Of a stretch of 64,000 nucleotides of DNA, positions 1 through 64,000 are shown piece after piece. The notes beneath the pieces were generated by a model. It was given only the letters and a program-made list of their open reading frames with translations, made no database searches and was not told where the DNA came from. Made by a program: the position numbers and the translations under genes. Source of the stretch: Candidatus Micrarchaeota archaeon. GTDB taxonomy: Archaea; Micrarchaeota; Micrarchaeia; Anstonellales; Bilamarchaeaceae. Every line of letters starts with the position of its first letter. The first letter of the stretch is position 1. The DNA lies in NCBI GenBank assembly GCA_038046805.1, contig JBBSVO010000006.1, positions 103,314 through 167,313 of the forward strand. The letters are read 5' to 3'.

Positions 1-16
1 TTGGAACGGTGTGACT

Positions 17-2326
17 TCAGATGCGTTCCGTAACCGTTGCCCCAAATCCTTCTTTTTGTCTTGTTAATTTGTAGCTTGCAGCGAATTCTGAACCCATCAA
101 CCCTTCTTCATGTGTTATCACGATTGTTTGTCCGATAACCTCTGGAACTTTCAATTGCAGGGTCTGTGATAGCAGTTCAACTGCTTCTTTATCAAGATTA
201 TGTGTTGGTTCATCCAGAATAAGCATTCCAAGATTTGGGGTAAGTACGATAGAAAGCGCGATTCTCAGTGCAAGCGCAACACATGCACGTTCTCCTCCGC
301 TTGCGATTCCGTCCAGAGATTTCCAGGTTCCATTTCCATCCTGTATTTCGAATACATAATCTTTGTCTGTTGCAGTAATCCTAACTATGGTAATGTCGGC
401 GTATGGGTATATTATCCTCCAAATATTTCCAATCGCTGAGTTTATTGCCTCTATTAATTCAGTTCTTAATGCAATTTGGGTCTCCATTAAAGAATTTTTG
501 AAAATCGCCAGCTCCTCTTCGATCTGTCCAAGTCTTTTTTCCTCTTTCAGCGCCTTTTTTATGGCCCCAAGTTCTTTTCTCGTTGATTCAAGGAGTTCCG
601 CATGCGCTTTATTTTCTGTTACTAAATTCGTTCGTACGCCATTCAATCTCTCGACATTGACTTTTATTTCAGTTATCGCCGTTCTGAGCTCTTCGAACTT
701 TTTTTCATCAAATCCTATTATGGAAATGGATTCGATCAACTGCTCAAGTCTGGCCTTTGCATTTTCAGTTTCCATTTTCATCTTTAGAAGATTGACCGAA
801 TTATTTATCTGAATCGCAAACTGGTGCGCTTCCAGTGTAAGACCTTCCAAGAATGCCACAATTGAAGTTTTTCTCTCAGTTTCCGAAGTGATTCCAGTTG
901 CGATATTGTTTCGTTCCCCTGCAAGTGAACAGACATCCTCCTGCTGGCTTCTAAGTATCATCACCCTTTGCATGAGTGCATCTATGTCTTTTCCAAGAGT
1001 AGTTAATTGGTTGAGTTTTTTCTTTGATTCGATGAGTCGTATAGATGCACCGGAAATTTTGTTTTTTAGTTCCGCAATGCGCGCCCTTCTTTCATCAATC
1101 AAATGCGTTGCTTTATGCTCCTCAAGTCTGTTTCCGCATACCGGGCATTCCAACATTCCGGGTGCAAGTTGCATAGATATCTTTTCCACTTGCGTTATCT
1201 CAGTTTCTGCTGATTTTCTTTCAGTTTCCAGCGAGATTATCTCTTCTTCAAGAAGTTTTATTTCTGTCGCAACGGTTCCGTGCGGCTTTCCATCAAGAAG
1301 TGCAGTTATTTTTTCCTCAGTAATCTTAAGCTCAACCGCTCCTTTTTCCGAGCTTTTTATTTTGGTATCAAGAACTCCCGCGTTTTTTGAAAGTTTTGCG
1401 ATATTCGCGTCAATACCCTTCAGTTCTTCCCCGGCCTTTATTCTCTTTGCTTCTATCTCATCCCGTTTCTGCTTCATTTCAGAGAGTTTTTCCTCACTAA
1501 TGTCCTTTCCCTCAAGTTCCTTTGTCCATGTCGTAATGTATCCGTCGAGTTTTGTTTTTTCTTTGGAAAGTTCACCGGTTTGTTCCCGCTTCTTTGCCAG
1601 TTCTGTATATTCTGTATCTACTGTTTTTGATTTTTCCATGGCTTTTGAAAATTCTTCTTCTGTGCTTTGGAGTTTTTTCTTTGTTTCTTCAACCGCGATT
1701 GTCAATTCCTTTTCTTTATTTTCGAGTTCTGTAATTTCAAATGCTTTAATGTTCTTCGCAACTGCTTCACGTTCTGCTTTGATTCTGTTCATTAAGGTTA
1801 CTGAATTCGCTCTTGCATCCTCAAACTTGTCCAACCCAAGCAGGTTATCCATTTCTGCCTTTCTTTTCTTTGGTTCAACTGTAAGAAAATAATCTATGTT
1901 GTTCTGTTCGGAATAAACAGCTCTTGAAAACAAATCGAAACTGACCGAAAATAGCTGGCAGACGTAATTCGTTACGGATTTTGTTCCGCGTTCAATTAAT
2001 TTTCCATCCTTGGAAATACTGGCATCAGTATCTGCCCCGCCACTTTTCTTTTTTCGAAGTTCACGGGTAATTGTATATCTAATCCCGTTCCATTCAACAT
2101 CTGCTTTTACTAGCGCATCCTGTTCGTTTAATCGTATAATCTCCTCAAGGCTTGCCTTTCTTCTTTCAATCGCAGGGAATGTCCCGAACAATGCAAAACA
2201 TATCGCGTCAAGAATAGAAGATTTTCCGCTTCCCATTATTCCGATAAGAAGATTTGTTCCTTTTCTGAACTCAAGCGTTGTGTGCGAATGCGAACGCCAG
2301 TTTTTAAGTTCAAGAGAAAGAAGCAT
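17..2326 (-). CDS. rad50: Rad50 double-strand-break repair ATPase (SMC-like)
   Basis: 769 aa. Walker A GIMGSGKSS at the N-terminus, long charged coiled coil, central CPVC zinc hook, C-terminal signature SGGE and Walker B LILDEPT. Confidence 0.9.
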   Translation of the reverse strand: MLLSLELKNWRSHSHTTLEFRKGTNLLIGIMGSGKSSILDAICFALFGTFPAIERRKASLEEIIRLNEQDALVKADVEWNGIRYTITRELRKKKSGGADTDASISKDGKLIERGTKSVTNYVCQLFSVSFDLFSRAVYSEQNNIDYFLTVEPKKRKAEMDNLLGLDKFEDARANSVTLMNRIKAEREAVAKNIKAFEITELENKEKELTIAVEETKKKLQSTEEEFSKAMEKSKTVDTEYTELAKKREQTGELSKEKTKLDGYITTWTKELEGKDISEEKLSEMKQKRDEIEAKRIKAGEELKGIDANIAKLSKNAGVLDTKIKSSEKGAVELKITEEKITALLDGKPHGTVATEIKLLEEEIISLETERKSAETEITQVEKISMQLAPGMLECPVCGNRLEEHKATHLIDERRARIAELKNKISGASIRLIESKKKLNQLTTLGKDIDALMQRVMILRSQQEDVCSLAGERNNIATGITSETERKTSIVAFLEGLTLEAHQFAIQINNSVNLLKMKMETENAKARLEQLIESISIIGFDEKKFEELRTAITEIKVNVERLNGVRTNLVTENKAHAELLESTRKELGAIKKALKEEKRLGQIEEELAIFKNSLMETQIALRTELIEAINSAIGNIWRIIYPYADITIVRITATDKDYVFEIQDGNGTWKSLDGIASGGERACVALALRIALSIVLTPNLGMLILDEPTHNLDKEAVELLSQTLQLKVPEVIGQTIVITHEEGLMGSEFAASYKLTRQKEGFGATVTERI

Positions 2327-2378
2327 GAGAATCCGTAGATGGTATTTGAAGGAAAGGGATAAATTCCTGCATTTTTTG

Positions 2379-2430
2379 GTTTACACGTGTAAACTTTCGG
2401 AAGTTTACATTTGGCAACTGGAAGTTTACA
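2379..2430. promoter_or_regulatory. Candidate operator upstream of rad50: 16-bp palindrome plus two GGAAGTTTACA direct repeats
   Basis: GTTTACACGTGTAAAC at 2379-2394. GGAAGTTTACA at 2399-2409 and 2420-2430. All lie 50-105 bp upstream of the rad50 start codon. Confidence 0.4.
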
Positions 2431-2484
2431 CAGGCCTAATCGTAATCAAGACACAAAACTCTAAACGCTAGACTCAAGACAATC

Positions 2485-3693
2485 TTAGCTCCCATATTTC
2501 TTCCCCTTTCCAATCAAATTCAGAATTATCGGCATCATGTCTTTTCCTTCAACATGTCCAAGTCCGCCCTTCATGCAATTCTGCTCGTCAAACTGTGCGA
2601 CCTCGTCCTGCCGTTCATTCCCCCAAATAAGTATTGGCACTTCGTGGCCGCTGTGTCCGCGCCTTGCGCATGGAGTTGAATGATCCCCGGTAATAATAAG
2701 ATTTGCACCACTTTTTGCAAGCAATGGAATCAATTCCGCATCTATGCGTTCTATCATCTTTGTTTTTCCTTTCGGATCTCCATCGTGCCCGAAGCTATCG
2801 CATGCCTTTACATGCAAGAATATCATATCATTACTTCTAAGTGCAAGCACGGCTTCCTTCGCCTTTTCATGCAGGTTCGTATCCTTTGTTCCGGTTGCGC
2901 CATCTACGGTTACCAGTGTCATTCCGATATATTTCGCAACTCCCCGGTAAAGCGCCCCGCCAGCCACACATGCAGCAGTTATTCCAAATCTTTCTGCGAT
3001 TGGCTGGATTTTTTTGTAAGTTCCCGCACCGCGCAAAAGAATCGCATTTGCTTTTGGTTTTCCGCTTTTTTCCTGCTTTCGGTTCTCTTCATGGGCTTCA
3101 AGATGCTCTCTCGCGATTTTCGTGAATGCATTTACTACCCGCGCGGTCTTTTTCGCTTCTTTGCTTTCATCAAGTGGTTTTGATTCGGGCGAGTATCCGG
3201 TTTTTTGCGAGTCTGTTTCAGAAACATTTGCACTTAATCCGCTTCCGCGCAAAACAAGAACTCCTCTATGTTCAACAGAACTTTTGAATATGCACCGAAT
3301 ATCTTCTATGTCAAAATTAAGAGAACTTTCGAGTTTTTTGGAAATGGTTGTGTCAATTCTTCCGGCCCTTCTGTCTGTTATATTATTTCCCTGCGCAGTG
3401 GCAAAGTTTGCGCGAAATGCAACATCTCCTTCTTTCATTTGCACTCCGACGCCAAGTGCCTCAAGCGGTCCTCGTCCACAATAATATTTTTCTGGTTCAT
3501 ATCCTAAAATGGAAAGATGGCTCGTGTCGCTTCCAGGAACAATTCCCCGTTTTATAGTGCTTAACATCCCGGTTATTCCTTCCTTTGTCAGCCTATCCAA
3601 ATTCTTCTTTTTTGCAGTTTGGAGAGGGCTATTCGGAGTGAGATCTCCTAATCCATCTATTATAATCAGTATCGCCTTGTTGTTTGCACCCAT
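2485..3693 (-). CDS. apgM: 2,3-bisphosphoglycerate-independent phosphoglycerate mutase, archaeal ApgM type
   Basis: 402 aa. N-terminus AILIIIDGLGD...PLQTAKKKNLDRL, then GSDTSHLSILGYEP..YY.GRGPLEALG and C-terminal ITGDHSTP, as in the ApgM/metalloenzyme superfamily. Confidence 0.85.
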   Translation of the reverse strand: MGANNKAILIIIDGLGDLTPNSPLQTAKKKNLDRLTKEGITGMLSTIKRGIVPGSDTSHLSILGYEPEKYYCGRGPLEALGVGVQMKEGDVAFRANFATAQGNNITDRRAGRIDTTISKKLESSLNFDIEDIRCIFKSSVEHRGVLVLRGSGLSANVSETDSQKTGYSPESKPLDESKEAKKTARVVNAFTKIAREHLEAHEENRKQEKSGKPKANAILLRGAGTYKKIQPIAERFGITAACVAGGALYRGVAKYIGMTLVTVDGATGTKDTNLHEKAKEAVLALRSNDMIFLHVKACDSFGHDGDPKGKTKMIERIDAELIPLLAKSGANLIITGDHSTPCARRGHSGHEVPILIWGNERQDEVAQFDEQNCMKGGLGHVEGKDMMPIILNLIGKGKKYGS

Positions 3694-3772
3694 ATAATCA
3701 TCTCATATTTAATTCTTCCTTTCTTTCCGGCTATGTTTATATTCTTAACTGCGTAATTCATGCGGTGATCCA

Positions 3773-4867
3773 ATGTTTGATGATATTCTTTCAGCAGCTA
3801 AAGGAAGTTCGGCAGATTCCAGCTCAAAGATTGAGCCAGTGAATGAAGAAGATGGGCATGTGCGTATTGCAGTAATCGGAGTTGGCGGAGCAGGATGCAA
3901 CTGTGTTGATAGGCTTACAAAACTTGGCATCAAAAGTGCGACAACAATTGGTCTGAATACTGATGCAAAGCACATAAACATGATTCAGGCACACAAGAAA
4001 ATCCTTATTGGAAAAACAATTACAAGAGGGCTTGGTGCAGGTGGGTATGCAGATGTCGCAAGAAAGGCAGCAGAAGCAGATCGTGAAATGCTCAAAAGAG
4101 AGATTGGAGAAAATGAACTTGTTTTCATCGTAGCAGGTATGGGTGGCGGAACCGGTGGAGGTGCTGCCCCTGTTGTTGCGGAAATAGCAAAGGAGCAGGG
4201 TGCAATAGTCGTTTCAATAGTAACCTATCCATTTGCCCTTGAGCGTGTTCGTATCAAAAACGCACAAATACAGATAAAAAATCTTGTTCAGAAATCTGAC
4301 ACCGTGGTTGTTATAGATAACAACAGGCTTGCAACCTATGTGCCAAACCTTCCAATTGACAAGGCATTTGAGCTTGCAGATTCAATCACATCTCGAGCAG
4401 TAATTGGAATTGCAGACACAATAATGTTCCCAAGCCTCATGAATGTTGATTTTGCTGATGTAAGGGCTGTAATGCAAGGTGGTGGACTTGCAATGATCTC
4501 TCTCGGAGAAGGAAGTGGGATGGATCGTGTTCAAAATGTAGTGAAAGACACTCTTGAACATCCGCTTCTTGATGTAAATTATGAAGGCGCAAAAGGCTGT
4601 ATGTTGCATATCGAAGGTGGTCCAGACCTTACGCTTGGAGATGTCATAAAAACAGGGGAAATCCTCACACAGAGTTTTGATCCAACCTCTGGGATAAAGG
4701 TTGGTGCAAGGGTTAATCCAAACATGGGGGAAACAATCCGCGTGACTGCAATAATAACTGGCGTGCGCTCCCCGTATATCTTCAAAAAGGATGATGAAGG
4801 TGCAGGTCTTGATCTGGCCGCAACCGCTTCTAGTGGCGGTGGGGATTCAGCGCTCCAATACCTCTAG
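3773..4867 (+). CDS. ftsZ: Cell division GTPase FtsZ
   Basis: 364 aa. GVGGAGCNCVDRL and tubulin signature GMGGGTGGGAAPVVAEIAKE, NVDFADV motif, acidic/Gly-rich C-terminal tail. Confidence 0.95.
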   Translation: MFDDILSAAKGSSADSSSKIEPVNEEDGHVRIAVIGVGGAGCNCVDRLTKLGIKSATTIGLNTDAKHINMIQAHKKILIGKTITRGLGAGGYADVARKAAEADREMLKREIGENELVFIVAGMGGGTGGGAAPVVAEIAKEQGAIVVSIVTYPFALERVRIKNAQIQIKNLVQKSDTVVVIDNNRLATYVPNLPIDKAFELADSITSRAVIGIADTIMFPSLMNVDFADVRAVMQGGGLAMISLGEGSGMDRVQNVVKDTLEHPLLDVNYEGAKGCMLHIEGGPDLTLGDVIKTGEILTQSFDPTSGIKVGARVNPNMGETIRVTAIITGVRSPYIFKKDDEGAGLDLAATASSGGGDSALQYL

Positions 4868-4902
4868 TCTTTTATTCTTTCTTATTTAATTTTTCTATAT
4901 CC

Positions 4903-4927
4903 TGAGCCAACTAAAAAAGTTGGCTCA
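4903..4927 (+). terminator. Hairpin just downstream of ftsZ
   Basis: TGAGCCAAC-taaaaaa-GTTGGCTCA, a perfect 9-bp stem, preceded by T-rich sequence 35 nt after the ftsZ stop. Confidence 0.5.
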
Positions 4928-4930
4928 ATC

Positions 4931-4994
4931 TATACTGAACCAACGAGATAGAACTCAGGAAATAAAATCGGTATTACTTGGTTGGTTCAGTATA
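4931..4994. repeat. 14-bp perfect inverted repeat enclosing 36 nt (candidate small structured RNA or protein-binding site)
   Basis: TATACTGAACCAAC (4931-4944) and GTTGGTTCAGTATA (4981-4994) are exact reverse complements, located between ftsZ and aglB. Confidence 0.4.
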
Positions 4995-5031
4995 TCTCCG
5001 AAGTTATGTACTGTTTGTGACGTGATTTGCT

Positions 5032-8000
5032 ATGTCTTTGGTATTATTCGATTCCTGGTTAATGTTGGTCTGGATTTTCATTACATCGTTTATTCCAGGT
5101 GCGTTGCTGGCCATTTCCATTCTTAAGCGCAGTGAACTCAGGCTATTCGAAAAAATATTGATTGGTTTTGGAATCGGATTCTCTCTTCCTCAACTCATTC
5201 CATACCTGCTTTCTTTTGTAGGAATAAAATTCTCATTCGGAATTGCAATTTTATCTACTCTGGTTTTCTATGCAATTGCAATTGCTCTTTTCCTGAAGGA
5301 AAAGCCATTCGAAGGCTTTAAATTCGAGTTTCCAAAACTTAGTGTCGAAGAGCTGAAGAATATCGAAGCACCTGTATGGAGCTGTATTGTCGCAGCAATT
5401 TTGGTTATAATAATGCTTTCTGCATTCGTGCTTCGTATCTCATCCAGCAGCCCCGTATTTTCTGAGCTTGATCCGTATTATTATACCTATGGGGCTCAGC
5501 AGATAGTCACGCTTGGCGAAATGCCTCTTAATGATGAAACTGCATGGTTTGAGGATGTAAACGGTGATGACATCTCGGAGACAAAGGTGGATCACCGTTC
5601 CCATCCAGTTCTTTTGTATATGGAAGCTGCATGGTACTCGTTCTATACAATGGGTGCGGATGCCGCGCAATATGATAATTATCTTTTGGCATTGGTTGCA
5701 GGTGCATACCCGCCAGTGGCAGCTGCCCTTGCATTCTTTTTCCTTTACCTGTTTTTCGCAGCCAATTACCCGCGTCAATTCGCTCTCATAGGAGCTGCAG
5801 TGGCATCATTTGTTCCGATTCTTGTGCTTAAACTTTCATCTGGAGAGATGGAAGTCCAGCCGTATGCATTTTTTGCGCTCGGGTTTTTCCTTTCAGCATA
5901 TGCCTGGGGGGCAAAGGAGAAAAAATTCGAGAATTCACTTCCATTCGCGCTCGTGGCTGCGCTTGGATACATTGCTCTCGCGTTGGGGAGCTCATCCGCA
6001 GTCGTCGGCGTTTCTGCCATGGCTATATTCATCGGAATCCAGTCAATTTTAATGTTCCTAAAATCCCCGGAAACACGTGAAAACTTACTTGATTTTGCAA
6101 AGTTTAATATCGTTATCATCGGAATTGCATTGTTTCTTGTAGCTACAATAATCCATCCCATTTATAGAAACGGAGTCTTCACCTTTGAATATCTTTACAC
6201 CGGTCCTGCTGTTTATATGATAATGGCTCTTGCACCGACTTTGCTGGCATTGGCCCTGTATTATTTGCGCAATATGATAAAGGACATAGAAACAATGTTC
6301 TATACTCTTGGGGGTATTATCCTCTTCGGTATGCTTGTATTTTTCTTTACTCCGCTCAAAACATTTATCTCGCAGGGTGCAATGAGTGGTCTCACAACAG
6401 CCACATTTGACACTGCACTGAAGCGCACTATCGCAGAACAGGGTGCAAGCGGAGCTCTTTTCCAGGGTCAGCTTGGTTTCATGGCAGCCACCCCCCAGGA
6501 AGTCGCGGAAACATTCCTTCCACCATCTATCTTCGGAGATTTGACAAATCTTGCGACTTCCCTTCTTGGAAAGATTTTCGCACCGCTTTCGGTTTTTGCC
6601 AATACGTTGTTCTCGATTATTTTTGCTGTGGTTAATGCACTTTTCAATGCAGGAATCTCCTATGATACAAAAGAAACGAGTCTCTTGCTGGTTATAATAT
6701 CTCTTTCGTTCCTGGGAATTCTTTATTCTGCTTACCGCTCAATTAAGGGAAGCGGTAGTGAGCTGACGCTGTTCGCACTTTATGCCGCGGTTCTCTTTCC
6801 CCCGGCATTGGTTGGCCTTCTCAAAGCCAAATATACAATTTACGTTGGTTTCTTTTTCGCAGGCGCAATCGGACTTGTGTTTGCAGAGATTTTCATCGCA
6901 GGCTCGGCACTTATAAAAAGATTCTATTCCGAGAAAGAAGAGCTCGTGCGGAAATACATTACGGGTCTGTTCGCCTTTCTGTTCCTTTTCGGGCTTTTGT
7001 TTTCCTATCTTCAGTTTACCCACGAAGATTTTTCTTCTTCAATCCTGTATAACTCCTACAAATTGCGTTTCCAGGACAATCCAGCTGCATTCAAGGAAAA
7101 GCTTACCCAGGTATGTAACCAGCTCCAGCTTTCAGGTGGATACGACGCGGAAATATGTGAGGCTGCAAAAGATCCGGTTGCATACGCATCACGTGGAATA
7201 AACTATCAATTTGACCAGAAACTATGTTCAATTACTATTCCGGATAATCCGTTTACTGCTACGGCCTCCGAGCAGCGCGCAATAAGCTTCAAATGCCAGC
7301 GACTTGCAGTATCCTGGATAAACGTCATGGAATGGATTCGCTTTAACACAGAAAAGGACGCGCGCGTAATTTCCTGGTGGGACTATGGCCACTGGCTTAA
7401 TTTCTTTGGCCAGAGAAACGCAGTTATACGAAATGAGCACATCTCATTGAAAATGATCGGCGAAGTTGCAAAAGGATATCTTCATGATACTCCGGAAGAG
7501 CTTGCTGCGTATATGAAATCCCATGATTCAAAATATGCATTGTTTGACGGAGAATTGGTTCTTTCAGGTGGCACAGTTTTTGGCGGAAAATATGGCGCTT
7601 TGAATTACCTTTCGTGTAACGCGATGGGTAAGACGGATGTATCATATAGTCCCGGTACCTCTCCATGCGAACTTGAACAGCTTTGGGAAACAATTTACGT
7701 ACCAAGGACCGGAGGAGTGCAGCAGTGTTATGTGTCTATATCTTCCGGGAAGGCAGGAATTCTTGCGTACAGATTAAAGGTTACACAAAACCCAGACGGA
7801 GGGCTAAATTCAGGTCTTGAGCCAGCTTATTGCGTGAGCGATGTTGTTCTTGCAGATGGCCAGAAGGTGCTTGCGACTTATGAATTAAACCAAAAAGATG
7901 CTGCCGGAAACCTGAAGCTCAACAAGGCAATCCTTCAGCAGAATTATGAAACACAGGATGGTGTTGCTGTAATGTCTGCGTATTACACAAAGGATAAGAT

Positions 8001-8163
8001 ATGGAAGGAAGGCAACTCCACAGTTGATGGCTATTCTGACAGAAAAGGAAAATTCTATGATTCAAACCTTTACAAGGCGTATTTCCTGGAAGACCTTCCG
8101 GGATTCAAACTGGTTTACAAGACTGCTGGAAATGAGATAAAGATATTCAAGCTGGAGGAATAA
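5032..8163 (+). CDS. aglB: Oligosaccharyltransferase AglB (STT3 family)
   Basis: 1043 aa. About 13 N-terminal hydrophobic segments, ELDPYYYTY in the first loop, catalytic WWDYGHW motif, large soluble C-terminal domain. Confidence 0.9.
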   Translation: MSLVLFDSWLMLVWIFITSFIPGALLAISILKRSELRLFEKILIGFGIGFSLPQLIPYLLSFVGIKFSFGIAILSTLVFYAIAIALFLKEKPFEGFKFEFPKLSVEELKNIEAPVWSCIVAAILVIIMLSAFVLRISSSSPVFSELDPYYYTYGAQQIVTLGEMPLNDETAWFEDVNGDDISETKVDHRSHPVLLYMEAAWYSFYTMGADAAQYDNYLLALVAGAYPPVAAALAFFFLYLFFAANYPRQFALIGAAVASFVPILVLKLSSGEMEVQPYAFFALGFFLSAYAWGAKEKKFENSLPFALVAALGYIALALGSSSAVVGVSAMAIFIGIQSILMFLKSPETRENLLDFAKFNIVIIGIALFLVATIIHPIYRNGVFTFEYLYTGPAVYMIMALAPTLLALALYYLRNMIKDIETMFYTLGGIILFGMLVFFFTPLKTFISQGAMSGLTTATFDTALKRTIAEQGASGALFQGQLGFMAATPQEVAETFLPPSIFGDLTNLATSLLGKIFAPLSVFANTLFSIIFAVVNALFNAGISYDTKETSLLLVIISLSFLGILYSAYRSIKGSGSELTLFALYAAVLFPPALVGLLKAKYTIYVGFFFAGAIGLVFAEIFIAGSALIKRFYSEKEELVRKYITGLFAFLFLFGLLFSYLQFTHEDFSSSILYNSYKLRFQDNPAAFKEKLTQVCNQLQLSGGYDAEICEAAKDPVAYASRGINYQFDQKLCSITIPDNPFTATASEQRAISFKCQRLAVSWINVMEWIRFNTEKDARVISWWDYGHWLNFFGQRNAVIRNEHISLKMIGEVAKGYLHDTPEELAAYMKSHDSKYALFDGELVLSGGTVFGGKYGALNYLSCNAMGKTDVSYSPGTSPCELEQLWETIYVPRTGGVQQCYVSISSGKAGILAYRLKVTQNPDGGLNSGLEPAYCVSDVVLADGQKVLATYELNQKDAAGNLKLNKAILQQNYETQDGVAVMSAYYTKDKIWKEGNSTVDGYSDRKGKFYDSNLYKAYFLEDLPGFKLVYKTAGNEIKIFKLEE

Positions 8164-8261
8164 TCTGGGTTACGCCGTGGAGCGTCACTGTGCGTCCGGG
8201 TCAGTGGGCAAAAAACCAATTGTGACATTCCTTTTTAATCTTTTCCAGCGTCAGTAATAGC

Positions 8262-9185
8262 GTGGGAGGCCCTGCTGAAGTAACTCCGGCGAAGGTGAGG
8301 GTTGCACGCAATTCAGTCACGGCTCTTGCATCCACAATGGGCAGGACAGTCGGGAATATCGCTTCTTTTGGAAAATGGTTTAGTGAAGACGTAGAGTATA
8401 TACCAAAAAAAGAATTGGAAACCGCGATAAGGAGAAAGGATTTCAAACAACTCGCCAGGGTGCTTTATGCGTGTGACCAGGAAAAAGTGCTTAGGCAGAT
8501 CGTTCGAGATATCGAGGGGTATCTCTCAAACTTATTGCAACGCCAGGGGGGCGCCAGCATATTCGGTGGATTTTTAGACAATGCCATGAAGCATTGCAGT
8601 GAGCCATTGGAGTACGGTGGGGTGCCGCCCCCTTATGGTGGAGAGGTTCTCCTGAAAGCGTTTGTAGTTTACTGTGAAAGCAAGGACATTTCCGACAGGG
8701 CACTTTCCAAACTGATGTCTATGGGTCAGTATGATGTGATTTCTGAAATGGTCGAAACCGCCAAGGCAGAGGAAAGAAGGCGCTCCTGCTTGAGGATTTT
8801 GGAGGAAAATTTAGGGTTGCTGGTTGATGGCGGGGTTGATCCGGTGCTAAGGGTTGTACGAAAGCACACAAAGAACGATATTACGAGGCAAAGGCTTGAT
8901 AAATTCCTGGCCATTGACGTAGGGATTAGAAGAGGGCTGCAACGGTTGGCAGCACAGGAGGATTTCAGGAAAATCGTAGATCTATCCCGTACACGGCAGT
9001 TGCAGGGTTGCGCGGAATTCGTGCTTGATCTATTCGAAAGGAACCTAGAGCGGGTTATTGCAACACAGGACGATGGTGTAATCTCATTTGTTTCAAATTC
9101 TACTCAAAATCCGATAATAAAAAAACGGCTGGAGTCGCTTCCAAGAACGCAGGCATCTAGTGAGACGCAGGGGCAGACAGGTTGA
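8262..9185 (+). CDS. Hypothetical protein (helical, no recognised motif)
   Basis: 307-aa ORF with a GTG start in the track. Protein-like composition and no competing ORF of similar length. Start codon uncertain. Confidence 0.55.
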   Translation: MGGPAEVTPAKVRVARNSVTALASTMGRTVGNIASFGKWFSEDVEYIPKKELETAIRRKDFKQLARVLYACDQEKVLRQIVRDIEGYLSNLLQRQGGASIFGGFLDNAMKHCSEPLEYGGVPPPYGGEVLLKAFVVYCESKDISDRALSKLMSMGQYDVISEMVETAKAEERRRSCLRILEENLGLLVDGGVDPVLRVVRKHTKNDITRQRLDKFLAIDVGIRRGLQRLAAQEDFRKIVDLSRTRQLQGCAEFVLDLFERNLERVIATQDDGVISFVSNSTQNPIIKKRLESLPRTQASSETQGQTG

Positions 9186-9207
9186 GTTGCCCATCTTTGA
9201 CGTTATA

Positions 9208-10503
9208 TTATATCCTCTTGCCGATAAGTCCGCCATAATTCGCACCAATGATTTTCACCATCGCCCTCGCGCCGATCTTTCCATGATACTCCTTCACCGC
9301 AACCTGCTTGTATTCATTTGTTCTTCCAGTGAAATCATTATGCCTGCCAAATTGTTTCTCGGTTATCAGGGCGCTTACAACTGTTCCGACCAATTCCCTG
9401 TTTTTTTCTGCCTGGATTCTCCTCGTTACTTCCGCGAGTTTGGCGCTCCTTTTCTTTACAATCTGGGTTGGCAGTTGCTTCATCTTCTTTGCAACCGTTC
9501 CCTCTCGCGGGGAAAATTTTGAAACATTCGTAATATCCGGGCGGATTTTTTCAATAAGCCGCACGGTTTCCTCAAAATCAGCTTCAGTCTCGGTCGGATA
9601 TCCAACAATAATATCCGTCGCAATCGTTATATCTGGAATTTTTTTCCGCATTGCGTCTACGACTTCATAAAAGTCCTTTACTGTATGCTGTCTGTTCATC
9701 TCCATACAAACGCGCTCGCTTCCGCTTTGCACCGGAATATGAATAAATTTGTACATTCTTTCATGTGAGAGCGCCTTGACAAGCGCACCGAGCATCCTTT
9801 TTGCGTGCTGTGGATTTATCATTCCGAGCCTGACCCGAAAATCTCCCTTGGTTTTGCAGATGGCTGAAAGAAGAGCCGGAAGATCTGTTTCAGTTCCAGT
9901 CTTACTCCCAATCCCGTAAACACCCGAATCCATTGCAGTGAGTTGTATCTCCTTTGCACCGTGCGCCATTCCATCCTCAACCCATTTCAGGATTGTTTTT
10001 GGGTGGTAACTGAATAGGAATGGTCTTGCAATTTTGGTCTGGCAAAAATGGCATTTACTTGTGCAGCCTTCGCAAATTGGAATCCTCATTATAGGCGCGG
10101 TTATCGGACGGCTGGCAGTTTCCTTATCCTCTCTATTTTTGTATACTGTTCCGTTTCCAGAGAGTGCGTCGTTTACTGCCTTAGCTACACTAGCGATCGA
10201 AGTTGTTCCAACAATCGCTGCGTGCGGATTTATTTTTTTAATTAGCCGCTCGTTCGCGCTCATACACCCTGCAATTACAAGCGGAACTTTATTTTTTGTC
10301 AGTTTTTTCATGCGTTCCGCGATTTTGTTTTCTGTTGCTCCTTTCACTGTACAGGTGTTGATGACTACGGTATCCGCAGAGCTTTCGCTGGCAGTTAATT
10401 CATATCCGCTTTTTTTCAGAGATAAGGAAATTATGTCACTGTCGCTTTGGTTCAAGGTGCAGCCGTATGTTTCAATATACACTTTATTGCGTTTCGCAAT
10501 CAC
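9208..10503 (-). CDS. Radical-SAM tRNA methylthiotransferase (MiaB/MtaB/CDKAL1 family)
   Basis: 431 aa. N-terminal UPF0004 domain YIETYGCTLNQSDSD, radical-SAM CTSKCHFC (Cx3Cx2C), C-terminal TRAM-like segment. Confidence 0.85.
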   Translation of the reverse strand: MIAKRNKVYIETYGCTLNQSDSDIISLSLKKSGYELTASESSADTVVINTCTVKGATENKIAERMKKLTKNKVPLVIAGCMSANERLIKKINPHAAIVGTTSIASVAKAVNDALSGNGTVYKNREDKETASRPITAPIMRIPICEGCTSKCHFCQTKIARPFLFSYHPKTILKWVEDGMAHGAKEIQLTAMDSGVYGIGSKTGTETDLPALLSAICKTKGDFRVRLGMINPQHAKRMLGALVKALSHERMYKFIHIPVQSGSERVCMEMNRQHTVKDFYEVVDAMRKKIPDITIATDIIVGYPTETEADFEETVRLIEKIRPDITNVSKFSPREGTVAKKMKQLPTQIVKKRSAKLAEVTRRIQAEKNRELVGTVVSALITEKQFGRHNDFTGRTNEYKQVAVKEYHGKIGARAMVKIIGANYGGLIGKRI

Positions 10504-10533
10504 TTAACTGCACCTCGAATTCGCACACCGTTT

Positions 10534-11952
10534 TCACTTGCTTTTCGTCATTATTTCAAGTCCTTCGGGTTTTTTGTTCACGTTTCCTATTTTTACCCCA
10601 ATGATTGTTTTAACACCCTTATTGTGTGCAAGATCAACCAATCTTTGAGTAACTATCCCGTCAAATACTATTGCATGGACGTCTGTTACCTCTTCAAGCG
10701 CTTTTATTACGTCCCGCACTTGCATTTCTTTTACCCGTTCCATGCCGCTGTTGTAAAACCTTGCTTTCAAGGTGTTGCCCAGTTCTTCAAGCTCTTTCCA
10801 GAGTTCCTCCTTGCTTGTAATTACAACTGGCGGAACAACAGGCTGGATAGGGGCTACCTCGTTTCTCTCGGTTTTTTCGGCCCTTTCAATTCTTTCCGGT
10901 TTTTGTTCCACGGTCGCGGTTTTTTGGTATGGCCTTTCCACAGGTTGTTCAAACCTTCTTTCTGTTTGTTCAGTTTTCCTTTCAAACTGATGGAATACCG
11001 GAAGTCTCTGAGCTGGTTTTTGCACCAGTTCATCGCGTGGTTCATCGTACTGTCTTCTTTCAACACGTTCCATTCTCCTCGGTCTTTGATCCATACTGCG
11101 TCTTTTTGCCGCATCATCTCCGCCCTGCGAGCTGCTTTGTTCAAACGGAACCTTTCCGCGCAGGCATTTTATCAGCTCTTTTCTGGTTAGTTCTTCAACC
11201 TCTTTTCCAGTTGGTGCCCTTGCAACGAAGTCTATTTCTGCACCACCCTGAACGAGCTCGTTGAGGATTATGTCTCCTCCGCGGTCTCCATCAAGGAAGA
11301 CAGTGACCTCTTTTCCTTTGGATAACTCAATTATAGTTGGAGTTACCTTCGCACCTTGTATTGCGACCACGTTTGTTATATCGTTTTTCAAAAGGTTAAT
11401 TACGTCTGCCCTTCCTTCCACGAATACGACTTCGTTTGATCTGTCAATACCTGGTCCTGCTGGAAGTCTGTCTGGCCCATACTCTCCAATTTCAGCTATC
11501 TTTACCTCGTCGCGAACCATGTCAGATATTTCCTTGCTTTCTGGGAGTTCCACGTTTATGAGGTTTTTCAGCAGGCCCTTTGCCCTGTCAATGAGTATTT
11601 TTCTTTTCGCATTTCTGGTGTCTTCCACTTTTTGGACCTTTATATTTGCCTCGCATGGTCCAACTCGATCGACTGTTTCCAACGCCGCAGCTATAATGCA
11701 TGTTTCAACCATGTCAAGGCTGCTTGGAACCTTTATCATACCAATTGTTTTTCCATCTCGTCCGTTAAGGTCAACTTCTATTCGTCCGATTCTGCCGTTC
11801 TTTTGAAGATCGCGCAGGTCTAATTCATCACCTAACAATCCTTCCGTCTGGCCGAATATTGCCCCCACTACGTCTGGCTTTTCAACCAGCCCGCCTATTT
11901 CTACATTCGCATAAACTAAGTATTTTACGGTATCAATGTACGTTTTTGCCAT
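10534..11952 (-). CDS. dnaG: Archaeal DnaG primase/exosome-associated TOPRIM protein
   Basis: 472 aa. N-terminus MAKTYIDTVKY...GAIFGQTEGLLGDELDLRDLQKNGRIGRIEV is typical of archaeal DnaG. TOPRIM FVEGRADV...LDGDRGGD. Contains a ~108-aa charged linker. Confidence 0.9.
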   Translation of the reverse strand: MAKTYIDTVKYLVYANVEIGGLVEKPDVVGAIFGQTEGLLGDELDLRDLQKNGRIGRIEVDLNGRDGKTIGMIKVPSSLDMVETCIIAAALETVDRVGPCEANIKVQKVEDTRNAKRKILIDRAKGLLKNLINVELPESKEISDMVRDEVKIAEIGEYGPDRLPAGPGIDRSNEVVFVEGRADVINLLKNDITNVVAIQGAKVTPTIIELSKGKEVTVFLDGDRGGDIILNELVQGGAEIDFVARAPTGKEVEELTRKELIKCLRGKVPFEQSSSQGGDDAAKRRSMDQRPRRMERVERRQYDEPRDELVQKPAQRLPVFHQFERKTEQTERRFEQPVERPYQKTATVEQKPERIERAEKTERNEVAPIQPVVPPVVITSKEELWKELEELGNTLKARFYNSGMERVKEMQVRDVIKALEEVTDVHAIVFDGIVTQRLVDLAHNKGVKTIIGVKIGNVNKKPEGLEIMTKSK

Positions 11953-12054
11953 ATTTTCACCTCATTTTTTCGTATTTCCTTTTTTGTTTTTTAGTTTCTT
12001 TTTTTCATTTTTCTTAGTTCAATTCCTTTTCATTCACAAATCAAACGTAATCGT

Positions 12055-12462
12055 TCACTCTTTTGTTTCCTCTGTGAATTTTTCATAAGCCCGTGCCATA
12101 TCCTCAAAAAATCGGATACCTAACAGGCCTGCAATTGCCTTTCTCAATTCAATATCACATTTCACCCCATATCTTCCAAGTTCTTCGCGCACTTCAAGTG
12201 CGATTTCATTTCCGCGGTCATCTATATCTGTCAGGACGATTGCGTGGCCAGCACCAGTGGCTGCTGCCTTTTCACATGAGCTACGGGTTTTTCCCGAAAC
12301 CGTAAACACATTTTCACAACCAAGCTTTGCAAGTGCTTTTTTGTCCCGGTCTCCCTCCACTAACACAGGAGATTCGCGCAATTTTTGCATGAATTGGGCG
12401 AGTCTCTTAGTAGCAAGCTGCTTTTCTAATGGCTTCGAGTATCTGTTGCTCATCCCCATCAA
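12055..12462 (-). CDS. Small TOPRIM-domain protein (UPF0292-like)
   Basis: 135 aa. VLVEGDRDKKAL and VLTDIDDRGNE Toprim motifs. The 5' end overlaps the upstream gene by 56 nt, so the true start may be internal (for example 12390). Confidence 0.7.
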   Translation of the reverse strand: MMGMSNRYSKPLEKQLATKRLAQFMQKLRESPVLVEGDRDKKALAKLGCENVFTVSGKTRSSCEKAAATGAGHAIVLTDIDDRGNEIALEVREELGRYGVKCDIELRKAIAGLLGIRFFEDMARAYEKFTEETKE

Positions 12463-12676
12463 TCTCTAGCAGTTTTTTTCTGGAGGTCGCACCGCGAAGT
12501 ATTCTCACATTGCTTCCGGTGATTTCTGAAATCCTTTTCACAAGCTCTGCATTGCCCTTTCCCTTTTCTGGTTCTTTGGTTATGCTTATCCGCACTTCCT
12601 CTGAACCATCAGGCAATTTAACCAGTGTTATCCGGAATTTCTTTGACCTTGGAGTTATCCTAACATATAGCTGCAT
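12407..12676 (-). CDS. YggU/DUF167 family protein (UPF0235)
   Basis: 89 aa. Pattern VRITPRSKK...GKGNAELVKRISEITG..VRILRGATSRKK matches the DUF167 fold signature. Confidence 0.7.
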   Translation of the reverse strand: MQLYVRITPRSKKFRITLVKLPDGSEEVRISITKEPEKGKGNAELVKRISEITGSNVRILRGATSRKKLLEIDGDEQQILEAIRKAACY

Positions 12677-12808
12677 ACCCAGCTACTCTCCGGGTTCGTC
12701 GCAAAATTAGTAGGAAACATTTTGGATTTGCTGCGCATTGTTGACGCCCTTTTCATAGGTTTTACCTCGGGGGGCCATCCATGCACAGCATTTATCCATG
12801 AGCGTGAT

Positions 12809-13240
12809 TTATCTCAGAGCTGCTTGCTCTTCTATCAGGTCAATAACTGCTGGGAATATTCTCATAATATCCCCTTCACTCAGTACACCTATAAGCTCAT
12901 TTTTTTCATTAACTACTGGCAGTCTTTTTATCTTATTCTTTTTCATTGCCTTTGCCGCTTCTTCAAGGTTCGTTTCAGGACGAATTACTCTCAGCGGCTT
13001 TGACATTGCTTGATCTGCAGTAGCCTTATAAGGATCCTTTCCCTGCGCGATGATTTTTCCAACGATGTCTCTTTCAGTGATTATTCCAACGGCGTGTTTT
13101 CCCTCTTTATCAGTGGTTACGATTATGGAACCAATGCCGTGTTTTTTCATGAGTGTTGCTACTTCGCCAATCTTTTCGCTGGCAGGGGCTGATATGACCC
13201 TTTTAGTCATTATGTCTCCTACTGTTAGGTCTGAACCCAT
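12809..13240 (-). CDS. CBS-domain pair protein
   Basis: 143 aa. Two CBS-like units (VGDIMTKRVISA... and AMSKPLRVIRPETNLEEAAKAMKKNKIKRLPVV). Confidence 0.8.
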   Translation of the reverse strand: MGSDLTVGDIMTKRVISAPASEKIGEVATLMKKHGIGSIIVTTDKEGKHAVGIITERDIVGKIIAQGKDPYKATADQAMSKPLRVIRPETNLEEAAKAMKKNKIKRLPVVNEKNELIGVLSEGDIMRIFPAVIDLIEEQAALR

Positions 13241-13298
13241 AGTTAATTTTAGGTAGGATAAGGTATTTAAAGGCGAGTTTGCGCCGAGAACAACACGT

Positions 13299-14393
13299 TC
13301 ATTTCTTTTTTATTCGGAATATTCTCACATTTCCACGCTTTTCTTCCGCTCTCCTGCTTTCAAGGATACAACCAGATTCCATTTTTTCAAGATGTCTTCT
13401 TCCGGTTCTTTCCGCGATACCAAGTTTCTTGTAAATGTCCGTGCTTTCCAATTCTCCATCCCCCAGTAGCTCTAAAATTCGTTTTTCCAATTCGTTTATG
13501 CCGGTTTTATTATTTTCATTAACTGCTCCAATAACCGTGGTAATATGCTGTTTTGCAGCTTCCACGTCATCAGGGGTTATTTTTCCCCCATTTCTTGCTT
13601 CTGTTTCCCTTCCACTAAGCCACAACAATGTTATCCCTATTCTTGCATCTCCGCCATTCTTTGCGGCAAATGCGGCGCATTTTCCAATTACCTCTTCGTC
13701 ATACGTGTCATTGTAAATCCCCAAGGTTGCCCTTTCCGTAAGTATGCCCTTCATTTCTTCGGGAGAATACTGGTTAAATTTGATCGACATCTGTGCCATT
13801 GAGCTCCTTATTCTCTTGTCAAGCGCTATTACGAACTCGGGATTATTTGTTATTGCAATTACGGAAATTTCTATCCCTATGGTTTCTGAAGCACGCAGCA
13901 AATCGTAAAACACCTCGTGTTCATTCTTTTGCATGAGTGCATCTGCTTCGTCTAATACTACAATTGCAGTTTTTTTTGAATTTTTGAGATATGTTCCGAT
14001 TTTGTCAAGAATCCGGTCCACGGTCATGCCACTTTGCGGGGCAAGCGGATCAATTCTCTCCAGGATTCTTGTTAGTATAGAATGCCTTGTTCCGTTTTGC
14101 CAGCAGTTTATATATATTATAATCGCGCGTTGGGTATATTCCTGCAATTGCTTCAATACGTATTTTGTGCAGCAAGTCTTTCCAGTTCCTGGTGGTCCGC
14201 TCAAGATCATGCTTGGAATGCGTGCCTTTCGTTCCACTGCCTTGAATGCCAGGGCCATTTCGTGGATTTCTTTTTCCCTTCCAATAATCTCTTCTGGCGA
14301 ATAGTCTGCATTGAAGACGCGTTCGTCTCTGAAAATAAGATTTTCTGACTTAGAATCCCGGAAAATGTTCACAAAGTATATTCGAAAAATCAA
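13299..14393 (-). CDS. cdc6: Orc1/Cdc6 replication initiator
   Basis: 364 aa. Walker A GPPGTGKT, Walker B VVLDEAD, AAA+ lid and C-terminal winged-helix segment. N-terminal LIFRDERVFNADYSPEEIIGREKEI is typical of the family. Confidence 0.9.
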   Translation of the reverse strand: MIFRIYFVNIFRDSKSENLIFRDERVFNADYSPEEIIGREKEIHEMALAFKAVERKARIPSMILSGPPGTGKTCCTKYVLKQLQEYTQRAIIIYINCWQNGTRHSILTRILERIDPLAPQSGMTVDRILDKIGTYLKNSKKTAIVVLDEADALMQKNEHEVFYDLLRASETIGIEISVIAITNNPEFVIALDKRIRSSMAQMSIKFNQYSPEEMKGILTERATLGIYNDTYDEEVIGKCAAFAAKNGGDARIGITLLWLSGRETEARNGGKITPDDVEAAKQHITTVIGAVNENNKTGINELEKRILELLGDGELESTDIYKKLGIAERTGRRHLEKMESGCILESRRAEEKRGNVRIFRIKKK

Positions 14394-14423
14394 TTTATTA
14401 ATATTGCGAGAGCAGATGTTTCA

Positions 14424-15758
14424 ATGGCTCCCACCAAAATGCAAGGCTTCAAATCCAAGATCACCCCTAATCATCATGACCACTGGTCTTCCCATCTCGT
14501 ATTCATACTCGCAGCCATCGGCTCAGCAGTCGGAGTAGGCAATATCTGGCGATTCCCTTATCTTGCAGGGGAGAATGGCGGAGGCACATTTATCGCGGCA
14601 TATCTGGTTGCGGTTGCGGTAATTGGAGCACCGCTTCTTTTGCTCGAATTCATTGCCGGAAAGGCATTTGCATGTTCTGCGCTTCGCGCGTGCGAACAGA
14701 TAAGCAAAAAATTTTCCCTGTTTTATTATGCTAACTTCGCAATGCTGCTCATCATCTTCTCTTATTATATCGTTGTCACTGGTTGGACTCTCGGATATTT
14801 TCTCCTATCGCTTTTCGGGATTTTCATCCCGTTTTCCCAGTTTTCAGCAACCTATCTCTCTCTTATTTTTGCGGCAATCGTTGTCCTAATCCAGTTTTTC
14901 ATAGCTCGCGTTGACATCAAGGCAGGATTGGAGAAGATTAACACGTTTCTTCCACCGCTATTGTTCATCTCACTCATCATCCTTCTTGCAAATGCGTTTT
15001 CATTCAAAAATCTCGACAAGGCATTTGCATTCTACACGACCATAAATGTGCCAGCCCTTTTCAGCAATTCAAACCTCTGGGTTGTCGCAATCTCCCAGGC
15101 GATTTTTTCGCTCAGCATCGGATATGGGATAATGCTTACTTATGGGAGCTATCTGAAAAAGCGCGAAGAGCTCTTCAAAACAACGTTTGCCATAGTAAGC
15201 GCCGATACTGTCGTTTCCCTTATCGCATGCTTTGTGATATTTGCCTTCGTATTCGCGTTCGGTATTGCCCCTAATTCTGGACCATCGCTTGCATTTGAAT
15301 CATTACCGCTTGCGTTCCAGCAGATTCCATACGGCGGTTTCCTGATGCCGATTTTCTTTTTCCTTTTGTTCGCCGCTGCGACAACTTCCGCTGTTTCTAT
15401 GTCTGAACTTGCGATATGCAACATTGAGGAAAAATTCGGAATGAACCGGAAACGCGCATCCGTGATTCTTCTCGGCTTGCTGACACTGTTAATGCTTCCA
15501 TCCGCCCTTAGCTATTCCCCGTTGAATTTCCAGATTGACGGTTCAAAGGTCCTGGATTTCCTTGATGAAAAATTGGTCGGGCATTTCTCCCCGCTAGTTG
15601 TCCTGATTCTTGTGCTTTATCTTGGTCATGGGTATAAACATCTTGAGATGCACGTGCGTGCGGATTTGCCAAAACAATTTGTTGTTCCATTTCTTCTCGT
15701 GGTCCGTTATCTGGTTCCGTTCCTGTTGTTCGGATTTTTCGTGAGGCAGTTCTTGTGA
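14424..15758 (+). CDS. Sodium:neurotransmitter symporter family (NSS/SNF) transporter
   Basis: 444 aa, polytopic. GSAVGVGNIWRFPYLAGENGGGTF signature in TM1. Confidence 0.85.
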   Translation: MAPTKMQGFKSKITPNHHDHWSSHLVFILAAIGSAVGVGNIWRFPYLAGENGGGTFIAAYLVAVAVIGAPLLLLEFIAGKAFACSALRACEQISKKFSLFYYANFAMLLIIFSYYIVVTGWTLGYFLLSLFGIFIPFSQFSATYLSLIFAAIVVLIQFFIARVDIKAGLEKINTFLPPLLFISLIILLANAFSFKNLDKAFAFYTTINVPALFSNSNLWVVAISQAIFSLSIGYGIMLTYGSYLKKREELFKTTFAIVSADTVVSLIACFVIFAFVFAFGIAPNSGPSLAFESLPLAFQQIPYGGFLMPIFFFLLFAAATTSAVSMSELAICNIEEKFGMNRKRASVILLGLLTLLMLPSALSYSPLNFQIDGSKVLDFLDEKLVGHFSPLVVLILVLYLGHGYKHLEMHVRADLPKQFVVPFLLVVRYLVPFLLFGFFVRQFL

Positions 15759-15865
15759 TATCTTGTCATGGACCCTGAGCAGTGAGAATTACAATTATAA
15801 ATCCTGTGCTGGTCATCTGGGCATTACCCTTTTAATCCCCTGTCGCAATATTCCATTTGATTCTT

Positions 15866-17116
15866 ATGAGAATTTACATTTCAGATGCGAAAAAGGAAAA
15901 GGGAAAGAGCGTTCTTATCTCCGGGTGGGTACACGAGATACGAGACCTTGGAAAGATGAAATTCATTCTTGTCAGGGATCAGAGCGGCACAATGCAGGTT
16001 ACAATGAAAAAGGGCGTTGTACCTGATGCAGTAATGGATTCAGCAGTAATGAACCGCGAGGACGTTGTCTCATTTGAAGGCGAGGTAAAAGAAAACAAAA
16101 TAGCACCAGACGGAGTAGAATTAATCCCAATCTCTTTCCAGCTTTTGGGCAAGGTTGAACGTAAGCTTCCGGTTGATCCAAGTGGAGTTGTTCCATCAGA
16201 GCTTGATACGCGACTTGATCATCGCTATGTAGATCTGAGAACTCCGCGCGTTCTGAATATCTTCAAGGCAAAATCTGTGCTTGCAAATGCCTTTAGGGAA
16301 AAGGTGCTTGAGCTTGGTTTCACGGAAATTCATACTCCGTCTATTACCGGAGCTGCAACTGAAGGCGGAACAGATGTTTTTCCAATCACATATTTTGAAA
16401 ACAAGGCATATCTGGTTCAATCTCCTCAGCTCTACAAACAACTTGCAGTTATTGGGGGACTTGATCGGGTGTTTATGACTACTCCCGTCTTCCGTGCGGA
16501 AAAACACAATACAACTACGCATCTAAACGAAGTTGTTCAGATGGATATTGAAATGGGTTTTGCAGATCATCAGGTTGTAATGGATTATCTTGAAATCGTT
16601 GTTTTGCATATGCTTCACAAGGTGGGTGCTCTTGCTCCGGCAAAAGTAATCCGACGCCATACCTATTCCAGCCTTGTTGATGAGCTGAACCGCCATGGAT
16701 TCAAGATGGAATGGGGAGAAGATTTTTCAAAGGAAGCAGAAAAGAAAATTACCGAGATTCTGGGCGAGGAGCTTTATTTTATCTATGACTGGCCAACAAA
16801 GGCGCGTGCATTTTATTCAATGCCAAGTGAAAAGAACCCGGAAATCTGCCATGCATTTGATCTCATTTACAAAGGCCTTGAAATAGCAAGTGGGGCGCAG
16901 AGAATTCATAAAGTTGATTTGCTGGAAAAGCAGTTGCAGAGCCGTGGTCTAGACCCTAATAAATTTGAATTTTACTTAAATGCGTTCAGAATGGGTGCAC
17001 CGCCACATGCCGGATGGTCCATTGGCCTTGAGCGGATTACAATGAAGGCGACAAACCAGGATAATATCCGCGAGTGCGTGCTGTTTCCAAGGGATAGGAT
17101 GAGACTGAGCCCGTAA
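15866..17116 (+). CDS. aspS: Aspartyl-tRNA synthetase, archaeal type
   Basis: OB-fold N-terminus (ISGWVHEIRDLGKMKFILVRD), class II motif 2 FRAE, motif 3 GLERITM. I prefer the ATG at 15866 to the TTG at 15857 used by the track. Confidence 0.9.
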   Translation: MRIYISDAKKEKGKSVLISGWVHEIRDLGKMKFILVRDQSGTMQVTMKKGVVPDAVMDSAVMNREDVVSFEGEVKENKIAPDGVELIPISFQLLGKVERKLPVDPSGVVPSELDTRLDHRYVDLRTPRVLNIFKAKSVLANAFREKVLELGFTEIHTPSITGAATEGGTDVFPITYFENKAYLVQSPQLYKQLAVIGGLDRVFMTTPVFRAEKHNTTTHLNEVVQMDIEMGFADHQVVMDYLEIVVLHMLHKVGALAPAKVIRRHTYSSLVDELNRHGFKMEWGEDFSKEAEKKITEILGEELYFIYDWPTKARAFYSMPSEKNPEICHAFDLIYKGLEIASGAQRIHKVDLLEKQLQSRGLDPNKFEFYLNAFRMGAPPHAGWSIGLERITMKATNQDNIRECVLFPRDRMRLSP

Positions 17117-17140
17117 ATTGCGTCTCGGGCTTAGTCTTGC

Positions 17141-17992
17141 CTAGCGTAATCTTCCAGTATTATCTGTTACTTCCAATACCATCCCATAAAGTGCAGCTGA
17201 TCCACTAACTGCAGAAATAGTGTCTTCTCGTCTTCCGTATCCATAGGAACCAACCCCAAGAACTACTGGGCCACAATAGTCTCGATTCTTTTTTAGGCAC
17301 AATCTTCTTAATGGTCCGGGCGTTTCCCCTATTTGTATCGTGTGTGGAATCATTGTTTTCGGATCCAATGCTGCCCAATTGCTTCCCCAGAAATGGAATC
17401 CCGATACTTCAAGCAACCTGCTATCTGGAATATCTACTACTGTTTCCCGAATCGTGGTCTCGCCGCGCCTTATCTTTGTCATAATCTCTTCAAGAGAAAT
17501 ATCTCGCAATAATTCTGGCAAATAGCCGCCCCCGATTTTTGGAATCTCCACACTAAAATCAGCTGTTGATAAACCAATAGCTACCAATGCGATATTTTCT
17601 CTTCCTTCGTATTTTCCCGTAGAAAGAAGTCTTGCTCTGTAAGATTTTCCAGTTCCATCTTTATAATCATGGACAATCGTGCTTCCAAGCACGTGTCCTT
17701 TTGCAATGAAAAGTGCCTGGTCAACAAAGAAATCAGTAGCCATTCCTAAAGATGGTTTAAATTTATGTTCAGTTACTAGGTGCTGTCCCAAGTGTGGGTC
17801 AATTATTCTAGCTTGCAATCTGCTTCTTCGCCGTAATGCGCTAAATCCTTCAACTTCTGCATAAGCAAGTGCCCAGGGAAAACCTTCCTTTTGTCCAGAG
17901 TCTGCATGTACATATGCATGTCTTGTTCCCTCAAATCTTGTCAAAAGATTTTTGCTTCTAGCTGGTTCTTGTTGTTTAAATTTCATAACCAT
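17141..17992 (-). CDS. Hypothetical protein
   Basis: 283-aa ORF with balanced composition and no motif I recognise. Confidence 0.55.
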   Translation of the reverse strand: MVMKFKQQEPARSKNLLTRFEGTRHAYVHADSGQKEGFPWALAYAEVEGFSALRRRSRLQARIIDPHLGQHLVTEHKFKPSLGMATDFFVDQALFIAKGHVLGSTIVHDYKDGTGKSYRARLLSTGKYEGRENIALVAIGLSTADFSVEIPKIGGGYLPELLRDISLEEIMTKIRRGETTIRETVVDIPDSRLLEVSGFHFWGSNWAALDPKTMIPHTIQIGETPGPLRRLCLKKNRDYCGPVVLGVGSYGYGRREDTISAVSGSAALYGMVLEVTDNTGRLR

Positions 17993-18120
17993 ATTATTTA
18001 CCCCCTTAGCATTTGTTATTTTGTTTCAATTCTTTGAATCCAAGTCTTTAAATACCTATTTTTTAACACAAAAAGTCATCAGAACAATTCCTATTTAATT
18101 TTTCCCTCATATCTATTCTC

Positions 18121-18849
18121 ATGACCATTTTAGTTACCAACGATGACGGCTACACCGAAGGTCTTTGCGCGCTTCTTGAAGTCGCAAAAAAAATTGACAA
18201 AAAGGCGCATGCAGTCATTCCAAACCGCCAGCGTTCCGCAGTTTCAAACAGCCTCACGCTTCACAAGCCTCTGCGGTTCCACAGGGTTGCGGATTCTGTT
18301 GGCGAGCTTAGTGGAACACCTGCCGACTGCGTGCTGTTTTCGCTATTTTCAGGAGAGGTTGAGCCCCCCAAGCTCGTTCTTTCAGGGATAAATTTCGGGG
18401 ATAATTGTGGAATGGATAGCCTGCTTGGCTCTGGAACTCTTGGTGCATGCTGGGAATCTGTTCTTGAAGGAATTCCTGCAATTGCATTTTCAATGTTCCG
18501 CAGTTCAAGAGACTGGAGGGACAAAACCAATTGGGGTGATATTCCGCATGGGCATGAGAAAATAGAGGAAATCGTTCGCATGTTGAAGCCGAAACTCGAT
18601 AGTGATTCATTTTTCAGCGTTCAGCTCCCTCAAAAGTTCCTTGATGCCGAAATTGTTTTCAACAACAATCTCCAGCGCCTTAGGTTCAAGGCATTTATTG
18701 ACAAGAGAAAAGACCCTTACGGGACTCCGTATTTCTGGCAGCATGGGGATTTCGGCAGGTATGAAAAAGGAACCGACATAAGCGATGTGCGAGATGGAAA
18801 AATAGTGATAAGCAAAATCGGTCTCGGTGCGTTTAAGAATATTAAATAA
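18121..18849 (+). CDS. surE: 5'/3'-nucleotidase SurE
   Basis: 242 aa. N-terminus ILVTNDDGY and SGINFGDN motifs. Confidence 0.9.
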   Translation: MTILVTNDDGYTEGLCALLEVAKKIDKKAHAVIPNRQRSAVSNSLTLHKPLRFHRVADSVGELSGTPADCVLFSLFSGEVEPPKLVLSGINFGDNCGMDSLLGSGTLGACWESVLEGIPAIAFSMFRSSRDWRDKTNWGDIPHGHEKIEEIVRMLKPKLDSDSFFSVQLPQKFLDAEIVFNNNLQRLRFKAFIDKRKDPYGTPYFWQHGDFGRYEKGTDISDVRDGKIVISKIGLGAFKNIK

Positions 18850-18869
18850 TATAATTTATTTTGATATCA

Positions 18870-19346
18870 ATGAACTGGAAATCCCATTGTTTGATCGCGT
18901 TCTTTCTTTCGCTCTCCGTTTTCTATTTTGTTTTCTCAGTCCGCGATGCGGACCAACTTCCTCAACTTCTCGTTCTTTCAATTTTTTCCGCACTAAGCGC
19001 GCTTGTCCCTGATTTGGACCATGACATAAGCAAGGGAAGGAAGTTGCTGGATATTGTAGCAATCGTTCTCGCGCTCGCATTAGCTGCTTATTTTTATTTT
19101 TTTAATTCCGCTTCTTTTGGTTCAGGATTTTCCGGTTCATTAATCGTTTTTCTCGCAATAATCGGCGCATACTTTATTGCATTCAAAATTCTGAAACCAT
19201 CTCACCGAGGGATAACACATTCTATTGTCTTGTGTTTTGCGTTTAGTGTTTTGGTTTATTTGATTGCAGGTTTTCAGCTTGCAGTTGCAGGATTTGTAGG
19301 CTATTTTTCACATCTACTGGCGGATAAGGAGATGAAAGTTCTATAA
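18870..19346 (+). CDS. Membrane-bound metal-dependent hydrolase, YdjM/DUF457-like
   Basis: Four hydrophobic segments with LVPDLDH and HRGITHS motifs. ATG at 18870 chosen over the TTG at 18861. Confidence 0.65.
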   Translation: MNWKSHCLIAFFLSLSVFYFVFSVRDADQLPQLLVLSIFSALSALVPDLDHDISKGRKLLDIVAIVLALALAAYFYFFNSASFGSGFSGSLIVFLAIIGAYFIAFKILKPSHRGITHSIVLCFAFSVLVYLIAGFQLAVAGFVGYFSHLLADKEMKVL

Positions 19347-19377
19347 TAGCCCACGGCCCATTGCTCATGGCCCATAG

Positions 19378-19809
19378 CTACAGGGTATTCGGCTTTTTTA
19401 TTTCGCATCTAATGTCTATCGGTTTATCCATCCTGGTTTGGATTATTCCATCCTTGTTATACAAATAGAGCGCAATCGTGCATCTGTACATCTGCGGATT
19501 TGTGTATGTGTTAGCGTAAACTCGCACAGATTTTTCGATGTATTCGCTGCCATCAACTATTCCTATGCGCACTCTTCCCTTGCGCAGGCTGTTGTCCGGG
19601 CTTAAGGAAAGCCTTTCTGGCACGTTTATGTCTGCCTCTGCCCAATACTTTTCCTTTCCGTCGTTTTCCACCCTTACTATGACTTCTATATGGTTTGGCG
19701 AATACGCGAAAACTATTTGGGGGTGCGTCCTTAATGTCAGGTTTGGCATGTTTGGACATTCGGCTTTAAACTTTAAAAGAGGATTGTTTGTATATGTCGC
19801 GTATATCAT
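19378..19809 (-). CDS. Hypothetical protein (beta-rich)
   Basis: 143-aa ORF, no recognised motif. Confidence 0.5.
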   Translation of the reverse strand: MIYATYTNNPLLKFKAECPNMPNLTLRTHPQIVFAYSPNHIEVIVRVENDGKEKYWAEADINVPERLSLSPDNSLRKGRVRIGIVDGSEYIEKSVRVYANTYTNPQMYRCTIALYLYNKDGIIQTRMDKPIDIRCEIKKPNTL

Positions 19810-19818
19810 TTGGCCGAC

Positions 19819-20412
19819 TCATAGTGGTTTCTGACTTCTGCTAATTCCTTCAGCTATTCCCTCTTTTATAGCGGATAATGCTTCTGAGGCTGTTGGCGGA
19901 AGAACTTCCTTAAGCCCGACTCCTATAAAATCAGATATTTGTTTGGCTTCCTTTCGCTTTTTTTCATTAGGCGAACTCAAAACATCCATGATGCCTGCGG
20001 ATACTCTTCCGAATTCCAGAGACGTCTCCTCCCCGTTTTTCAGAGCAAAAATCAAGCTGTATTGATAATATTGTTTTCCCCGTGATGAATGTCCGATATA
20101 ACTTTTGAGAATTAATTCTTTAATTTCATCAAACCCAAATTCTTTGGATTCTTTTTTTAGAATGCTCTGAAACGAGAGAGAACATTTCCGTTGTTCCTTG
20201 TCCAACGTAACCGTAATTGATTTTGTGGTTAATATGAGGTATACTCCCACAAGGCCAAAAACAACTCCGATCGCAAGTGCAGCAAGGTTTGCAGGTCCGG
20301 AGAAAAATGCAATTCCAATCCCGAATGCGGAAAAAATTATTCCACCCGCGAAATTTGTTATGTTGTGATCCTTCAGAACCATTTTTGCCGGATCATCAGT
20401 GATAATCTTCAT
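19819..20412 (-). CDS. Hypothetical membrane protein
   Basis: 197 aa. Two adjacent hydrophobic helices (FAGGIIFSAFGIGIAFF, ALAIGVVFGLVGVYLIL) followed by a soluble domain. Confidence 0.55.
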   Translation of the reverse strand: MKIITDDPAKMVLKDHNITNFAGGIIFSAFGIGIAFFSGPANLAALAIGVVFGLVGVYLILTTKSITVTLDKEQRKCSLSFQSILKKESKEFGFDEIKELILKSYIGHSSRGKQYYQYSLIFALKNGEETSLEFGRVSAGIMDVLSSPNEKKRKEAKQISDFIGVGLKEVLPPTASEALSAIKEGIAEGISRSQKPL

Positions 20413-20470
20413 AGCGCATCAGTTTCGTTATCCCAGCAATCTTTTTATTGCTTGCATTGCTATCAAAATC

Positions 20471-20920
20471 ATGATTCCAGAATCAAGACTCATAAAATCA
20501 GAAATAACCCTTAGGGATCTTTCCCTGCCAGATGACATCAAACTCTCCCGCAAATCCCTGATACGCTGGCTTGCGCTTTCCCTGGGGTTAATATCTCCAA
20601 ATGAAAGCCGCAGGCTTCTTCTGGATATTCTTGATATTTTAATCTCTTTTCATGTGAAAAACGAGCAGCCCACAACCATACAGATATTAGAGACTCTGGA
20701 AAAATCCGGAGAGAAAAAATTCCATCCAAAAGCAGTTTATTATCATCTCCTGAGGCTCAAGGAAAGTGGTTTCATATCCCGTAAAAAGGGGCATTATTAT
20801 ATAGGGGATGGCGATAGCGGAAAACTCTCCCATATTTTCAGAAGAATATACTCCCAGAAATCCGAGAATGTGTTCAAAAAGGTAGACGAGGCATTTTCTT
20901 CAGTTGAATCGGGGTATTAA
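20471..20920 (+). CDS. Putative winged-helix transcriptional regulator
   Basis: Start moved to the ATG at 20471 to avoid overlap with the convergent gene. Segment TTIQILETLEKSGEKKFHPKAVYYHLLRLKESGFISRKKGHYYI looks like a wHTH. Confidence 0.5.
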   Translation: MIPESRLIKSEITLRDLSLPDDIKLSRKSLIRWLALSLGLISPNESRRLLLDILDILISFHVKNEQPTTIQILETLEKSGEKKFHPKAVYYHLLRLKESGFISRKKGHYYIGDGDSGKLSHIFRRIYSQKSENVFKKVDEAFSSVESGY

Positions 20921-20986
20921 ACTGACTGTAGTGTTTTCGCACCTCTTTTAATATTTCCCATTTATAACTTCTGTTAGTGATTTCAG

Positions 20987-22279
20987 ATGTCAGACTTTTC
21001 AGGTTTTTATAAACTCTCTATTGAGGAAAAGCTACGACTGCTAAAGGAAAAATACGGGCTTACAGATGACGAGCTGGCAGTCCTGCGAAAGGATGGCTCG
21101 CTCGGATTGGGCACTGCGGTCAATATGATAGAGAATGTGATCGGCACGCATGGCCTTCCGCTCGGAATCGCGACTAATTTCATAATTAATGGCAAAGAAT
21201 ACCTTATTCCATTTGCAATAGAAGAGGCAAGCGTTGTTGCAGCCGCGAGTTATGGTGCAAAGCTCGCAAAGGAAAGTTCGGGGGGGTTTACTGCGGAATC
21301 AGACCAACCGGTAATGATAGGCCAAATCCAAATCGTTGGTGTCCCCTCAATTAAGGAAGCACAAAAGAAAATCTCCAAAAAGAAAGCCGAGCTTATTTCT
21401 TATGCGAATACTGTCGATCCGATGGTGATGGTAAAATTCGGAGGAGGCCTGCGCGACATTGAAACAAAGGAAATCAACACCCCGAATGGAAAAATGTTGA
21501 TCGTTCATTTGTTAGTGGATTGCCGCGATGCAATGGGTGCCAATGCAGTGAACACACTTGCGGAAACTTTAGCACCGCAATTCGCAGAATTAAGCGGTGG
21601 AAAGGTGCGGCTCAAAATAATCTCAAACCTTGCGATTCACAGGAAGGCACGCGCACGCGCAGTGTGGAAGAAAGAAATTCTTGAACAAAGCACAAAAGGC
21701 CTGATGAAAGGCGAAGAAGTAGTTGATGGAATAATCGACGCATGGGCATTTGCAGCAGGAGATCCATTTCGTGCGGCAACCCATAATAAAGGAATAATGA
21801 ATGGAATCGATGCAGTGGTTATGGCAACCGGAAACGACTGGCGAGCAGTGGAGGCAGGTGCTCACGCGTTTGCTGCAATGGATGGAAAATACAAACCGCT
21901 TACTAAATATCACAAGGATAAAAACGGAGACCTTGTCGGAGAAATTGAGTTGCCGCTCGCTGTCGGGCTTGTTGGAGGTGCTACAAAAGTCCATCCAACC
22001 GCGAAAATAGCAGTAAAACTTCTCGGAGTAAAAAGTGCGCAGGAGCTTGCGCAGGTCATTGCGGCAGTCGGCCTTTCGCAGAACTTCGCTGCATTAAGGG
22101 CACTTTCATCCGAAGGTATCCAGCGCGGGCACATGCGGCTCCACGCAAGAAACCTCGCAACCCAGGCCGGTGCGTCAAGCGCAGTGGAACTGGAGGAAGT
22201 AGTAAATGCGCTTGTGGAAAACAAAAAATTCAATGTTGATTTTGCAAAAGAAACACTAAAAAAATTAAGAGGGGTCTAG
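20987..22279 (+). CDS. hmgA: HMG-CoA reductase, class II (bacterial-type)
   Basis: 430 aa, no membrane anchor. ENVIGTHGLPLGIA, EEASVVAAASYGAKLA, DAMGANAVN, ATHNKGIMNGIDAVV and GIQRGHMRLH align along the whole length with class II enzymes such as staphylococcal MvaA. Confidence 0.9.
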   Translation: MSDFSGFYKLSIEEKLRLLKEKYGLTDDELAVLRKDGSLGLGTAVNMIENVIGTHGLPLGIATNFIINGKEYLIPFAIEEASVVAAASYGAKLAKESSGGFTAESDQPVMIGQIQIVGVPSIKEAQKKISKKKAELISYANTVDPMVMVKFGGGLRDIETKEINTPNGKMLIVHLLVDCRDAMGANAVNTLAETLAPQFAELSGGKVRLKIISNLAIHRKARARAVWKKEILEQSTKGLMKGEEVVDGIIDAWAFAAGDPFRAATHNKGIMNGIDAVVMATGNDWRAVEAGAHAFAAMDGKYKPLTKYHKDKNGDLVGEIELPLAVGLVGGATKVHPTAKIAVKLLGVKSAQELAQVIAAVGLSQNFAALRALSSEGIQRGHMRLHARNLATQAGASSAVELEEVVNALVENKKFNVDFAKETLKKLRGV

Positions 22280-22284
22280 ATTTT

Positions 22285-23742
22285 ATGGAAAAAGAAGACA
22301 TTGCTTTATCTTTGCTTATTGCGCTAGTGGTTTTTGGTCTTTTCGTGGCATTTTCTCCAGCAGGTTTGTCTGAGGAAGGTTATTCAGAGCTTCTGGGGAG
22401 TTCGTTATTCGTATTATTTCTTGCTCCGTTGAGGCTGGAGGGGGTAAAAGTTCTTCTCTTGCTTGCCGCAATTGCAAGCGGAATTCTTGTTTATCTGTTT
22501 TCCACATCGTTCGGAAATCGTATCTCTGCTTTTTTAATCGCGCTTTTGGTTGTTTTCGCCCCATTCGTAATCTCAGGTTTTATTTATGGCATTTCAATTT
22601 TTTCCTTTATCGCCCTTCCGTTTTTCCTGTCGGCCATTTTCTTATTCAGGCAGGATAGTGCATTAAAATTCATATCCGCAGTTCCAACGCTCATAGGTCT
22701 GCTTCTTGTTTTTCCTTCATTATCGTTTTCACTTGACAGTATCGCTAATTTCAGGCATGTTGGCATTCTTCTTCCATTTGCAGTTATTGCGCTTTCCGAA
22801 ACCGTGCGGAAAAAAATAATCTCAATAGAGTTTATCGCGTTCATACTAGGGGCTGCACTTTGTTTCCTTAGTCCTGCTCTTTCAATTCCACTTTTGGTTT
22901 TGGCTTCGGCGCATCCGCTCGCAGAGTTTTTCAATTCGCAGGACAAAATCTCATGGATCCTTCTAACATTTGCATTTGCGTTTTTCCTTTCATTTAATCC
23001 TCTCAATCCATCATCCGAGCTTCTTTCTGCAATCGCTCTTTCCGCCACGGCAACAGTTATTGCATACCTTATACTGTCGCTTTATGATTTCAATATTTCT
23101 ACATCAATTCCGATTATCGTGATTTTCATCATCACGCTTGCGTCGGGTCTCGCACTGTTGCCGCTTTATACTTCTCCGGTTCAAGCACCTTCGAATGTAT
23201 TGCTTGAGGCATTTCGGTTCGATGTTACCAATGATTATTCATCATCAACAGCCATAACCGAATTCCCCAACGCATATAGATATCATACTGCAAAAAGTCC
23301 AATCCTGTTGACATCAAACGATCTTTTGTCAGAAGTCCCGCTTCCATATGATTATACTATCCTTTCCTCCAGCTCGGTTTTCAACATGTTCGGTGAGCGT
23401 ATGGTCGCATTCCGTCCAATATCAACGAATACGGACCCGGCAACCGGAAAACAATCTGCTGTTTTAGCGAATCGCGATCTGTTGCTTTCGGTTCCAATTT
23501 CCGCGGATGGTTCTACGATATCAGGAGATGGCCAGCTCTACGATTTCTCTTTGCGTTTCGTAAAATCAGTTCCGTTCACAAAACTCAGGATGTTTGACAA
23601 GTCTGCATCTATTTCTGATCCGCAGAACGTGTTGATCATCACGGAACAGATAACCGACAGCAATCTTTACAAGATTATTATGTATTCTGATGTCGTTTAT
23701 TCAAAGGACGGGGTAAAGATATTCAAACTGGTGAAAAAATGA
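22285..23742 (+). CDS. Polytopic membrane protein with soluble C-terminal domain (possible glycosylation-related)
   Basis: 485 aa. About 300 aa of hydrophobic helices followed by a ~180-aa domain. Its stop overlaps the aglH-like start by 4 nt. The C-terminus YSKDGVKIFKLVKK resembles the AglB C-terminus GNEIKIFKLEE. Confidence 0.6.
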   Translation: MEKEDIALSLLIALVVFGLFVAFSPAGLSEEGYSELLGSSLFVLFLAPLRLEGVKVLLLLAAIASGILVYLFSTSFGNRISAFLIALLVVFAPFVISGFIYGISIFSFIALPFFLSAIFLFRQDSALKFISAVPTLIGLLLVFPSLSFSLDSIANFRHVGILLPFAVIALSETVRKKIISIEFIAFILGAALCFLSPALSIPLLVLASAHPLAEFFNSQDKISWILLTFAFAFFLSFNPLNPSSELLSAIALSATATVIAYLILSLYDFNISTSIPIIVIFIITLASGLALLPLYTSPVQAPSNVLLEAFRFDVTNDYSSSTAITEFPNAYRYHTAKSPILLTSNDLLSEVPLPYDYTILSSSSVFNMFGERMVAFRPISTNTDPATGKQSAVLANRDLLLSVPISADGSTISGDGQLYDFSLRFVKSVPFTKLRMFDKSASISDPQNVLIITEQITDSNLYKIIMYSDVVYSKDGVKIFKLVKK

Positions 23743-24773
23743 CGCAACTGCTTCCTATTCCGATTACTGCTGGAGGTCCGATTACGTATATCCTCCTAGC
23801 AGTGATTTCGTTCGCAGTTTCATATCTTTTCTCTTATTTTCTTGTCCCAAGGCTCAAACGTGCCGGCATAACCGGACATGATGTAAACAAGCCAGATAAG
23901 CCTGAAGTCGCGGAAATGGGTGGTTTTTCAATAATCGCAGGATTTACGGCGGGGGTCCTGCTCGCGGTTTTCTTCAACACGTTTTTTTCATACAATTTTG
24001 ACCTGGTAAAGGTTCTTGCTGCATTAATTACAATTCATTCTGTTGCTTTTATCGGGGTGGTTGATGACCTTATTTCAATCCCCCAGAGAATCAAGGCATT
24101 TCTTCCACTTGTTGCAGCAGTTCCGCTTGTTGCAATAAAAGCCGCAGGTAGCACGGCAATTCTCATTCCATTCATAGGCACAGTTGATTTTGGACTTGCT
24201 TACACTCTGCTTTTGATTCCGCTTGGGGTTGCGGTTGCATCAAATCTGACAAATATGCTTGCTGGTTTCAATGGGATGGAATCTGGGATGGGAAGCATAA
24301 TATTCGCTGCAATGGCGCTTCTTGCTTTCAATAATGGAAGCGTGGAAATGCTTGTTCTTTTTGTTCCAATGCTCGGAGCACTTCTCGGATTTCTTCCATA
24401 TAATCTCTTCCCAGCAAAAGTGTTTCCTGGGGATGTGGGTAACCTTTCTATAGGCGCGGTTCTCGCAGCAGGAGTGATAATAGGAAATATCGAAGGCGCG
24501 GGTGCGTTTATCCTTTCCCTGTATGTGCTGGACTTTTTCATAAAGCTGAAAAACCGATTCCCAAGCAGAGATTGGTGGGGAGAGATTCGAGCCGAGAAGG
24601 GTGCGAAGGCAATTGGCGAAGTAAAACTCTATCCAGTGGGTGGAAAGGTTCGCGGGTTTGCCCAGTTTATAATGAAATTGCACAACGGGGCTACTGAGTT
24701 GAGGCTTGTTGCGTGCTTTGTTTTCCTGCAGATAATTGTCGCGTTGCTTGTTCTTTTGGCATATTGGAAGTAG
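23739..24773 (+). CDS. aglH: Dolichyl-phosphate GlcNAc-1-phosphate transferase-like (GT4, MraY/WecA/AglH family)
   Basis: 344 aa, polytopic. GVVDDL and NMLAGFNGMESG motifs. Confidence 0.8.
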   Translation: MTQLLPIPITAGGPITYILLAVISFAVSYLFSYFLVPRLKRAGITGHDVNKPDKPEVAEMGGFSIIAGFTAGVLLAVFFNTFFSYNFDLVKVLAALITIHSVAFIGVVDDLISIPQRIKAFLPLVAAVPLVAIKAAGSTAILIPFIGTVDFGLAYTLLLIPLGVAVASNLTNMLAGFNGMESGMGSIIFAAMALLAFNNGSVEMLVLFVPMLGALLGFLPYNLFPAKVFPGDVGNLSIGAVLAAGVIIGNIEGAGAFILSLYVLDFFIKLKNRFPSRDWWGEIRAEKGAKAIGEVKLYPVGGKVRGFAQFIMKLHNGATELRLVACFVFLQIIVALLVLLAYWK

Positions 24774-24877
24774 TGAGAGTGAGCTGGTCGTGAGTGGGGC
24801 TCAAAGTTAACTGATTTTTGTTAATCTTTTTTTAACCTTTTTTGTTAAAACGTGTGGATTATAAATTGTTTTATTCA

Positions 24878-25879
24878 ATGGATATATGTGAATATATGGA
24901 AAGAACAAAGGTATTCATAGTTTTGGGAGAACACGGTGGCCATGGTAGTCCTGCCAATACGCGATTCTTCAGGCGTGCAGTCTGCTCTTTCTTAGATGAG
25001 ATACTTCAGGATGGGAAAAAAGCAACGATGATATATGAAACTGCGTTATACAATTATCCGTTTGGGTGTATGCCGGGAAAGAGTCTTAATGCATCTCGAA
25101 TCCAGGGCTACTTGGACGAAGCCGAACCCAAAAAACATGAAACGATGGCGGCTTTTCAAGCCACGCTTTCTAGTTTGGAGTCGCGTGCAAATGAAAATTT
25201 AAACGCAATTGTCGGCAAAGGAAATCCACTTAGCCTATTTGATGGACTTGGCTTTGAAGATATGGTTCTTGCCATGAATCGCAGAAATATTTGGCAAGTC
25301 AACGTAGTCATTGATCCGCAAAACGTAGATGCAATGTATGCGACATGGGCGCTTAAACAGATTGAAGGCCTGGTTTCAACAGCAAGAATTTCTATGGCAA
25401 GATTGTGTAGCAGTGAAACGACTGAGCTCATAAAGAAATGTTTGAGTGCAGAAGCTGAGTTTTTGGTTTTGCATGATCGTCAGGTATTCTCATTGGTTGA
25501 ACGGCTAAGAGCTCAAAATCCAGAAATGCCGGTAATAATTGTTAGGGGTAGTGCACATGCAGGGATTTCCAGATTGTTTGATCCTAAAGAATATGATGTT
25601 CGGATTGAACAGGATGGCAGAATCATTCCAGGGTTTGGTCCTGATGCGGCTTCAAAAAGATATATCGGAGAAAATTTGACCGAATGTGAATTGAATGGTT
25701 ATGCGAAATTAACACAGTCATTTCTGCTGTATCTGAACGACCTTTCTCGCGGATTACGCGGATTTGTAAAAATGGTTTTGGTTTTTGTCGGGGCACAGGA
25801 TGTTCTATTCAGGTGGGCTAAAAAATATGCAATAAAGCAAAATCCTGAAATTGCACAAGAACTTGGTTTATCTACTTAA
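24878..25879 (+). CDS. Hypothetical protein
   Basis: ORF of roughly 333 aa from the first ATG (the track uses the TTG at 24842). No recognised motif. Confidence 0.5.
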   Translation: MDICEYMERTKVFIVLGEHGGHGSPANTRFFRRAVCSFLDEILQDGKKATMIYETALYNYPFGCMPGKSLNASRIQGYLDEAEPKKHETMAAFQATLSSLESRANENLNAIVGKGNPLSLFDGLGFEDMVLAMNRRNIWQVNVVIDPQNVDAMYATWALKQIEGLVSTARISMARLCSSETTELIKKCLSAEAEFLVLHDRQVFSLVERLRAQNPEMPVIIVRGSAHAGISRLFDPKEYDVRIEQDGRIIPGFGPDAASKRYIGENLTECELNGYAKLTQSFLLYLNDLSRGLRGFVKMVLVFVGAQDVLFRWAKKYAIKQNPEIAQELGLST

Positions 25880-25961
25880 CCTCACGATACAAAACCCGAG
25901 ACCGAGTGAACGTCCGACAGAACGAAGCGTCGTTCCATAGGACACTAGACAAAAAATAAAA

Positions 25962-26109
25962 TAGCGGGGGATGGATTGACAGCTTCACTGGAAATTTTTG
26001 GTTGCCAGACCAAAGCTTTTGAACCATCGACCTCCGGGTTATGAGCCCGGCGGGAACTATGGTTAGTGCGACCTAAATCGCAAAAATCTCCAAGCTCCCC
26101 CACCCCGCT
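25962..26109 (-). tRNA. Initiator tRNA-Met (CAT) with two non-canonical introns (D-loop and T-loop)
   Basis: Minus strand reads AGCGGGG-TG-GGGG-AGCTTGG...TCCC-G-CCGGG-CTCATAA-CCCGG-AGGTC-GATGG-TTCAA[42 nt]AT-CCATC-CCCCGCT-A. The AGCGGGG acceptor and CCGGG/CCCGG anticodon stem fit the archaeal initiator. Anticodon at 26041-26043. T-loop insert 25977-26018, D-loop insert about 26057-26088. Mature length about 75 nt. Confidence 0.75.
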
Positions 26110-26138
26110 AACGTAAAATGTTATTTGTCCACGAGCAT

Positions 26139-26666
26139 TTAAAAATACGTGAGCGCAAGCGTTCCAAGATATGCGAGCAAAACATATCTCGCAGTTCTTC
26201 CAATCACACAAGCCAGCAAAAACCTTTTCCAATCGATTCCGATACTCCCAGCAGCTATTCCTGCAACATCAAACGCGGGATTAGGAATTGCGGACAAAAC
26301 AAAAATCGCAAAAAAATCATTTTTCCTGATCCATTCCTTCCATTTTTTGAATCGTCCGTCCAATTCTTTCTTTACAATGTTAGATGCCCCGGCGCCAACA
26401 GAATATCCGGTTATTTCTCCAAGTCCAGAACCAATGCCTGCAACAACTCCGACGATATATGGGTTAAGCACTCCTCCAATTGCGATTACTGCCGCCCAAC
26501 CCGGCGCAGGAATAAAAATAAGCGCGGAACTTAATAAAGAAATTACGAATACTCCGGCGTATCCCAGTTCTTTGAGTTTTTCTATATCTGCACTAATATA
26601 CCAAATTGCTGCAATTACAATCAGTGCAAACAGCACCTGAAGTGCTCCTTTCGTTCGCTCATCCAT
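26139..26666 (-). CDS. DedA/YqaA (VTT-domain) membrane protein
   Basis: Start reassigned to the ATG at 26666 (MDERTK...), because the upstream part of the track ORF overlaps tRNA-Ala. Motifs IFIPAPGW, GSGLGEITGY, PNPAFDVAGIAAG. Confidence 0.75.
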   Translation of the reverse strand: MDERTKGALQVLFALIVIAAIWYISADIEKLKELGYAGVFVISLLSSALIFIPAPGWAAVIAIGGVLNPYIVGVVAGIGSGLGEITGYSVGAGASNIVKKELDGRFKKWKEWIRKNDFFAIFVLSAIPNPAFDVAGIAAGSIGIDWKRFLLACVIGRTARYVLLAYLGTLALTYF

Positions 26667-26725
26667 AAGAATTAGTCTCTGCCAGTCTTTTAAAATTGTT
26701 CTGCATCCAAATATTATTCTCATTT

Positions 26726-26842
26726 GGGCTCGTAGCTCAGAAGCAGAGCACTCGCCTTGCACGCGAGGGGCCGAGGGTGCGAGAGCTTTGAAATCACCGA
26801 TTTCAAAATTAGTCGGCAAAGCCGTCTATCCCTCCGAGTCCA
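26726..26842 (+). tRNA. tRNA-Ala (TGC) with a 45-nt T-loop intron
   Basis: GGGCTCG-TA-GCTC-AGAAGCA-GAGC-A-CTCGC-CTTGCAC-GCGAG-GGGCC-GAGGG-TGCGA[45 nt, 26783-26827]AT-CCCTC-CGAGTCC-A. G3:U70 alanine identity pair present. Anticodon at 26758-26760. Confidence 0.75.
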
Positions 26843-26948
26843 TTTTGAAGAAATGGACTGACTTGAACCGCAGTTCAAGCCGAAGTCCATTTTGAAGAAA
26901 TGGACTGACTTGAAAGATTCGTCTTTCAAGCTGAAGTCCAATTTTTTT
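26836..26948 (+). repeat. Tandem ~46-51 nt double-hairpin units that begin inside the tRNA-Ala 3' end
   Basis: GAGTCCATTTTGAAGAAATGGACTGACTTGAA occurs at 26836 and, as GAAGTCC..., at 26882. A third partial GAAGTCCA lies at 26933. Each unit folds as AGTCCATTT/AAATGGACT plus a CTTGAA.../...TTCAAG hairpin. Confidence 0.7.
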
Positions 26949-27093
26949 CTTTGGAAAACAATGCGCATTAACAGCGTTTTTTTGCCCCGCTGTTAATTGC
27001 GGACAAAATTTATGAAACTTTTTCCTCCATCAAAACCTTTTTAACCATTTCGCAGGTATTACCCTCAATTGTTTGAAATTCGGGGTGTGACAA

Positions 27094-27195
27094 ATGAGAC
27101 CGATATACATTGACGAGGACGAAGATATGGACGACGATGACTTTGACGAAGAAGAGTGGGATGAAGAAGGTGGCGAAGAAGACGAAGAATTCTAA
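27094..27195 (+). CDS. Candidate 33-aa highly acidic small ORF
   Basis: ATG preceded by GGGGTGTGA. Translates to MRPIYIDEDEDMDDDDFDEEEWDEEGGEEDEEF and is followed by T-runs. No homology argument is possible from here. Confidence 0.25.
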   Translation: MRPIYIDEDEDMDDDDFDEEEWDEEGGEEDEEF

Positions 27196-27301
27196 TCCTC
27201 ACTGGTGTTTTCATTTTTTGTTTTTTGTTTTTTAAAATCCGAGACGGGGTATTGAAAACCAACTTTTATATTATCTATTATACCTTAGAATATATTATAA
27301 C

Positions 27302-27518
27302 GGGCCCGTGGCGCAGCCTGGATAGCGTAGCAAGGCTTATTAAGTAAGTTTGTTAATAAGCTCTAGAAGCCTTCTAAGCTGACGGTCATGAGTTCAAGCA
27401 CAAGCCTTTTGGATTTCAGAAGCATTAAGACAAACGGCTAGTGTTTACCCAAAATCATGGAGAAGCATAATCAACGCGAAACTTGTGGTGTAAGAAAGAA
27501 CATATCTCATCGGGCCCG
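27302..27518 (+). tRNA. Putative tRNA-Arg (TCT), 217 nt, with two introns (anticodon stem about 36 nt, T-loop 106 nt)
   Basis: GGGCCCG-TG-GCGC-AGCCTGGATA-GCGT-A-GC[27332-27367]AGC-CTTCTAA-GCTGA-CGGTC-ATGAG-TTCAA[27398-27503]AT-CTCAT-CGGGCCC-G. Acceptor, D-arm and T-stem are perfect. Removing both inserts gives 75 nt. The anticodon-arm assignment is the weakest part. Confidence 0.55.
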
Positions 27519-27576
27519 AAGTTTATTATCCTGCAAAATTAGAAACAATAATGCGAAACACAATTTAGGTGAGTCT

Positions 27577-27828
27577 ATGCAAAACAACAAAGTAGGTGAG
27601 GCCATCTCTCTTTTGGATATGCTCTCAAATGAATCATCAATTCCAAAGAATATACGAAAAGCACTTTCAGATGCCAAACAAAGGCTTGAATCCAATGAAG
27701 AACTCAATGTTAAGGTCAGTGCTGCAGTTTATATTATAGATTCTATAAGCGATGATATCAACATGCCAGCTCATGCACGAACCCAGATATGGGGGGTTGT
27801 GAGCATGCTGGAATCCATGAAAGCATGA
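27577..27828 (+). CDS. UPF0147 family small protein
   Basis: Start moved to the ATG at 27577 (MQNNKVGEAISLLDML...IPKNIRKAL...DDINMPAHARTQIWGVVSMLE), which matches the conserved archaeal UPF0147 pattern. The upstream part of the track ORF overlaps the tRNA. Confidence 0.75.
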   Translation: MQNNKVGEAISLLDMLSNESSIPKNIRKALSDAKQRLESNEELNVKVSAAVYIIDSISDDINMPAHARTQIWGVVSMLESMKA

Positions 27829-27873
27829 TGAAATTTTTAAATTTCATCAATCATGAACGATTCGTCGTTCATG
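27827..27873 (+). terminator. Two consecutive hairpins after the UPF0147 gene
   Basis: GATGAAATTT/AAATTTCATC, then TCATGAACGA-TTCG-TCGTTCATG (a UUCG-type loop). Confidence 0.5.
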
Positions 27874-27922
27874 GTTTGATCTTGTAGTTAATCCGCACGC
27901 TGCGCTGTGGCGGTGCTTTTTT

Positions 27923-29452
27923 ATGTCCGAATCTTCCGATTTTTCTCAGCTAGGGGTACGCATCTCGCTAGAAGCAGAAAGTCTTCTCAATTCACGGCAG
28001 GATAAAGAGGATATTATCAAACGGCTGTTAAATTCCGGAAAGGTTTTTGTTGATCTAACAGATATAGAGAACGAAATTGCAGGAACCCCTGATTTGATAA
28101 GGAATACTGGTGCCACTGAATTGTCAGAACCACTGTTTCAATCCATCTCATCTAACGATTCTACAAACCAAAAAACCGAAGTTCGTTCCCCTGATTTTTT
28201 TCATCCGACTGCAAAAGAATTTTCATCTGATTTCAAAATCATCCATTCGCGGGAGGTAACTGGAAAATCAAGGACCACGGGCAGCGCGGACGATTTTGTC
28301 GCATATTTCCGAAACCGATACGAACGATTAGCACGCATTCTTCGACTTGGCCGAAACAATCTTCCATTGATTGATCTCGTAAATATAAAGAAATTCGTAA
28401 ATCAGGAAGTCCGCGTTATTGTGATGGTTATTGAAGTCGCCAAAACAAAAAAAGGAAATATTCTCGTTACGGCCGAAGATCTTTCCGGTTCCTTCAAATT
28501 CGTTTTTTCGCATGGCGGGCAGGGTCGCGACAACGAAAAACTGTTTGAAAATGCCGGCAGAATTATTGTTGATGATGTGATTTCCATAAGCGGCAAGGTT
28601 CTTGAACCCTATATTATTGCAAAGGAATTCGAATGGCCGGATATCCCGATCACCCACCAGCGTAAATTTGCGGAGAATGATGTTTCTGCCGTGTACCTCT
28701 CTGATATACATTTCGGAAGCAGATATTTTCTTGATAAATATTTTGAATTGTTTGTGGATTGGCTTCAAGGGAAAGGAGAAGCAAAAGATATAGCTGGAAA
28801 AGTAAAATATCTTTTTATTTCAGGGGATATTGTTGATGGTATTGGAATTTATCCAAACCAGGAAAAAGAGCTTATCATAAAAGATGTGTTCAAGCAATAT
28901 GAAATGTTTCGGGATTTTGTAGAACAAGTTCCTGATTATATTGAAATTTTTGCCTGTCCTGGAAATCACGACGCTGTCAGGCGCGGAGAACCAATGCCTG
29001 CCCTTGGAAAAGAATTCGTTGGCGACAGAGTAAATAGCCTTGGTAATCCATCCACACTTATTGTCGAGGGAGTAAAGCACGTCATGTATCATGGCACTTC
29101 CATCGATTCATTAATCGCGACCCTTCCAAACTGCTCATACAATCATCCTGAAAAAGTCATGATCGAATACCTCAAAAGAAGGCACCTCTCAACAATATAT
29201 GGGGGGAATCCAATTGTGCCTGAGAAAGTTGACTATATGGTTTTGGAGGAAGAACCGGACGTTCTTCATTGCGGTCATGTTCACAAGAACGGTTACACGC
29301 AATACCGGGGAACTCTTCTTATCAATTCCGGGACTTTTCAGGATCGAACAGAATTTCAGATAAAACAGGGTCATGTTCCAACTCCTTGTCTTATTCCAGT
29401 ATGTGATTTGAAGACAGGAAAATTAAGGACGCTTGATTTCAAATCCGCTTGA
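27923..29452 (+). CDS. polB: DNA polymerase II (PolD) small subunit DP1
   Basis: 509 aa. OB-fold region followed by calcineurin-like phosphoesterase motifs DIHFGS, GDIVDG, GNHD, GHVH. Confidence 0.9.
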   Translation: MSESSDFSQLGVRISLEAESLLNSRQDKEDIIKRLLNSGKVFVDLTDIENEIAGTPDLIRNTGATELSEPLFQSISSNDSTNQKTEVRSPDFFHPTAKEFSSDFKIIHSREVTGKSRTTGSADDFVAYFRNRYERLARILRLGRNNLPLIDLVNIKKFVNQEVRVIVMVIEVAKTKKGNILVTAEDLSGSFKFVFSHGGQGRDNEKLFENAGRIIVDDVISISGKVLEPYIIAKEFEWPDIPITHQRKFAENDVSAVYLSDIHFGSRYFLDKYFELFVDWLQGKGEAKDIAGKVKYLFISGDIVDGIGIYPNQEKELIIKDVFKQYEMFRDFVEQVPDYIEIFACPGNHDAVRRGEPMPALGKEFVGDRVNSLGNPSTLIVEGVKHVMYHGTSIDSLIATLPNCSYNHPEKVMIEYLKRRHLSTIYGGNPIVPEKVDYMVLEEEPDVLHCGHVHKNGYTQYRGTLLINSGTFQDRTEFQIKQGHVPTPCLIPVCDLKTGKLRTLDFKSA

Positions 29453-29552
29453 ACCGCGGTTCAAGGGCCTTGAAGTTTTTAATCCGTGGAATTCCACCGG
29501 TCTATTTGACCGGTGGTCACATCAGAAAACCTGGCGGTGGAATTCCCCAGCT

Positions 29553-29632
29553 GTCAAAATGCTCACCAATAAGCGAGCGCCCCTCACAAGCCTTGGTCTA
29601 TGACCGAGGGTGGGCGCGAGCATTTTGACACT
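29553..29632 (+). ncRNA. Candidate structured RNA hairpin in the DP1-DP2 spacer
   Basis: Perfect 12-bp basal stem GTCAAAATGCTC (29553-29564) / GAGCATTTTGAC (29618-29629), enclosing a GC-rich inner stem GCGCCC.../...GGGCGC. About 56% G+C by hand count. ACA sits right after the stem. Strand and function unknown. Confidence 0.3.
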
Positions 29633-29662
29633 TCAAGAGCTCATAATTTAAGACGTGTTTAA

Positions 29663-32600
29663 ATGAATATCGATGACTACAATGACCTCCTTAAGGATGG
29701 TCTCAATAAGGCATTCTCCGTTGCATCAGCAGCGCGCATGAAAAACCTTGATCCAAAATCAGATGTAGAAGTAAAAATAGCAAAAGATGTGGCTGCCAGA
29801 GTAGAAGGGGTTGTGGGTCCGCAGGGAGTTGCTGAAGTTATCAGGAAAATGGAGCAAGGCGGTAAATCAAGAGAAGAAATCGCGTTTGACATCACAAAAG
29901 AAATCGCATCCGGGAAAATTTTTCAAGGCACGCTCGAACAACGAATAGAACAGGCAGTTCGTACCAGTGTTGGGATACTTACGGAGGGTGTTCTTGTAGC
30001 ACCAACAGAAGGTATTGCAAAAATAAAGGTGAAAAAAAATCCAGACGGAAGCGATTTTGTAGCAGTTTACTACGCAGGTCCGATAAGAAGTGCAGGAGGA
30101 ACTGCAGCAGCTCTTAGCGTAGTTATTGCAGACATCGCTCGCAGGGTTGCCGGAGTCGGCGATTATCGTGCAACAGATTCTCAAGTCGAACGTTATGTAG
30201 AGGAAATAAATATTTACGAGGCACGCGTTGCGCATCTGCAATACAAACCCCCGGAAGAGGATACAAGAATAATTGTGATGGGCTGTCCGGTTTGCGTTGA
30301 TGGAGAACCGACAGAAGAAATGGAGGTTTCGGTTCACAGAGGAATATCCGGAGTTGAAACAGATCGGATACGTGGTGGTATTCCATTAGTTATTTGCGAA
30401 GGAATAGCTCAGAAGGCTGCAAAACTATTCAAATATACGAAAAAGCTTGGGTTGGGGTGGGATTGGCTAGAAAGGATAATCAAGATAAAGCGAAAAGCGG
30501 ATACATCTGAAATAAAACCAGATGATGCCTTTTTGGAAGGATTTGTTGCCGGAAGGCCTGTGTTTGCTTATCCTTCAACAAAAGGCGGTTTTCGCCTTCG
30601 TTATGGCAGAAGCAGAACCAATGGTCTGATGGCCAAAAACATACACCCCGCCACAATGCGCGTGTTGGATAATTTCCTTGCGCATGGCACACACATGAAA
30701 ATAGAAAGACCAGGGAAAGGTTGCGTGGTTTCAACATGTGGTCAGCTTGAGCCGCCAGTGGTAAAATTAAGTGATGGAAGTGTCGTGCGGGTAGAATCAA
30801 TTGAATCTGCGGAAAAACTTTCCAGTCAGATTTCGGAAATCCTTTTTCTTGGAGATATGCTTGTTGCTTTCGGCGATTTTGCAAAATCAAACCACCCTCT
30901 CATTCCACCCGGTTACTGCGAAGAATGGTGGCTGCAGGAAGTTGCTGCAAAGGGAATCGTAGTTCCAAAAGACATTTATGAAAGTGCTGCGGCATCTTTT
31001 GATTTTTCCAAAAAATGGGGCGTTCCGTTGAATCCTAAATTTACATTCATGTGGGATTGCATCCCAGTTGCGGATATTTCCATCCTGGTACAATCTCTTA
31101 GAACAGCTAAAATTTCCTGGGACGAAGATACGCCCAAGCAACTTACACTTCTCAATGGAGATGTAAAACGAATTCTCGAATCTCTCCTGATAGAACACAG
31201 GGTTGTTGGTGAAACTCTATCAATTTGCGGTGAGGATGGAATCTCCTTGTTGCTCTCTCTCGGAATGTTTGACATGCGTGATAAATCGATCATTCACTCC
31301 CAGGCTATTTCCCCAGGTATTGATCCAGTCAATTCTACCAATCCTGCCAATTCTACGGGTTCTACCAGTTCTACCAACGATGTGGTTTCATCGCTTTCCG
31401 GAATTAAGATTAGGCCAAAAGCAGGTACCTGGATTGGCGCAAGAATGGGCCGGCCGGAAAAGGCAAAGGAGAGATTTATGGACGGGCATCCAAACATTCT
31501 TTTTCCAACTGGATCAGACAAGAACAGGAGCCTTCCAAAACTGTGCAAGGTGCTTTCTACAAGGGAGGGAAGCAAAAGTACGAATCTTGAGCTTGCACGT
31601 TACAAATGTGGCAATTGTGGAACTACTTCTCCATGGCCTTCGTGTTACAACTGCAATTCCATATGTTCTATCGAACGAGTATGTCAGAAGTGCAGTGCAA
31701 TAACAACATCAGATACTCATTGCGATGTGAAAACCGTTTCCTTTGACAAACGGCCGTTTGATTTGATTTCTGCAATGGATTCTGCAAAAAAGAAAATCGG
31801 AAATTTTATGCCAGATGATCTAAAAGGAGTAAAAGGCTTGTCAAATCCAACCCGTGTTCCGGAAATGCTCGAAAAAGGATTGCTCAGGGCAAAGTATGAT
31901 TTGTATATATTTCGCGATGGAACCATTCGTTTTGATTCAACTGATGTTCCGCTTACACACTTCATCCCCGCGGAGATCGGTTTAAGCATGGAAAAAGCCA
32001 AAGGGCTCGGTTATATCAAAGACTATAAGGGGGAACAGCTTGTTTCTGAAAGTCAGCTCGTTCCTTTGATGCAACAGGATGTTCTTGTTTCAGAGGATGG
32101 TGCAGAATATTTCTTCCGTGTGTCTAAGTTTATTGACGAAATGCTCGTGAATTTATACGGGCTTCCTTCTTTTTACAATCTTTCAAAGTCCTCTGATATA
32201 ATCGGCACGTTTGCAGTCGGCCTTTCCCCACACACTTCTGCAGGTGTATTATGCAGAATAATCGGAATAACAAAAGCGAATGTTGGTTATGCTCATCCAT
32301 ACTTCCATACAGCTAAGAGAAGGAACGCTGATGGTGACGAAGATTCCCTAATGCTTCTCACGGACGCCCTGATAAATTTCTCACGCGCATATCTTGCTGA
32401 AACACGCGGCGGGACTATGGATACTCCGCTCGTTCTTACAACCTTCCTTGAACCAAAAGAAGTTGATGATGAAGTCCACAACATGGAGCTTGTCTGGTTT
32501 TATCCGCTTGAATTCTATGAAGCCGCGACTAAATATGCTTCTCCAGGCGATGTGAAAATAAAAACCGTAAAGGACGTTCTTGAATCTCCGGAAAAATTTG

Positions 32601-33073
32601 AAGGATTTCCGATAACTCATTATTGCGAAAGCATACATGATGGCAACTTACGTACTGCGTATGTCACGCTAAAATCCATTCCTGAAAAACTAGATCTTCA
32701 ATTTAATCTTCAAAAGAAAATCCGCGCAGTGAATGTTCGTGATGCTGCCGAGCGCCTTATTCTGAGTCATTTCATCCCAGATCTTTATGGTAACCTTCGT
32801 TCATATTCCCGTCAGAGCTTTCGTTGCTCAAATTGCAATACGATCTATCGCAGGGTCCCTCTTGTTGGTAAATGTACAAAATGTGGGGGAAACCTAATCC
32901 TGACAATCAACAAGGGCGGGATAGAGAAATATCTTAAAGTTTCAAAGAAAATAATCGATGAATTCGATCTTCCTGTTTATCTGAAGCAGAGGCTGGAGCT
33001 TGTTGAAAAAGAAATAAAAAGTATCTTCGAGGACGAGAAGATTAAACAACTCGGCCTCTCAGATTTTGTATAA
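29663..33073 (+). CDS. polC: DNA polymerase II (PolD) large catalytic subunit DP2
   Basis: 1136 aa. Characteristic N-terminus, several Cys clusters (CPVCVDG; CGNCG...CYNCN...CQKC; CSNCN...CTKCGG), and conserved RRNADGDEDS catalytic region. Confidence 0.9.
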   Translation: MNIDDYNDLLKDGLNKAFSVASAARMKNLDPKSDVEVKIAKDVAARVEGVVGPQGVAEVIRKMEQGGKSREEIAFDITKEIASGKIFQGTLEQRIEQAVRTSVGILTEGVLVAPTEGIAKIKVKKNPDGSDFVAVYYAGPIRSAGGTAAALSVVIADIARRVAGVGDYRATDSQVERYVEEINIYEARVAHLQYKPPEEDTRIIVMGCPVCVDGEPTEEMEVSVHRGISGVETDRIRGGIPLVICEGIAQKAAKLFKYTKKLGLGWDWLERIIKIKRKADTSEIKPDDAFLEGFVAGRPVFAYPSTKGGFRLRYGRSRTNGLMAKNIHPATMRVLDNFLAHGTHMKIERPGKGCVVSTCGQLEPPVVKLSDGSVVRVESIESAEKLSSQISEILFLGDMLVAFGDFAKSNHPLIPPGYCEEWWLQEVAAKGIVVPKDIYESAAASFDFSKKWGVPLNPKFTFMWDCIPVADISILVQSLRTAKISWDEDTPKQLTLLNGDVKRILESLLIEHRVVGETLSICGEDGISLLLSLGMFDMRDKSIIHSQAISPGIDPVNSTNPANSTGSTSSTNDVVSSLSGIKIRPKAGTWIGARMGRPEKAKERFMDGHPNILFPTGSDKNRSLPKLCKVLSTREGSKSTNLELARYKCGNCGTTSPWPSCYNCNSICSIERVCQKCSAITTSDTHCDVKTVSFDKRPFDLISAMDSAKKKIGNFMPDDLKGVKGLSNPTRVPEMLEKGLLRAKYDLYIFRDGTIRFDSTDVPLTHFIPAEIGLSMEKAKGLGYIKDYKGEQLVSESQLVPLMQQDVLVSEDGAEYFFRVSKFIDEMLVNLYGLPSFYNLSKSSDIIGTFAVGLSPHTSAGVLCRIIGITKANVGYAHPYFHTAKRRNADGDEDSLMLLTDALINFSRAYLAETRGGTMDTPLVLTTFLEPKEVDDEVHNMELVWFYPLEFYEAATKYASPGDVKIKTVKDVLESPEKFEGFPITHYCESIHDGNLRTAYVTLKSIPEKLDLQFNLQKKIRAVNVRDAAERLILSHFIPDLYGNLRSYSRQSFRCSNCNTIYRRVPLVGKCTKCGGNLILTINKGGIEKYLKVSKKIIDEFDLPVYLKQRLELVEKEIKSIFEDEKIKQLGLSDFV

Positions 33074-33078
33074 ACTAC

Positions 33079-33477
33079 TTAAAATTTCTGGCCGATAAAC
33101 CCACCTATAAGGGCGAGTATCAAGCCAATTACTGCTCCTATTGGCAATCCTATCAGTGCCCCAACCACGACTGCAATTGCTGCACCAGCCGCTCCTCCGC
33201 CTGCCATTGTAATAGCGATTGTTGCAAGTATTATTCCGACTATTCCTGCAACGACTGATACAACTACACCTACTAATCCAGCGCCCATAAGGTCAAGTTT
33301 GAATGCCTTTACTGCATTGTATCCTGCCCACAGAGATACTGCCAGACTAACTAATCCCAAAATAGCTCCGAGAATCCCGACTCCTAATAAACCTAGGATA
33401 AAATTCAGAATTCCAAGACCAACCAAAATGTATATTGGCATTTTGGATGCTTCAATAATTTTGCCAGTGTCTACCAT
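33079..33477 (-). CDS. Small Gly/Ala/Ile-rich membrane protein
   Basis: 132 aa, almost entirely hydrophobic, with repeated GxxxG-like spacing. Confidence 0.55.
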   Translation of the reverse strand: MVDTGKIIEASKMPIYILVGLGILNFILGLLGVGILGAILGLVSLAVSLWAGYNAVKAFKLDLMGAGLVGVVVSVVAGIVGIILATIAITMAGGGAAGAAIAVVVGALIGLPIGAVIGLILALIGGFIGQKF

Positions 33478-33536
33478 AGATGCACCTCAAACCTTATTAT
33501 ATTTTTTTTCTATGCTCGCAGGGAAGTGTTAAAAAT

Positions 33537-34100
33537 CTATTCTAGTGCAACTTCGACGATAGTCTCATATTTGGGTCCTTTTCCAGTGTCTCTTCCAAGA
33601 ATGCTTTGCTTCAGGAAAAATTGGGTTACTTCGAACTCCCCAAAGTCTGCGTTTTTGTATTTTGCCAGAAAATCCAGCAAATTTATCCTTCTTTTTACGC
33701 GAGCAATCGTCAGATGCGGCGTGTTCTCTTCTCTGGGAAATCCGAGTTCGCCTATTCCCTCATTTATTCTATCAGAGAGTTCTTTCAACGAGTTATCCTT
33801 GCTTTTGCAGCCTATCCACACCACGCGAATATAACTCTCGTTCGGAAAAACTCCGACTCCTCTAAGTTTGACTTTTATTCTTTTTGTTTTTGCCGCAATT
33901 TTGAGAAGTGCATTTTCTATCTTTGCAATGTCATCATATCCTATGTCCCCCAGGAATTTCATGGTTATATGCAGATTTTCATCCTCAGTTGGTCTTATAC
34001 TGTCTCCTGCCTTTTCCAATTCTTTTTTTACAGCACGTAACCTATGGTGAATCTCCTTTGGAATATCAATCGCAACAAATCCCCGGAATGATTTTTTCAT
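33537..34100 (-). CDS. thpR: RNA 2',3'-cyclic phosphodiesterase (2H family, ThpR/LigT)
   Basis: 187 aa. Two H-x-T/S motifs (NLHITMKFLG and TPHLTIARV). Confidence 0.85.
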   Translation of the reverse strand: MKKSFRGFVAIDIPKEIHHRLRAVKKELEKAGDSIRPTEDENLHITMKFLGDIGYDDIAKIENALLKIAAKTKRIKVKLRGVGVFPNESYIRVVWIGCKSKDNSLKELSDRINEGIGELGFPREENTPHLTIARVKRRINLLDFLAKYKNADFGEFEVTQFFLKQSILGRDTGKGPKYETIVEVALE

Positions 34101-34153
34101 GTTATTATCATGGCCACAGTATTTTTAAATATTTGCCACATTATCTGTCTTTC

Positions 34154-34402
34154 ATGGAACCAAGAACCAAAAGACCCGGATCAAGAAGCCCTACTGATCA
34201 CACAAGACCTGTCACGTTTGCAGGTGGCAAAAAGCCAGGTTTGAGAGACGGCCCGAGGACGATTATATTCCTAGCTACTTCTGATGTACAGACCATTGGA
34301 ATCATATTATATGAGTTATCCAATCGTAACATATTTGTTAATGCAACTACGGATGCCTTCACGTTTCGTGGTTCAAAACCAAAGCGTCCATTAGAATTTT
34401 AA
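34154..34402 (+). CDS. Candidate small basic protein (82 aa)
   Basis: ATG at 34154 lies about 25 bp downstream of a TTTTTAAATATTT TATA-like box in an otherwise empty 320-bp divergent spacer. The N-terminal part of the longer track ORF overlaps thpR and is discarded. Confidence 0.35.
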   Translation: MEPRTKRPGSRSPTDHTRPVTFAGGKKPGLRDGPRTIIFLATSDVQTIGIILYELSNRNIFVNATTDAFTFRGSKPKRPLEF

Positions 34403-34424
34403 ACTGTGCAACTTATCTAATCTC

Positions 34425-35696
34425 ATGCTCGAAAAGATTCTTTCGTATGGTGCTGATTCTGCCGAATTATTCTTTCAGTCGGAAAAAGGAACCTCAATTG
34501 AGATCGTCAATGGATCAATAAAATCCGCGGAATCCAGTATTTCTTCTGGTTATGGACTTAGAGTCGTGAAAAACAAACGTATTGGTTTTTCTTATTTTGA
34601 ATACGTGCATGGCGGAAATCCGAAAACTGCCACGGAAAACGCGATAAAACTGTCACAACTTTCAAAACAATCTGATTTTTCATTTATCTCAGGTTCTAAA
34701 TTTCCAAAAATCAGAACGGTTGATAAGACATTGTCCGGAGCTGGAGAAAATGACGCAAGAAATTGGGCCTATTCAGTGGCTAATCAAATAAATAAACACA
34801 CCAAAACTTATCGTGTAATTGTTTCGTTTTCAAATTCGGAAACCCAGATAGCGAATTCGGAGGGTTTCACTGCAGCATATCCTTCAACCAACTTCTCAAT
34901 CTATGCCGAAGCAATGAAAGGAAAGAGCTTTGGTTTCTCTCATTTTTCCAGCCAGTTTATGCCAGACTCCGTAGAAGTGGTGGGTCTGAATACCTCTAAC
35001 ATGCTGAAATCCATGAAAGATGCAAAAAAGCCGGAAAGCGGTAAGTATGTAGTTGTTTTTTCTCCATTTGCAATGAGAAGTGTTCTTGGAATCCTTCTTC
35101 AGTCTTTTTCAGGAGATTGGAAACGGAAGGGAATTGGAGTATTAGCAGATAAGTTAAAACGAAAAGTGTTTTCTGATTCTTTCTCTTTATCTGATTCTCC
35201 ACTTTCCATAGGTTCATCCTCTTTTCCATTCGATGATGAGGGCATTTCAGCTCACGAAACAAAACTTGTCGAAAAAGGAGAGGTCTCATCATTCATGTAT
35301 GATCGTGCAACTGCTGCCCTGGAAGGGGAGTCTAACACACGTGCTTGCGGATCGTGCTCTCGTTCTTCTTATTCTTCGCGTCCTGGTATAGGGTATTCGA
35401 ATCTCGTTATTGGTCCTGGAAATTACGGTGATTTTGAAAGAGAACTGGAAAACTTCATTCTCGTAGAGTCACTGCATGGTGCCCATACTGCAAATGCACT
35501 CACCGGAGACTTTTCCCTGGAAGTTCCAGTTGCCTTTCATTTCCGCAAAGGGAAATCCTCCCCAGTTCGTGGTTTCATGCTCAGTGGCAACATCTTTAAG
35601 CTTTTCAACTCAATATTAGGAATAGAAAAGGAATTCACGATATATGATAATCTTATTTCGCCAAGGATTGCCTTTTCAGAAGTAAATATTATCTGA
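34425..35696 (+). CDS. TldD/PmbA family metallopeptidase
   Basis: 423 aa. N-terminal GADSAELFFQSEKGTSIEIVNGSIKSAE...GYGLRVV pattern and C-terminal GAHTANALTGDFS. Confidence 0.8.
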   Translation: MLEKILSYGADSAELFFQSEKGTSIEIVNGSIKSAESSISSGYGLRVVKNKRIGFSYFEYVHGGNPKTATENAIKLSQLSKQSDFSFISGSKFPKIRTVDKTLSGAGENDARNWAYSVANQINKHTKTYRVIVSFSNSETQIANSEGFTAAYPSTNFSIYAEAMKGKSFGFSHFSSQFMPDSVEVVGLNTSNMLKSMKDAKKPESGKYVVVFSPFAMRSVLGILLQSFSGDWKRKGIGVLADKLKRKVFSDSFSLSDSPLSIGSSSFPFDDEGISAHETKLVEKGEVSSFMYDRATAALEGESNTRACGSCSRSSYSSRPGIGYSNLVIGPGNYGDFERELENFILVESLHGAHTANALTGDFSLEVPVAFHFRKGKSSPVRGFMLSGNIFKLFNSILGIEKEFTIYDNLISPRIAFSEVNII

Positions 35697-35756
35697 ACAT
35701 TATCTGAATAATACCTGAATAATACGCCGTATACTTCGTCTTTGTGGTGAATTCTA

Positions 35757-38700
35757 ATGCGTGATTTTGAAACAACTGAAAAGATCGCAGTGCCGGAAAA
35801 GCTCATAGACCAGATCATAGGTCAAGATAAGGCAGTTGAAATAATAAAAAAAGCTGCAAAACAAAAGCGCAATGTCCTTCTCATAGGTCCGCCAGGTACA
35901 GGCAAAAGCATGCTCGCACAGGCAATGGCAGAGCTAATGCCTGCTGAAGAACTGGAGGATGTTCTTACTTATCCAAATCCAAATAATGAGAATCAGCCAC
36001 TTATCAAGGCAGTTAAAACTCATCCTTCACCAGATGAAATAGAAAAGAATAAGGAATACAAAATGCTGTTTCATCCAAAAGAGCTTTTGGATATGAAAAG
36101 AGGAACTACCGGGAAACCCATGCCTTTGATTGGTATGGGAAGAAGAATATTTCGCATGAGCCGAGCCATGGATGATCGCATGGCAGGTGGCGGTTCTAAC
36201 CTCTTCATGTTGATTCTGATTGGTATAATTCTTCTTGCAATAATTTTCTATCTTGATCTTGCAGAAAACATAAAATGGCTTCTTCTGGCGGGAATTTTCG
36301 GTATTGCATTTTTATATATCATTTCAAGTGCTACCCAGGGCTTAAGCCGCAGGTTTATGCCGACAGAAAATGCAAACCCGAAATTAATCATTGATAACAG
36401 CGAGAAATTTACTGCACCATTTATTGATGCTACGGGTGCAAAAGCCGGCGCGCTTCTCGGAGATTGTAAACACGATCCGTTGCAATGTTTTTTCCCATCA
36501 TCTACGACCTATATCGTTAAGGACGAGAAAATCCTTACAGTTGCTTTGAATGAACTTGTTGATAACTTGCTAGCAAAATACCCAGAATTAATTCAAAGAG
36601 ATGAAAAATATGAAGGGTTGATTCTCCCAAAAAACGAGGAGATTTACACTATTGGTTCATTGAACGCAAACACAATACCTGTACGTATTTTATGTGTAAA
36701 TAGAAGACTGCGCACAGGGAAGGTATCCATTGTTAAGACTGGTATCACTCGTTTATTAGTAACCCCGGAACACAAAATATTTTCCGGTGGAAATCTCATA
36801 GAAGCCGAAAAAATTAGGCCAAGTTCACAATTTTCTTTATATTTTAATCCAGTGATAACGAAGGATGACGTCATAAGGACATTTTCAGAACAAGACCAGG
36901 CAGATGCAGTTAACTATTATAAATTCGTAAAAATAAAAGAGTCAAATCCTCCTTTTGGATACAAGAAAATTGCCAAAATAATGGGGATAAAATCAGGACA
37001 GACCCGGTGGTGGAACAACAAAAAATGTAAACCAAAGGCAGTTCAGACAATAGAACGCCTTGAACATCTTGGTTTGCTTCCCTTCGGTGTTAATAATGCG
37101 GTAGCACCAATAGTTGCTAGAGTTTTAGGCACTACCTTTGGGGATGGAGGTATCTTTTCAACTCTCAATGGAATATTTTTATCTTCTTCTGAAGAAGATT
37201 CTCTTAATCAATACGCACAGGATTTAATCTCCATCTTCGGAACGTCTATAGAACATAATTTTGAGCGCCGAATCAGCGGTGTCAATAATACCGGAAGAGT
37301 TGTATGGAACACGAATCGCGATGTCGTTCGTTTCTTCATAGCTCTCGGAGCCCAGGTTGGAAGAAAGAACAAAAACGTTCGAATACCTTCGTGGATTAAT
37401 CTGAGCTCGGAAGTGCAGCAGGAATTTTTCGGAGCTTTTTTAGGGAATGAACTATGTAGTCCAAGATTCTCCAATGACCAGAACAAGATACAGTGTTTTT
37501 GTTTCGGACTTGCCGGAAGTCGTTCATTGGAACAAAATCGAAAAGAGATTTTATCTACTCTTGCCCATTATCTGAATTCTTATGGAATCCAAACCTCCCC
37601 AAACATAAATGAAAACGAATTCAAAAAAGGGAGATATATATGGAGACTGGGAATATCAACAGAAGTTGAGAACTTAATCCGATTTTACCAGCTTATTCCT
37701 ATTCGTTATTCAAATGCAAAGCTATTGAGAGTTCAGGATGCAATAGAACAGGTTTTGGAACGAAAAAAATCAAAATACAAAGACTTCCTACGCATCGGAA
37801 AGAGTGAAAAATATGTTTTGGCCACTCTTCGCGTTTCGGGAAACACACTTCAAAAGATTATTTCGAATGAAAAGTTGGTTTTTGATTCTTCATCTGTGCA
37901 ATTTTCCGGTTATGTCTATAACATAACAACCGAGTCTGGCAATCTTTTCGCAAATGGAATCCTTGCAAGCAATTCGGGAGGTCTCGGCACCCCCCCTCAT
38001 CTCCGTGTCGAATCAGGCGCAGTCCACCGTGCGAACAAAGGGGTTCTTTTCATTGACGAAATCGCATCTCTTAAATGGCACTGGCAGCAGGAACTTCTGA
38101 CTGCAATGCAGGAAAAGAAATATCCAATAACCGGGCAGAGTGAAATGAGCTCCGGAGCTCTTGTTAAAACAGAATCCGTTCCTAGCGATTTTGTTCTAGT
38201 TGCTGCAGGAAATTTACCTGATCTTCAACAGATTCATCCAGCGCTTCGTTCGCGTATAAGAGGTGCCGGCTATGAAGTTTATGTTGAAGACAGCATGGAC
38301 GATACTCCTGAAAATGAAGACGGGCTTATTCAGTTTATAGCTCAGGAGGTCAAGAAAGACGGGAGGATCCCCCACTTTAATCGGGATGCAGTTATTGAAA
38401 TCATTGAGGAAGCGCGGCGCATGTCTGGTCGAAAAAAGAAATTCACCCTGAATCTAAGAGAGCTCGGTGGACTTGTACGTGCCACCGGAGATATTGCGCG
38501 TGAGCGGGGCTCCCGGTTTGTCGAACGCGAACACGTGGCTCTTGCAAAAAAGGTTTTCAGTTCTATAGAAGGCCAGCTCGGAAAGAAATTCGTAGAGCGA
38601 AAAAAGGATTATGAAACATTCATGCATGAGGGTTCTGCAGTTGGAAGGGTAAATGGCCTTGCAGTGCTCGGAGAATCCTCTTCTGGTCTTGTTCTTCCAA

Positions 38701-39254
38701 TTGTTGCTGAAGTTACGCCTGCTTCATCAAAAAGCGAGGGAAAGGTTTTTGCAACAGGAAAGCTTGGAACAATTGCCAAAGAAGCAGTTGAAAACGTTTC
38801 GGCTATCGTAAAAAAGACAATGGGAACGGATATATCAAAAAGCGATATTCACATACAATTCCTTCAAACATACGAGGGCGTGGAAGGAGACAGTGCTTCC
38901 ATTTCCATCGCAGTTTCGGTAATCTCCGCGATGACAGGAATTCCAGTAAAGCAGGATTATGCTCTTACTGGTTCTGTCGACGTACGTGGGGATGTTCTTC
39001 CTGTTGGTGGTGTCACGGCAAAGACCGAGGCCGCAATAGAAACAGGCCTCAAATATGTGCTGGTTCCGAAAATGAATTTTGAGGATATCATTCTTTCGCC
39101 GGATAAAAAAGGAAAAGCAGAAATAATTCCGGTTGCGAATATAATGGAGGTTCTCAGGCATGTTCTTGTTGATTGTCCAGAGAAGGTGAAACTGCTTGAA
39201 TCGATGAAAGCTGGTGGAAACGTCAAATCAAAACAAGGAAAGAAGAGAAGATGA
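35757..39254 (+). CDS. lonB: Archaeal membrane-anchored Lon protease (LonB), interrupted by an intein
   Basis: 1165 aa. Walker A GPPGTGKS, two TM helices, AAA+ Walker B VLFIDEI after the insert, and a C-terminal protease domain with Ser in GDSASISIAVS. The exteins sum to 669 aa, a normal LonB size. Confidence 0.9.
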   Translation: MRDFETTEKIAVPEKLIDQIIGQDKAVEIIKKAAKQKRNVLLIGPPGTGKSMLAQAMAELMPAEELEDVLTYPNPNNENQPLIKAVKTHPSPDEIEKNKEYKMLFHPKELLDMKRGTTGKPMPLIGMGRRIFRMSRAMDDRMAGGGSNLFMLILIGIILLAIIFYLDLAENIKWLLLAGIFGIAFLYIISSATQGLSRRFMPTENANPKLIIDNSEKFTAPFIDATGAKAGALLGDCKHDPLQCFFPSSTTYIVKDEKILTVALNELVDNLLAKYPELIQRDEKYEGLILPKNEEIYTIGSLNANTIPVRILCVNRRLRTGKVSIVKTGITRLLVTPEHKIFSGGNLIEAEKIRPSSQFSLYFNPVITKDDVIRTFSEQDQADAVNYYKFVKIKESNPPFGYKKIAKIMGIKSGQTRWWNNKKCKPKAVQTIERLEHLGLLPFGVNNAVAPIVARVLGTTFGDGGIFSTLNGIFLSSSEEDSLNQYAQDLISIFGTSIEHNFERRISGVNNTGRVVWNTNRDVVRFFIALGAQVGRKNKNVRIPSWINLSSEVQQEFFGAFLGNELCSPRFSNDQNKIQCFCFGLAGSRSLEQNRKEILSTLAHYLNSYGIQTSPNINENEFKKGRYIWRLGISTEVENLIRFYQLIPIRYSNAKLLRVQDAIEQVLERKKSKYKDFLRIGKSEKYVLATLRVSGNTLQKIISNEKLVFDSSSVQFSGYVYNITTESGNLFANGILASNSGGLGTPPHLRVESGAVHRANKGVLFIDEIASLKWHWQQELLTAMQEKKYPITGQSEMSSGALVKTESVPSDFVLVAAGNLPDLQQIHPALRSRIRGAGYEVYVEDSMDDTPENEDGLIQFIAQEVKKDGRIPHFNRDAVIEIIEEARRMSGRKKKFTLNLRELGGLVRATGDIARERGSRFVEREHVALAKKVFSSIEGQLGKKFVERKKDYETFMHEGSAVGRVNGLAVLGESSSGLVLPIVAEVTPASSKSEGKVFATGKLGTIAKEAVENVSAIVKKTMGTDISKSDIHIQFLQTYEGVEGDSASISIAVSVISAMTGIPVKQDYALTGSVDVRGDVLPVGGVTAKTEAAIETGLKYVLVPKMNFEDIILSPDKKGKAEIIPVANIMEVLRHVLVDCPEKVKLLESMKAGGNVKSKQGKKRR
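36486..37973 (+). mobile_element. Intein (496 aa) with LAGLIDADG homing-endonuclease domain in LonB
   Basis: The insert begins with Cys (DPLQ|CFFPSS) and ends ...NGILASN|S, the canonical C1 ... HN/SN+Ser junctions. Internal LAGLIDADG-like blocks VLGTTFGDGG and FFGAFLGNE. Confidence 0.85.
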
Positions 39255-39283
39255 TCCGGCGTTATGCAATTGTCATCAATCGC

Positions 39284-40534
39284 TCACATCCCCGTCTTCA
39301 CAATTATATTCTCCCCAACAGATGTTATCAAATTAAACGGGAGTCCGTACTTCTTTTCGAACATCGTCTGCACTAAAATTGAACCTTCTGTTCCGTTTAT
39401 ACCTACGACCTTTCCGATGTATGTTCCGTGGTCGTTTATTACCTCTTTTCCCTCAAGCTTCATATTGACTAGAAGGTCTATTCTCATTCCGCGCACAATA
39501 TTTGTGCTGACATAACCTGCAATTATCGCAATCAGCAGGACCGAGAAGAAATCCGCGAAACTAACATATGGCGGTTTATAATTAAGCACCCAGTCGCTTC
39601 CGGTTTTCAATACCAGCATTGCAAGTATAAGCGCTATGGCGTAAAGCGAATATCTTGTTATAAGGAACGTTCTTTTTTCCAGCACCGAGTCTATGCTTTT
39701 TCCGACTATCGCGAACAGTGCTGCAAGGATGAATATTGGAAGTGCGTTTCCAAATACGTTTGCAACGAGTTTCTCGCCGGAGAATCCCATACTTATTCCA
39801 TTGTTCCACGAGAAATACGTGACAAGAATTGCAAATATGAATATTACAAATGTGCCGACATAAGCAACCCAACTCGAATTTCCAAAAGAAAATCTAAAAT
39901 CGCTTAGAATAGATGTTATGTAATCCTCAATTCCAAATCCTTTTAACAGCAGATAAATGCCTACAATTACTCCGACCGGCTGCCATCCCATTCCAAGATA
40001 GCTTGATGCAGAAAGAAGAAGGACTAGGAGCGCAGGTATCCCGATTATTATTCTGGCATAATATGGATCGCGTATCTTGTCAAGAAGCACGAAGTATGTT
40101 TTTTCAAGTTCCTTTGCCTGTTTTATGAATACGATCTTAGTTGAATTTATCTTTAATCTCGAGCGGATTACTGGTATTATTTCTTCATCCGATGCACCGT
40201 CCGATACCAGAATGCAGGATTCCGCATGCGTTTCGCGGACGATTCTATCCAACTGCTCACTTATCTCCCTGTCTGCGCTATAACCAAGTTTTTTGTGGCC
40301 TGTAAGCGTTATTACCTCCGCGTTTTCTCCATCTTTTTTCAGCTTGTCATATATTTTTACTGCGTAAAATATTGTATTGGAATCCGGGTCTTCCGGGTCT
40401 GCAAGTGCAAGCTTCAATGCAGCGTTTATGTTTGCCTCCCTGCCAATGACAGGACCACTTACTTTTCCCTTTTCGTAAATGTCGTTGTCCCGGTCTATGC
40501 AGAGTACAAGCAACGGTCTTTCCATATTCTCCAT
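39284..40534 (-). CDS. DUF373 family membrane protein
   Basis: 416 aa. N-terminal soluble LVLCIDRDNDIYEK...GREANINAALKLALADPEDPDSN followed by 7-8 hydrophobic helices. Confidence 0.75.
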   Translation of the reverse strand: MENMERPLLVLCIDRDNDIYEKGKVSGPVIGREANINAALKLALADPEDPDSNTIFYAVKIYDKLKKDGENAEVITLTGHKKLGYSADREISEQLDRIVRETHAESCILVSDGASDEEIIPVIRSRLKINSTKIVFIKQAKELEKTYFVLLDKIRDPYYARIIIGIPALLVLLLSASSYLGMGWQPVGVIVGIYLLLKGFGIEDYITSILSDFRFSFGNSSWVAYVGTFVIFIFAILVTYFSWNNGISMGFSGEKLVANVFGNALPIFILAALFAIVGKSIDSVLEKRTFLITRYSLYAIALILAMLVLKTGSDWVLNYKPPYVSFADFFSVLLIAIIAGYVSTNIVRGMRIDLLVNMKLEGKEVINDHGTYIGKVVGINGTEGSILVQTMFEKKYGLPFNLITSVGENIIVKTGM

Positions 40535-40589
40535 AATGTTATAGTGAAAGTTAAAAGGTTAAATAGATTTGGTTGCACTGTTGATTGCT

Positions 40590-40780
40590 GATGTCGGTCC
40601 CTTCTTATAGAAATGGCGGTCGAGAGCCTCGTGAGCGGTCGGCCAACGGCTCTCTGAAGCTTTATCATATACGTCATGCGATTCGGGAGAAATGGTGCCT
40701 GGTTGAGCAGGCCGTAACCCTCTCGTGGTCAGCCGATTCCAATGATATCCGCGTAAGAACCCGGTTCTCAAATATAAGAA
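40590..40780 (+). ncRNA. GC-rich structured segment upstream of the HNH gene (candidate ncRNA or leader)
   Basis: About 57% G+C by hand count over 40621-40740, against about 37% in the next 60 nt. Helices GAGAGCC/GGCTCTC, GCCTG/CAGGC and AGAAC/GTTCT. Neither strand gives protein-like translation. Strand not established. Confidence 0.3.
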
Positions 40781-40797
40781 AAAAACAGCTTCGCTGC

Positions 40798-41175
40798 ATG
40801 AACGACAAAGAGATAAAAAAATTTTTCTCAGCGTTGGAATATGTTGTGCAGACCCACATGAGTCCGATGCCGCAAGTTCTGCGCTGTTCTGCAGATTCTT
40901 GTTCAGGCCGTAAAAATGGAAAATCAAACGGCTGTTGTTTTATTTGCCGGGGAATCCAGGATTTAACAACGCATCACGTAATTCCAAGAGAAGTTGGCGG
41001 AACGGATGACGAGCGCAATCTAATGTCCCTTTGCAGGCCGTGCCACGACACCCTCACAACAATCACCAATGAAATGCAGGATGAGGGGAGAAAGATTGGT
41101 GAAAGCCCCCATTTTGTTGATTACGTTGTCCTGGTGCTTGAGATAAAATCCAGATTAAACGGGAATAAAACATAA
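40798..41175 (+). CDS. Small HNH endonuclease
   Basis: 125 aa from the ATG at 40798. CCFIC...THHVIPREVGG...NLMSLCRPCHD is a CxxC...HH...N...CxxH HNH/zinc motif. Confidence 0.8.
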   Translation: MNDKEIKKFFSALEYVVQTHMSPMPQVLRCSADSCSGRKNGKSNGCCFICRGIQDLTTHHVIPREVGGTDDERNLMSLCRPCHDTLTTITNEMQDEGRKIGESPHFVDYVVLVLEIKSRLNGNKT

Positions 41176-41266
41176 TCAAGACCCGAAACGCGAAACCAAA
41201 AACATGGAATTTTAAAGGAGCAGGCGGACATCCGATAATTTAAACTTTGTTCGCAAAATAAATTGC

Positions 41267-42351
41267 ATGCCCGAACCGTGGTTTCCCTTGCCAATGGCAC
41301 TTGCCCCGCCAAAGGAGAAAACCGAAAAAACAGGTTCGACAATGCCGTTGCCAGTTTTTGCATTGGAGCTGCTGGAAACAGACAAATTGAAAATGAAGCT
41401 CGGTCTGGACAGGGCGTATTCCGCCTTTGAAAACCTGCGTGGTCTTTACAAAGGAATGCTTGCCGGAGAAAAAAGTGGCGAAACGGGAACGCTTGGCATA
41501 AAATACTTCTTAAACAACGGTATCACAAAATCCCAGTCTGAGGTTTTGGCGACAAGAAAAGGAGACTGCGACGAAATAACGCGGCTGGCATTTCTTTCTG
41601 CCTCCGGACTGGGAGTGCAAAACGCAGTCATGGTTGAGATGACCTGGATAAATCCAAAGACAAAACAGTTTGAGGGGCATTCCGCGCTGGTTCTGAAGCC
41701 TGAGAATCCGTTGGATGCCCCCATAGTTTTTGATTTTACATATCTGCATGATGGAAAACCGCTGGAATCGGCAAATCTTGAAAAAGGGCTGAGAACGCTT
41801 TACGCAGAAGATGCGAAGAACCCTGATTTTAAGATGGCGCAGTTTGGCACTGTTGCGGAAGTGGAAGCGTCGTATTACGACAAGGTCGGATGGCATTATT
41901 CCACCGTAGGGAATTGGGAAATGACCGCGCTGGCTTATGAAAGGGCGGTGAGCCTTGTACCAGATAGCTTTGAGTATACTAAGGATTTGGCTTTGCGTAT
42001 AAGAAATTGAAGAAATACGAGAAGGCATTGGATGCGTATAAACGCGCTTTAGAAACAGTGGACGGAAAGTTGGATCTGCAAGTGCATGCTAACGCAGGTG
42101 AGATGGCACTAAGACTCGACAGACATGATGAAGCAATAGATTCATTGAAGACAGCACTTTCTATTAGTACTGATGTACAACTTGATATAAAAATAAGAGG
42201 AAATCTTGCAAGTGCGCTGTTTGGTAAAGGATTAATGGCCAACAATGAAAAAAGATATGAAGAAGCCCTCAAACTGTTTAGAGAAGCATTACTATATGAA
42301 CCAGACGATAAGGATATACTAAAAGCGATTAGAAGATTAGAAACAAAATAA
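41267..42351 (+). pseudogene. Transglutaminase-like cysteine-protease domain fused to TPR repeats, frame broken once near 41980
   Basis: RKGDCDEITRLAF core in the first ORF. The second frame is open from 41983 and reads GFGFAYKKLKKYEKALDAYKRALE, a TPR that continues the TPR started in frame 1. This is either a genuine frameshift or an assembly error. Confidence 0.55.
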
Positions 42352-42360
42352 AGAAAATAA

Positions 42361-42735
42361 TTATCGTATATTTGGACGCGGTTTGAGTTCGGTAGTGGTC
42401 TCGATGGGTACAAATCCGACTGTACCGTCTGGATCAAGTTTCATTAAATTTCCACTTTCTTTACTAGTAAATAGTATTGATCCATCTTTCTCTCTTTCTA
42501 TTATTTTACCTTCAGCCAAAAGATCTCCGTCTCTAAAAAATATTTTTATATTCCCATCTCTTCGTTCTAACAGGACTACCCCATTAGCATACGTAATCTG
42601 TGATTTCGTAGGCACCGAACTTTTCGCATCAGCCATAATTCCTTCTCGCGTTGAAGATTTAAAATCAGTTGGCTTGACGGGGGAACAGGATAGGGCGAAC
42701 GCAGTGATTGAAGCACCAACAATCAATCTTCTCAT
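42361..42735 (-). CDS. Small secreted/lipoprotein-like protein
   Basis: 124 aa. N-terminus MRRLIVGASITAFALSC has a signal peptide with a lipobox-like ALSC. Confidence 0.55.
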   Translation of the reverse strand: MRRLIVGASITAFALSCSPVKPTDFKSSTREGIMADAKSSVPTKSQITYANGVVLLERRDGNIKIFFRDGDLLAEGKIIEREKDGSILFTSKESGNLMKLDPDGTVGFVPIETTTELKPRPNIR

Positions 42736-42848
42736 GTTGTAACTTTAGTCAAAAAAGGATATAAACCTATCATTATGACTATCCTACTCGGAGACTAATA
42801 TAAGACTCAAGACGCTAAGCCCGAAACAGGCTGTGAACTGGAAACCGT

Positions 42849-43703
42849 TTACTTGCACGCATGCGTTTTCTCGTCACAGACTTCACCGGACGCACAATCT
42901 TTGTCAAATGTGCATGAGCCTATCTTTGCATCACACATGTGCTGCTTTGTATTACAAACCTGCCATATTCCGCAATCCTTGTCGCTGCTGCACATTCCTT
43001 TATTGGGAGTGCATACATGCTTTTTCTTTTCGCAGTATTCCCACGCAGAGCAGTCATTGTCCATCGCGCAATTTCCCTGGGTTGCAACGCACTTGTTTGT
43101 TTCCGGGTTGCATCTTGCCCATTTCTCACAGTCTCCATCGCCTATACAAAATTCTTTCTTTGCAAGGCAGAAGTTCGTCTTGACATCACATGTCTGCCAT
43201 GTTTCGCAGTCTCCGTCAAAATTACATCTTCCTGTATTCGCTTCACACTTTCTGCTTAATTCATCACAGCTTTCCCAGCCCTTGCAATCATAATCTGTGC
43301 TGCACAATCCAGGTCTCATGGAACATTTGTGGGTTTTCTGGTCGCATACCTCGTATGTTTTATCACATGCCTCATCGCTTGTGCAGAATCCCGCCTTTGG
43401 AACGCATGCATTATCCGCAATAGAACAAACCTGCCATTTCTCGCAATTTGCATCTCCTTTGCATTTGTTTGCCTTGAAGTCGCAGGTATGCGTCTTACTG
43501 TTACACGTTAGTAATGGGTCGTTACATTCTTCTTCCTTTTCACAATAACCCTGTTTCAACACGCAGGATTTTTTCTCAAGGTCACATTTCTGCCAGTCTT
43601 TGCAGTCCTTGTCCTTACTACACCCGCTACCTCCTATGCATCCCGCACCGAGAAAGCTCAATCCACCCAATACAATCAGCAAAAGTATAATGCGCTTGTC
43701 CAT
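42849..43703 (-). CDS. Cysteine-rich repeat lipoprotein (10 x ~26-aa C-x5-C-x5-C-x6-C units)
   Basis: Start set at the ATG at 43703 (MDKRIILLLIVLGGLSFLGAGC, signal plus lipobox). Ten tandem units such as CSTDYDCKGWESCDELSRKCEANTGR. Confidence 0.75.
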   Translation of the reverse strand: MDKRIILLLIVLGGLSFLGAGCIGGSGCSKDKDCKDWQKCDLEKKSCVLKQGYCEKEEECNDPLLTCNSKTHTCDFKANKCKGDANCEKWQVCSIADNACVPKAGFCTSDEACDKTYEVCDQKTHKCSMRPGLCSTDYDCKGWESCDELSRKCEANTGRCNFDGDCETWQTCDVKTNFCLAKKEFCIGDGDCEKWARCNPETNKCVATQGNCAMDNDCSAWEYCEKKKHVCTPNKGMCSSDKDCGIWQVCNTKQHMCDAKIGSCTFDKDCASGEVCDEKTHACK

Positions 43704-43843
43704 GGGGATGTAGTACTTACGAAGGTAATTAAAATTTAGCTTTTTCTTCGCGGTCTTGCGTCTCGCGTCACGTGTCCCGTATTTTGGGTCTTCTTTCAAT
43801 AAAAAAGGAAACGTGCGGAACAAGAAAAACAAAAACCGGAAAC

Positions 43844-44527
43844 TTATATTTTTTCAAGAATTTTCGGAAGTCCAGAAAGAGTTTTGATTGTTGAATCCGC
43901 GGAACTTTTTTTTCGTTTCGTTTTTATTTTTTCCGAATATTTTCCGCGCTTTACAAGAATCGTTTTCATACCCGCCTTTTTTGCGGGAAGGACGTCCGCG
44001 TCCTCACGGTCGCCGATCATAACACATTCGTTCGGTTCCACACCAATTCGTTTAAGAATAATCTCGAAAAATTTCCTATCCTTTTCCCTTCCGATTTCTT
44101 CGGAAACAAAAACATCCTCGAAATAGTGTTCTATTCCCATTCTGATCAGTTTATCCCATTGTTTTACCGCGTTTCCGTTCGTTGCTATATATAACTTGTA
44201 TCCGCTTTCGCGGAGCTTTATCAGTAATCTCGGGACTTCGGGATAAGGTAGAATCCCGGTTTTTGTATTATGGTATGCAGCAACAGCTGCGGCAACGTAA
44301 CGGGCCGGTCTCCTCACTCCGAGCTTGCGGCACAATTCGTCAAACTGATTAGGGTAATTCGAGCCGCGTTTTTTGATTATTCTTGCGAGCATTTCGTGCA
44401 GCCTTTCCGCCTCCTCGTCAACCCCTGCCTCTATCATCGCGCGTATGGCATTCTTTCTCGCAAGTTCCGCGAATTCAGAGCTGGGAAAAAGCGTGTCGTC
44501 AATGTCAAAGAATATATACTTTACCAT
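43844..44527 (-). CDS. HAD-superfamily hydrolase
   Basis: 227 aa. Motif I FFDIDDTLF, motif II ATNG, motif IV GDREDADV. Confidence 0.8.
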   Translation of the reverse strand: MVKYIFFDIDDTLFPSSEFAELARKNAIRAMIEAGVDEEAERLHEMLARIIKKRGSNYPNQFDELCRKLGVRRPARYVAAAVAAYHNTKTGILPYPEVPRLLIKLRESGYKLYIATNGNAVKQWDKLIRMGIEHYFEDVFVSEEIGREKDRKFFEIILKRIGVEPNECVMIGDREDADVLPAKKAGMKTILVKRGKYSEKIKTKRKKSSADSTIKTLSGLPKILEKI

Positions 44528-44599
44528 GTTATTCCATTCTGATAATCGTCAGATAGCTTTAAAAATGGTTTTAGACACAGTTTATGGTTGGGTGTGATT

Positions 44600-47500
44600 A
44601 TGCCAAATCCGAAACAGATCGTATTGCACGTTAATTCCGGGAAATCTTCGCTTGTGGATATGCATGAATGGATGAGGGCCACTATAAAGAAAGATACAAC
44701 TGATGAGCAATTGAATATACCGGCGACCAAACCAGACGTTTATGATTCGGTTTTTATTGGTTTTATCTATAAGAATCCAAGGGATAATGACGAGATTTGG
44801 GCAAGAGTTTATACTCCGATTTATGATAAGAAGAATGCGTTCACAGGTAATTTTCTTGTAACAGAAGCCCGGCTTTCTGATTTGATTGGTGACAAAAAGA
44901 AAATAGATGCAATAGAAGGGGCCATATTGAATCTTCCCAGTCGTTCAATTGGCGAATTTCGCATGTTGAAGGAGCTGGTATCTCCTCAGCATTCTCTTAA
45001 TGATGACGGGTATGATTCTGGTACGGGCTATAGATTTAGTTACGGGAAAAGTGTGGGACGTGACAAAATAGTTTTCCCAATGGGCCGTGAGCTTAAGCAC
45101 GTTAACGTAGCTGCACAAGAGCCTGTGGATGTCACCGTATCCCGAGCCGGTGTAGCCGCCCCAATCTCTCGAATAGCATTCGATGGCGAGATGTGGACTG
45201 CAAAAAAAGCAGTTAAGGAAATAATTGAAGCTCCCGCAACCGATTTGAGCAAAGTAAATCCAAATGACCAGATTGGGTTTGGCAAGTGGCTGAATGGGCA
45301 GATGAAAGAAAAATTCAGTAATTTTGATTTTTCCAAATTATCCAAGGATGACCAAAAGGAATTGGTGAAGCATGTTTCGAATCTTATTTCGAATAGACTG
45401 CTTGCCAGTCTTGCAAAAGCAGAACCGCCCGCTGCAACAGAAAGACCGCCAGCCACAACCGCGCAGGCGCCTGCTGAAAAACCCAAGAGGGAATTATCCG
45501 AGCGTGAACTTGATAATTTGCTTGATGAATTGGAAGCCCCGGATGCGCTCAAAAAAGCTATTCCAAAACCGAGCGGTTCACCACGAATTGCAGAAAATGT
45601 TGAACTTGCCAGACGCGAGAGCGCTGCCAAAGAGGCGCGTCTCTCCAAAGTAAGCGAACCGGTGCAAGCCCCAGTGTTTCCAACCGAACAGGAATTAAAC
45701 GCAGATATTCGCCAATTTGTCAATTCTTTAGACAGTACAAATCTGGCAACATGGGGTGAAGCAAGCGATGTTGTTGACCATATTCTGGAACAGCGGAAAA
45801 TCACAGTTCCATTGAATTTCGCGCTCAGGGAAGGACTTGAATTATATGCATCGAACGAAATCACGGCTCACACGCAGGACGTGTCACCAGCGGTTATGTA
45901 TGAGTTAGAAGACCTCAAAAACGAAGTAACGAAAGTCGTGAATCGGGTGAAGTTTGACAAGTCCGGCCAGGGTGCAAGCCCGTCCAAAGTAATTAACGAA
46001 GTTTTGCGTCAAAAGAATCTAGGAAAAGATTTTGTTTCCCAGAACGATATGAAAGAACTTTCCAGTTTTGCCGCAAGCGAGCTTGTGCGCAGGCTTAATG
46101 AGGTTGTTGTCACTACAACGAATCCAGAGAGGCTGAAGCCGGAAGTTATGAACTTGATTAAAGGAGACTTACAAATGTTTATTTCAACAGGTAACTATTC
46201 CGAGATTTCTGGTGCTACTCCTGATTCGGTTGTAAGGCTCATTCTCACAAGAAGCATGCGACATCTGGTTAAAACGACTGGTGGCATTACCGGAGCGGAT
46301 ATAAAAGAACTCGAAACATATGTGCAACCCCAGTTAATCGCACGCAGAGCTGAACTCGTTAAGCTGGCCGCAGAAGCACAGTCCCGTTCTCGCGCAGAGA
46401 TCGCTCCAGCTGTCTCAACATCAAGAACGGAATCGAGTCTTCCTCCAACTATTCCCCCATCGGAAGTTTCCGCTCAAAGAGAGGCAGAACGACAACGACA
46501 ATTAGCAGCCGAAGCAGAGAGGAGAAGAACACTGGCACCACCAACTCCCGCACCAGCCGCACCAATAGTTGCGCCAGCAGTTTCCACCCCCATCGTTTCA
46601 TTATCCCGCAAAGCAGTTTCAGTTCAGGATGTCGCCAAATCATTCACCGGAAGCTATACTCCCGGGCAATTGATTGAATTGAACCGCACTTTTGCAGAAG
46701 CGCCGGAAGCGCGGAAATACACATCTGCATATCACGTCGTCTATCAAAAACAAAGCGATGACGGCAGCATGCTTCTTTTCGTAAAGGCGCACGGAGGCGC
46801 ACGGATTTACAGGTATGATATTCCTGCAGGGTTTTTTGATCCATCTTCGGTAACGATTTCGAGTGCGGTTCTACAAAATCTAAAATCTGCAGGTGCATCT
46901 AATTCAGAGGCAGATGCGATTGCGATGATAATGACGAAGTCATTTGTTTCCAACATAGTTACTGGGGAAGTCCAGTCTTTTGTTTATGCCAATGGCGGCA
47001 TGAGCAACACGAATTATCTTTCACTTGGCAAGTCACGCGATGAATATCGTATTCCCAAAGGAACAAGATTCTCAAGGCTTATTACGCCACTTGATTTTGT
47101 AAAGGACTTTTCAGCAGAAGATAAACGAAAATACCTTGCAGAGCCCACAGAGAATCCAGACGATTATGAAGTTCTTGGTACAATGATTGCCGGAACCCGC
47201 GCCATGATTTTTAAAGAGCATAAATCCGCGATGGAATCTGCAATCTCCTCGTACTTAGAAGGTAATCCAGAACCGTTTGCAAAATTGCTTCTTTCCTATG
47301 CAATGGAAGGTCAGGCCACTTCAGCAGTACATATACAGGTTCTTTCGGTTTACTTAATGTACAGGCTTCAGCAGGAAGGACTGATGGATTTCACCGGAAT
47401 CTACGCGAAATTAAACGGAAAGACGATAAAGCCGTTAAAGGATGCGGAAGATATTCTGAAAAGAGCAAGAACCAAATCCGGCGCGCAGGAAGTTTTCGCA

Positions 47501-48433
47501 ATTCTTCAGGAATGGGAGAACAGAAAAGTAATGGGGCTTGGAAAAGAAGGTGCAGTTTCAAAGCTCACGGAAATCCTGAATTACGCAAATGAAAATTTCA
47601 TGGCAGAAAAGCCGCCGAAAGGGTACAGCAGGAGCGGAAAGATTTACCCATACCTAAAGAGCCGTGCAACAAAGAAGGTTGCATCGGAAGTTAATCCGGT
47701 TGATGGAAAGCTCGGGCCGATTACGCTTATGGCATGGATGTTCGTGATGACCGAACCATCTCTGGCAAGGGGGCCGGATAAGGACCCAAGAAAGAATCGC
47801 TTGGAAGCCGAACCTCTCCATGTCGCAGATGTAGCGGTTTTTAAGGAAAAGAGAGATGTAACTACCAAACGAGGGGAAGGATCAACTTATGAATTGAATC
47901 TCCATTTCTTCTCTAAAGGAGGCGATAAGCTTACCGAAGCAGCATATCTCAAATCCCAGGGCCTTACTCGCGATCAAGCACTTTTTATGTATTATGGGCT
48001 GATGCTTGCACGTGATACGATCCCAGGTACAGATGGAAATATGGGTTGGTTCATCATTAATCCGAATAGGAAGGAAAGGCAGGATAAAAATATATTCTAC
48101 ACTGGCTTTTTGGATATGGACCGTGGCAAAATATTCCCAGTAACCTATGAGAAGGATACAGCAATTATTGGGGATAGCCCTATACTTGAAAATGTTCAAT
48201 TTATGACACACATTGATAAAGACAAAAAAGAGATCCACCCCTGGGTTGTTCCTGAAAAACAACCTTGGGAAATGGATCCAGCAGTTGTAAGTAGGTTGTA
48301 TTCTGTCCAGTCAAATAACAACACATTTTTCCTTCCCAATTACGGAACACCATCAAGACCAGATAAAAACGGAAATATTTACCCGGGTTCGTTTATTATT
48401 GGGAATGGTACGATAAAAGATTTGACGAAGTGA
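44600..48433 (+). CDS. Giant ORFan protein (1277 aa from the ATG), no signal peptide
   Basis: Uninterrupted ORF with internal ~65-75-aa helical repeats and Pro/Ala-rich spacers (PPAATERPPATTAQAPAEKP; APPTPAPAAPIVAPAV). No catalytic motif recognised. Confidence 0.7.
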   Translation: MPNPKQIVLHVNSGKSSLVDMHEWMRATIKKDTTDEQLNIPATKPDVYDSVFIGFIYKNPRDNDEIWARVYTPIYDKKNAFTGNFLVTEARLSDLIGDKKKIDAIEGAILNLPSRSIGEFRMLKELVSPQHSLNDDGYDSGTGYRFSYGKSVGRDKIVFPMGRELKHVNVAAQEPVDVTVSRAGVAAPISRIAFDGEMWTAKKAVKEIIEAPATDLSKVNPNDQIGFGKWLNGQMKEKFSNFDFSKLSKDDQKELVKHVSNLISNRLLASLAKAEPPAATERPPATTAQAPAEKPKRELSERELDNLLDELEAPDALKKAIPKPSGSPRIAENVELARRESAAKEARLSKVSEPVQAPVFPTEQELNADIRQFVNSLDSTNLATWGEASDVVDHILEQRKITVPLNFALREGLELYASNEITAHTQDVSPAVMYELEDLKNEVTKVVNRVKFDKSGQGASPSKVINEVLRQKNLGKDFVSQNDMKELSSFAASELVRRLNEVVVTTTNPERLKPEVMNLIKGDLQMFISTGNYSEISGATPDSVVRLILTRSMRHLVKTTGGITGADIKELETYVQPQLIARRAELVKLAAEAQSRSRAEIAPAVSTSRTESSLPPTIPPSEVSAQREAERQRQLAAEAERRRTLAPPTPAPAAPIVAPAVSTPIVSLSRKAVSVQDVAKSFTGSYTPGQLIELNRTFAEAPEARKYTSAYHVVYQKQSDDGSMLLFVKAHGGARIYRYDIPAGFFDPSSVTISSAVLQNLKSAGASNSEADAIAMIMTKSFVSNIVTGEVQSFVYANGGMSNTNYLSLGKSRDEYRIPKGTRFSRLITPLDFVKDFSAEDKRKYLAEPTENPDDYEVLGTMIAGTRAMIFKEHKSAMESAISSYLEGNPEPFAKLLLSYAMEGQATSAVHIQVLSVYLMYRLQQEGLMDFTGIYAKLNGKTIKPLKDAEDILKRARTKSGAQEVFAILQEWENRKVMGLGKEGAVSKLTEILNYANENFMAEKPPKGYSRSGKIYPYLKSRATKKVASEVNPVDGKLGPITLMAWMFVMTEPSLARGPDKDPRKNRLEAEPLHVADVAVFKEKRDVTTKRGEGSTYELNLHFFSKGGDKLTEAAYLKSQGLTRDQALFMYYGLMLARDTIPGTDGNMGWFIINPNRKERQDKNIFYTGFLDMDRGKIFPVTYEKDTAIIGDSPILENVQFMTHIDKDKKEIHPWVVPEKQPWEMDPAVVSRLYSVQSNNNTFFLPNYGTPSRPDKNGNIYPGSFIIGNGTIKDLTK

Positions 48434-48437
48434 TACT

Positions 48438-50075
48438 ATGCCTGAACCAAAATTTAAACAAAGAGATGATCTTGCTTCTGTACAGTTAGAGTTGGCGAAT
48501 GCGTTAAGGCCACTTCTGGAATACAAATCTCTTTCTGCCAGGGAGCTTGGAAGACAGCTTACTATCCTTAGCGAAGTTGTTAAGCGCATGTCCACTTCAG
48601 GTAACCTTGATGAGAACAGTGCGAGTTTCATTGGAAAGACATTACGTCCGATTATAAGCGATTCAAACGTCAGTGAAAATACCCGTGCATATGCACGGTC
48701 TATTTTAATTCCGCTTTCCAGGCCAACACCTGCTGGTGCAAGGGAAGGCGCTGCGGCTGCAGGAGGAGTGGTTAGCGAACTTGATCCATATCGTTACTCT
48801 CTTTTGACCGGGACAGATGCAGCTGCTCAATTTGGAAGAGATTTAGAAAAGATACTCCATTATGAACCAATTATTCAGGGTGCAATAAAACCAACTACTG
48901 ATAAGGGAACCTCATTTACTTTGGCTCCAATCGTTCCTGCAGAGCTTGGAGGGTATTTTGGTTATAATCTGATTAGCGACAAAGGAGACATCGAGACCGC
49001 ACAAAAACTTAGTAATGCTGTTTTAAGGGTTCAAGCCGGACTCGCCGGTCCACGAGAGACTGTGTGGCTGGCAAATCAATTCGCCGGGTCAGATCAGCTA
49101 AAAAAAGAACTTGGGGCAGATACCTTTTCTAAATTTGTTTCTGAACTCAAAAAAGGAAATGTTGATGAGGCGATGAAACTGCTTCCAGAAGGCAATGCAA
49201 TGAAACAATATCTTGGTAAGGTAAAAGAACAAGGCGTTTCTATCGAGGAAAGGTCGGATCGCGAGAGCATTACCTTATATCGTTGGGGCGCAGGAATAAT
49301 CCTCAAATTTGATGAGCAGGAGTACAAACTTTGGCGCAAATTAAATACCCGTACAGAGAGCAATCCTCTTTATGTTGTTATTTTGGCAGTAGGTGTTGGT
49401 TATTCAGATTCAATGTTAAAGTACAATATGGTGAAGACTGAGAGAAGGCCTGGAAAAGAGCCGGTAGTCACCACTACAAAAAAGTCAAAAGAACTGACAG
49501 ACGCATGGTATGAAAAGGGAACACTGGATGTTGCTGGTGCGGTTGGAGTCGGAGCCGTAGCTTCAGTCCTTAAGGTTCATGTGGATGCATATGAGCAGTC
49601 TATTTCCATTACACCTCTCGCACAGTATACTGCTGGTGGTGCGGGTCTTATCGGAGTTCCTTATTTGTTAGACTTTAGGGAAATTAAATTTAAGCGTGGA
49701 ACTACCGGAGAAAAGGATTTTTGGGACATTGAATTAAGAGGGGGTAAAGAGCTAGGGCCAGTTGGAAAAGTTCCGCTGGCAAGGTTACTTTCAGTTGATC
49801 TCGAAGCTGGCTGGGGGATGCTTCAGAACGGAATTGACGGAAAAGTTACTTTATTGGCACGCCCGGGAGAGAGAGTCTGTATTTCCATTTCAGGCAAATT
49901 GGGCAGAGACGATATACGAAAATCTTTCTATGGTGGCGCTGCAGGAGTAAGATTTCCAATCTATGGGCCGTTTGAGGGAGAATTAAGCGGTTTTGTAACT
50001 CAATTTCCATCACCCAAATCCAAAAATCCGTATCTTGAAGCTGGTGGCTGGGCTAACTTAGTTGTTCGTTTCTAA
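48438..50075 (+). CDS. ORFan protein (545 aa) with beta-strand-rich C-terminal half ending in Phe
   Basis: Starts 4 nt after the stop of the giant gene. The C-terminal ~270 aa show alternating hydrophobic/Gly-rich segments and end ...YLEAGGWANLVVRF. Confidence 0.7.
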   Translation: MPEPKFKQRDDLASVQLELANALRPLLEYKSLSARELGRQLTILSEVVKRMSTSGNLDENSASFIGKTLRPIISDSNVSENTRAYARSILIPLSRPTPAGAREGAAAAGGVVSELDPYRYSLLTGTDAAAQFGRDLEKILHYEPIIQGAIKPTTDKGTSFTLAPIVPAELGGYFGYNLISDKGDIETAQKLSNAVLRVQAGLAGPRETVWLANQFAGSDQLKKELGADTFSKFVSELKKGNVDEAMKLLPEGNAMKQYLGKVKEQGVSIEERSDRESITLYRWGAGIILKFDEQEYKLWRKLNTRTESNPLYVVILAVGVGYSDSMLKYNMVKTERRPGKEPVVTTTKKSKELTDAWYEKGTLDVAGAVGVGAVASVLKVHVDAYEQSISITPLAQYTAGGAGLIGVPYLLDFREIKFKRGTTGEKDFWDIELRGGKELGPVGKVPLARLLSVDLEAGWGMLQNGIDGKVTLLARPGERVCISISGKLGRDDIRKSFYGGAAGVRFPIYGPFEGELSGFVTQFPSPKSKNPYLEAGGWANLVVRF

Positions 50076-50111
50076 GGGCGCAAATCCGAGTGTTCAATCA
50101 ACTGACAATAT

Positions 50112-50135
50112 TCATGAACGGTTCGCCGTTCATGA
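50112..50135 (+). terminator. UUCG-loop hairpin after the 545-aa gene
   Basis: TCATGAACGG-TTCG-CCGTTCATGA, followed by a second hairpin GAGACAG.../...TTGTCTC. Confidence 0.5.
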
Positions 50136-50183
50136 CATCGATTGAGACAGGATAACATTCTTGTCTCAGGATAACTGATCTAT

Positions 50184-53100
50184 ATGGTTTCATATGTCGC
50201 TGGAACGTGGCGCTTCGTTCTACCTCTACTGCTACTTATTGCCTTTTTTCCCCTCAGCTCTTTTGGCGTAGATAAGACTTATTCCTCTTATACTTTCTAT
50301 AATTCTCCAGGAGTAACTGATGTTTATCTGAAAACAGATATAGGTATTTCCAACAATGTCGAGGTTACGTCATTAGGCCTTCAGCTCCCATCTGGAGAAT
50401 ATTGTCCTGGGAAATTTTATGTTTCACCAAAGGTAAATATAAACTGGCCGAAAGACAAATCCAATTTTTATGTGGTTTCATATTATCCTCTTGGTAATAC
50501 CGAATCCTGTTGGCCGCTTACTGGTTCGAGTAGTAAAACCCAATGTCCTTATCTCCCAATTTCGTACAGTACTATAAACGAGAATAAAAATGCGGAATTT
50601 TTAAGCGATTCATCTTACGCGAGTGTTTTGTCTCTTGGTTTTTATCTTTCTTCATCATCAAATGTTTTGACGGATTTCTATGACCAAAAAATTGCAAAAT
50701 ACTTTGTTGAGGCAACAACAGGAAAGATATATGAAAACAAAAAAGGCGGAGTCAATCTCTTCTGCAAAGGCGCGTCATCAATTGTTGTTGATGGCGCCAC
50801 GATGACGACACAGTCTTTGGCCAGTACTTCATCGCAGAGCATTGCACTTGGAGAAGGGGCTCACTCTGTCTCATCCAAATTATCTGGTCTTGAATGTGTC
50901 GGTGCAGTAAAAAAGTATCCGGATGATGATAAATTTTTCAGAGTATATCTGTTTAAAGAGAATCCATGGGTTCCGAGTTTGAGTGACACCACTGCGTCAC
51001 TGTCGGTAACTGTTCTAAATACGCAATTTTCCGCAACAGCTACAAAATCCTATCCAACTACTTCAAATATTCTTATTTCGCCAGGGGGGACAACCAATGT
51101 ATATATCCTGGTTAAAAATACGGGCGATGTTCCAGTAAAGGCATCAAGCATAATGCTTGGTGCGTCGAGCCCTGGTTTTACTATTGGTCCAGGACCTGTC
51201 AGTGCGGTAAATCCGTTCAATCCATTCGGTTCTCCAATCCAGAACAGCTATAACAAGGAAATCGCCCCGGGTGAGGAGGGAACAGTTATCCTAACAATTA
51301 CTGCGCCAAATACGATTCCAGATAATGCAAAAGTTAATTTCAAACTCAAGGTTTCTGCAACTGAAAAAACCTGCGTTGGAAAAGATACCTACGAAACAGT
51401 TGACTTGTCATTTGACTATCAGATAACCCCGTTGAATCAGGCGGATAACTGCAAATTCGATCCTACTTCAAAAACAATAAACAAGGATGCAACGGATTAT
51501 TTCACTCTTTCCTGTACTGATCAAAACAATGCTCCCATTGCATGTCCGAAAGACATTTCCGTGACTGCTGATCCAAGCGATATTGTAAGCCTTTTATTAT
51601 ACGAGCCGACAACCGGAACAACCATTGTAAAAGCTCTTGATTCCGGAAGCGGTGCCGTTGTCGCAATAAATTCATTCCCGTTCTTCATCTGTTATGCTAA
51701 TGTTACTGTGCCCAAGGTTGATGTTCCTCCGCCACAGAAAAAGAAAGACTGCGTGCTTGCACCATCCACCCAAACAATAAACGGAACAGGAAATTCCGCG
51801 GAATACACTCTCACGTGTCTTCAGGATGCAGTTGCAGTTCCATGTCCGAACAGCAACGAAATTACAGTCACTACAAGCAGTCTTGTTTCTTTTGACAGCT
51901 ATTCCAAATTAGGTTCTGGTCAGGCAAAAATACAGGTTACTTCCAAATCAGAAGGCAGCGGTTCAATCGCAGTAAGCGACAAAAAAGGAATGGTTTGCAG
52001 TGCAGATGTTGTTGTTGAAAAGCCAACTCAGCCTCCTCCACCCGTAGAGCCTGTAAAGACCTGTGCAATTTCTCCTTCACCCCAGACAGTTGAGGGCCTT
52101 GGAAAAAACATGGAATTCACAATGCTTTGTTATTCTGACGGAAATCCGACTTTGTGCGAATCTACTGCATCTGCAGCAGGCCTTACGGTTACAAATGGCG
52201 TTGGAACAATCAGTAGCTATTCTGTTAAAGGAAAATCATCCACACTTATCAATGTCACAAGTACTGCGCTTGGAAATGGAAAGCTTCAGGTTTCAACAAG
52301 CAAATCAGGGCCCCCATTGTGCGAGGCAGACATTACTGTAAAATCTCCGCCAACACCTCCGCCAAATCAAACTCCTACAGTTTATTCCTGCGATGTTACT
52401 CCGGATAATCCTCTTGTAACTCAGAACAAACCACAGACATTTTTAGTAGAATGCTTCAACAACAGCAAATCAATTCCATGCACTGATGTTTCCTGGGGAG
52501 CCGTACCTGCTCTTGAAGCAAAGGCAAATCTGTTACTCAATAATATGGCTATTTTCACTATTTCCGGGCAACCAGGAACTCTTGGTGCCGTATCCGCGCT
52601 TCCATTTAATCAGGCAACAATCTGTTCCACAAACGTGGTTATAGCCGCAGAGGTGCCACCTCCACCGGCAAACGAGACGCCGGTAACGCCACAAATTGAT
52701 TCCTGTGCAATTTCCCCGGATTCCCAATCAATAGAAGGCCAAGGCGTTTATACATCCTATTCGCTTGTGTGTTATGCAAACAAAACAGTTACTACCTGTC
52801 CTGAATTTTCCGGCATGGGTATTTCCATTCCTAATGGTGTTGGTTCTGTAGAGAAATATGAGGTATCAAAGCAAATTGCAACTATTGATGTCCTCACCCA
52901 ATCATTTGGTATAGGAACCCTTTCGGTTTCATCAAAGAATAAATCTTTTTCATGCAGTGCCGCACTTGAAGTTACTGAACCAGCACAACCAACAGTGCGG
53001 AACACGTGTGCAATCGCTCCGTCCGGGGTTACCGTTACCCAAAACGCGTCCACTAGTTTCTCTGTTGCGTGCATGACAAATTTTGCACCTGCGCCCTGTT

Positions 53101-54128
53101 TTAATATAACCTGGACCGCAAGGAGCATCGATGCCAAACTAATCTCCTTTGGTCACCAATTTGCGATATTTAATTTCACTTCTCCACCGGGAACTTTGGG
53201 CGAGGTTGATGTAAATTGGAACAATGATGCACTATGTACTGCCGCGGTTCTCGTGGATACGCCCGTGCTTCCACCAGGAAACTTAACCAACCTCACAAAC
53301 CTAACCAACCTAACTAATTTGACTAATTTAACCAACTTGACAAATCTAACCAACCTTACGAACTTAACCAACCTCACAAACCTAACCAATCTGACTAATC
53401 TAACCAACTTGACAAACCTAACCAATCTTACCAATATTACTAACCTGACTAACATAACCAACGGAACCACGGGGTTCAGGGAATTTTGCAGGATTACCGC
53501 ACCGTTTTTGGTTGTGCCTAACGTCAGTTTTGACATGGATTTGAATTGTTACGATGAAATCGGGCTTCCGGTATCATGCGACAATGTTGCATGGGGCACA
53601 AGCCTTCCAGGCGGTCTTTATGTGTGGGATGCACAGGAGGACCGCGGTGCGTTAATGACTGTAAATTACGGGGGCAACATTACCTTTTCAGTATCCGCGG
53701 ATGTAAACAAGTTGTTTCCGTATTCATGTTCCGCGAACATTACTCTTGTCGGTTCAGGTGCAAACATAACCAATCTGACAAATCTTACAAACGCAACCGA
53801 ATTCTTTGAAGCATGCGCCTTGAAGCCATATTTCTGGCTTGCAAAACCAGGTGAGCAACGCGATTTTGACCTGTCATGTATTTTGGATATTAAGAATGGA
53901 ACAACTGAGGACTGCTCTAATGTAAACTGGGATGTTTCAACAACTGATTTCAGCATTACCGAGCACGCCATCAATGAGTCAAAGGCGATAGTTACATCCG
54001 CTCCGCTCGTTGGAGGAAACTACACGACAATCCTTTCAGTTACCGCAACCGGAACAAAAACAGGGAAGAAATACAAATGCACTGCGGACCTGATGCTTGG
54101 CGGAATGTTCTGCCATGATTACGTTTAA
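50184..54128 (+). CDS. Secreted giant surface protein: signal peptide, CARDB-like region, eight 4-Cys Ig-like modules, poly-sequon linker
   Basis: 1314 aa. N-terminal WRFVLPLLLLIAFFPLSSFG signal. Eight ~90-aa modules each with four conserved Cys, joined by Pro-rich linkers. Many N-x-S/T sites. Confidence 0.8.
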   Translation: MVSYVAGTWRFVLPLLLLIAFFPLSSFGVDKTYSSYTFYNSPGVTDVYLKTDIGISNNVEVTSLGLQLPSGEYCPGKFYVSPKVNINWPKDKSNFYVVSYYPLGNTESCWPLTGSSSKTQCPYLPISYSTINENKNAEFLSDSSYASVLSLGFYLSSSSNVLTDFYDQKIAKYFVEATTGKIYENKKGGVNLFCKGASSIVVDGATMTTQSLASTSSQSIALGEGAHSVSSKLSGLECVGAVKKYPDDDKFFRVYLFKENPWVPSLSDTTASLSVTVLNTQFSATATKSYPTTSNILISPGGTTNVYILVKNTGDVPVKASSIMLGASSPGFTIGPGPVSAVNPFNPFGSPIQNSYNKEIAPGEEGTVILTITAPNTIPDNAKVNFKLKVSATEKTCVGKDTYETVDLSFDYQITPLNQADNCKFDPTSKTINKDATDYFTLSCTDQNNAPIACPKDISVTADPSDIVSLLLYEPTTGTTIVKALDSGSGAVVAINSFPFFICYANVTVPKVDVPPPQKKKDCVLAPSTQTINGTGNSAEYTLTCLQDAVAVPCPNSNEITVTTSSLVSFDSYSKLGSGQAKIQVTSKSEGSGSIAVSDKKGMVCSADVVVEKPTQPPPPVEPVKTCAISPSPQTVEGLGKNMEFTMLCYSDGNPTLCESTASAAGLTVTNGVGTISSYSVKGKSSTLINVTSTALGNGKLQVSTSKSGPPLCEADITVKSPPTPPPNQTPTVYSCDVTPDNPLVTQNKPQTFLVECFNNSKSIPCTDVSWGAVPALEAKANLLLNNMAIFTISGQPGTLGAVSALPFNQATICSTNVVIAAEVPPPPANETPVTPQIDSCAISPDSQSIEGQGVYTSYSLVCYANKTVTTCPEFSGMGISIPNGVGSVEKYEVSKQIATIDVLTQSFGIGTLSVSSKNKSFSCSAALEVTEPAQPTVRNTCAIAPSGVTVTQNASTSFSVACMTNFAPAPCFNITWTARSIDAKLISFGHQFAIFNFTSPPGTLGEVDVNWNNDALCTAAVLVDTPVLPPGNLTNLTNLTNLTNLTNLTNLTNLTNLTNLTNLTNLTNLTNLTNLTNLTNLTNITNLTNITNGTTGFREFCRITAPFLVVPNVSFDMDLNCYDEIGLPVSCDNVAWGTSLPGGLYVWDAQEDRGALMTVNYGGNITFSVSADVNKLFPYSCSANITLVGSGANITNLTNLTNATEFFEACALKPYFWLAKPGEQRDFDLSCILDIKNGTTEDCSNVNWDVSTTDFSITEHAINESKAIVTSAPLVGGNYTTILSVTATGTKTGKKYKCTADLMLGGMFCHDYV
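53280..53468 (+). repeat. 21 tandem 9-bp codon-triplet repeats encoding N-X-T sequons
   Basis: (AAY YTN ACN) x17, then NIT, NLT, NIT, NGT. Sequons 1-3 and 10-12 are nucleotide-identical, indicating an 81-bp higher-order duplication. A 4-sequon run lies at 53763-53798. Confidence 0.95.
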
Positions 54129-54514
54129 ATGGCATTATCTATTATCTCCTTAATCCCAATATCCACTTCTTCAATATCTGTTTTTTCTATTCCTTTGAAA
54201 AAAGAACCCATCGCCAGTGGTTTCATAGAGGAAATTATCGTTTTCCCATCAGTCTCAAAAACCGAAATTCTGCACGGCATGCAAATGGAGATGAACGGAT
54301 TTTTCGTCAATACCATATCCGCGTTTTTCGCAGAGCAGAATTCGATTATCTTCATATTGCCGTGCGAAAATCCCTTTGCCGCGAGCCTTTCCCGGATATC
54401 GTAAACCGCGAATATCGCCCAGCTCTTTTTTTCAATATTTTTCATTACGGAAACGACCGCATCATCAAATAGTTTTTCCGTGATTTTTGAGAATATAAAA
54501 TCTGTTTCATCCAT
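54125..54514 (-). CDS. DUF302 domain protein
   Basis: 129 aa. Pattern FAVYDIRERLAAKGF...IIEFCSAKNA...CMPCRISVFE is typical of DUF302. Confidence 0.7.
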   Translation of the reverse strand: MDETDFIFSKITEKLFDDAVVSVMKNIEKKSWAIFAVYDIRERLAAKGFSHGNMKIIEFCSAKNADMVLTKNPFISICMPCRISVFETDGKTIISSMKPLAMGSFFKGIEKTDIEEVDIGIKEIIDNAI

Positions 54515-54553
54515 TCATCTCACCGTCCATACGTTCTGGTATGAATATCCTGT

Positions 54554-56047
54554 TTATATTATCCCGTGCGTCTCGGTCAATCTCGGAACAATAATCTCAT
54601 ATTTCCGCTCAATTTCATCCTTGAATTCCGAGCTTTTCTCTCCATGCACAAGGAAAATCCGCTTAAGCCTTTTTATTCCCTTGACAAACCGGACAAGGTC
54701 GTCGTGGTCTGCATGCCCTGAGATGCGAACTTCAGCAACTTTCATGTTTATCTCAATCTCTTTTTCTCCCTGGCCTCGGAATTCGTCTTCCTCGTCAGGT
54801 TCTGGTTTAATGCCGCCCACGTTCGTTTTTGATGCTTCTTTCTCTCCATGTCTTCTTCTTTCCCTGCCCCTGCCAAGCCGCATTCTTTTCTGGCCATTGA
54901 GAAGCGCCCTTCCGCGCGTTCCCTCTGCCTGATATCCGACAAATATCAACTTGTTTTTAGGGTTTCCTGCTAATTTCTCTATGTAAAATAATGCCGGACC
55001 GCCGCTGAGCATACCTGAGGTAGTGACTATTATCGCCGGCTCTGCCAATACGTCCTCCCGTTCCTTTGATTTCGGGTGGAAAAAGAACGGGCTGTTGAAC
55101 GGGTCGTCTTCGCTCATCAGGATTCTTTTCTTTATGTCATCATTGGCGTAGTACGCGTTGTGCCTGTATATTCGCATTGCCTTTCCGATCATCCCATCAA
55201 TGTATATTTTTGTTTTTCCGAGCGCTCCAGAGCGCATGTAATCGTCTAATAAAAGCAAAATCTCCTGCGCCCTTCCAACTGCGAACGAAGGAACTATCAC
55301 GTGCCCGCCTTCATTCAGCGTTTTGTTTATCTCCCCAACAAGCTTTTTCGCGGATTCCTTCATGGTTGGCAAAACATCATGTTTTCCGGCATATGTGGTT
55401 TCCATAATCAGGGTTTCCGCACTTAATCCCTGCTCACACCCATCCAGTATTCTGGTATTGCGCGTGCAAATATCTCCGGTATAAAGTATTCCGCCTTTTT
55501 CGTTTATTCTGACCATTGCACTTCCTAGTATGTGCCCTGCATTATGTAATGTAAATTCAAATGGTCCTTGCGTAGGCTCATGATACTCAACCATGTTCAT
55601 CTGCTGAAGCGCATTATCCACGTCCTGTTGTTTGAATAATTTTTCCTTTTGTATTCTGCGATAATCTGATAACAGAACTCCGGCAAGGTCTCGCGTTGGT
55701 TTTGTTGCGTATACTGTTGGTTTTGCCTTGGCAGCGTAAATATGCGGGAGATATCCAGAATGGTCCAGATGTGCGTGGGTTATCACGATTCCCTGAATGT
55801 TTTTTATGTCATTATCTGAAAGCGCAGGGTATTGGGTCACTTCTCCAAGTTTTATTCCGCAGTCAAGCAGCATGCTTTTGGGTTTGCCCCTTCCTCCGTG
55901 GCCGTGAGCCTGTCCGGTTTCCTCCAGCAATATCGCGCTTCTTCCGACTTCTTCAGCTCCGCCGTAAAATGTTGCCCTTATGATCTCACCATTCAAACCA
56001 TCCCCAACTTTATTTTTGCTTCTTCGCTCATTAAGTCTGGCGTCCAT
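54554..56047 (-). CDS. Metallo-beta-lactamase/beta-CASP ribonuclease (aCPSF2/RNase J-like)
   Basis: 497 aa. HAHLDHSG motif, beta-CASP region, C-terminal SGHADHDDL. Carries a ~40-aa charged low-complexity insert. The start is uncertain (ATG at 56047 overlaps the upstream gene by 55 nt; an alternative TTG lies at 55996). Confidence 0.8.
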   Translation of the reverse strand: MDARLNERRSKNKVGDGLNGEIIRATFYGGAEEVGRSAILLEETGQAHGHGGRGKPKSMLLDCGIKLGEVTQYPALSDNDIKNIQGIVITHAHLDHSGYLPHIYAAKAKPTVYATKPTRDLAGVLLSDYRRIQKEKLFKQQDVDNALQQMNMVEYHEPTQGPFEFTLHNAGHILGSAMVRINEKGGILYTGDICTRNTRILDGCEQGLSAETLIMETTYAGKHDVLPTMKESAKKLVGEINKTLNEGGHVIVPSFAVGRAQEILLLLDDYMRSGALGKTKIYIDGMIGKAMRIYRHNAYYANDDIKKRILMSEDDPFNSPFFFHPKSKEREDVLAEPAIIVTTSGMLSGGPALFYIEKLAGNPKNKLIFVGYQAEGTRGRALLNGQKRMRLGRGRERRRHGEKEASKTNVGGIKPEPDEEDEFRGQGEKEIEINMKVAEVRISGHADHDDLVRFVKGIKRLKRIFLVHGEKSSEFKDEIERKYEIIVPRLTETHGII

Positions 56048-56334
56048 CTCGGTTCCCAGACAACCTCTACTACGACGTCTTTGACGCCCTTAAGCTTTTT
56101 GGTCTTCTCCTCGCAATCACTTAGGATATAACTCAAAAGCGGACATGCGGGTGTAGTGAACGTCATTTTTACATGGACGTTTTTGGTATTTTCATTTTTT
56201 CCGCCCTTGCGCGAGGTCTGTACAGTTTTTTCTATCAAAACATCATAAATAAGGCCCAGGCTGACAATATCCACTCCCAGTTCGGGGTCCATAACATGTT
56301 TCAGTGCATTTAGAACTTCCTTTTTTGTGACCAT
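55993..56334 (-). CDS. DUF59/MIP18 (SufT-like) Fe-S assembly protein
   Basis: 113 aa. VLNALKHVMDPELGVDIVSLGLIYDV and TTPACPL motifs. Confidence 0.8.
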   Translation of the reverse strand: MVTKKEVLNALKHVMDPELGVDIVSLGLIYDVLIEKTVQTSRKGGKNENTKNVHVKMTFTTPACPLLSYILSDCEEKTKKLKGVKDVVVEVVWEPRWTPDLMSEEAKIKLGMV

Positions 56335-56418
56335 TCAACCAGCTGTTTTTTTTGACCTGTTTTGATTTCCTGACGCACAATATTAAAGCTTGCGTTACAA
56401 ATTAAGTAGGGGGATACA

Positions 56419-56811
56419 ATGAAAGAAATAACTATTATAGCAAAGAACGCACTGGGCTCATTGGCAGTTGTTTCCGAGGCATTGGGAAATGTCGGGGTAA
56501 ATATAGAAGCTATTTCTGCATATGAGAAAAATGACCGGGCTGTCTTTCGTCTTTTGACCAACGATGTTAATACTACGATGAAAGCTCTTTCAAAAGTTCC
56601 GGATGTAACCGCACGTTCTGAAGATGTGATTGTCCTGAGGCTTGTAAACAGGCCGGGAGAGCTTGCCAAGATTACGAGAAAACTTGCGAATAAATCTGTT
56701 AATCTTGAAAGCTTATACATCGTCAGCAAGGCAAGCGATTTCACAGAGGTTGCCGTAAAGCCTTCAGAAGCTGATTTTGAGAAAGCGAAGGGAGTGCTGG
56801 GGGTAAAGTAA
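56419..56811 (+). CDS. ACT-domain protein
   Basis: 130 aa. Two beta-alpha-beta-beta-alpha-beta-like halves (ITIIAKNALGSLAVVSEALG...; VLRLVNRPGELAKITRKLA...). Confidence 0.6.
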   Translation: MKEITIIAKNALGSLAVVSEALGNVGVNIEAISAYEKNDRAVFRLLTNDVNTTMKALSKVPDVTARSEDVIVLRLVNRPGELAKITRKLANKSVNLESLYIVSKASDFTEVAVKPSEADFEKAKGVLGVK

Positions 56812-56868
56812 TTGTCTTACTGAGTCGAGGATCGTCTCGCGTTTTGAGTTCCGCGCGAAACTAGCAAA

Positions 56869-57609
56869 TCATCCGCTCGCTACTGCCGCCTGCGGTCTTG
56901 CAGCTTCCATTGCTCTTGCTTCCATATTCTCGTCTGCCATAACTGCCCCTCTTGCAAGAAGTTCGTTTACAACGGCATCTGCCATACCTTTGGTATAAAC
57001 GCAAAGGATCGGTTTCCAATCTAACAGAGCTGCAGTTCTAATCATTTCATTAACGTGCACTCTGGCATTAACTCTCGTTTCCTTTCTTCGACCAATCCAA
57101 TTCCCAAAAATTCCGCCTGCAACAGCACCGATAACCATAGAACCAACGATCAATAAGCCAGGGTCTGTCTGGCTTTGTAGTTGTGTGTGTTGTACATACA
57201 ATAGATCTATCATAAGACCCGTGACAACTCCGCTTGTCAGGCCTATGCCAAGATATTCCATTACATCCACACGCAGGTCTTTATTGAGCGTGAATCTGTG
57301 GCTGCAATCTGTGCTTTGCTGGATATGCGGACAAGCGAATCTCCCACTGTCCATTATTATTTCCAGAGTTTTATCTTTTCTCGGCGCCTCGTACAAAAAA
57401 GCCTTTGACATTCCGGCACTTCTCCCAATCGCGCTAACCAGTCCGGATGGTAGCCCGCCATCATCGTGTTTCGGAATCTGCGAAACCCCTACAACCGAAA
57501 TCAATGCGCCAACGGGCTCATACATCAATTTCCTGCAGGTTGCGAATGGTCTAGCTATCTTCCTCTCAGCAAACGCTGTAGTTCCCGTTGCAACTTGTCC
57601 ACGCATCAT
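56869..57609 (-). CDS. Hypothetical membrane protein
   Basis: 246 aa. Two central hydrophobic helices. Lies 21 nt downstream of the 522-aa gene on the same strand. Confidence 0.5.
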   Translation of the reverse strand: MMRGQVATGTTAFAERKIARPFATCRKLMYEPVGALISVVGVSQIPKHDDGGLPSGLVSAIGRSAGMSKAFLYEAPRKDKTLEIIMDSGRFACPHIQQSTDCSHRFTLNKDLRVDVMEYLGIGLTSGVVTGLMIDLLYVQHTQLQSQTDPGLLIVGSMVIGAVAGGIFGNWIGRRKETRVNARVHVNEMIRTAALLDWKPILCVYTKGMADAVVNELLARGAVMADENMEARAMEAARPQAAVASG

Positions 57610-57630
57610 GGCTTCACCATATATTTCGTT

Positions 57631-59199
57631 TTATTTTTTCGCATCTGGCCCTGGCTCAACTTTCGTGAATGGCACTGTTGCAGTTACGGTTCCAGCGTAT
57701 GGTCCCCAACTCATGCTGAATGCGCCTTCATCAAAGCTGCATTGCGTTTGTGCAGCATCTCCCTTTGGAGTGCTTACAACCAATGTCGCGCATCCGACAT
57801 ATTCCGTAGGAACCCCCGTATCTGCCACCACGCCTTCTTTTGGTATCGCGTGAAGAACTGATACGGTCACAGTTTTCCCATCAGTTGTCGGTATTCCAGT
57901 GCTTGTACCTTCTGCGAGTACCCAGGTATAATCGTTATTTGCATATGTCAGCTCTACCCCTGCCTTTGGAACCTTGCAATTCGGATTTCCATGAACCGGA
58001 GAACCAACAAGAACAGTTACAAAGATAACCTCTGTTCCAGTGCTGATAACATAATTCTCCGCAAGTGATGCGCTGCCCCAAACCCAGCTTGCGCCATCTA
58101 TCGCATCAAACTTCATCATCAGGTTTCCGTTTTCATCCCGGGTTGCCTTATATGCTCCATCTGCTTGCTGTTCACAATCCAGGCTCACGAAAACTGCAGC
58201 ACCTGTCATCACTCCGTAAAATTCGTGCTCTGAACTGCAGTCCTTTTCATCAAAAACCAATCGTTGCGGAACTGCGCCCATAGTTGTACCAAACGCTTCC
58301 AGTACACCCTTTTGCGTATAAGTCGCGGTTCCCTCAAACTCATTCTTTACCTCGTACGTCCCGAAAAGTTGTGTTTTCAGTTCATCCTGAGTACCCTCAA
58401 GGTGAATAGTCACGGTTCCATCCGGATTTTCATCAATCGCGGATATTTTATATGCGACTCCATTGTATTCAAGGGTTCCTTCAACATAAACTGCGGCATC
58501 TGTTGCATCCGGCCCGACCTTTATCTGATACATTTTCGTAATCATGCTTCCGCCGCATTCCTCTTCAACCACCGGAGGCTGCGACGTCTCTATTGGTGTT
58601 GAGGTGTCTGCTCCTACATATTGTTCGCCATCTACAGTTTGTGGCGGGTACGAAGTATCCGCTCCCTGTGGTGGTTTTCCGCCATCCGTCCCACCCTCGG
58701 TAGTATCTACCTGTGGTGGAGTTGTAGTCTCTTCATCAGAAACAACTCCATCCCCGGTCTGAGATGGTTTTGCATCTGATTTCGAATCGGGTTTTGGCGG
58801 TGCGTTTCCATCTCCAGTTGCTGCTGAACCATCCTTTCCAGAAACAACATCCAAATAAACATCAACTCCTGCCCTTGGATTTGTAGAGCATTGATCTCCT
58901 TTACAATCCTTTGCAACTGCATCTCCCTGGGTAAACCCTCCGCCATTAACATCTGCAATGCATAATTCTCCCTCGCATTTCGGCTTGTCAGCGGTTGACG
59001 AAGAATCAGGGCATGCTGCAAGAGTTGCTCCTGATAATGCAAGTCCTACTGCAGCCCCAAGAGCTTTTCCTGATTTTTGGGAAGCAATTTTCCCAACTTC
59101 CAACCCAAGACCTCCAAGTTCTGCCTTGAATGCTGCCCACCCTTTGGAAGCGCCTTCTCTTAATTTTTGCCTTACAGTTGCATAGTTCATCAAAAACAC
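57631..59199 (-). CDS. Secreted lipoprotein-like protein with Thr/Pro/Gly-rich linker and beta-rich domain
   Basis: 522 aa. N-terminal hydrophobic stretch ending in the lipobox-like LAAC, then a low-complexity linker, then a large beta-rich region. Confidence 0.6.
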   Translation of the reverse strand: MFLMNYATVRQKLREGASKGWAAFKAELGGLGLEVGKIASQKSGKALGAAVGLALSGATLAACPDSSSTADKPKCEGELCIADVNGGGFTQGDAVAKDCKGDQCSTNPRAGVDVYLDVVSGKDGSAATGDGNAPPKPDSKSDAKPSQTGDGVVSDEETTTPPQVDTTEGGTDGGKPPQGADTSYPPQTVDGEQYVGADTSTPIETSQPPVVEEECGGSMITKMYQIKVGPDATDAAVYVEGTLEYNGVAYKISAIDENPDGTVTIHLEGTQDELKTQLFGTYEVKNEFEGTATYTQKGVLEAFGTTMGAVPQRLVFDEKDCSSEHEFYGVMTGAAVFVSLDCEQQADGAYKATRDENGNLMMKFDAIDGASWVWGSASLAENYVISTGTEVIFVTVLVGSPVHGNPNCKVPKAGVELTYANNDYTWVLAEGTSTGIPTTDGKTVTVSVLHAIPKEGVVADTGVPTEYVGCATLVVSTPKGDAAQTQCSFDEGAFSMSWGPYAGTVTATVPFTKVEPGPDAKK

Positions 59200-59290
59200 C
59201 TCATATAATTAGATTTTGTAACATCCATTATTGTGAAGGAACATTTTTAAACATGAATCTGGACATCAACATTGATTCATTGGTGTATTT

Positions 59291-59686
59291 ATGCCTGTTC
59301 AGGATGTTATACTCGATACAAATTTCCTTCTCGTGCCTTATCAGTACAGAATAGACGTTCTCTCCGAGATTGAGCGCCTGTTGGATTCAAGGGTTCATTT
59401 CATCGTCCCTACGGGCGTTATTGCGGAATTAAAAAAAATATCCAAGGTACGCGGTTCACAGGGAATGGCAGCCAAATTTGCACTCAAGCTTGTTGACGCG
59501 AACAAGCTGGCGCATAAGCTTTCAGTTCATCATTCAATTGGCAGCGTGGATGACTGGATCGTCCATCTCGTGCATTCCAAAGGTTCGATCATCTGCACAA
59601 ACGACGTGGAATTAAAAAAACGGGCAAAAAAGATTGGGGCTAAGATAATCTCAATGAAATCACGGAGCAAGATAGGTATTGTATAA
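59291..59686 (+). CDS. PIN-domain nuclease, Fcf1/Utp24-like
   Basis: 131 aa. VILDTNFLL, VPTGVIAELKK and ICTNDVELKKRAKK match the archaeal Fcf1-type PIN pattern. Confidence 0.75.
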   Translation: MPVQDVILDTNFLLVPYQYRIDVLSEIERLLDSRVHFIVPTGVIAELKKISKVRGSQGMAAKFALKLVDANKLAHKLSVHHSIGSVDDWIVHLVHSKGSIICTNDVELKKRAKKIGAKIISMKSRSKIGIV

Positions 59687-59689
59687 AGT

Positions 59690-60034
59690 TTGCATAATCT
59701 ACTGCGGTTGGTGTTTACACAAATGTTGCTTGAAATCTTCATTGGCACGATAATCATCGCACTTGCGCTTTACTCAATCTGGAAGTTAACCGAGTCGCCC
59801 ATCTCATTCAATAATAATATCTCTCGCGGTAAAAACACCTTGAACATTGAGGCAAAGAGGGACATAGATTATTTGGTTATTCTGGATAAAATCGGAAAAG
59901 CGCAGCATATTTCATTTGTCCGCAGGAACATAAAGAACGGAGAAACACTGGAATTCACTTATCCAGCATCGTCCCATACTGCAAAAATAGTTCTTGAATG
60001 CAAAAACAAAACTTATGAATTCGAGGTTATTTAA
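59690..60034 (+). CDS. Hypothetical small membrane-anchored protein
   Basis: 114 aa, with a single N-terminal helix LLEIFIGTIIIALALYSIW. Confidence 0.45.
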   Translation: MHNLLRLVFTQMLLEIFIGTIIIALALYSIWKLTESPISFNNNISRGKNTLNIEAKRDIDYLVILDKIGKAQHISFVRRNIKNGETLEFTYPASSHTAKIVLECKNKTYEFEVI

Positions 60035-61143
60035 TGGCTGAGAGCAAAGGAAATGCCAAAATGCCAATTTTGCTTTACCGTGGGGAGCATTTTGATTCAA
60101 ATTTTTTCTATTCTTCCGGAGTTGATCTAGACCACTCATTTTTTCTTTCAAATCCCCGGGTTCTTTTTGTTCCGAAGCTTAATTTCACGCTTGCCAGAAG
60201 ATTGTTTTCCGGACGGGTTATCGCTTATTCGAATGTTTCCGAGGTTTTAGGAAAGTTTATACGGAAAAAACAAATCAGAATGCTCGGAACAGACTTCCGT
60301 TCTCTTCCGGTTTCGGCTTATAAAAAACTGTCAAAACTAGCGCGTTTGAAGGACTATTCCGAGCAGTTTTTGCTCGTTCGCGCTAAAAAGCGGAAAAACG
60401 AAATATCAAAAATACGAAAAGCAGTTCAATTTTCAAAAAAGATTTTCTCAGAATTGGAATCTCGGATCCATCATATGAAGACCGAAAGCGACGTGCGCAG
60501 CTTTCTTCTCACCCGCACGCTTGAACTGGGTTTAGAACCTGCATTTGAACCCATTACTGCAAGCGGCTCAAATTCGAGATTCCCACATTACCAGTCCGGG
60601 AATAATGCGAAGTTGCACGATATGGTTTTGGTGGATTATGGCGTGCGATACGAACATTATTGCAGCGATTTAACCAGGTGTTTTTTCCTTAAGCACGGTA
60701 CAAAAGCAGAGAAAACCTATTTGGTTATGCAGGAAATGTTCGCGGATATTATAGATAATTTCCCAGATTTCGTCTCAGGAAAAGATCTCGCGGTTTTCAC
60801 TGAAAAATTATACGCGAAGCATAGTCTTCCACTCCCGCCGCATTCAATAGGTCATGGGATCGGACTTGATGTTCATGAATACCCCCGACTAAGCAAAAGA
60901 TACAAAGATCTGCTCGTTGGAACAACGATGGCGATTGAACCGTCTGCTTATTTCAATTCATTTGAAAAACGCAGCTTGCGGAAACCCTGCACTTCAGTGC
61001 TGGGAGGAGCGTTTTTCAAAAGCTTTGCTCTTCGGCCCTTGAAACCGCTGCCTTTAGGTTGCGGTGGCCGAATGAGCAAATCATTCGGGGTCAGGTTTGA
61101 GGAAACAATTGAATTCAACGGAAAAAAGGCGAAGGTTTTATAA
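60034..61143 (+). CDS. M24-family Xaa-Pro aminopeptidase/prolidase-like, carrying a 41-codon insertion
   Basis: 369 aa. Metal-ligand region HSIGHGIGLDVHEYP, then MAIEPSAYFNS[41 aa]FGVRFEETIEF. Without the insert the EP...GVR.E spacing is canonical. Confidence 0.8.
   Translation: MAESKGNAKMPILLYRGEHFDSNFFYSSGVDLDHSFFLSNPRVLFVPKLNFTLARRLFSGRVIAYSNVSEVLGKFIRKKQIRMLGTDFRSLPVSAYKKLSKLARLKDYSEQFLLVRAKKRKNEISKIRKAVQFSKKIFSELESRIHHMKTESDVRSFLLTRTLELGLEPAFEPITASGSNSRFPHYQSGNNAKLHDMVLVDYGVRYEHYCSDLTRCFFLKHGTKAEKTYLVMQEMFADIIDNFPDFVSGKDLAVFTEKLYAKHSLPLPPHSIGHGIGLDVHEYPRLSKRYKDLLVGTTMAIEPSAYFNSFEKRSLRKPCTSVLGGAFFKSFALRPLKPLPLGCGGRMSKSFGVRFEETIEFNGKKAKVL
60958..61080 (+). other. In-frame 123-nt double-hairpin insertion (MITE-like element or BHB-type intron candidate)
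   Basis: Flanked by direct TCATT (60958-60962 and 61081-85). Hairpin 1 is TTTGAAAAACGC (60961-72) / GCGTTTTTCAAA (61009-20), perfect 12 bp. Hairpin 2 is TTTGCTCTTCGGCC (61024-37) / GGCCGAATGAGCAAA (61066-80). Confidence 0.6.
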
Positions 61144-61175
61144 TTTGTTCAGCGTCTAATCTTTTATTATTCTTC

Positions 61176-61226
61176 GCAGGGATAGCAATCCGCTTGAACT
61201 GATGTTCAAATCTTGTCATCCCTGCT
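61176..61226 (+). pseudogene. tRNA-Leu fragment (5' 13 nt plus 3' ~22 nt of the adjacent gene)
   Basis: GCAGGGATAGCAA...GTTCAAATCTTG-TCA-TCCCTGC matches both ends of the intact tRNA-Leu 39 nt downstream. D-arm, anticodon arm and variable arm are missing. Confidence 0.7.
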
Positions 61227-61264
61227 TTAGGTATTTATTCGTACCTATCCTAAATTCATACTAC

Positions 61265-61388
61265 TGCAGGGATAGCAAAGCCTGGTCAAATGCGCAGGAC
61301 TTAAGGAGCCTTTTGACTTCTAAGTAGGTCTGTGGTTTCGGAAATCCTGTCGCTTAGTGCGTTCGCAAGTTCAAATCTTGCTCCCTGC
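61265..61388 (+). tRNA. tRNA-Leu (TAA) with canonical 37/38 intron (38 nt)
   Basis: GCAGGGA-TA-GCA...TGC-G-CAGGA-CTTAAG[61305-61342]A-TCCTG, variable arm, then GCAAG-TTCAAAT-CTTGC-TCCCTGC-A. Anticodon at 61301-61303. Mature length 86 nt. Confidence 0.85.
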
Positions 61389-61580
61389 ATTTTGTTTTCA
61401 TCTGAGTTCTTCGGGTTTTTCGTGAGGAAATACCTCATGAACTACCTTCCGTCAGTGAAGGTTCTGACGTAAGATCTATTTAAGCCCTGGCCTGAGGCGA
61501 GTTAGACGATTGCCTAATTAATAGTAGTCCAACGAGTCATGGTGCTTATTTTTAAATCCTTTGAACACTAATATACTTCA

Positions 61581-63187
61581 ATGCACACAACTATGTCTAG
61601 ATCAAGAGAACATAGAGCCGACCATGCAGGTAACACCAGCCATAAACAATTTGTCAGACCAAATCCAATGTTGTCGTTTTATCAAGACCCAGAAAATCCA
61701 AACTGGACTTATTTTGGAACAGGTTCTGCAGGTGCAAAAGCAGACTGGCTTTATGATAAAAGTCCGATTATAAGAGCTAATGGTTTTATCGAAGATCCAA
61801 GAACTGTTCTTAGAATGGGTTTGTTCGAAGATCATAGAAACAGAAATGGTTTAGACCGAGCGATTAGAAACCCAGAGATCTTAGGGCACTTAGGAATCTT
61901 ACACTCAACAGTCCTTTTAACAAAAGGGAAGTTGAAGTTCTAGAGTATATCCTAGATCGTATTCCAGAAAAAACCCCCATGGTCGTGCGTTCATCGGCCC
62001 ATGGAGACGCTGCGGGAACTGGATTTTACGATAGTGTTTTTTATATGAAAACTGGAAATAAAAAAACAGACTTAGCAAATCTCGAACTAGCAATAAAAAC
62101 CGTTCTTGCAAGTGAATTTTCACAAAGAGCTTATGCTTTTAGACAAAAAAGAGAGTTAGATCATGGCGTTGCAGTCATGATCGAACCCGCTTTTGTACGA
62201 GATGTGACCCAAGAAGTTGTTGAAACAAATCACCTACGTGAATTGGATAAGGGTACGTACCTTTCACCTGATATTTCTGGTTTTGCATATACAAGTACAG
62301 AAACTGGCCGGGGGTTTGCCGGGGTTGTACTTGGTTTGCCAACTTCTGCAGTAGCGGGCAAGGGCGCAGTAATAACTATCAGACATTCTGATAACGACAG
62401 CTTATTTGGTCGTGTACCTTGGGATACGCTACCACGATTTCAAGATTTAGTAGATCAGGCAGTCGTCTTTGATACTAGAAATGGCCAGTTAAGCGCTGCT
62501 GGGTTTTATACAGAAACAGCGCATTATGAGTTAGACAAATTATTTGGACCATTACTTGGTCTAGAACGAGATATTGGAGAACCGATTTATGCTGAATGGG
62601 CTTTGAGACGAATAAAGGGGCAGGTAGAACGAGCGATTTTGCAAATTTCGGGAGTTTCTAGATCTGATTATTCTGTAGTTTTTCCAGCAGATCCCAAAAA
62701 TATTTTTGCAAGTGCAGAATTTGTTCTGAGAAGCGGATGTGAAGATTGTCAGGGTATATTCTTCTTACCTGATACTGTTTCGGCCAGACAACTTGCAGAA
62801 TTTAATAAAACCCACAAAGGATATGTACTAGTGGCAGATTACAAATTCTTTTCAGATGTACGTGGTCAGCATGATTATCTTGCACCAAGAGTTAATGTTT
62901 TGAGGGATTTCCATTTAGACTATGGCCAATTTGATAATACATCTGCAATTCTTGTATGCGGTCCACCTGAAGCAAAAAATTCCGTAAAGGGACACTTCGA
63001 AGGTGCCTTAAAAGAAGCACAAGTTGTTGGCGGATTTAATATCGGTATGGTTGACTACGTACGTGAACGTCTTGCTTCATTGATGGGTTTGGAAAGAGAA
63101 GGACTTGACGGTAAGAATTTTGTTAATGGAAATATTCGGGCAATTGCAAGTGCGAAAGAACAGAAAATGTTACTTATTTTAGGTTAA
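61581..63187 (+). pseudogene. PEP/pyruvate-binding (PPDK_N, ATP-grasp type) domain protein, frame broken once near 61868-61880
   Basis: The downstream ORF has the VVRSSAHGDAAGTGFYDS motif. Its frame is open back to 61868 and reads ...LEYILDRIPEKTPMVVRSSA. The upstream ORF (61581-61943) supplies the N-terminal part in another frame. Confidence 0.6.
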
Positions 63188-63465
63188 TTTAACCGTTAAA
63201 TTTGTTTATCATAAATCTTGCAAATTTTCAACTTTTTCTCATTCGATAAGCTTAGTTTTTGCTCGAACTTCTTCGAGAATATATAAAGGGATGGCGAGTT
63301 CCATACCCTTGAAGCGTATCTCTTGCGAGTTCAACATCTGAAAGGCTACATTTTTCTGTTTTTCAAGTATGACAATTCTCCATACTTCAAACGATCCGGG
63401 CGTTAATTCGCTTGAGTTCACTCAGAAACTCGTGCAGAAGTATATTGATACCAAAGCCGTAAAAG

Positions 63466-63850
63466 TTCGTGTACATGATTTCGTTAATTCTATTCGTGCA
63501 CACGGTTTTTTGACCCTTAAAACTTCGTGTGTTTCGCCTATTTTCAAGTTATAAACAAGCACACGAAAATCACACGAACTTAGGCGATCTGGAATCCACA
63601 ACACGCAAGAAACGGCGTTCTGGCGCATATATTGGTGTGTGTGAGTGCTGAGTGAAAGCATGAGCACACGATCAAACACACGACTTCAAATGAATTAAGG
63701 CGTAGAACACACGAAGTCGCTAGTTTTTCCGTTCCTTGATGGAGAGAGTGAGAAAGAAAGAGAGTTAACACCTATTCTTGCATTATAAGCAAACACACGA
63801 AAAACACTCGACTTCGCTCGGATTAAGCGTTAGAACATACGAAATCAAGC
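63466..63850. repeat. Iteron-like field of CACACGA heptamers
   Basis: Exact CACACGA at 63560, 63571, 63665, 63677, 63708 and 63794, with an inverted copy at 63525-63531, plus one-mismatch variants. Two ~45-60-nt longer units (63674-63720 and 63791-63850) are related. Confidence 0.75.
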
Positions 63851-64000
63851 GAATTGGCTACACTGAATAGATAGAGAGATAAAACTAGAAAAACGTTTTA
63901 TCCAATCCTTTCTCAACTATTTTCTTGAGAAGCAAATTCTTGACTTCTTCGTCTTCAATAAGGATATTCATTAGTTCATTTGGTTTCTTGTTCGGATCAA

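Follow-up and report, generated by a model that had tools for sequence, protein, structure and literature searches.

Introduction

The described elements that most resemble the one reported here are the palindrome-associated transposable elements (PATEs) and IS200/IS605-type elements of haloarchaea. PATEs and IS200/IS605-type ends have been described for Haloquadratum and Natronomonas (PMC3119063) and for Geobacillus (PMC10055086); in IS605-type ends a spacer, longer on the left, separates the cleavage site from the hairpin (PMC3119063, PMC10055086), and PATEs are often reported as encoding omega RNAs (PMC10055086). The Rickettsia palindromic elements (RPEs) are palindromic repeats of about 100-150 bp that lie in frame in conserved housekeeping-type enzyme genes; a single genome has dozens of genes with such repeats, and the peptide that they encode is conserved (PMC10969869). 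The fungal mitochondrial double-hairpin elements of Paquin et al. are two adjacent hairpins that are G+C-richer than the A+T-rich genome around them, mostly intergenic and occasionally genic, suspected of mobility and with no known enzyme (PMC10085805). Archaea also carry bulge-helix-bulge (BHB) introns in tRNAs and in the cbf5 mRNA, and the epsilon-2 splicing endonuclease of ARMAN-2, a member of the Micrarchaeota, takes non-canonical substrates (PMC3239211, PMC12397907).

Here we analyze a 123-nt insert in an M24 peptidase gene near the end of a 64,000-nt stretch of Micrarchaeota DNA (the window). We consider it probable that the insert is a recent in-frame copy of a non-autonomous, hairpin-ended mobile element of IS605/PATE-like kind, which we call O, and that it adds a peptide loop to the enzyme. 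DPANN genomes are tiny and are usually thought poor in mobile DNA; our data indicate that small hairpin-ended repeat elements are present, and by inference mobile, in these archaea. Our literature searches turned up no account of elements of this kind from Micrarchaeota.

Results

The host reading frame (coordinates of this and the other features in Table 1) matches Peptidase_M24 (Pfam PF00557, E 3.7e-37) and Creatinase_N (PF01321), and its closest homologues are of Micrarchaeota origin. Prolidases are the closest solved structures by sequence (1wy2, 1pv9) and also by fold (2zsg, 1wy2 and 4zng, with a TM of about 0.8). The five metal ligands of the pita-bread fold (D, D, H, E, E) are kept: D201, D212, H274, E302 and E356 are invariant in an alignment of 114 sequences and all present in the window protein. 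An earlier note, made from the letters of the sequence, had placed a 123-nt in-frame double-hairpin insertion at 60958-61080 within a conserved motif of this gene, and all of its features were found where it had put them. The insert splits ...IEPSAYFNSF from GVRFEET and leaves G352, R354 and E356 unbroken downstream. It puts 44 residues between F307 and G352, where all 113 orthologues in the alignment have 3-4 and lack the insert; the nearest of these is about 80% identical over the aligned residues. Removing the 123 nt in silico yields ...YFNSF-GVRFEE... with one TCAT. The insert is not an assembly artefact, as several contigs assembled independently, L003, L004 and L025 among them, encode the identical 369-aa product, which is also that of NCBI record MEK6979372.1. 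We looked in the 90% cluster for a closely related strain whose M24 gene is intact and lacks the insert, and found none: its three members (the full protein, the form on contig L001 and an N-terminally shortened gene call) all carry the element.

Table 1. Positions in the window of the M24 gene, of the element inserted in it and of the features downstream.
Feature	Position	Strand	Description
M24 Xaa-Pro peptidase gene (prolidase-like), host	60034..61143	+	369 aa including the insert
Left TCAT	60958..60961	+	The gene's own target motif; pre-insertion AAT TCA T/TC GGG
Inserted element O, short form	60962..61084	+	123 nt, TTG...CAAATCAT
Hairpin 1	60961..61020	+	Perfect 12-bp foot TTTGAAAAACGC/GCGTTTTTCAAA, internal loop, apical 8-bp stem
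Hairpin 2	61024..61080	+	14-bp foot with one bulged T, then apical stem-loop
Right TCAT	61081..61084	+	Either the last four nucleotides of O or a repeat of the target; closes every copy, whatever the downstream sequence
tRNA-Leu(UAA)	61266..61389	+	Rfam tRNA 45.9 bits; 38-nt canonical intron 61306-61343
3.8-kb integrated element, left part	61379..64000		Separates the two O copies; direct repeats and Pfam integrase
attL at tRNA-Leu 3' end	61379-61420		Start of the 3.8-kb integrase element
ORFs of the 3.8-kb integrated element	61581-61943 and 61979-63187		
Integrase gene	from 63885, off window end	-	Pfam PF00589

The register of O is ambiguous by 4-5 nt, and the interval used here equals the one in the earlier note. 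Direct TCATT repeats lie at 60958-60962 and 61081-61085, spaced by 123 nt; only TCAT is common to the other copies of O, the fifth T being unique to the M24 site. Folding confirmed the two hairpins that had been read from the letters (12 bp perfect, and 14 bp with one bulge), each of which starts with TTTG and ends with CAAA. They are different hairpins with a common foot, ATTTG/CAAAT, outside which the left end no longer matches the right end read as its reverse complement. The internal loop of hairpin 1 holds the conserved motifs CGGAAAC / GGAGGAG, and the 3' strand of hairpin 2 is the 19-mer GGCCGAATGAGCAAATCAT, which does not vary among the copies that a search with it recovered. Folded as DNA, the insert has a z of -5.7, with 0 of 200 shuffles folding as well; folded as RNA together with its flanks, it has a z of -3.0 against shuffled controls. 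The insert is also, as had been noted, G+C-richer than the remainder of the M24 gene (0.512 vs 0.415) and a multiple of three in length, and its 41 codons contain zero in-frame stops (the probability of a stop-free shuffled insert is 0.14).

O is a discrete unit that occupies differing sites, with constant boundaries across genomes (TCAT / TTG ... CAAATCAT) and stems kept by compensatory change. In its basic form it is about 123 nt long, non-coding and without terminal inverted repeats, and consists of two long hairpins. Full-length homologues with the same ends, TCAT-TTG...CAAA-TCAT, are present in at least five other Micrarchaeota genomes; the right-end 19-mer led to those in the Bilamarchaeaceae MAG SMAG_U8037 (two contigs) and in the Micrarchaeota MAGs co387_57 and Modern_marine.mb.254, and to full-length homologues on several JGI metagenome contigs; the exact 19-mer occurs on 4 Micrarchaeota MAG contigs and 7 metagenome contigs that bear O. 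The covariance model R1 (alignment A5), our model of the family, scores 60958-61084 (O with both TCATs) at 142.9 bits over its full length and the homologues elsewhere at 98-129 bits over positions 1-126. Compensatory changes are seen at 11 of the 38 predicted pairs, from only 5 sequences, and covariation is present in the hairpin 1 foot and in the apical stems of both hairpins (five genomes). The stems are almost wholly Watson-Crick palindromes with few G-U pairs, and the internal-loop motifs of hairpin 1 read CGGAWAC / GGAGGAR family-wide. Among copies with a readable left end the flank is TCAT in six of seven and CCAT in one, and all copies end in ...GAGCAAATCAT at the right; a longer target duplication, CTCTA, is confined to L022 and absent at the other copies.

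Elsewhere, O lies before RadA, antisense between the AbiEii and RNase T genes, directly against the AMP phosphorylase stop codon, in L019 between the gene for the IF-2B-like protein and that for AMP phosphorylase, and ahead of a 420-aa ORF. The IF-2B-like/AMP phosphorylase junction filled by O in L019 is empty in L017, where the two genes are 9 nt apart, just as the M24 site occupied here is empty in the orthologues. The AMP phosphorylases of L017 and L019 are 65% identical, marking these O-bearing genomes as distant. One genome has a clean copy of O and a second copy with about ten small hairpin insertions.

The exact left-end 21-mer had 0 matches in GTDB genomes, the window-specific right-end 20-mer had 0 in viral contigs, where the right-end 19-mer likewise matched nothing, and blastn of long-form O against phage and plasmid collections returned nothing. 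Peptides encoded by the insert or its junctions include SLRKPCTSVLGGAFFK and PLPLGCGGR; a six-frame peptide query of 5.8 billion proteins, which is blind to diverged copies, found the gene's own cluster only. In Rfam 15, at permissive thresholds to E 10, the best matches reached 10-20 bits against thresholds of 50-100 and were noise only (miRNA and H/ACA-type two-hairpin families, and HgcC at 18 bits).

The earlier note had suggested a search for further copies, and one was found close by, 4339 nt downstream of the genic copy and just beyond the window end (L003 15264-15435), in addition to the Micrarchaeota homologues. This sister copy is intergenic and in the same orientation. The two are identical over 70 of 70 nt at the start and then over 63 of 66 nt (95%) at the end, and the sister is longer by 45 nt, which form a pair of 21-nt hairpins after hairpin 1 and before hairpin 2; the M24 reading frame would meet a TGA stop in this longer form, whereas the genic copy is stop-free. 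Searches by 12-mer and blastn-short found no further copies in the window, and two only were seen in about 85 kb of the contig.

The direct repeats that bound the intervening integrase element derive from the tRNA-Leu 3' end (L003 11346-11387 and 15162-15203, 82% identical). The last tRNA-Leu 3'-end remnant is followed by TATATTTTTTG and then by the sister O, and the integrase gene starts about 200 nt from this downstream O. The 3.8-kb segment is assembled alone in Logan contigs L006 and L007, and before its integration the sister O would have lain about 11 nt downstream of tRNA-Leu. This intron-bearing tRNA, found by Rfam, was missed by ARAGORN, which reported 0 tRNAs for the window. On contig L001 (sample H51), the 5' part of M24 runs into long-form O and on to MNT/HEPN genes, with exactly the inter-copy DNA absent; it has a coverage of 2, and differs from the window strain by 1 SNP in 946 nt on the left and 0 in 1316 nt on the right. 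L001 could represent a homologous-recombination deletion or an assembler jump over the 70-nt identical stretch, and we flag the locus for repeat-mediated deletion or misassembly.

In the AlphaFold model, the M24 fold has a pLDDT above 90 and residues at about 310-350 have 46-57, the low-confidence stretch sitting between strands 304-307 and 351-354. The modelling that the earlier note had called for thus predicts the 41 residues to be disordered, looping out where the beta-hairpin between the metal ligands E302 and E356 makes its turn.

Discussion

On the reading that we favor, O would have been transferred or copied as a unit to a TCAT inside the M24 gene. A likely route would be single-strand, hairpin-recognising ‘peel-and-paste’ transposition of the kind used by IS200/IS605 elements and protein-less PATEs, with the enzyme acting in trans. 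The TCAT on both sides could equally be a 4-bp duplication of a specific target or, without any duplication, an IS605-type target motif together with an element-encoded end motif, the flank motif and the end motif of O both being TCAT. The miniature palindromic element proposed in the earlier note is supported by the sister copy 4.3 kb away and the Micrarchaeota homologues, while the 5-bp target duplication proposed with it is better replaced by a family-wide TCAT on both sides. A conserved peptide insertion in the orthologues together with a lack of other copies, which would have spoken against that proposal, is clearly not what we see. Direct repeats of O may in turn lead to deletion of the DNA between copies. 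Against mobility stand the low copy number (two in about 85 kb), the lack of a second O-bearing gene among 5.8 billion proteins in the six-frame peptide search, and the conserved unpaired nucleotides of hairpin 1 and invariant 3' strand of hairpin 2, which resemble a functional RNA or protein-binding site. The search for a TnpA or TnpB transposase came up empty in the window, in L003, across roughly 85 kb of the present contig and in about 50 kb around the other copies; transposase-free copying between such close copies, by template switching at TCAT microhomologies, would also give identical sequence.

O shares with PATEs a length too short for protein coding, a lack of terminal inverted repeats (its ends match only over ATTTG/CAAAT, 5 bp), a palindrome or hairpin near each end, a fixed 4-nt 5' flank, TCAT, comparable to a targeting sequence (TAM), a conserved 3' terminal oligonucleotide comparable to a TEM, and heterogeneous interiors into which smaller repeats insert. 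Its hairpin feet are 0-1 nt from TCAT, however, without the cleavage-site spacer of IS605-type ends, and it differs from PATEs in having no TnpA/TnpB partner that we could find nearby, a very low copy number, DPANN archaea as hosts and no sequence similarity to any described element. We rejected a classical MITE, as O has no terminal inverted repeats beyond 5 bp and is flanked by the same TCAT everywhere and not by a variable repeat. Like RPEs (PMC10969869), O is a palindromic repeat of that size range lying in frame in a conserved housekeeping-type enzyme gene, and it adds its peptide (41 codons in M24) at a fold-compatible position with the ORF kept and the downstream motif whole. RPEs, however, are found in dozens of genes of a genome and their conservation is in the encoded peptide, whereas O is known in one gene and conserves nucleic-acid structure; the organisms are unrelated, and the sequences are not similar. 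The fungal double-hairpin elements recall O in architecture, G+C content, largely intergenic location and suspected mobility with no known enzyme, but are mitochondrial and not archaeal, shorter and without sequence similarity to it (PMC10085805). Archaeal BHB introns are likewise structured inserts in conserved genes, here in a lineage with a permissive splicing endonuclease, but the O junctions have no bulge-helix-bulge and O is also found outside genes.

The strong cross-genus conservation of O raises the question of a functional RNA. O might be primarily a structured RNA or protein-binding module under purifying selection (for example, an omega-RNA-like scaffold, a small regulatory RNA, a terminator or a stability element), with no dedicated transposition and the M24 copy a local copying accident, made by template switching or gene conversion via TCAT microhomologies from the sister copy, which, prior to the arrival of the integrase element, lay about 0.45 kb downstream. 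We regard this as unlikely, although the invariant 3' strand of hairpin 2 and the CGGAWAC / GGAGGAR motifs, shared by genomes whose proteins are about 65% identical, and the covarying stems all fit it, as do the few copies, the lack of a visible transposase, the closeness and common orientation of the two local copies and the omega RNAs often reported for PATEs (PMC10055086). No Rfam family matches O up to E 10, stems that are nearly all Watson-Crick with few G-U pairs are typical of DNA-level palindromes, and the position of O differs in every genome and is sometimes antisense to both neighbors; the genome with one clean and one hairpin-riddled copy also speaks against such a module, as does the coincidence of the conserved unit with the inserted unit. 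More doubtful still is the idea that O is a mobile structured-RNA module conserved by function across Micrarchaeota and not merely selfish DNA. One possibility would then be a stand-alone omega-RNA-like guide scaffold for a TnpB-type nuclease encoded elsewhere, and another an RNA removed from host transcripts by a non-BHB route and so harmless inside genes.

The endonuclease-processed intron, also raised in the earlier note, fares worse. Here the 123 nt would be cut from the M24 mRNA by the broad-specificity archaeal RNA-splicing endonuclease and the exons religated, as in crenarchaeal cbf5; the epsilon-2 endonuclease of Micrarchaeota (ARMAN-2) accepts non-canonical substrates (PMC3239211, PMC12397907), the insert is strongly structured and the adjacent tRNA-Leu has an intron. 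Yet with the BHB taken as two 3-nt bulges and a 4-bp helix, the best of the ten registers at the TCATT repeat that remove exactly 123 nt gives H 2/4, h 0 and h' 6, compared with H 3/4, h 6 and h' 4 for the control tRNA-Leu intron, and the best-scoring alternative junctions would bring a frameshift or a stop codon. A scan of all junction pairs around the insert detected the control intron and no convincing motif, nor are the two extra hairpins of the sister copy BHB introns. An intron needs neither a length divisible by three nor freedom from stops, both of which hold here, and the sister form has an in-frame stop; moreover, O is intergenic in six other contexts, sometimes antisense to its neighbors, where an intron makes no sense. 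We therefore hold this reading to be extremely improbable. It is also very unlikely that the two O copies are attachment sites of a composite integrative element, with the insert as attL and the intervening 4.3 kb (the 3' end of M24, tRNAs, two ORFs and the integrase) excising and integrating by way of O. L001 lacks exactly this DNA and the integrase gene begins about 200 nt from the downstream O, but L001, at its coverage of 2, could be a recombination deletion or an assembler jump, and O elsewhere is not beside integrases. The M24 sequence on either side of the genic O runs unbroken in every orthologue, which makes the 3' end of M24 native DNA and not cargo. We rejected O as the attachment site of the neighboring tyrosine integrase, since that element is bounded by repeats of its own, derived from the 3' end of tRNA-Leu, and O lies outside them. 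That the loop is a lineage-specific peptide, evolved inside the protein and unrelated to repeated DNA, is hardly credible: the site is a surface turn and elsewhere the predicted fold is undisturbed, but the DNA is near-identical to an intergenic element, its hairpin potential is extreme, the nearest insert-free orthologue is as close as about 80% identity, and the second copy and the O family refute it.

Having landed in frame, the element would, under the mobile-element reading, most likely extend the enzyme by a loop of 41 residues and not act as an intron. Its length is 3n and its phase of insertion is free of stops, so the ribosome would read through it; the insert is probably translated, as RPEs are, into a disordered loop that lies between the two glutamate metal ligands. 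The tolerated loop insertion considered in the earlier note thus probably describes the consequence for the protein and not the origin of the DNA. This would be an archaeal case of a palindromic element absorbed into a conserved enzyme as extra peptide, between two metal ligands, and it explains an odd 41-residue insert in the annotation of this M24 protein. With a defined sequence family and a working covariance model, O can now be counted across Micrarchaeota genomes.

The smaller hairpins within O deserve separate mention. If the RNA-module reading were true, the 21-25-nt hairpins inside O and in intergenic gaps would make up another class of mobile palindromes in archaea, of even smaller size. 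At the present locus, there is no need to suppose that the genic copy shed 45 nt under selection against the stop, since two hairpins are what the family has in its basic form; more probably, the sister copy gained its two mini-hairpins.

Results

The M24 insert and its relatives

The M24 gene encodes a Xaa-Pro peptidase whose top relatives among solved structures are the Pyrococcus and Thermotoga prolidases, and its nearest homologues bear the annotation Candidatus Micrarchaeota or Micrarchaeia, which places the window in a DPANN archaeon. L003, a 197.5-kb Hainich groundwater contig in ENA (window position = L003 position + 50033), is identical in sequence to the window, and the insert was found in several independent assemblies and in one NCBI MAG protein. 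In alignments of first 12 and then 114 sequences, the gap between F307 and G352 comprises 44 residues in the window protein and 3-4 in every orthologue, the site being occupied in the window and insert-free in 113 orthologues. The 123-nt insert is bounded by direct TCATT repeats at 60958-60962 and 61081-61085, and its G+C content is 0.512 vs 0.415 for the remainder of the gene. Its DNA folds with z = -5.7, none of 200 shuffled sequences folding equally well; an in-frame stop was absent from 14% of the shuffled inserts. These features, measured on a sequence recovered in multiple independent assemblies, confirm the description in an earlier note of a GC-rich in-frame insert made of two TTTG...CAAA hairpins, for which a palindromic element, an mRNA intron or a tolerated loop had been offered as explanations.

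The insert is the short form of a repeat element, which we call O. A second, sister copy (L003 15264-15435, repeating L003 10925-11051, which is window 60958-61084) lies 4339 nt downstream, 1.3 kb past the window end; within the 64-kb window no copy other than that in M24 was found. The two are identical over 70 nt and 95% identical over the last 66 nt, and the sister copy (folding z = -7.7) has 45 additional nt between the hairpins, consisting of two perfect 21-nt hairpins, TTTGACGCG-CTT-CGCGTCAAA and TTTGACATC-ATG-GATGTCAAA. TCAT precedes the start and stands at the end of both copies, and their outer flanks are unrelated. A perfect 8-bp stem, CCGAATGA/TCATTCGG, spans the right element/M24 junction at window 61068-61088; four of its eight base pairs (ATGA/TCAT) are internal to every O copy and the remaining four are site-specific.

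Exact matches to the right-end 19-mer GGCCGAATGAGCAAATCAT occur in four Micrarchaeota contigs among GTDB species representatives, drawn from three MAGs (a Bilamarchaeaceae MAG accounts for two), and in seven element-bearing contigs in JGI metagenomes; four further matches, in Peptococcus, Puia and one metagenome contig, look like chance. The archaeal matches are all full two-hairpin units with common ends, (T/C)CAT-TTG...CAAA-TCAT, and similarity between copies ends exactly at these (T/C)CAT and TCAT boundaries. RNAalifold, run on five distinct copies, predicted 38 pairs, 11 of them with compensatory double changes; the hairpin 1 foot varies (GAAAAACGC, GAAAAATGCA, GAAATTCGGTGC) with its pairing partners changing to match, and sequence is conserved in the 3' strand of hairpin 2 and in the hairpin 1 internal-loop motifs CGGAWAC and GGAGGAR. 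The five-copy alignment served to build a covariance model, which recovered all copies at full length (98-143 bits) and found no additional ones over 235 kb of sequence. The genomes bearing O are not close, since AMP phosphorylase from two of them is 65% identical.

Every copy of O occupies a different position (Table). The IF-2B-like and AMP phosphorylase genes that flank the L019 copy are 9 nt apart in L017, which makes this junction occupied in L019 and empty in L017, a second occupied/empty comparison beside the M24 site. No transposase gene was found near any copy or in the annotated parts of the window. In L024, the 420-aa ORF apparently starts at an ATG in the conserved right end of O (GAATGAGCAAATCAT, giving M-S-K-S), after which comes a hydrophobic signal-like stretch; this right-end ATG is also in frame within the M24 insert (M347).

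Table. Coordinates of the M24 locus, of O copies at other loci and of mini-hairpins (window positions unless a contig is named)
Feature	Location	Strand	Remarks
M24 Xaa-Pro peptidase	60034-61143	+	369 aa; Pfam PF00557, E 3.7e-37
Hairpin 1 of insert	60961-61020	+	perfect 12-bp foot; TTTG start, CAAA end
Hairpin 2 of insert	61024-61080	+	14-bp foot with one bulge; TTTG start, CAAA end
tRNA-like remnant	61176-61225		40 nt upstream of tRNA-Leu
tRNA-Leu(UAA)	61266-61389		38-nt canonical bulge-helix-bulge intron, 61306-61343; long variable arm
Integrated element, 3.8 kb	61379-64000, on to L003 15261 (window-equivalent 65294)		at tRNA-Leu 3' end
Tyrosine integrase gene	from 63885	-	
O in L022	2657-2783		upstream of RadA
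O in L021			fills AbiEii/RNase T gap, opposite strand
O in L017			adjoins TGA stop of AMP phosphorylase, opposite strand
O in L019	5155-5530	-	between IF-2B-like isomerase and AMP phosphorylase genes
O in L024	1686-1802	-	ahead of 420-aa ORF
Mini-hairpins, window	26787-26930, 27826-27873, 50112-50135, 2388-2409, 4903-4927, 29494-29516		
Mini-hairpins, other loci	L022 2067-2231, 4193-4293; L017 6226-6307; L019 2595-2675, 5086-5135		

Nested mini-hairpins

One Bilamarchaeaceae MAG carries a clean copy of O (L022) and an interrupted one (L019), in which the L022 sequence is broken at five sites by about ten hairpins of 20-28 nt; the L014 copy resembles L019 in its small-hairpin interruptions. The 45 extra nt of the sister copy are two such mini-hairpins. 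Clean copies on the one hand and these interruptions on the other indicate that the two-hairpin form in M24 is the basic architecture of O. Mini-hairpins have a perfect 9-12-bp stem, a 3-5-nt loop and feet of the form CATGAACG...CGTTCATG or TTTGAAA...TTTCAAA, with a related pattern xTGAA[A/C]...[G/T]TTCAx. They also occur, singly or as tandem arrays, between genes of the window, where they are over-represented (15 vs about 6 expected), and between genes of other loci, and the CATGAACG...CGTTCATG type is common to distant Micrarchaeota. Possible identities for the mini-hairpins are REP-like elements, terminators or tiny mobile palindromes. The L019 copy is preceded by a solo GAGCAAATCAT, a fragment of the right end of O.

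The locus between the two copies

Downstream of M24 follow a tRNA-like remnant, tRNA-Leu(UAA), two ORFs and a tyrosine integrase gene. ARAGORN found no tRNA in the 64-kb window, tRNA-Leu being detected by the Rfam model only. Integrase elements inserted in tRNA genes typically leave a repeated tRNA 3' end, and here the two ORFs (120 and 402 aa) and the integrase lie between attachment repeats at 61379-61420 and L003 15162-15203 (82% identical; tRNA 3' end plus about 30 nt), with a shorter extra remnant of the tRNA 3' end at L003 15242-15261. After this remnant come TATATTTTTTG and, next, the sister copy of O, an order that places that copy, before integration, about 11 nt after tRNA-Leu and about 0.45 kb from the M24 site. 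O falls outside the repeats that bound the integrase element. In Logan assemblies of two other samples the integrase segment is a separate contig, whose ends fall 10 nt inside the tRNA and 30 nt inside O.

The tRNA-like remnant shares its first 13 nt (GCAGGGATAGCAA) with tRNA-Leu. Its 7-bp acceptor stem (GCAGGGA/TCCCTGC) is perfect, a T-arm-like GTTCAAATCTTG is present together with an inner TTGAAC/GTTCAA hairpin, and the anticodon arm is missing. Probably an earlier integration or recombination event at tRNA-Leu left it as a scar. The closest relative lacking the insert is L002, its M24 being about 80% identical; there tRNA-Leu lies on the opposite strand (3339-3376), converging on the M24 stop codon, and the M24-tRNA neighbourhood is thus conserved but inverted.

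The repeat was exposed by comparing L003 with L001, a 2531-nt ENA Hain_H51 contig encoding a shorter protein 99% identical to the window M24. L001 runs from the 5' part of a truncated M24 through long-form O into MNT/HEPN genes, and lacks tRNA-Leu, the integrase element and all DNA between the O copies. L001 has a coverage of 2. Compared with the window strain it shows a single SNP across the 946 nt to the left and is identical across the 1316 nt to the right; it reflects either a deletion by recombination between the direct O copies or an assembler jump or misassembly.

Consequences for the protein

AlphaFold2, given the 114-sequence alignment, predicted a confident M24 fold (mean pLDDT 90.4) that superposes on prolidases with a TM of about 0.8, residues ~310-350 having a pLDDT of 46-57 between strands 304-307 and 351-354. 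E302 and E356, located on these strands, correspond in the alignment to the pair of glutamate metal ligands of prolidases, as identified in published Pyrococcus structures, and the insert therefore sits at a beta-hairpin turn, some five residues from each ligand. C-terminal to it, every invariant residue is intact.

Translated in register with M24, the long sister form runs into a TGA stop, as in the L001 product, and the short form is open. As O is open in one of three forward phases, a stop-free landing had about a one-in-three chance. The M24 and sister copies differ at 3 of 127 positions and the insertion looks recent on this comparison, so that an intact ORF is not proof of function.

Discussion

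O is a conserved repeat family of Micrarchaeota with hairpin ends, apparently not described before. The repeated family, the sister copy and the intergenic homologues show that the first explanation in the earlier note, an in-frame palindromic element, was essentially right, and we have high confidence that the insert represents one copy of an element that is repeated and relocates. Its insertion site in the M24 gene would have been a TCAT, and translation most likely turns the insert into a 41-residue loop; the whole of this account, read-through translation included, we regard as reasonably probable.

The competing proposal, that the 123 nt are an endonuclease-processed mRNA intron, is of low probability. 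It is kept as a rival because Micrarchaeota possess a permissive epsilon-2 endonuclease (PMC3239211, PMC12397907). However, when all junction pairs were scored for a bulge-helix-bulge (a 4-bp helix with two flanking 3-nt bulges, cut after the second bulge base), registers removing exactly 123 nt reached at best H 2/4, h 0, h' 6, whereas the tRNA-Leu intron, the positive control, was the top match (H 3/4, h 6, h' 4). Higher-scoring junctions excise 140 or 144 nt, with a frame shift or stop as the result, and the motif is absent from the extra hairpins of the sister copy. Intergenic copies of O, some antisense to their neighbours, also run contrary to what an mRNA intron predicts.

How the element relocates is a more tentative matter, an IS200/IS605-like mechanism being a possibility to which we give slightly less than even weight. 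Haloarchaeal PATEs (protein-less, palindrome-associated transposable elements) and IS605-type ends lack terminal inverted repeats, have palindromes near both termini, require a 4-6-nt targeting sequence on the 5' flank, make no target duplication, carry a conserved terminal oligonucleotide and are frequently invaded by small mobile repeats (PMC3119063); in Geobacillus elements the flank and end motifs are termed TAM and TEM, and PATEs often encode omega RNAs (PMC10055086). O likewise lacks terminal inverted repeats and has palindromes near both ends, a 5'-flank targeting motif and a conserved terminal oligonucleotide; as flank and end are both TCAT, insertion without a target duplication would look the same here as insertion with a 4-bp one. 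Its invasion by mini-hairpins may be analogous to that of PATEs by small repeats. Unlike PATEs and IS605-type ends, O has hairpins flush with its termini, and no partner transposase was seen near its copies. The family may be purely selfish, or it may encode a functional RNA.

The nearest protein-level analogue of the M24 insert is the Rickettsia palindromic element, which inserts in frame in many genes (PMC10969869); the fungal mitochondrial double-hairpin elements have a shape similar to O (PMC10085805). No match to O was found among curated RNA families, nothing similar in viral, phage or plasmid collections, and our literature searches turned up no account of such repeats in Micrarchaeota or DPANN.

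Elsewhere in the window, a LonB-type protease ORF (35757-39254; 1165 aa, about twice the usual length) has additional AAA/MCM/Mg-chelatase-type Pfam matches and might contain an intein or fusion.

What the first reader, a model, noticed from the sequence alone, without database searches (positions are those of the whole stretch)
63466..63850. Dense field of CACACGA iterons in a non-coding stretch at the window end
Seven exact copies of the heptamer (six direct, one inverted) occur within 63525-63800, plus one-mismatch variants (CACACGG 63499, CACTCGA 63804, CATACGA 63836, TACACGA inverted about 63467). For a 7-mer on both strands of ~280 bp, only about 0.03 copies are expected by chance. Copies often carry the extended context AACACACGA(A/C)(G/T)T. 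Two longer units (63674-63720; 63791-63850) share ..ATTAAG(G)CGT(T)AGAACA(C/T)ACGAA.. as well. ORFs called here are short and low-complexity. Arrays like this are typical of replication-origin iterons, partition sites, or multi-site operators of plasmids and viruses. The field lies downstream of a tRNA gene with a duplicated fragment.
Basis: partly seen in the sequence, partly recalled or inferred. Interest (0 to 1): 0.62.

Follow-up and report, generated by a model that had tools for sequence, protein, structure and literature searches.

The report
Heptamer-studded control modules beside an archaeal integrase
The CACACGA cluster is real: it is three tandem copies of a conserved non-coding module (a promoter-like AT box surrounded by phased copies of a module-specific 7-11 bp site) inside a ~3.8 kb element integrated in a tRNA gene of a Micrarchaeota archaeon; its function and the factor that reads the sites are unknown.

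Summary
Observation confirmed: 7 of the window's 8 exact CACACGA copies lie in 63525-63800 (about 0.02-0.03 expected).

The field is 700 bp of non-coding DNA. It lies between a cargo gene and the 3' end of a Xer-like tyrosine integrase that runs off the window. Both sit inside a ~3.8 kb element bounded by direct repeats of a tRNA 3' end.

The heptamers belong to three ~110-160 nt modules (A, B, C). The full module plan is: inverted site, TTATAAA box, two sites 11-12 bp apart, a third site about 31 bp on, then a C-poor purine tract.

I found 21 homologous modules in 13 Micrarchaeota loci. Each uses its own heptamer (CACACGA, CACACTG, CACAATG or CACATTG), nearly uniform within a module (0 of 5000 shuffles as uniform).

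The integrase does not read these variable positions. Integrases 92-94% identical carry different heptamers, and no integrase residue tracks the allele.

No Rep, Par or regulator gene is present. There is no Rfam match, no conserved ORF, and the RNA data are uninformative.

Best reading (about 0.35): promoter-operator modules giving short non-coding transcripts, with the heptamers bound by a trans-acting factor. Rivals: a Rep-less replication origin, accessory recombination sites, and RNA or single-strand pairing elements.

The parts
61266..61389 (+). Intron-containing tRNA (probably Leu, anticodon UAA, long variable arm). Its last 11 nt (61379-61389, TGCTCCCTGCA) are the attL core of the integrated element.
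   Evidence: Rfam tRNA 45.9 bits. Direct repeats of the 3' end lie at L001 13217-13236 and 13297-13316, beyond the window (families D4/D5). The anticodon assignment is my reading of the alignment.
61390..61516 (.). P' arm of the element's attachment site: about 130 nt directly after the tRNA. It is conserved in other elements of the family and contains the inverted-repeat arm CTGAGTTCT.
   Evidence: 75-80% identity to L004 and L019 although the cargo differs. AGAACTCAG occurs only at L001 9424(-), 13192(+) and 13240(-). L004 has the same att layout.
61581..63187 (+). Cargo: two ORFs (120 aa and 402 aa) that together resemble one PPDK_N (PEP-utilising, ATP-grasp) domain protein split by a frameshift.
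   Evidence: Pfam PPDK_N E=9.6e-7 on ORF402, starting at profile position 104. The open frames overlap at 61868-61940. This segment is replaced by unrelated cargo in L004 and L013.
63268..63432 (.). Block X: a conserved, quasi-palindromic non-coding block that starts with TATATAAAGGGATGGCGA and ends with AATTCGCTTGAGTTCACTCAGAAA.
   Evidence: 79% identical over 160 nt in L013, where it is inverted and lies between the modules and the integrase. Also present in L004. It matches itself on both strands. No conserved ORF.
63463..63660 (+). Module A (type I). Sites: inverted 63467-63473; direct 63499-63505 (CACACGG); inverted 63525-63531; AT box TTATAAA 63549-63555; 63560-63566 and 63571-63577 (11 bp apart); degenerate third site CACGCAA 63602-63608; inverted TGGTGTG 63633-63639 at the start of a G/T-rich, C-poor tract.
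   Evidence: Sequence. nhmmer match to the module profile, E=5e-17. Alignment with relatives. Closest relative is the L071 module, which has the same heptamer.
63661..63768 (+). Module B (type II-like, no AT box). Sites at 63665-63671 and 63677-63683 (12 bp apart) and 63708-63714 (31 bp on). Then TTTTTCC and the purine tract GATGGAGAGAGTGAGAAAGAAAGAGAG (63738-63765).
   Evidence: (E=2e-8). The purine tract aligns with the near-invariant CCCTGAGATGAGAGAGCGAGAG of type II modules in L012, L013, L054, L064, L073 and L146.
63769..63884 (+). Module C (type I). AT box ATTATAAG 63782-63789. Sites at 63794-63800, 63805-63811 (CACTCGA) and 63836-63842 (CATACGA). Purine tract AATAGATAGAGAGATAAAA. It ends at the integrase stop codon.
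   Evidence: E=2e-14; repeat families D2, D3.
63885..64000 (-). 3' end of a 402-aa Xer-like tyrosine integrase with a C-terminal zinc ribbon. The gene continues to about 65093 in window numbering, outside the window.
   Evidence: Contig context. Pfam Phage_integrase E=8.5e-21 plus weak zinc-ribbon hits. NCBIfam XerA-type 107 bits, below its cut-off. About 135 relatives, nearly all Micrarchaeota.
63405..63855 (.). 15-nt inverted repeat AATTCGCTTGAGTTC / GAAATCAAGCGAATT (93% complementary) bracketing the heptamer field.
   Evidence: I11; I2. Significance unknown. No inverted form was seen in DNA contigs.

Best explanation
The field is the non-coding control region of a small 'cryptic' integrative element, about 3.8 kb, consisting of integrase plus cargo, inserted in a tRNA gene of a Micrarchaeota archaeon.

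It is built from three tandem copies of a conserved module. Each module is best read as an archaeal promoter-operator unit:
- an 8-10 bp TATA-like box that matches the organism's own promoter consensus;
- a module-specific 7-11 bp site upstream in inverted orientation;
- two direct copies one helical turn apart filling the TATA-to-start interval;
- a further copy about three turns downstream;
- a conserved C-poor purine tract that would lie in a short non-coding transcript.

A sequence-specific DNA-binding factor supplied in trans would occupy the sites cooperatively and gate firing of the module promoters. This factor is not encoded in the array, and it is not the integrase as far as the variable positions are concerned. 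In this locus the promoters point at the 3' end of the integrase gene.

Shown: the anatomy, the element context, conservation of the module plan, concerted variation of the heptamers, and their independence from the integrase sequence.

Inferred: promoter activity, the existence of the transcripts, and the existence and identity of the binding factor.
For: Clustering.

Element context and att sites, which place the field inside the element at 1.3 kb and 2.1 kb from the cores.

Conservation: 21 homologous modules in 13 loci, with the AT box, site positions and purine tract conserved.

Site spacing of 11-12 bp and about 31-34 bp, which puts the copies on roughly one face of the helix.

The AT box resembles the local promoter motif TTTWAAA, which is enriched 30-46 nt upstream of start codons in this window.

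Heptamers are far more uniform within a module than between modules: mean Hamming distance 0.59 against 1.43 +/- 0.07, with 0 of 5000 shuffles as low. This points to a common reader.

Sites occur in both orientations at conserved positions, and one lies upstream of the AT box. That fits recognition of double-stranded DNA.

No conserved ORF.

Precedent: the SSV1 repressor F55 binds tandem repeats overlapping the BRE and transcription start of several viral promoters (PMC5569661). Integrase-only cryptic elements as small as 2.6 kb are known in archaea (PMC6563490).
Against: No regulator gene is present in the element, and no candidate reader was identified.

No gene lies downstream of the module promoters.

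Module orientation relative to the integrase is not fixed. It is inverted in L064, and in L016 the modules lie 3-5 kb away. Antisense control of the integrase therefore cannot be the general function.

Module B has no AT box.

There is no clear BRE and no consistent T-stretch terminator.

Adjacent modules in one locus can carry different but internally uniform heptamers, for example L064 with CACATTG and CACAATG. A single tolerant protein does not explain this.

Transcription is unproven. The one RNA run covers 63416-63690 at depth 2, but it covers 20-28% of the whole genome in the same patchy way.
Confidence: 0.35

Rival explanations
1. Replication origin of the excised element. In one version the heptamers are iterons for an initiator supplied by the host or by another element, and the AT box flanked by inverted sites is the unwinding element. 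In a Rep-independent version, transcription from the AT-box promoter forms an R-loop at the C-poor purine tract that primes DNA synthesis, as in ColE1 or mitochondrial DNA.
For: Phased direct repeats plus inverted sites flanking an AT box.

The module behaves as an autonomous cassette. It is orientation-independent, varies from 1 to 3 copies, and is exchanged between integrase backbones.

Module-specific site alleles resemble incompatibility variants of iteron replicons.

A conserved G-rich, C-poor tract lies about 60-80 nt downstream of the AT box. GC skew is +0.32 there against -0.06 in the rest of the module.

The element has no other obvious means of propagation.
Against: No Rep, primase, helicase or Orc gene in the element.

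The host Orc1/Cdc6 gene at 13302-14420 has no such heptamers nearby.

The AT box is only 8-10 bp and is conserved in sequence, which is unlike a DNA-unwinding element.

Element depth does not exceed flank depth in DNA assemblies: 11.5 against 10-12.5 in one run, and 13-15 against 19-21 in another.

No junction of a circular form, no circular short contigs and no viral relatives.

Modules are absent from many close integrase relatives.
Confidence: 0.2
2. Accessory or secondary recombination sites for the adjacent integrase. These could be arm-type sites, a multimer-resolution site with accessory sequences (like cer or psi), or sites at which cargo is exchanged.
For: The array sits directly 3' of the integrase gene. 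That is where lambda keeps its P' arm sites (established knowledge).

More distant integrase lineages carry their own different short-repeat arrays in the same position: GGTCAAA in L010, L015 and L064; CTGCGCA in L024, L029 and L091; AGCTGCG in L037 and L038.

Type I modules contain a GTTCTG-N3-5-CAGAAC palindrome, and CAGAAC also occurs in the att arms.

Module number and arrangement vary between relatives, and cargo is swapped exactly between the P' arm and block X.
Against: The field is 1.3 kb and 2.1 kb from the att cores, not within about 150 bp.

The att arms contain no CACACGA.

Integrases 94% identical (L001, L004) and 92% identical (L071, L005) carry different heptamers, while L001 and L071 (79% identical) share CACACGA. 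Zero integrase positions fit the allele split.

The integrase has no recognisable N-terminal arm-binding domain.

The closest relatives L006, L007, L008 and L072 lack the modules.

CAGAAC is a common hexamer, with 45 copies in the window, and the palindrome is degenerate in the window's own modules.

No deletion or inversion joints were seen.
Confidence: 0.12
3. Nucleic-acid pairing elements. The modules encode RNAs, or form single-stranded DNA hairpins, in which inverted and direct heptamers base-pair. Pairs would be h0 with the inverted site, and h3 with the downstream inverted site. The sites must then match each other rather than a protein.
For: Uniform heptamers within a module, with different alleles in adjacent modules of one locus, are most simply explained by a need for complementarity.

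Specific inverted/direct pairs match beyond the heptamer: 12 nt for 63522-63533 with 63706-63717, 11 nt for 63524-63534 with 63791-63801, and 10 nt for 63463-63472 with 63572-63581.

A near-invariant 22-nt block in type II modules suggests a functional transcript.

Modules are self-contained and exchangeable.

The minus strand folds somewhat better than shuffles (z = -2.47).
Against: No Rfam match, even at E up to 10.

The plus-strand fold is not significant (z = -1.54).

The apical part of the h0/inverted-site hairpin is not maintained across relatives.

Most copies are direct repeats that cannot pair with one another.

One partner of each proposed pair lies upstream of the AT box.

There is no directional RNA evidence.
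Confidence: 0.15
4. Partition (centromere-like) site of a plasmid form, comparable to parC of plasmid R1, where iterons flank a promoter.
For: Direct repeats about 11 bp apart arranged around a promoter-like box. The parC comparison is from established knowledge.
Against: No ParA/ParM/ParB/ParR-type gene in the element or in relatives' elements. No evidence of an extrachromosomal form.
Confidence: 0.04
5. Compositional artefact, chance clustering or unrecognised coding sequence.
For: None beyond the short ORFs that overlap the field.
Against: About 0.02 copies expected against 7 observed. The module plan is conserved in 13 loci from different samples. ORFs are not conserved, and indels are not multiples of three. 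The field is 100% identical in independent assemblies.
Confidence: 0.01

Closest known systems
Operator arrays of archaeal temperate elements, e.g. SSV1 F55 (ribbon-helix-helix) binding tandem repeats at the T5, T6, Tind and Tlys promoters (PMC5569661)
   Same: Short tandem repeats placed over or next to the TATA/BRE/start region of several promoters of an integrative element. Several sites of graded quality are present.
   Different: No repressor gene lies in or next to the array. Sites also occur 30 bp downstream and in inverted orientation upstream. No protein-coding gene follows the promoters. The site sequence switches between modules.
Iteron-type replication origins of plasmids, and archaeal ORB/DUE origins
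   Same: Phased repeats, inverted sites flanking an AT-rich box, modular and exchangeable, with allele-like site variants.
   Different: No cognate initiator gene. The AT box is only 8-10 bp. There is no sign of extra copy number. The host Orc1/Cdc6 locus carries no such sites.
Arm-type sites of lambda-family attP, and accessory sequences of Xer sites (cer, psi)
   Same: Repeat array directly 3' of a tyrosine recombinase gene. The cer site even contains a promoter for a small RNA (established knowledge).
   Different: More than 1 kb from the att core. The integrase sequence does not co-vary with the sites. No arm-binding domain is recognisable. Modules are missing in close relatives.
Cryptic integrated elements of archaea (PMC6563490)
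   Same: A small tRNA-targeting element with an integrase as the only conserved gene plus variable cargo. No identifiable replication protein.
   Different: That class is defined by gene content. No conserved non-coding module of this kind has been described for it, as far as my searches went.

Membership tests
Iteron or ORB-type replication origin | Three or more repeated initiator-binding sites with regular spacing | tested here: met
   Ten sites; spacings of 11-12 bp and 31 bp recur in all three modules.
Iteron or ORB-type replication origin | Cognate initiator gene (Rep, Orc1/Cdc6) adjacent or on the same element | tested here: not met
   The element encodes only the integrase and a split PPDK_N-like protein. 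The host Orc1/Cdc6 gene is at 13302-14420 with no heptamers nearby.
Iteron or ORB-type replication origin | Extended AT-rich unwinding element | tested here: inconclusive
   Only an 8-10 bp conserved TTATAAA-type box is present. The 2 kb bin holding the field has 39% GC, against 39-47% across the other bins.
Iteron or ORB-type replication origin | Origin activity (copy-number excess, circular form) | tested here: not met
   Element contig depth does not exceed flank depth. No circular joints were found, although only assembler contigs were available. No circular short contigs.
Lambda-type arm sites in attP | Sites lie within about 150-250 bp of the crossover core | tested here: not met
   The att cores are at window 61379-61389 and at L001 13297-13307. 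The field is 2.1 kb and 1.3 kb away.
Lambda-type arm sites in attP | Site sequence co-varies with the integrase that reads it | tested here: not met
   L001/L004 are 94% identical and L071/L005 are 92% identical, yet the heptamer alleles pair L001 with L071. No integrase position fits that split.
Lambda-type arm sites in attP | Integrase has a separate arm-binding domain | tested here: inconclusive
   The domain order is core-binding, catalytic, then a C-terminal zinc ribbon and helix. No N-terminal extra domain is seen. DNA binding by the zinc ribbon was not tested.
Archaeal promoter-operator unit | TATA box matching the organism's promoters | tested here: met
   TTATAAA / ATTATAAG in modules A and C; TTTATAAAG or TTTTTAAAG in relatives. 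The local consensus TTTWAAA is enriched 30-46 nt upstream of start codons. Module B lacks a box.
Archaeal promoter-operator unit | Repeated sites overlapping the TATA-to-start interval | tested here: met
   The two direct sites begin 4-5 nt after the box and span about 18 nt.
Archaeal promoter-operator unit | Transcript starting about 25 nt downstream of the box | tested here: inconclusive
   One RNA-run contig covers 63416-63690 at depth 2. It is not directional, and the background is equally patchy.
Archaeal promoter-operator unit | Cognate DNA-binding regulator | tested here: not met
   No HTH, RHH or wHTH gene lies inside the element. The neighbouring wHTH-nucleotidyltransferase lies outside attR and has no heptamers at its own promoter.
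Partition site (parS/parC) | Adjacent partition ATPase and adaptor genes | tested here: not met
   None in L001 or in clustered neighbours of about 140 related loci.
Known structured RNA family | Match to a curated covariance model | tested here: not met
   No Rfam hit at E up to 10 on either strand.
Cryptic integrated element (tRNA-targeting, tyrosine integrase) | Integrase plus flanking direct repeats, one of them the 3' end of a tRNA gene | tested here: met
   The same layout with different cargo is seen in L004.

The most novel reading that the evidence does not exclude
The modules are self-contained, 'addressable' non-coding devices in which the heptamer is a programmable code read by nucleic-acid pairing rather than by a protein.

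One example would be a Rep-independent, transcription-primed (R-loop) origin or switch. In it, the module promoter makes a C-poor RNA that acts back on the matching heptamers of its own module. This would explain three things:
- the elements need no initiator or regulator gene;
- the modules swap freely between integrase backbones;
- adjacent modules keep distinct but internally uniform heptamers.
Probability: 0.1. Interest if true: 0.85.

Novelty: new variant of a known kind. Interest (0 to 1): 0.5.

Why it matters
Almost nothing is known about how the small integrase-only elements of DPANN archaea are controlled, maintained or spread.

This work defines a conserved non-coding module family and gives exact attachment sites for the element. 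The module is constrained at least as tightly as the integrase gene itself.

It also poses a clear puzzle. Five to seven copies of a site change in concert per module, yet they do not follow the only conserved protein.

If it is RNA, this would be a new kind of self-addressed control element.

Tried and rejected
- **Exact heptamer in relatives:** absent. This at first looked like non-conservation, until module-level homology was found.
- **Integrase as reader:** rejected by the four-way comparison.
- **Arm-site reading:** rejected by mapping the att sites.
- **CAGAAC as an integrase-site link between att arms and modules:** too common a hexamer to carry weight.
- **Small conserved ORFs in block X or the modules:** none.
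- **Rfam, both thresholds:** nothing.
- **Single-sequence folding:** weak.
- **RNA evidence:** one metatranscriptome only, patchy everywhere, uninformative.
- **Viral collection:** no integrase relatives. One hit to a unit-like pattern was an unrelated tandem repeat in a bacterial contractile-tail locus.
- **Search for the invariant 20-mer in GTDB genomes:** among Micrarchaeota only integrase-linked loci, four of them already held and one new (L064); the seven bacterial hits I took as chance matches without checking them.
- **Circular short contigs:** none.
- **Conserved neighbour genes:** the only recurrent one is a PD-(D/E)xK-like 'gene Y' directly after the integrase in 18 loci. It is absent here and in several module-bearing loci.
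- **Neighbouring HEPN/nucleotidyltransferase pair as reader:** it lies outside attR and is found only in L001 and L071.
- **C/D-box sRNA, CRISPR and attC-like readings:** considered by eye and dropped for lack of the defining boxes or arrays.
- **Literature:** nothing on such modules.

Full report
**1.

CACACGA occurs eight times in the 64 kb window on both strands. Seven copies fall in 63525-63800. Shuffles give 4.7 copies per window, so about 0.02 are expected in that stretch. One-mismatch variants are not enriched window-wide (111 against 119 expected). The longer repeats are real: 63674-63718 against 63802-63846 at 76%, and 63537-63577 against 63771-63811 at 78%. The field is 100% identical in two independent assemblies from other samples.

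**2. Where it sits**

The window is part of a 197.6 kb groundwater contig (L001; window coordinate = L001 coordinate + 51978). The genes are archaeal: a beta-CASP nuclease, Orc1/Cdc6 at 13302-14420, and an intron-containing tRNA. All close relatives of the neighbouring integrase come from Micrarchaeota genomes.

The field is the 700 bp gap between a 402-aa PPDK_N-like ORF (61979-63187) and the 3' end of a 402-aa tyrosine integrase on the minus strand. The integrase starts at 63885 and runs off the window. It is Xer-like (NCBIfam XerA-type, 107 bits, below cut-off) and has a C-terminal zinc ribbon.

**3. It is inside a small integrated element**

The tRNA at 61266-61389 is found by Rfam at 45.9 bits but missed by ARAGORN. 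It ends in TGCTCCCTGCA. That 11-mer recurs at L001 13297-13307. A 38-nt stretch spanning the tRNA end and the sequence after it recurs at 13221-13258 at 82%.

A 9-10 bp inverted repeat, AGAACTCAG / CTGAGTTCT, lies about 37 nt before and 13 nt after the core. It occurs nowhere else in the 21 kb locus. L004, whose integrase is 94% identical, has the same plan: TCTCCCTGCA at both ends and the same inverted arms. Its cargo is entirely different: a reverse transcriptase, an RT-16 RNA and a 194-aa protein.

The element therefore runs from the tRNA 3' end to about 190 bp upstream of the integrase start, roughly 3.8 kb. The heptamer field is internal, 2.1 kb from attL and 1.3 kb from attR. A small attP-like remnant (L001 13190-13258) suggests a former tandem copy (inference).

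**4. Anatomy of the field**

Read together with relatives, the field consists of block X (63268-63432) followed by three modules.

The full module plan is:
- a direct site (h0);
- about 20 nt, then an inverted site;
- about 20 nt, then an AT box (TTTATAAAG in most relatives; TTATAAA and ATTATAAG here);
- 4-5 nt, then site h1;
- 4-5 nt, then site h2;
- 24-27 nt, then site h3;
- a conserved stretch (AAACAAGCGTTCTG in type I; GCATTTTTCC-TGCCCTGAG in type II);
- a C-poor purine or G/T tract (GAGATGAGAGAGCGAGAG);
- often another inverted site.

Here, module A (63463-63660) and module C (63769-63884) are type I. Module B (63661-63768) is type II-like and lacks the AT box. Start-to-start spacing is 11-12 bp for h1-h2 and 31 bp for h2-h3 in all three.

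The purine tract has GC skew +0.32, against -0.06 for the rest of the module.

The AT box matches the motif enriched 30-46 nt upstream of start codons in this window (TTTTAA, TTTAAA and ATTTAA, 8-9-fold).

**5. Relatives**

About 135 loci encode relatives of the integrase. Iterated nhmmer found 21 full modules in 13 distinct loci. None contains a conserved ORF across the modules.

The exact heptamer CACACGA is absent from nearly all of them. The plan is kept with other heptamers: CACACTG, CACAATG and CACATTG. Only L071 shares CACACGA.

Within a module the three or four aligned copies are almost uniform. Mean pairwise Hamming distance is 0.59. Reassigning heptamers between modules position by position gives 1.43 +/- 0.07, with 0 of 5000 shuffles as low. 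Adjacent modules in one locus can differ while each stays uniform: L064 has CACATTG x4 next to CACAATG x4, and L013 has CACACTG x4 next to CACAATG x3.

More distant integrase lineages carry unrelated short-repeat arrays in the same place. These are GGTCAAA in L010, L015 and L064; CTGCGCA in L024, L029 and L091; and AGCTGCG in L037 and L038. Several of these also lie next to TATA-like boxes.

**6. Who reads the heptamers? Not the integrase**

L001 and L004 integrases are 93.8% identical. L071 and L005 are 91.8% identical. The two pairs are about 78% identical to each other.

The heptamer alleles pair differently. L001 groups with L071 (both CACACGA), against L004 (CACAATG/CACACTG) and L005 (CACATTG). 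Not one integrase position has L001=L071 different from L004=L005, while 54 positions follow the integrase tree. The 28 differences between L001 and L004 are scattered and mostly conservative.

The whole non-coding region of L001 is also closer to that of L071 than to L004. Modules are therefore exchanged as cassettes between integrase backbones.

Other signs of autonomy:
- Modules are missing from the close relatives L006, L007, L008 and L072.
- They are inverted relative to the integrase in L064.
- In L016 they lie 3-5 kb from the integrase and flank an ATPase gene.

Together with the distance from the att cores, this argues strongly against arm-type sites.

**7. What is missing**

- No Rep, primase, helicase, Par or DNA-binding regulator gene is present in the element.
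- The only recurrent neighbour in the family is a PD-(D/E)xK-like protein directly after the integrase in 18 loci. It is absent here.
- No Rfam family matches at E up to 10.
- Single-sequence folding is weak: z = -1.5 for the plus strand and -2.5 for the minus strand.
- The only RNA run holding the locus has a 275-nt contig over 63416-63690 at depth 2. The same run covers about 20-28% of any part of this genome in similar patches and gives no direction. It says nothing either way.
- DNA assemblies show no excision, deletion or inversion joints. Element depth does not exceed flank depth: 11.5 against 10-12.5 in one run, and 13-15 against 19-21 in another. These are contigs, so rare forms would be lost.
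- No viral-collection relatives and no circular short contigs.

**8. Interpretation**

The anatomy is many copies of one short site, in both orientations, at fixed and helically phased positions around a conserved promoter-like box, with no coding capacity. This is what a multi-site operator or iteron array looks like.

I rank the promoter-operator reading first, at about 0.35. Three points favour it:
- The AT box is short, sequence-conserved and of the local promoter type.
- Two sites exactly fill the TATA-to-start interval.
- The conserved downstream blocks look like the body of a short transcript.

SSV1 F55 gives a precedent in archaeal integrative elements (PMC5569661). Archaeal cryptic elements with an integrase and no replication gene are documented down to 2.6 kb (PMC6563490).

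Its weaknesses are serious: no regulator, no downstream gene, variable orientation, and the unexplained uniformity of different alleles in adjacent modules.

The origin reading (about 0.2) explains module autonomy and the allele pattern better. It lacks an initiator and any sign of replication. A transcription-primed, Rep-independent variant using the purine tract is attractive but wholly speculative.

A pairing-based reading (about 0.15) explains allele uniformity best but has little structural support.

Accessory recombination sites (about 0.12) are disfavoured by sections 3 and 6.

A partition site (about 0.04) and an artefact (about 0.01) are unlikely.

**9. Novelty and value**

Repeat arrays on mobile elements are a known kind. 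As far as Rfam and the literature searches show, this module family is not described. That includes its concerted, integrase-independent site alleles, and its setting in Rep-less elements of DPANN archaea. I rate it a new variant of a known kind with moderate interest.

Noticed in passing
window 60956-61084; second copy at L001 13320-13495 (outside the window): A ~130-nt repeat with internal hairpins lies in frame inside the 3' part of the M24 peptidase gene. It adds about 43 residues between conserved motifs. It recurs in the intergenic DNA just beyond attR with a 45-nt internal insertion. Assembly graphs break there, and its k-mer depth is about twice that of the flanks. It looks like a MITE-like mobile repeat.
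   Followed up: partly
window 61177-61230: A degenerate mini-copy of the neighbouring tRNA: 5' acceptor/D part joined to the T-arm and 3' acceptor, with the middle missing. It lies 36 nt upstream of the real gene and may be a relic of earlier integration or excision events.
   Followed up: no
window 61572-63187: The element's cargo looks like one PPDK_N (ATP-grasp, PEP-utilising) domain protein split into 120-aa and 402-aa ORFs by a frameshift around 61868-61940. It may be a pseudogene or an assembly error.
   Followed up: partly
window 26838-26945: Two and a half direct copies of a ~55-nt unit (start-to-start spacing; core GAGTCCATTTTGAAGAAATGGACTGACTTGAA) containing the palindrome GTCCATTT...AAATGGAC. 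They lie in a 600 bp non-coding gap. The unit resembles archaeal origin-recognition boxes, though the Orc1/Cdc6 gene is 12 kb away.
   Followed up: no
window 27304-27420: The sequence begins like a tRNA (GGGCCCGTGGCGCAGCCTGGATAGCG...) and contains GTTCAAG further on. Neither ARAGORN nor Rfam calls it, even at E up to 1. It may be a tRNA with unusual introns.
   Followed up: partly
L004 7984-10056 and 8613-8798: The homologous element in L004 carries a reverse transcriptase (RVT_1, E=3e-18), an Rfam RT-16 RNA (79 bits) and a 194-aa protein as cargo. This looks like a diversity-generating retroelement riding on the integrase element.
   Followed up: partly
L004 10030-10420 (reverse strand): The target tRNA in L004 appears to have about 110 nt inserted within the T-loop in addition to the anticodon-loop intron. 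Rfam does not call it.
   Followed up: no
L010, L015, L064 (GGTCAAA/TTGACC); L024, L029, L091 (CTGCGCA/CTGCTCA); L037, L038 (AGCTGCG): within about 500 bp 3' of the integrase: Other lineages of the same integrase family carry unrelated short-repeat arrays in the equivalent position, often with TATA-like boxes. L064 has both CACAWTG modules and a GGTCAAA array.
   Followed up: partly
18 related loci, e.g. L007 7205-7999, L009 7212-7706, L022 2975-3802: A recurrent gene sits directly after the integrase. Its C-terminal domain has the motifs KEHAFFCYLI...GPDV...FDVETGK (PD-(D/E)xK nuclease-like), often with an N-terminal membrane or coiled-coil part. No Pfam hit for the L009 member, the only one scanned.
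   Followed up: partly
window 63868-63877; type I modules of L013 and L073: The tract ATAGATAGAG at the end of type I modules matches the first 10 of the 11 bases of the published consensus of the SSV1 F55 operator repeat (ATAGATAGAGT). This is probably coincidence, given the phylogenetic distance.
   Followed up: no
L001 13595-14718 (outside the window) and L071 2291-3432: A nucleotidyltransferase carrying an extra N-terminal ~100 residues (possibly a winged helix; inferred, not tested), paired with a HEPN protein (toxin-antitoxin-like), lies just outside attR. It is syntenic in L071, the only other locus with CACACGA modules.
   Followed up: partly
L001 8500-14000 in DNA run X3: Element contigs have lower k-mer depth (13-15) than both flanks (19-21) in one sample. 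This may mean part of the population lacks the element. No empty-site contig was seen.
   Followed up: no
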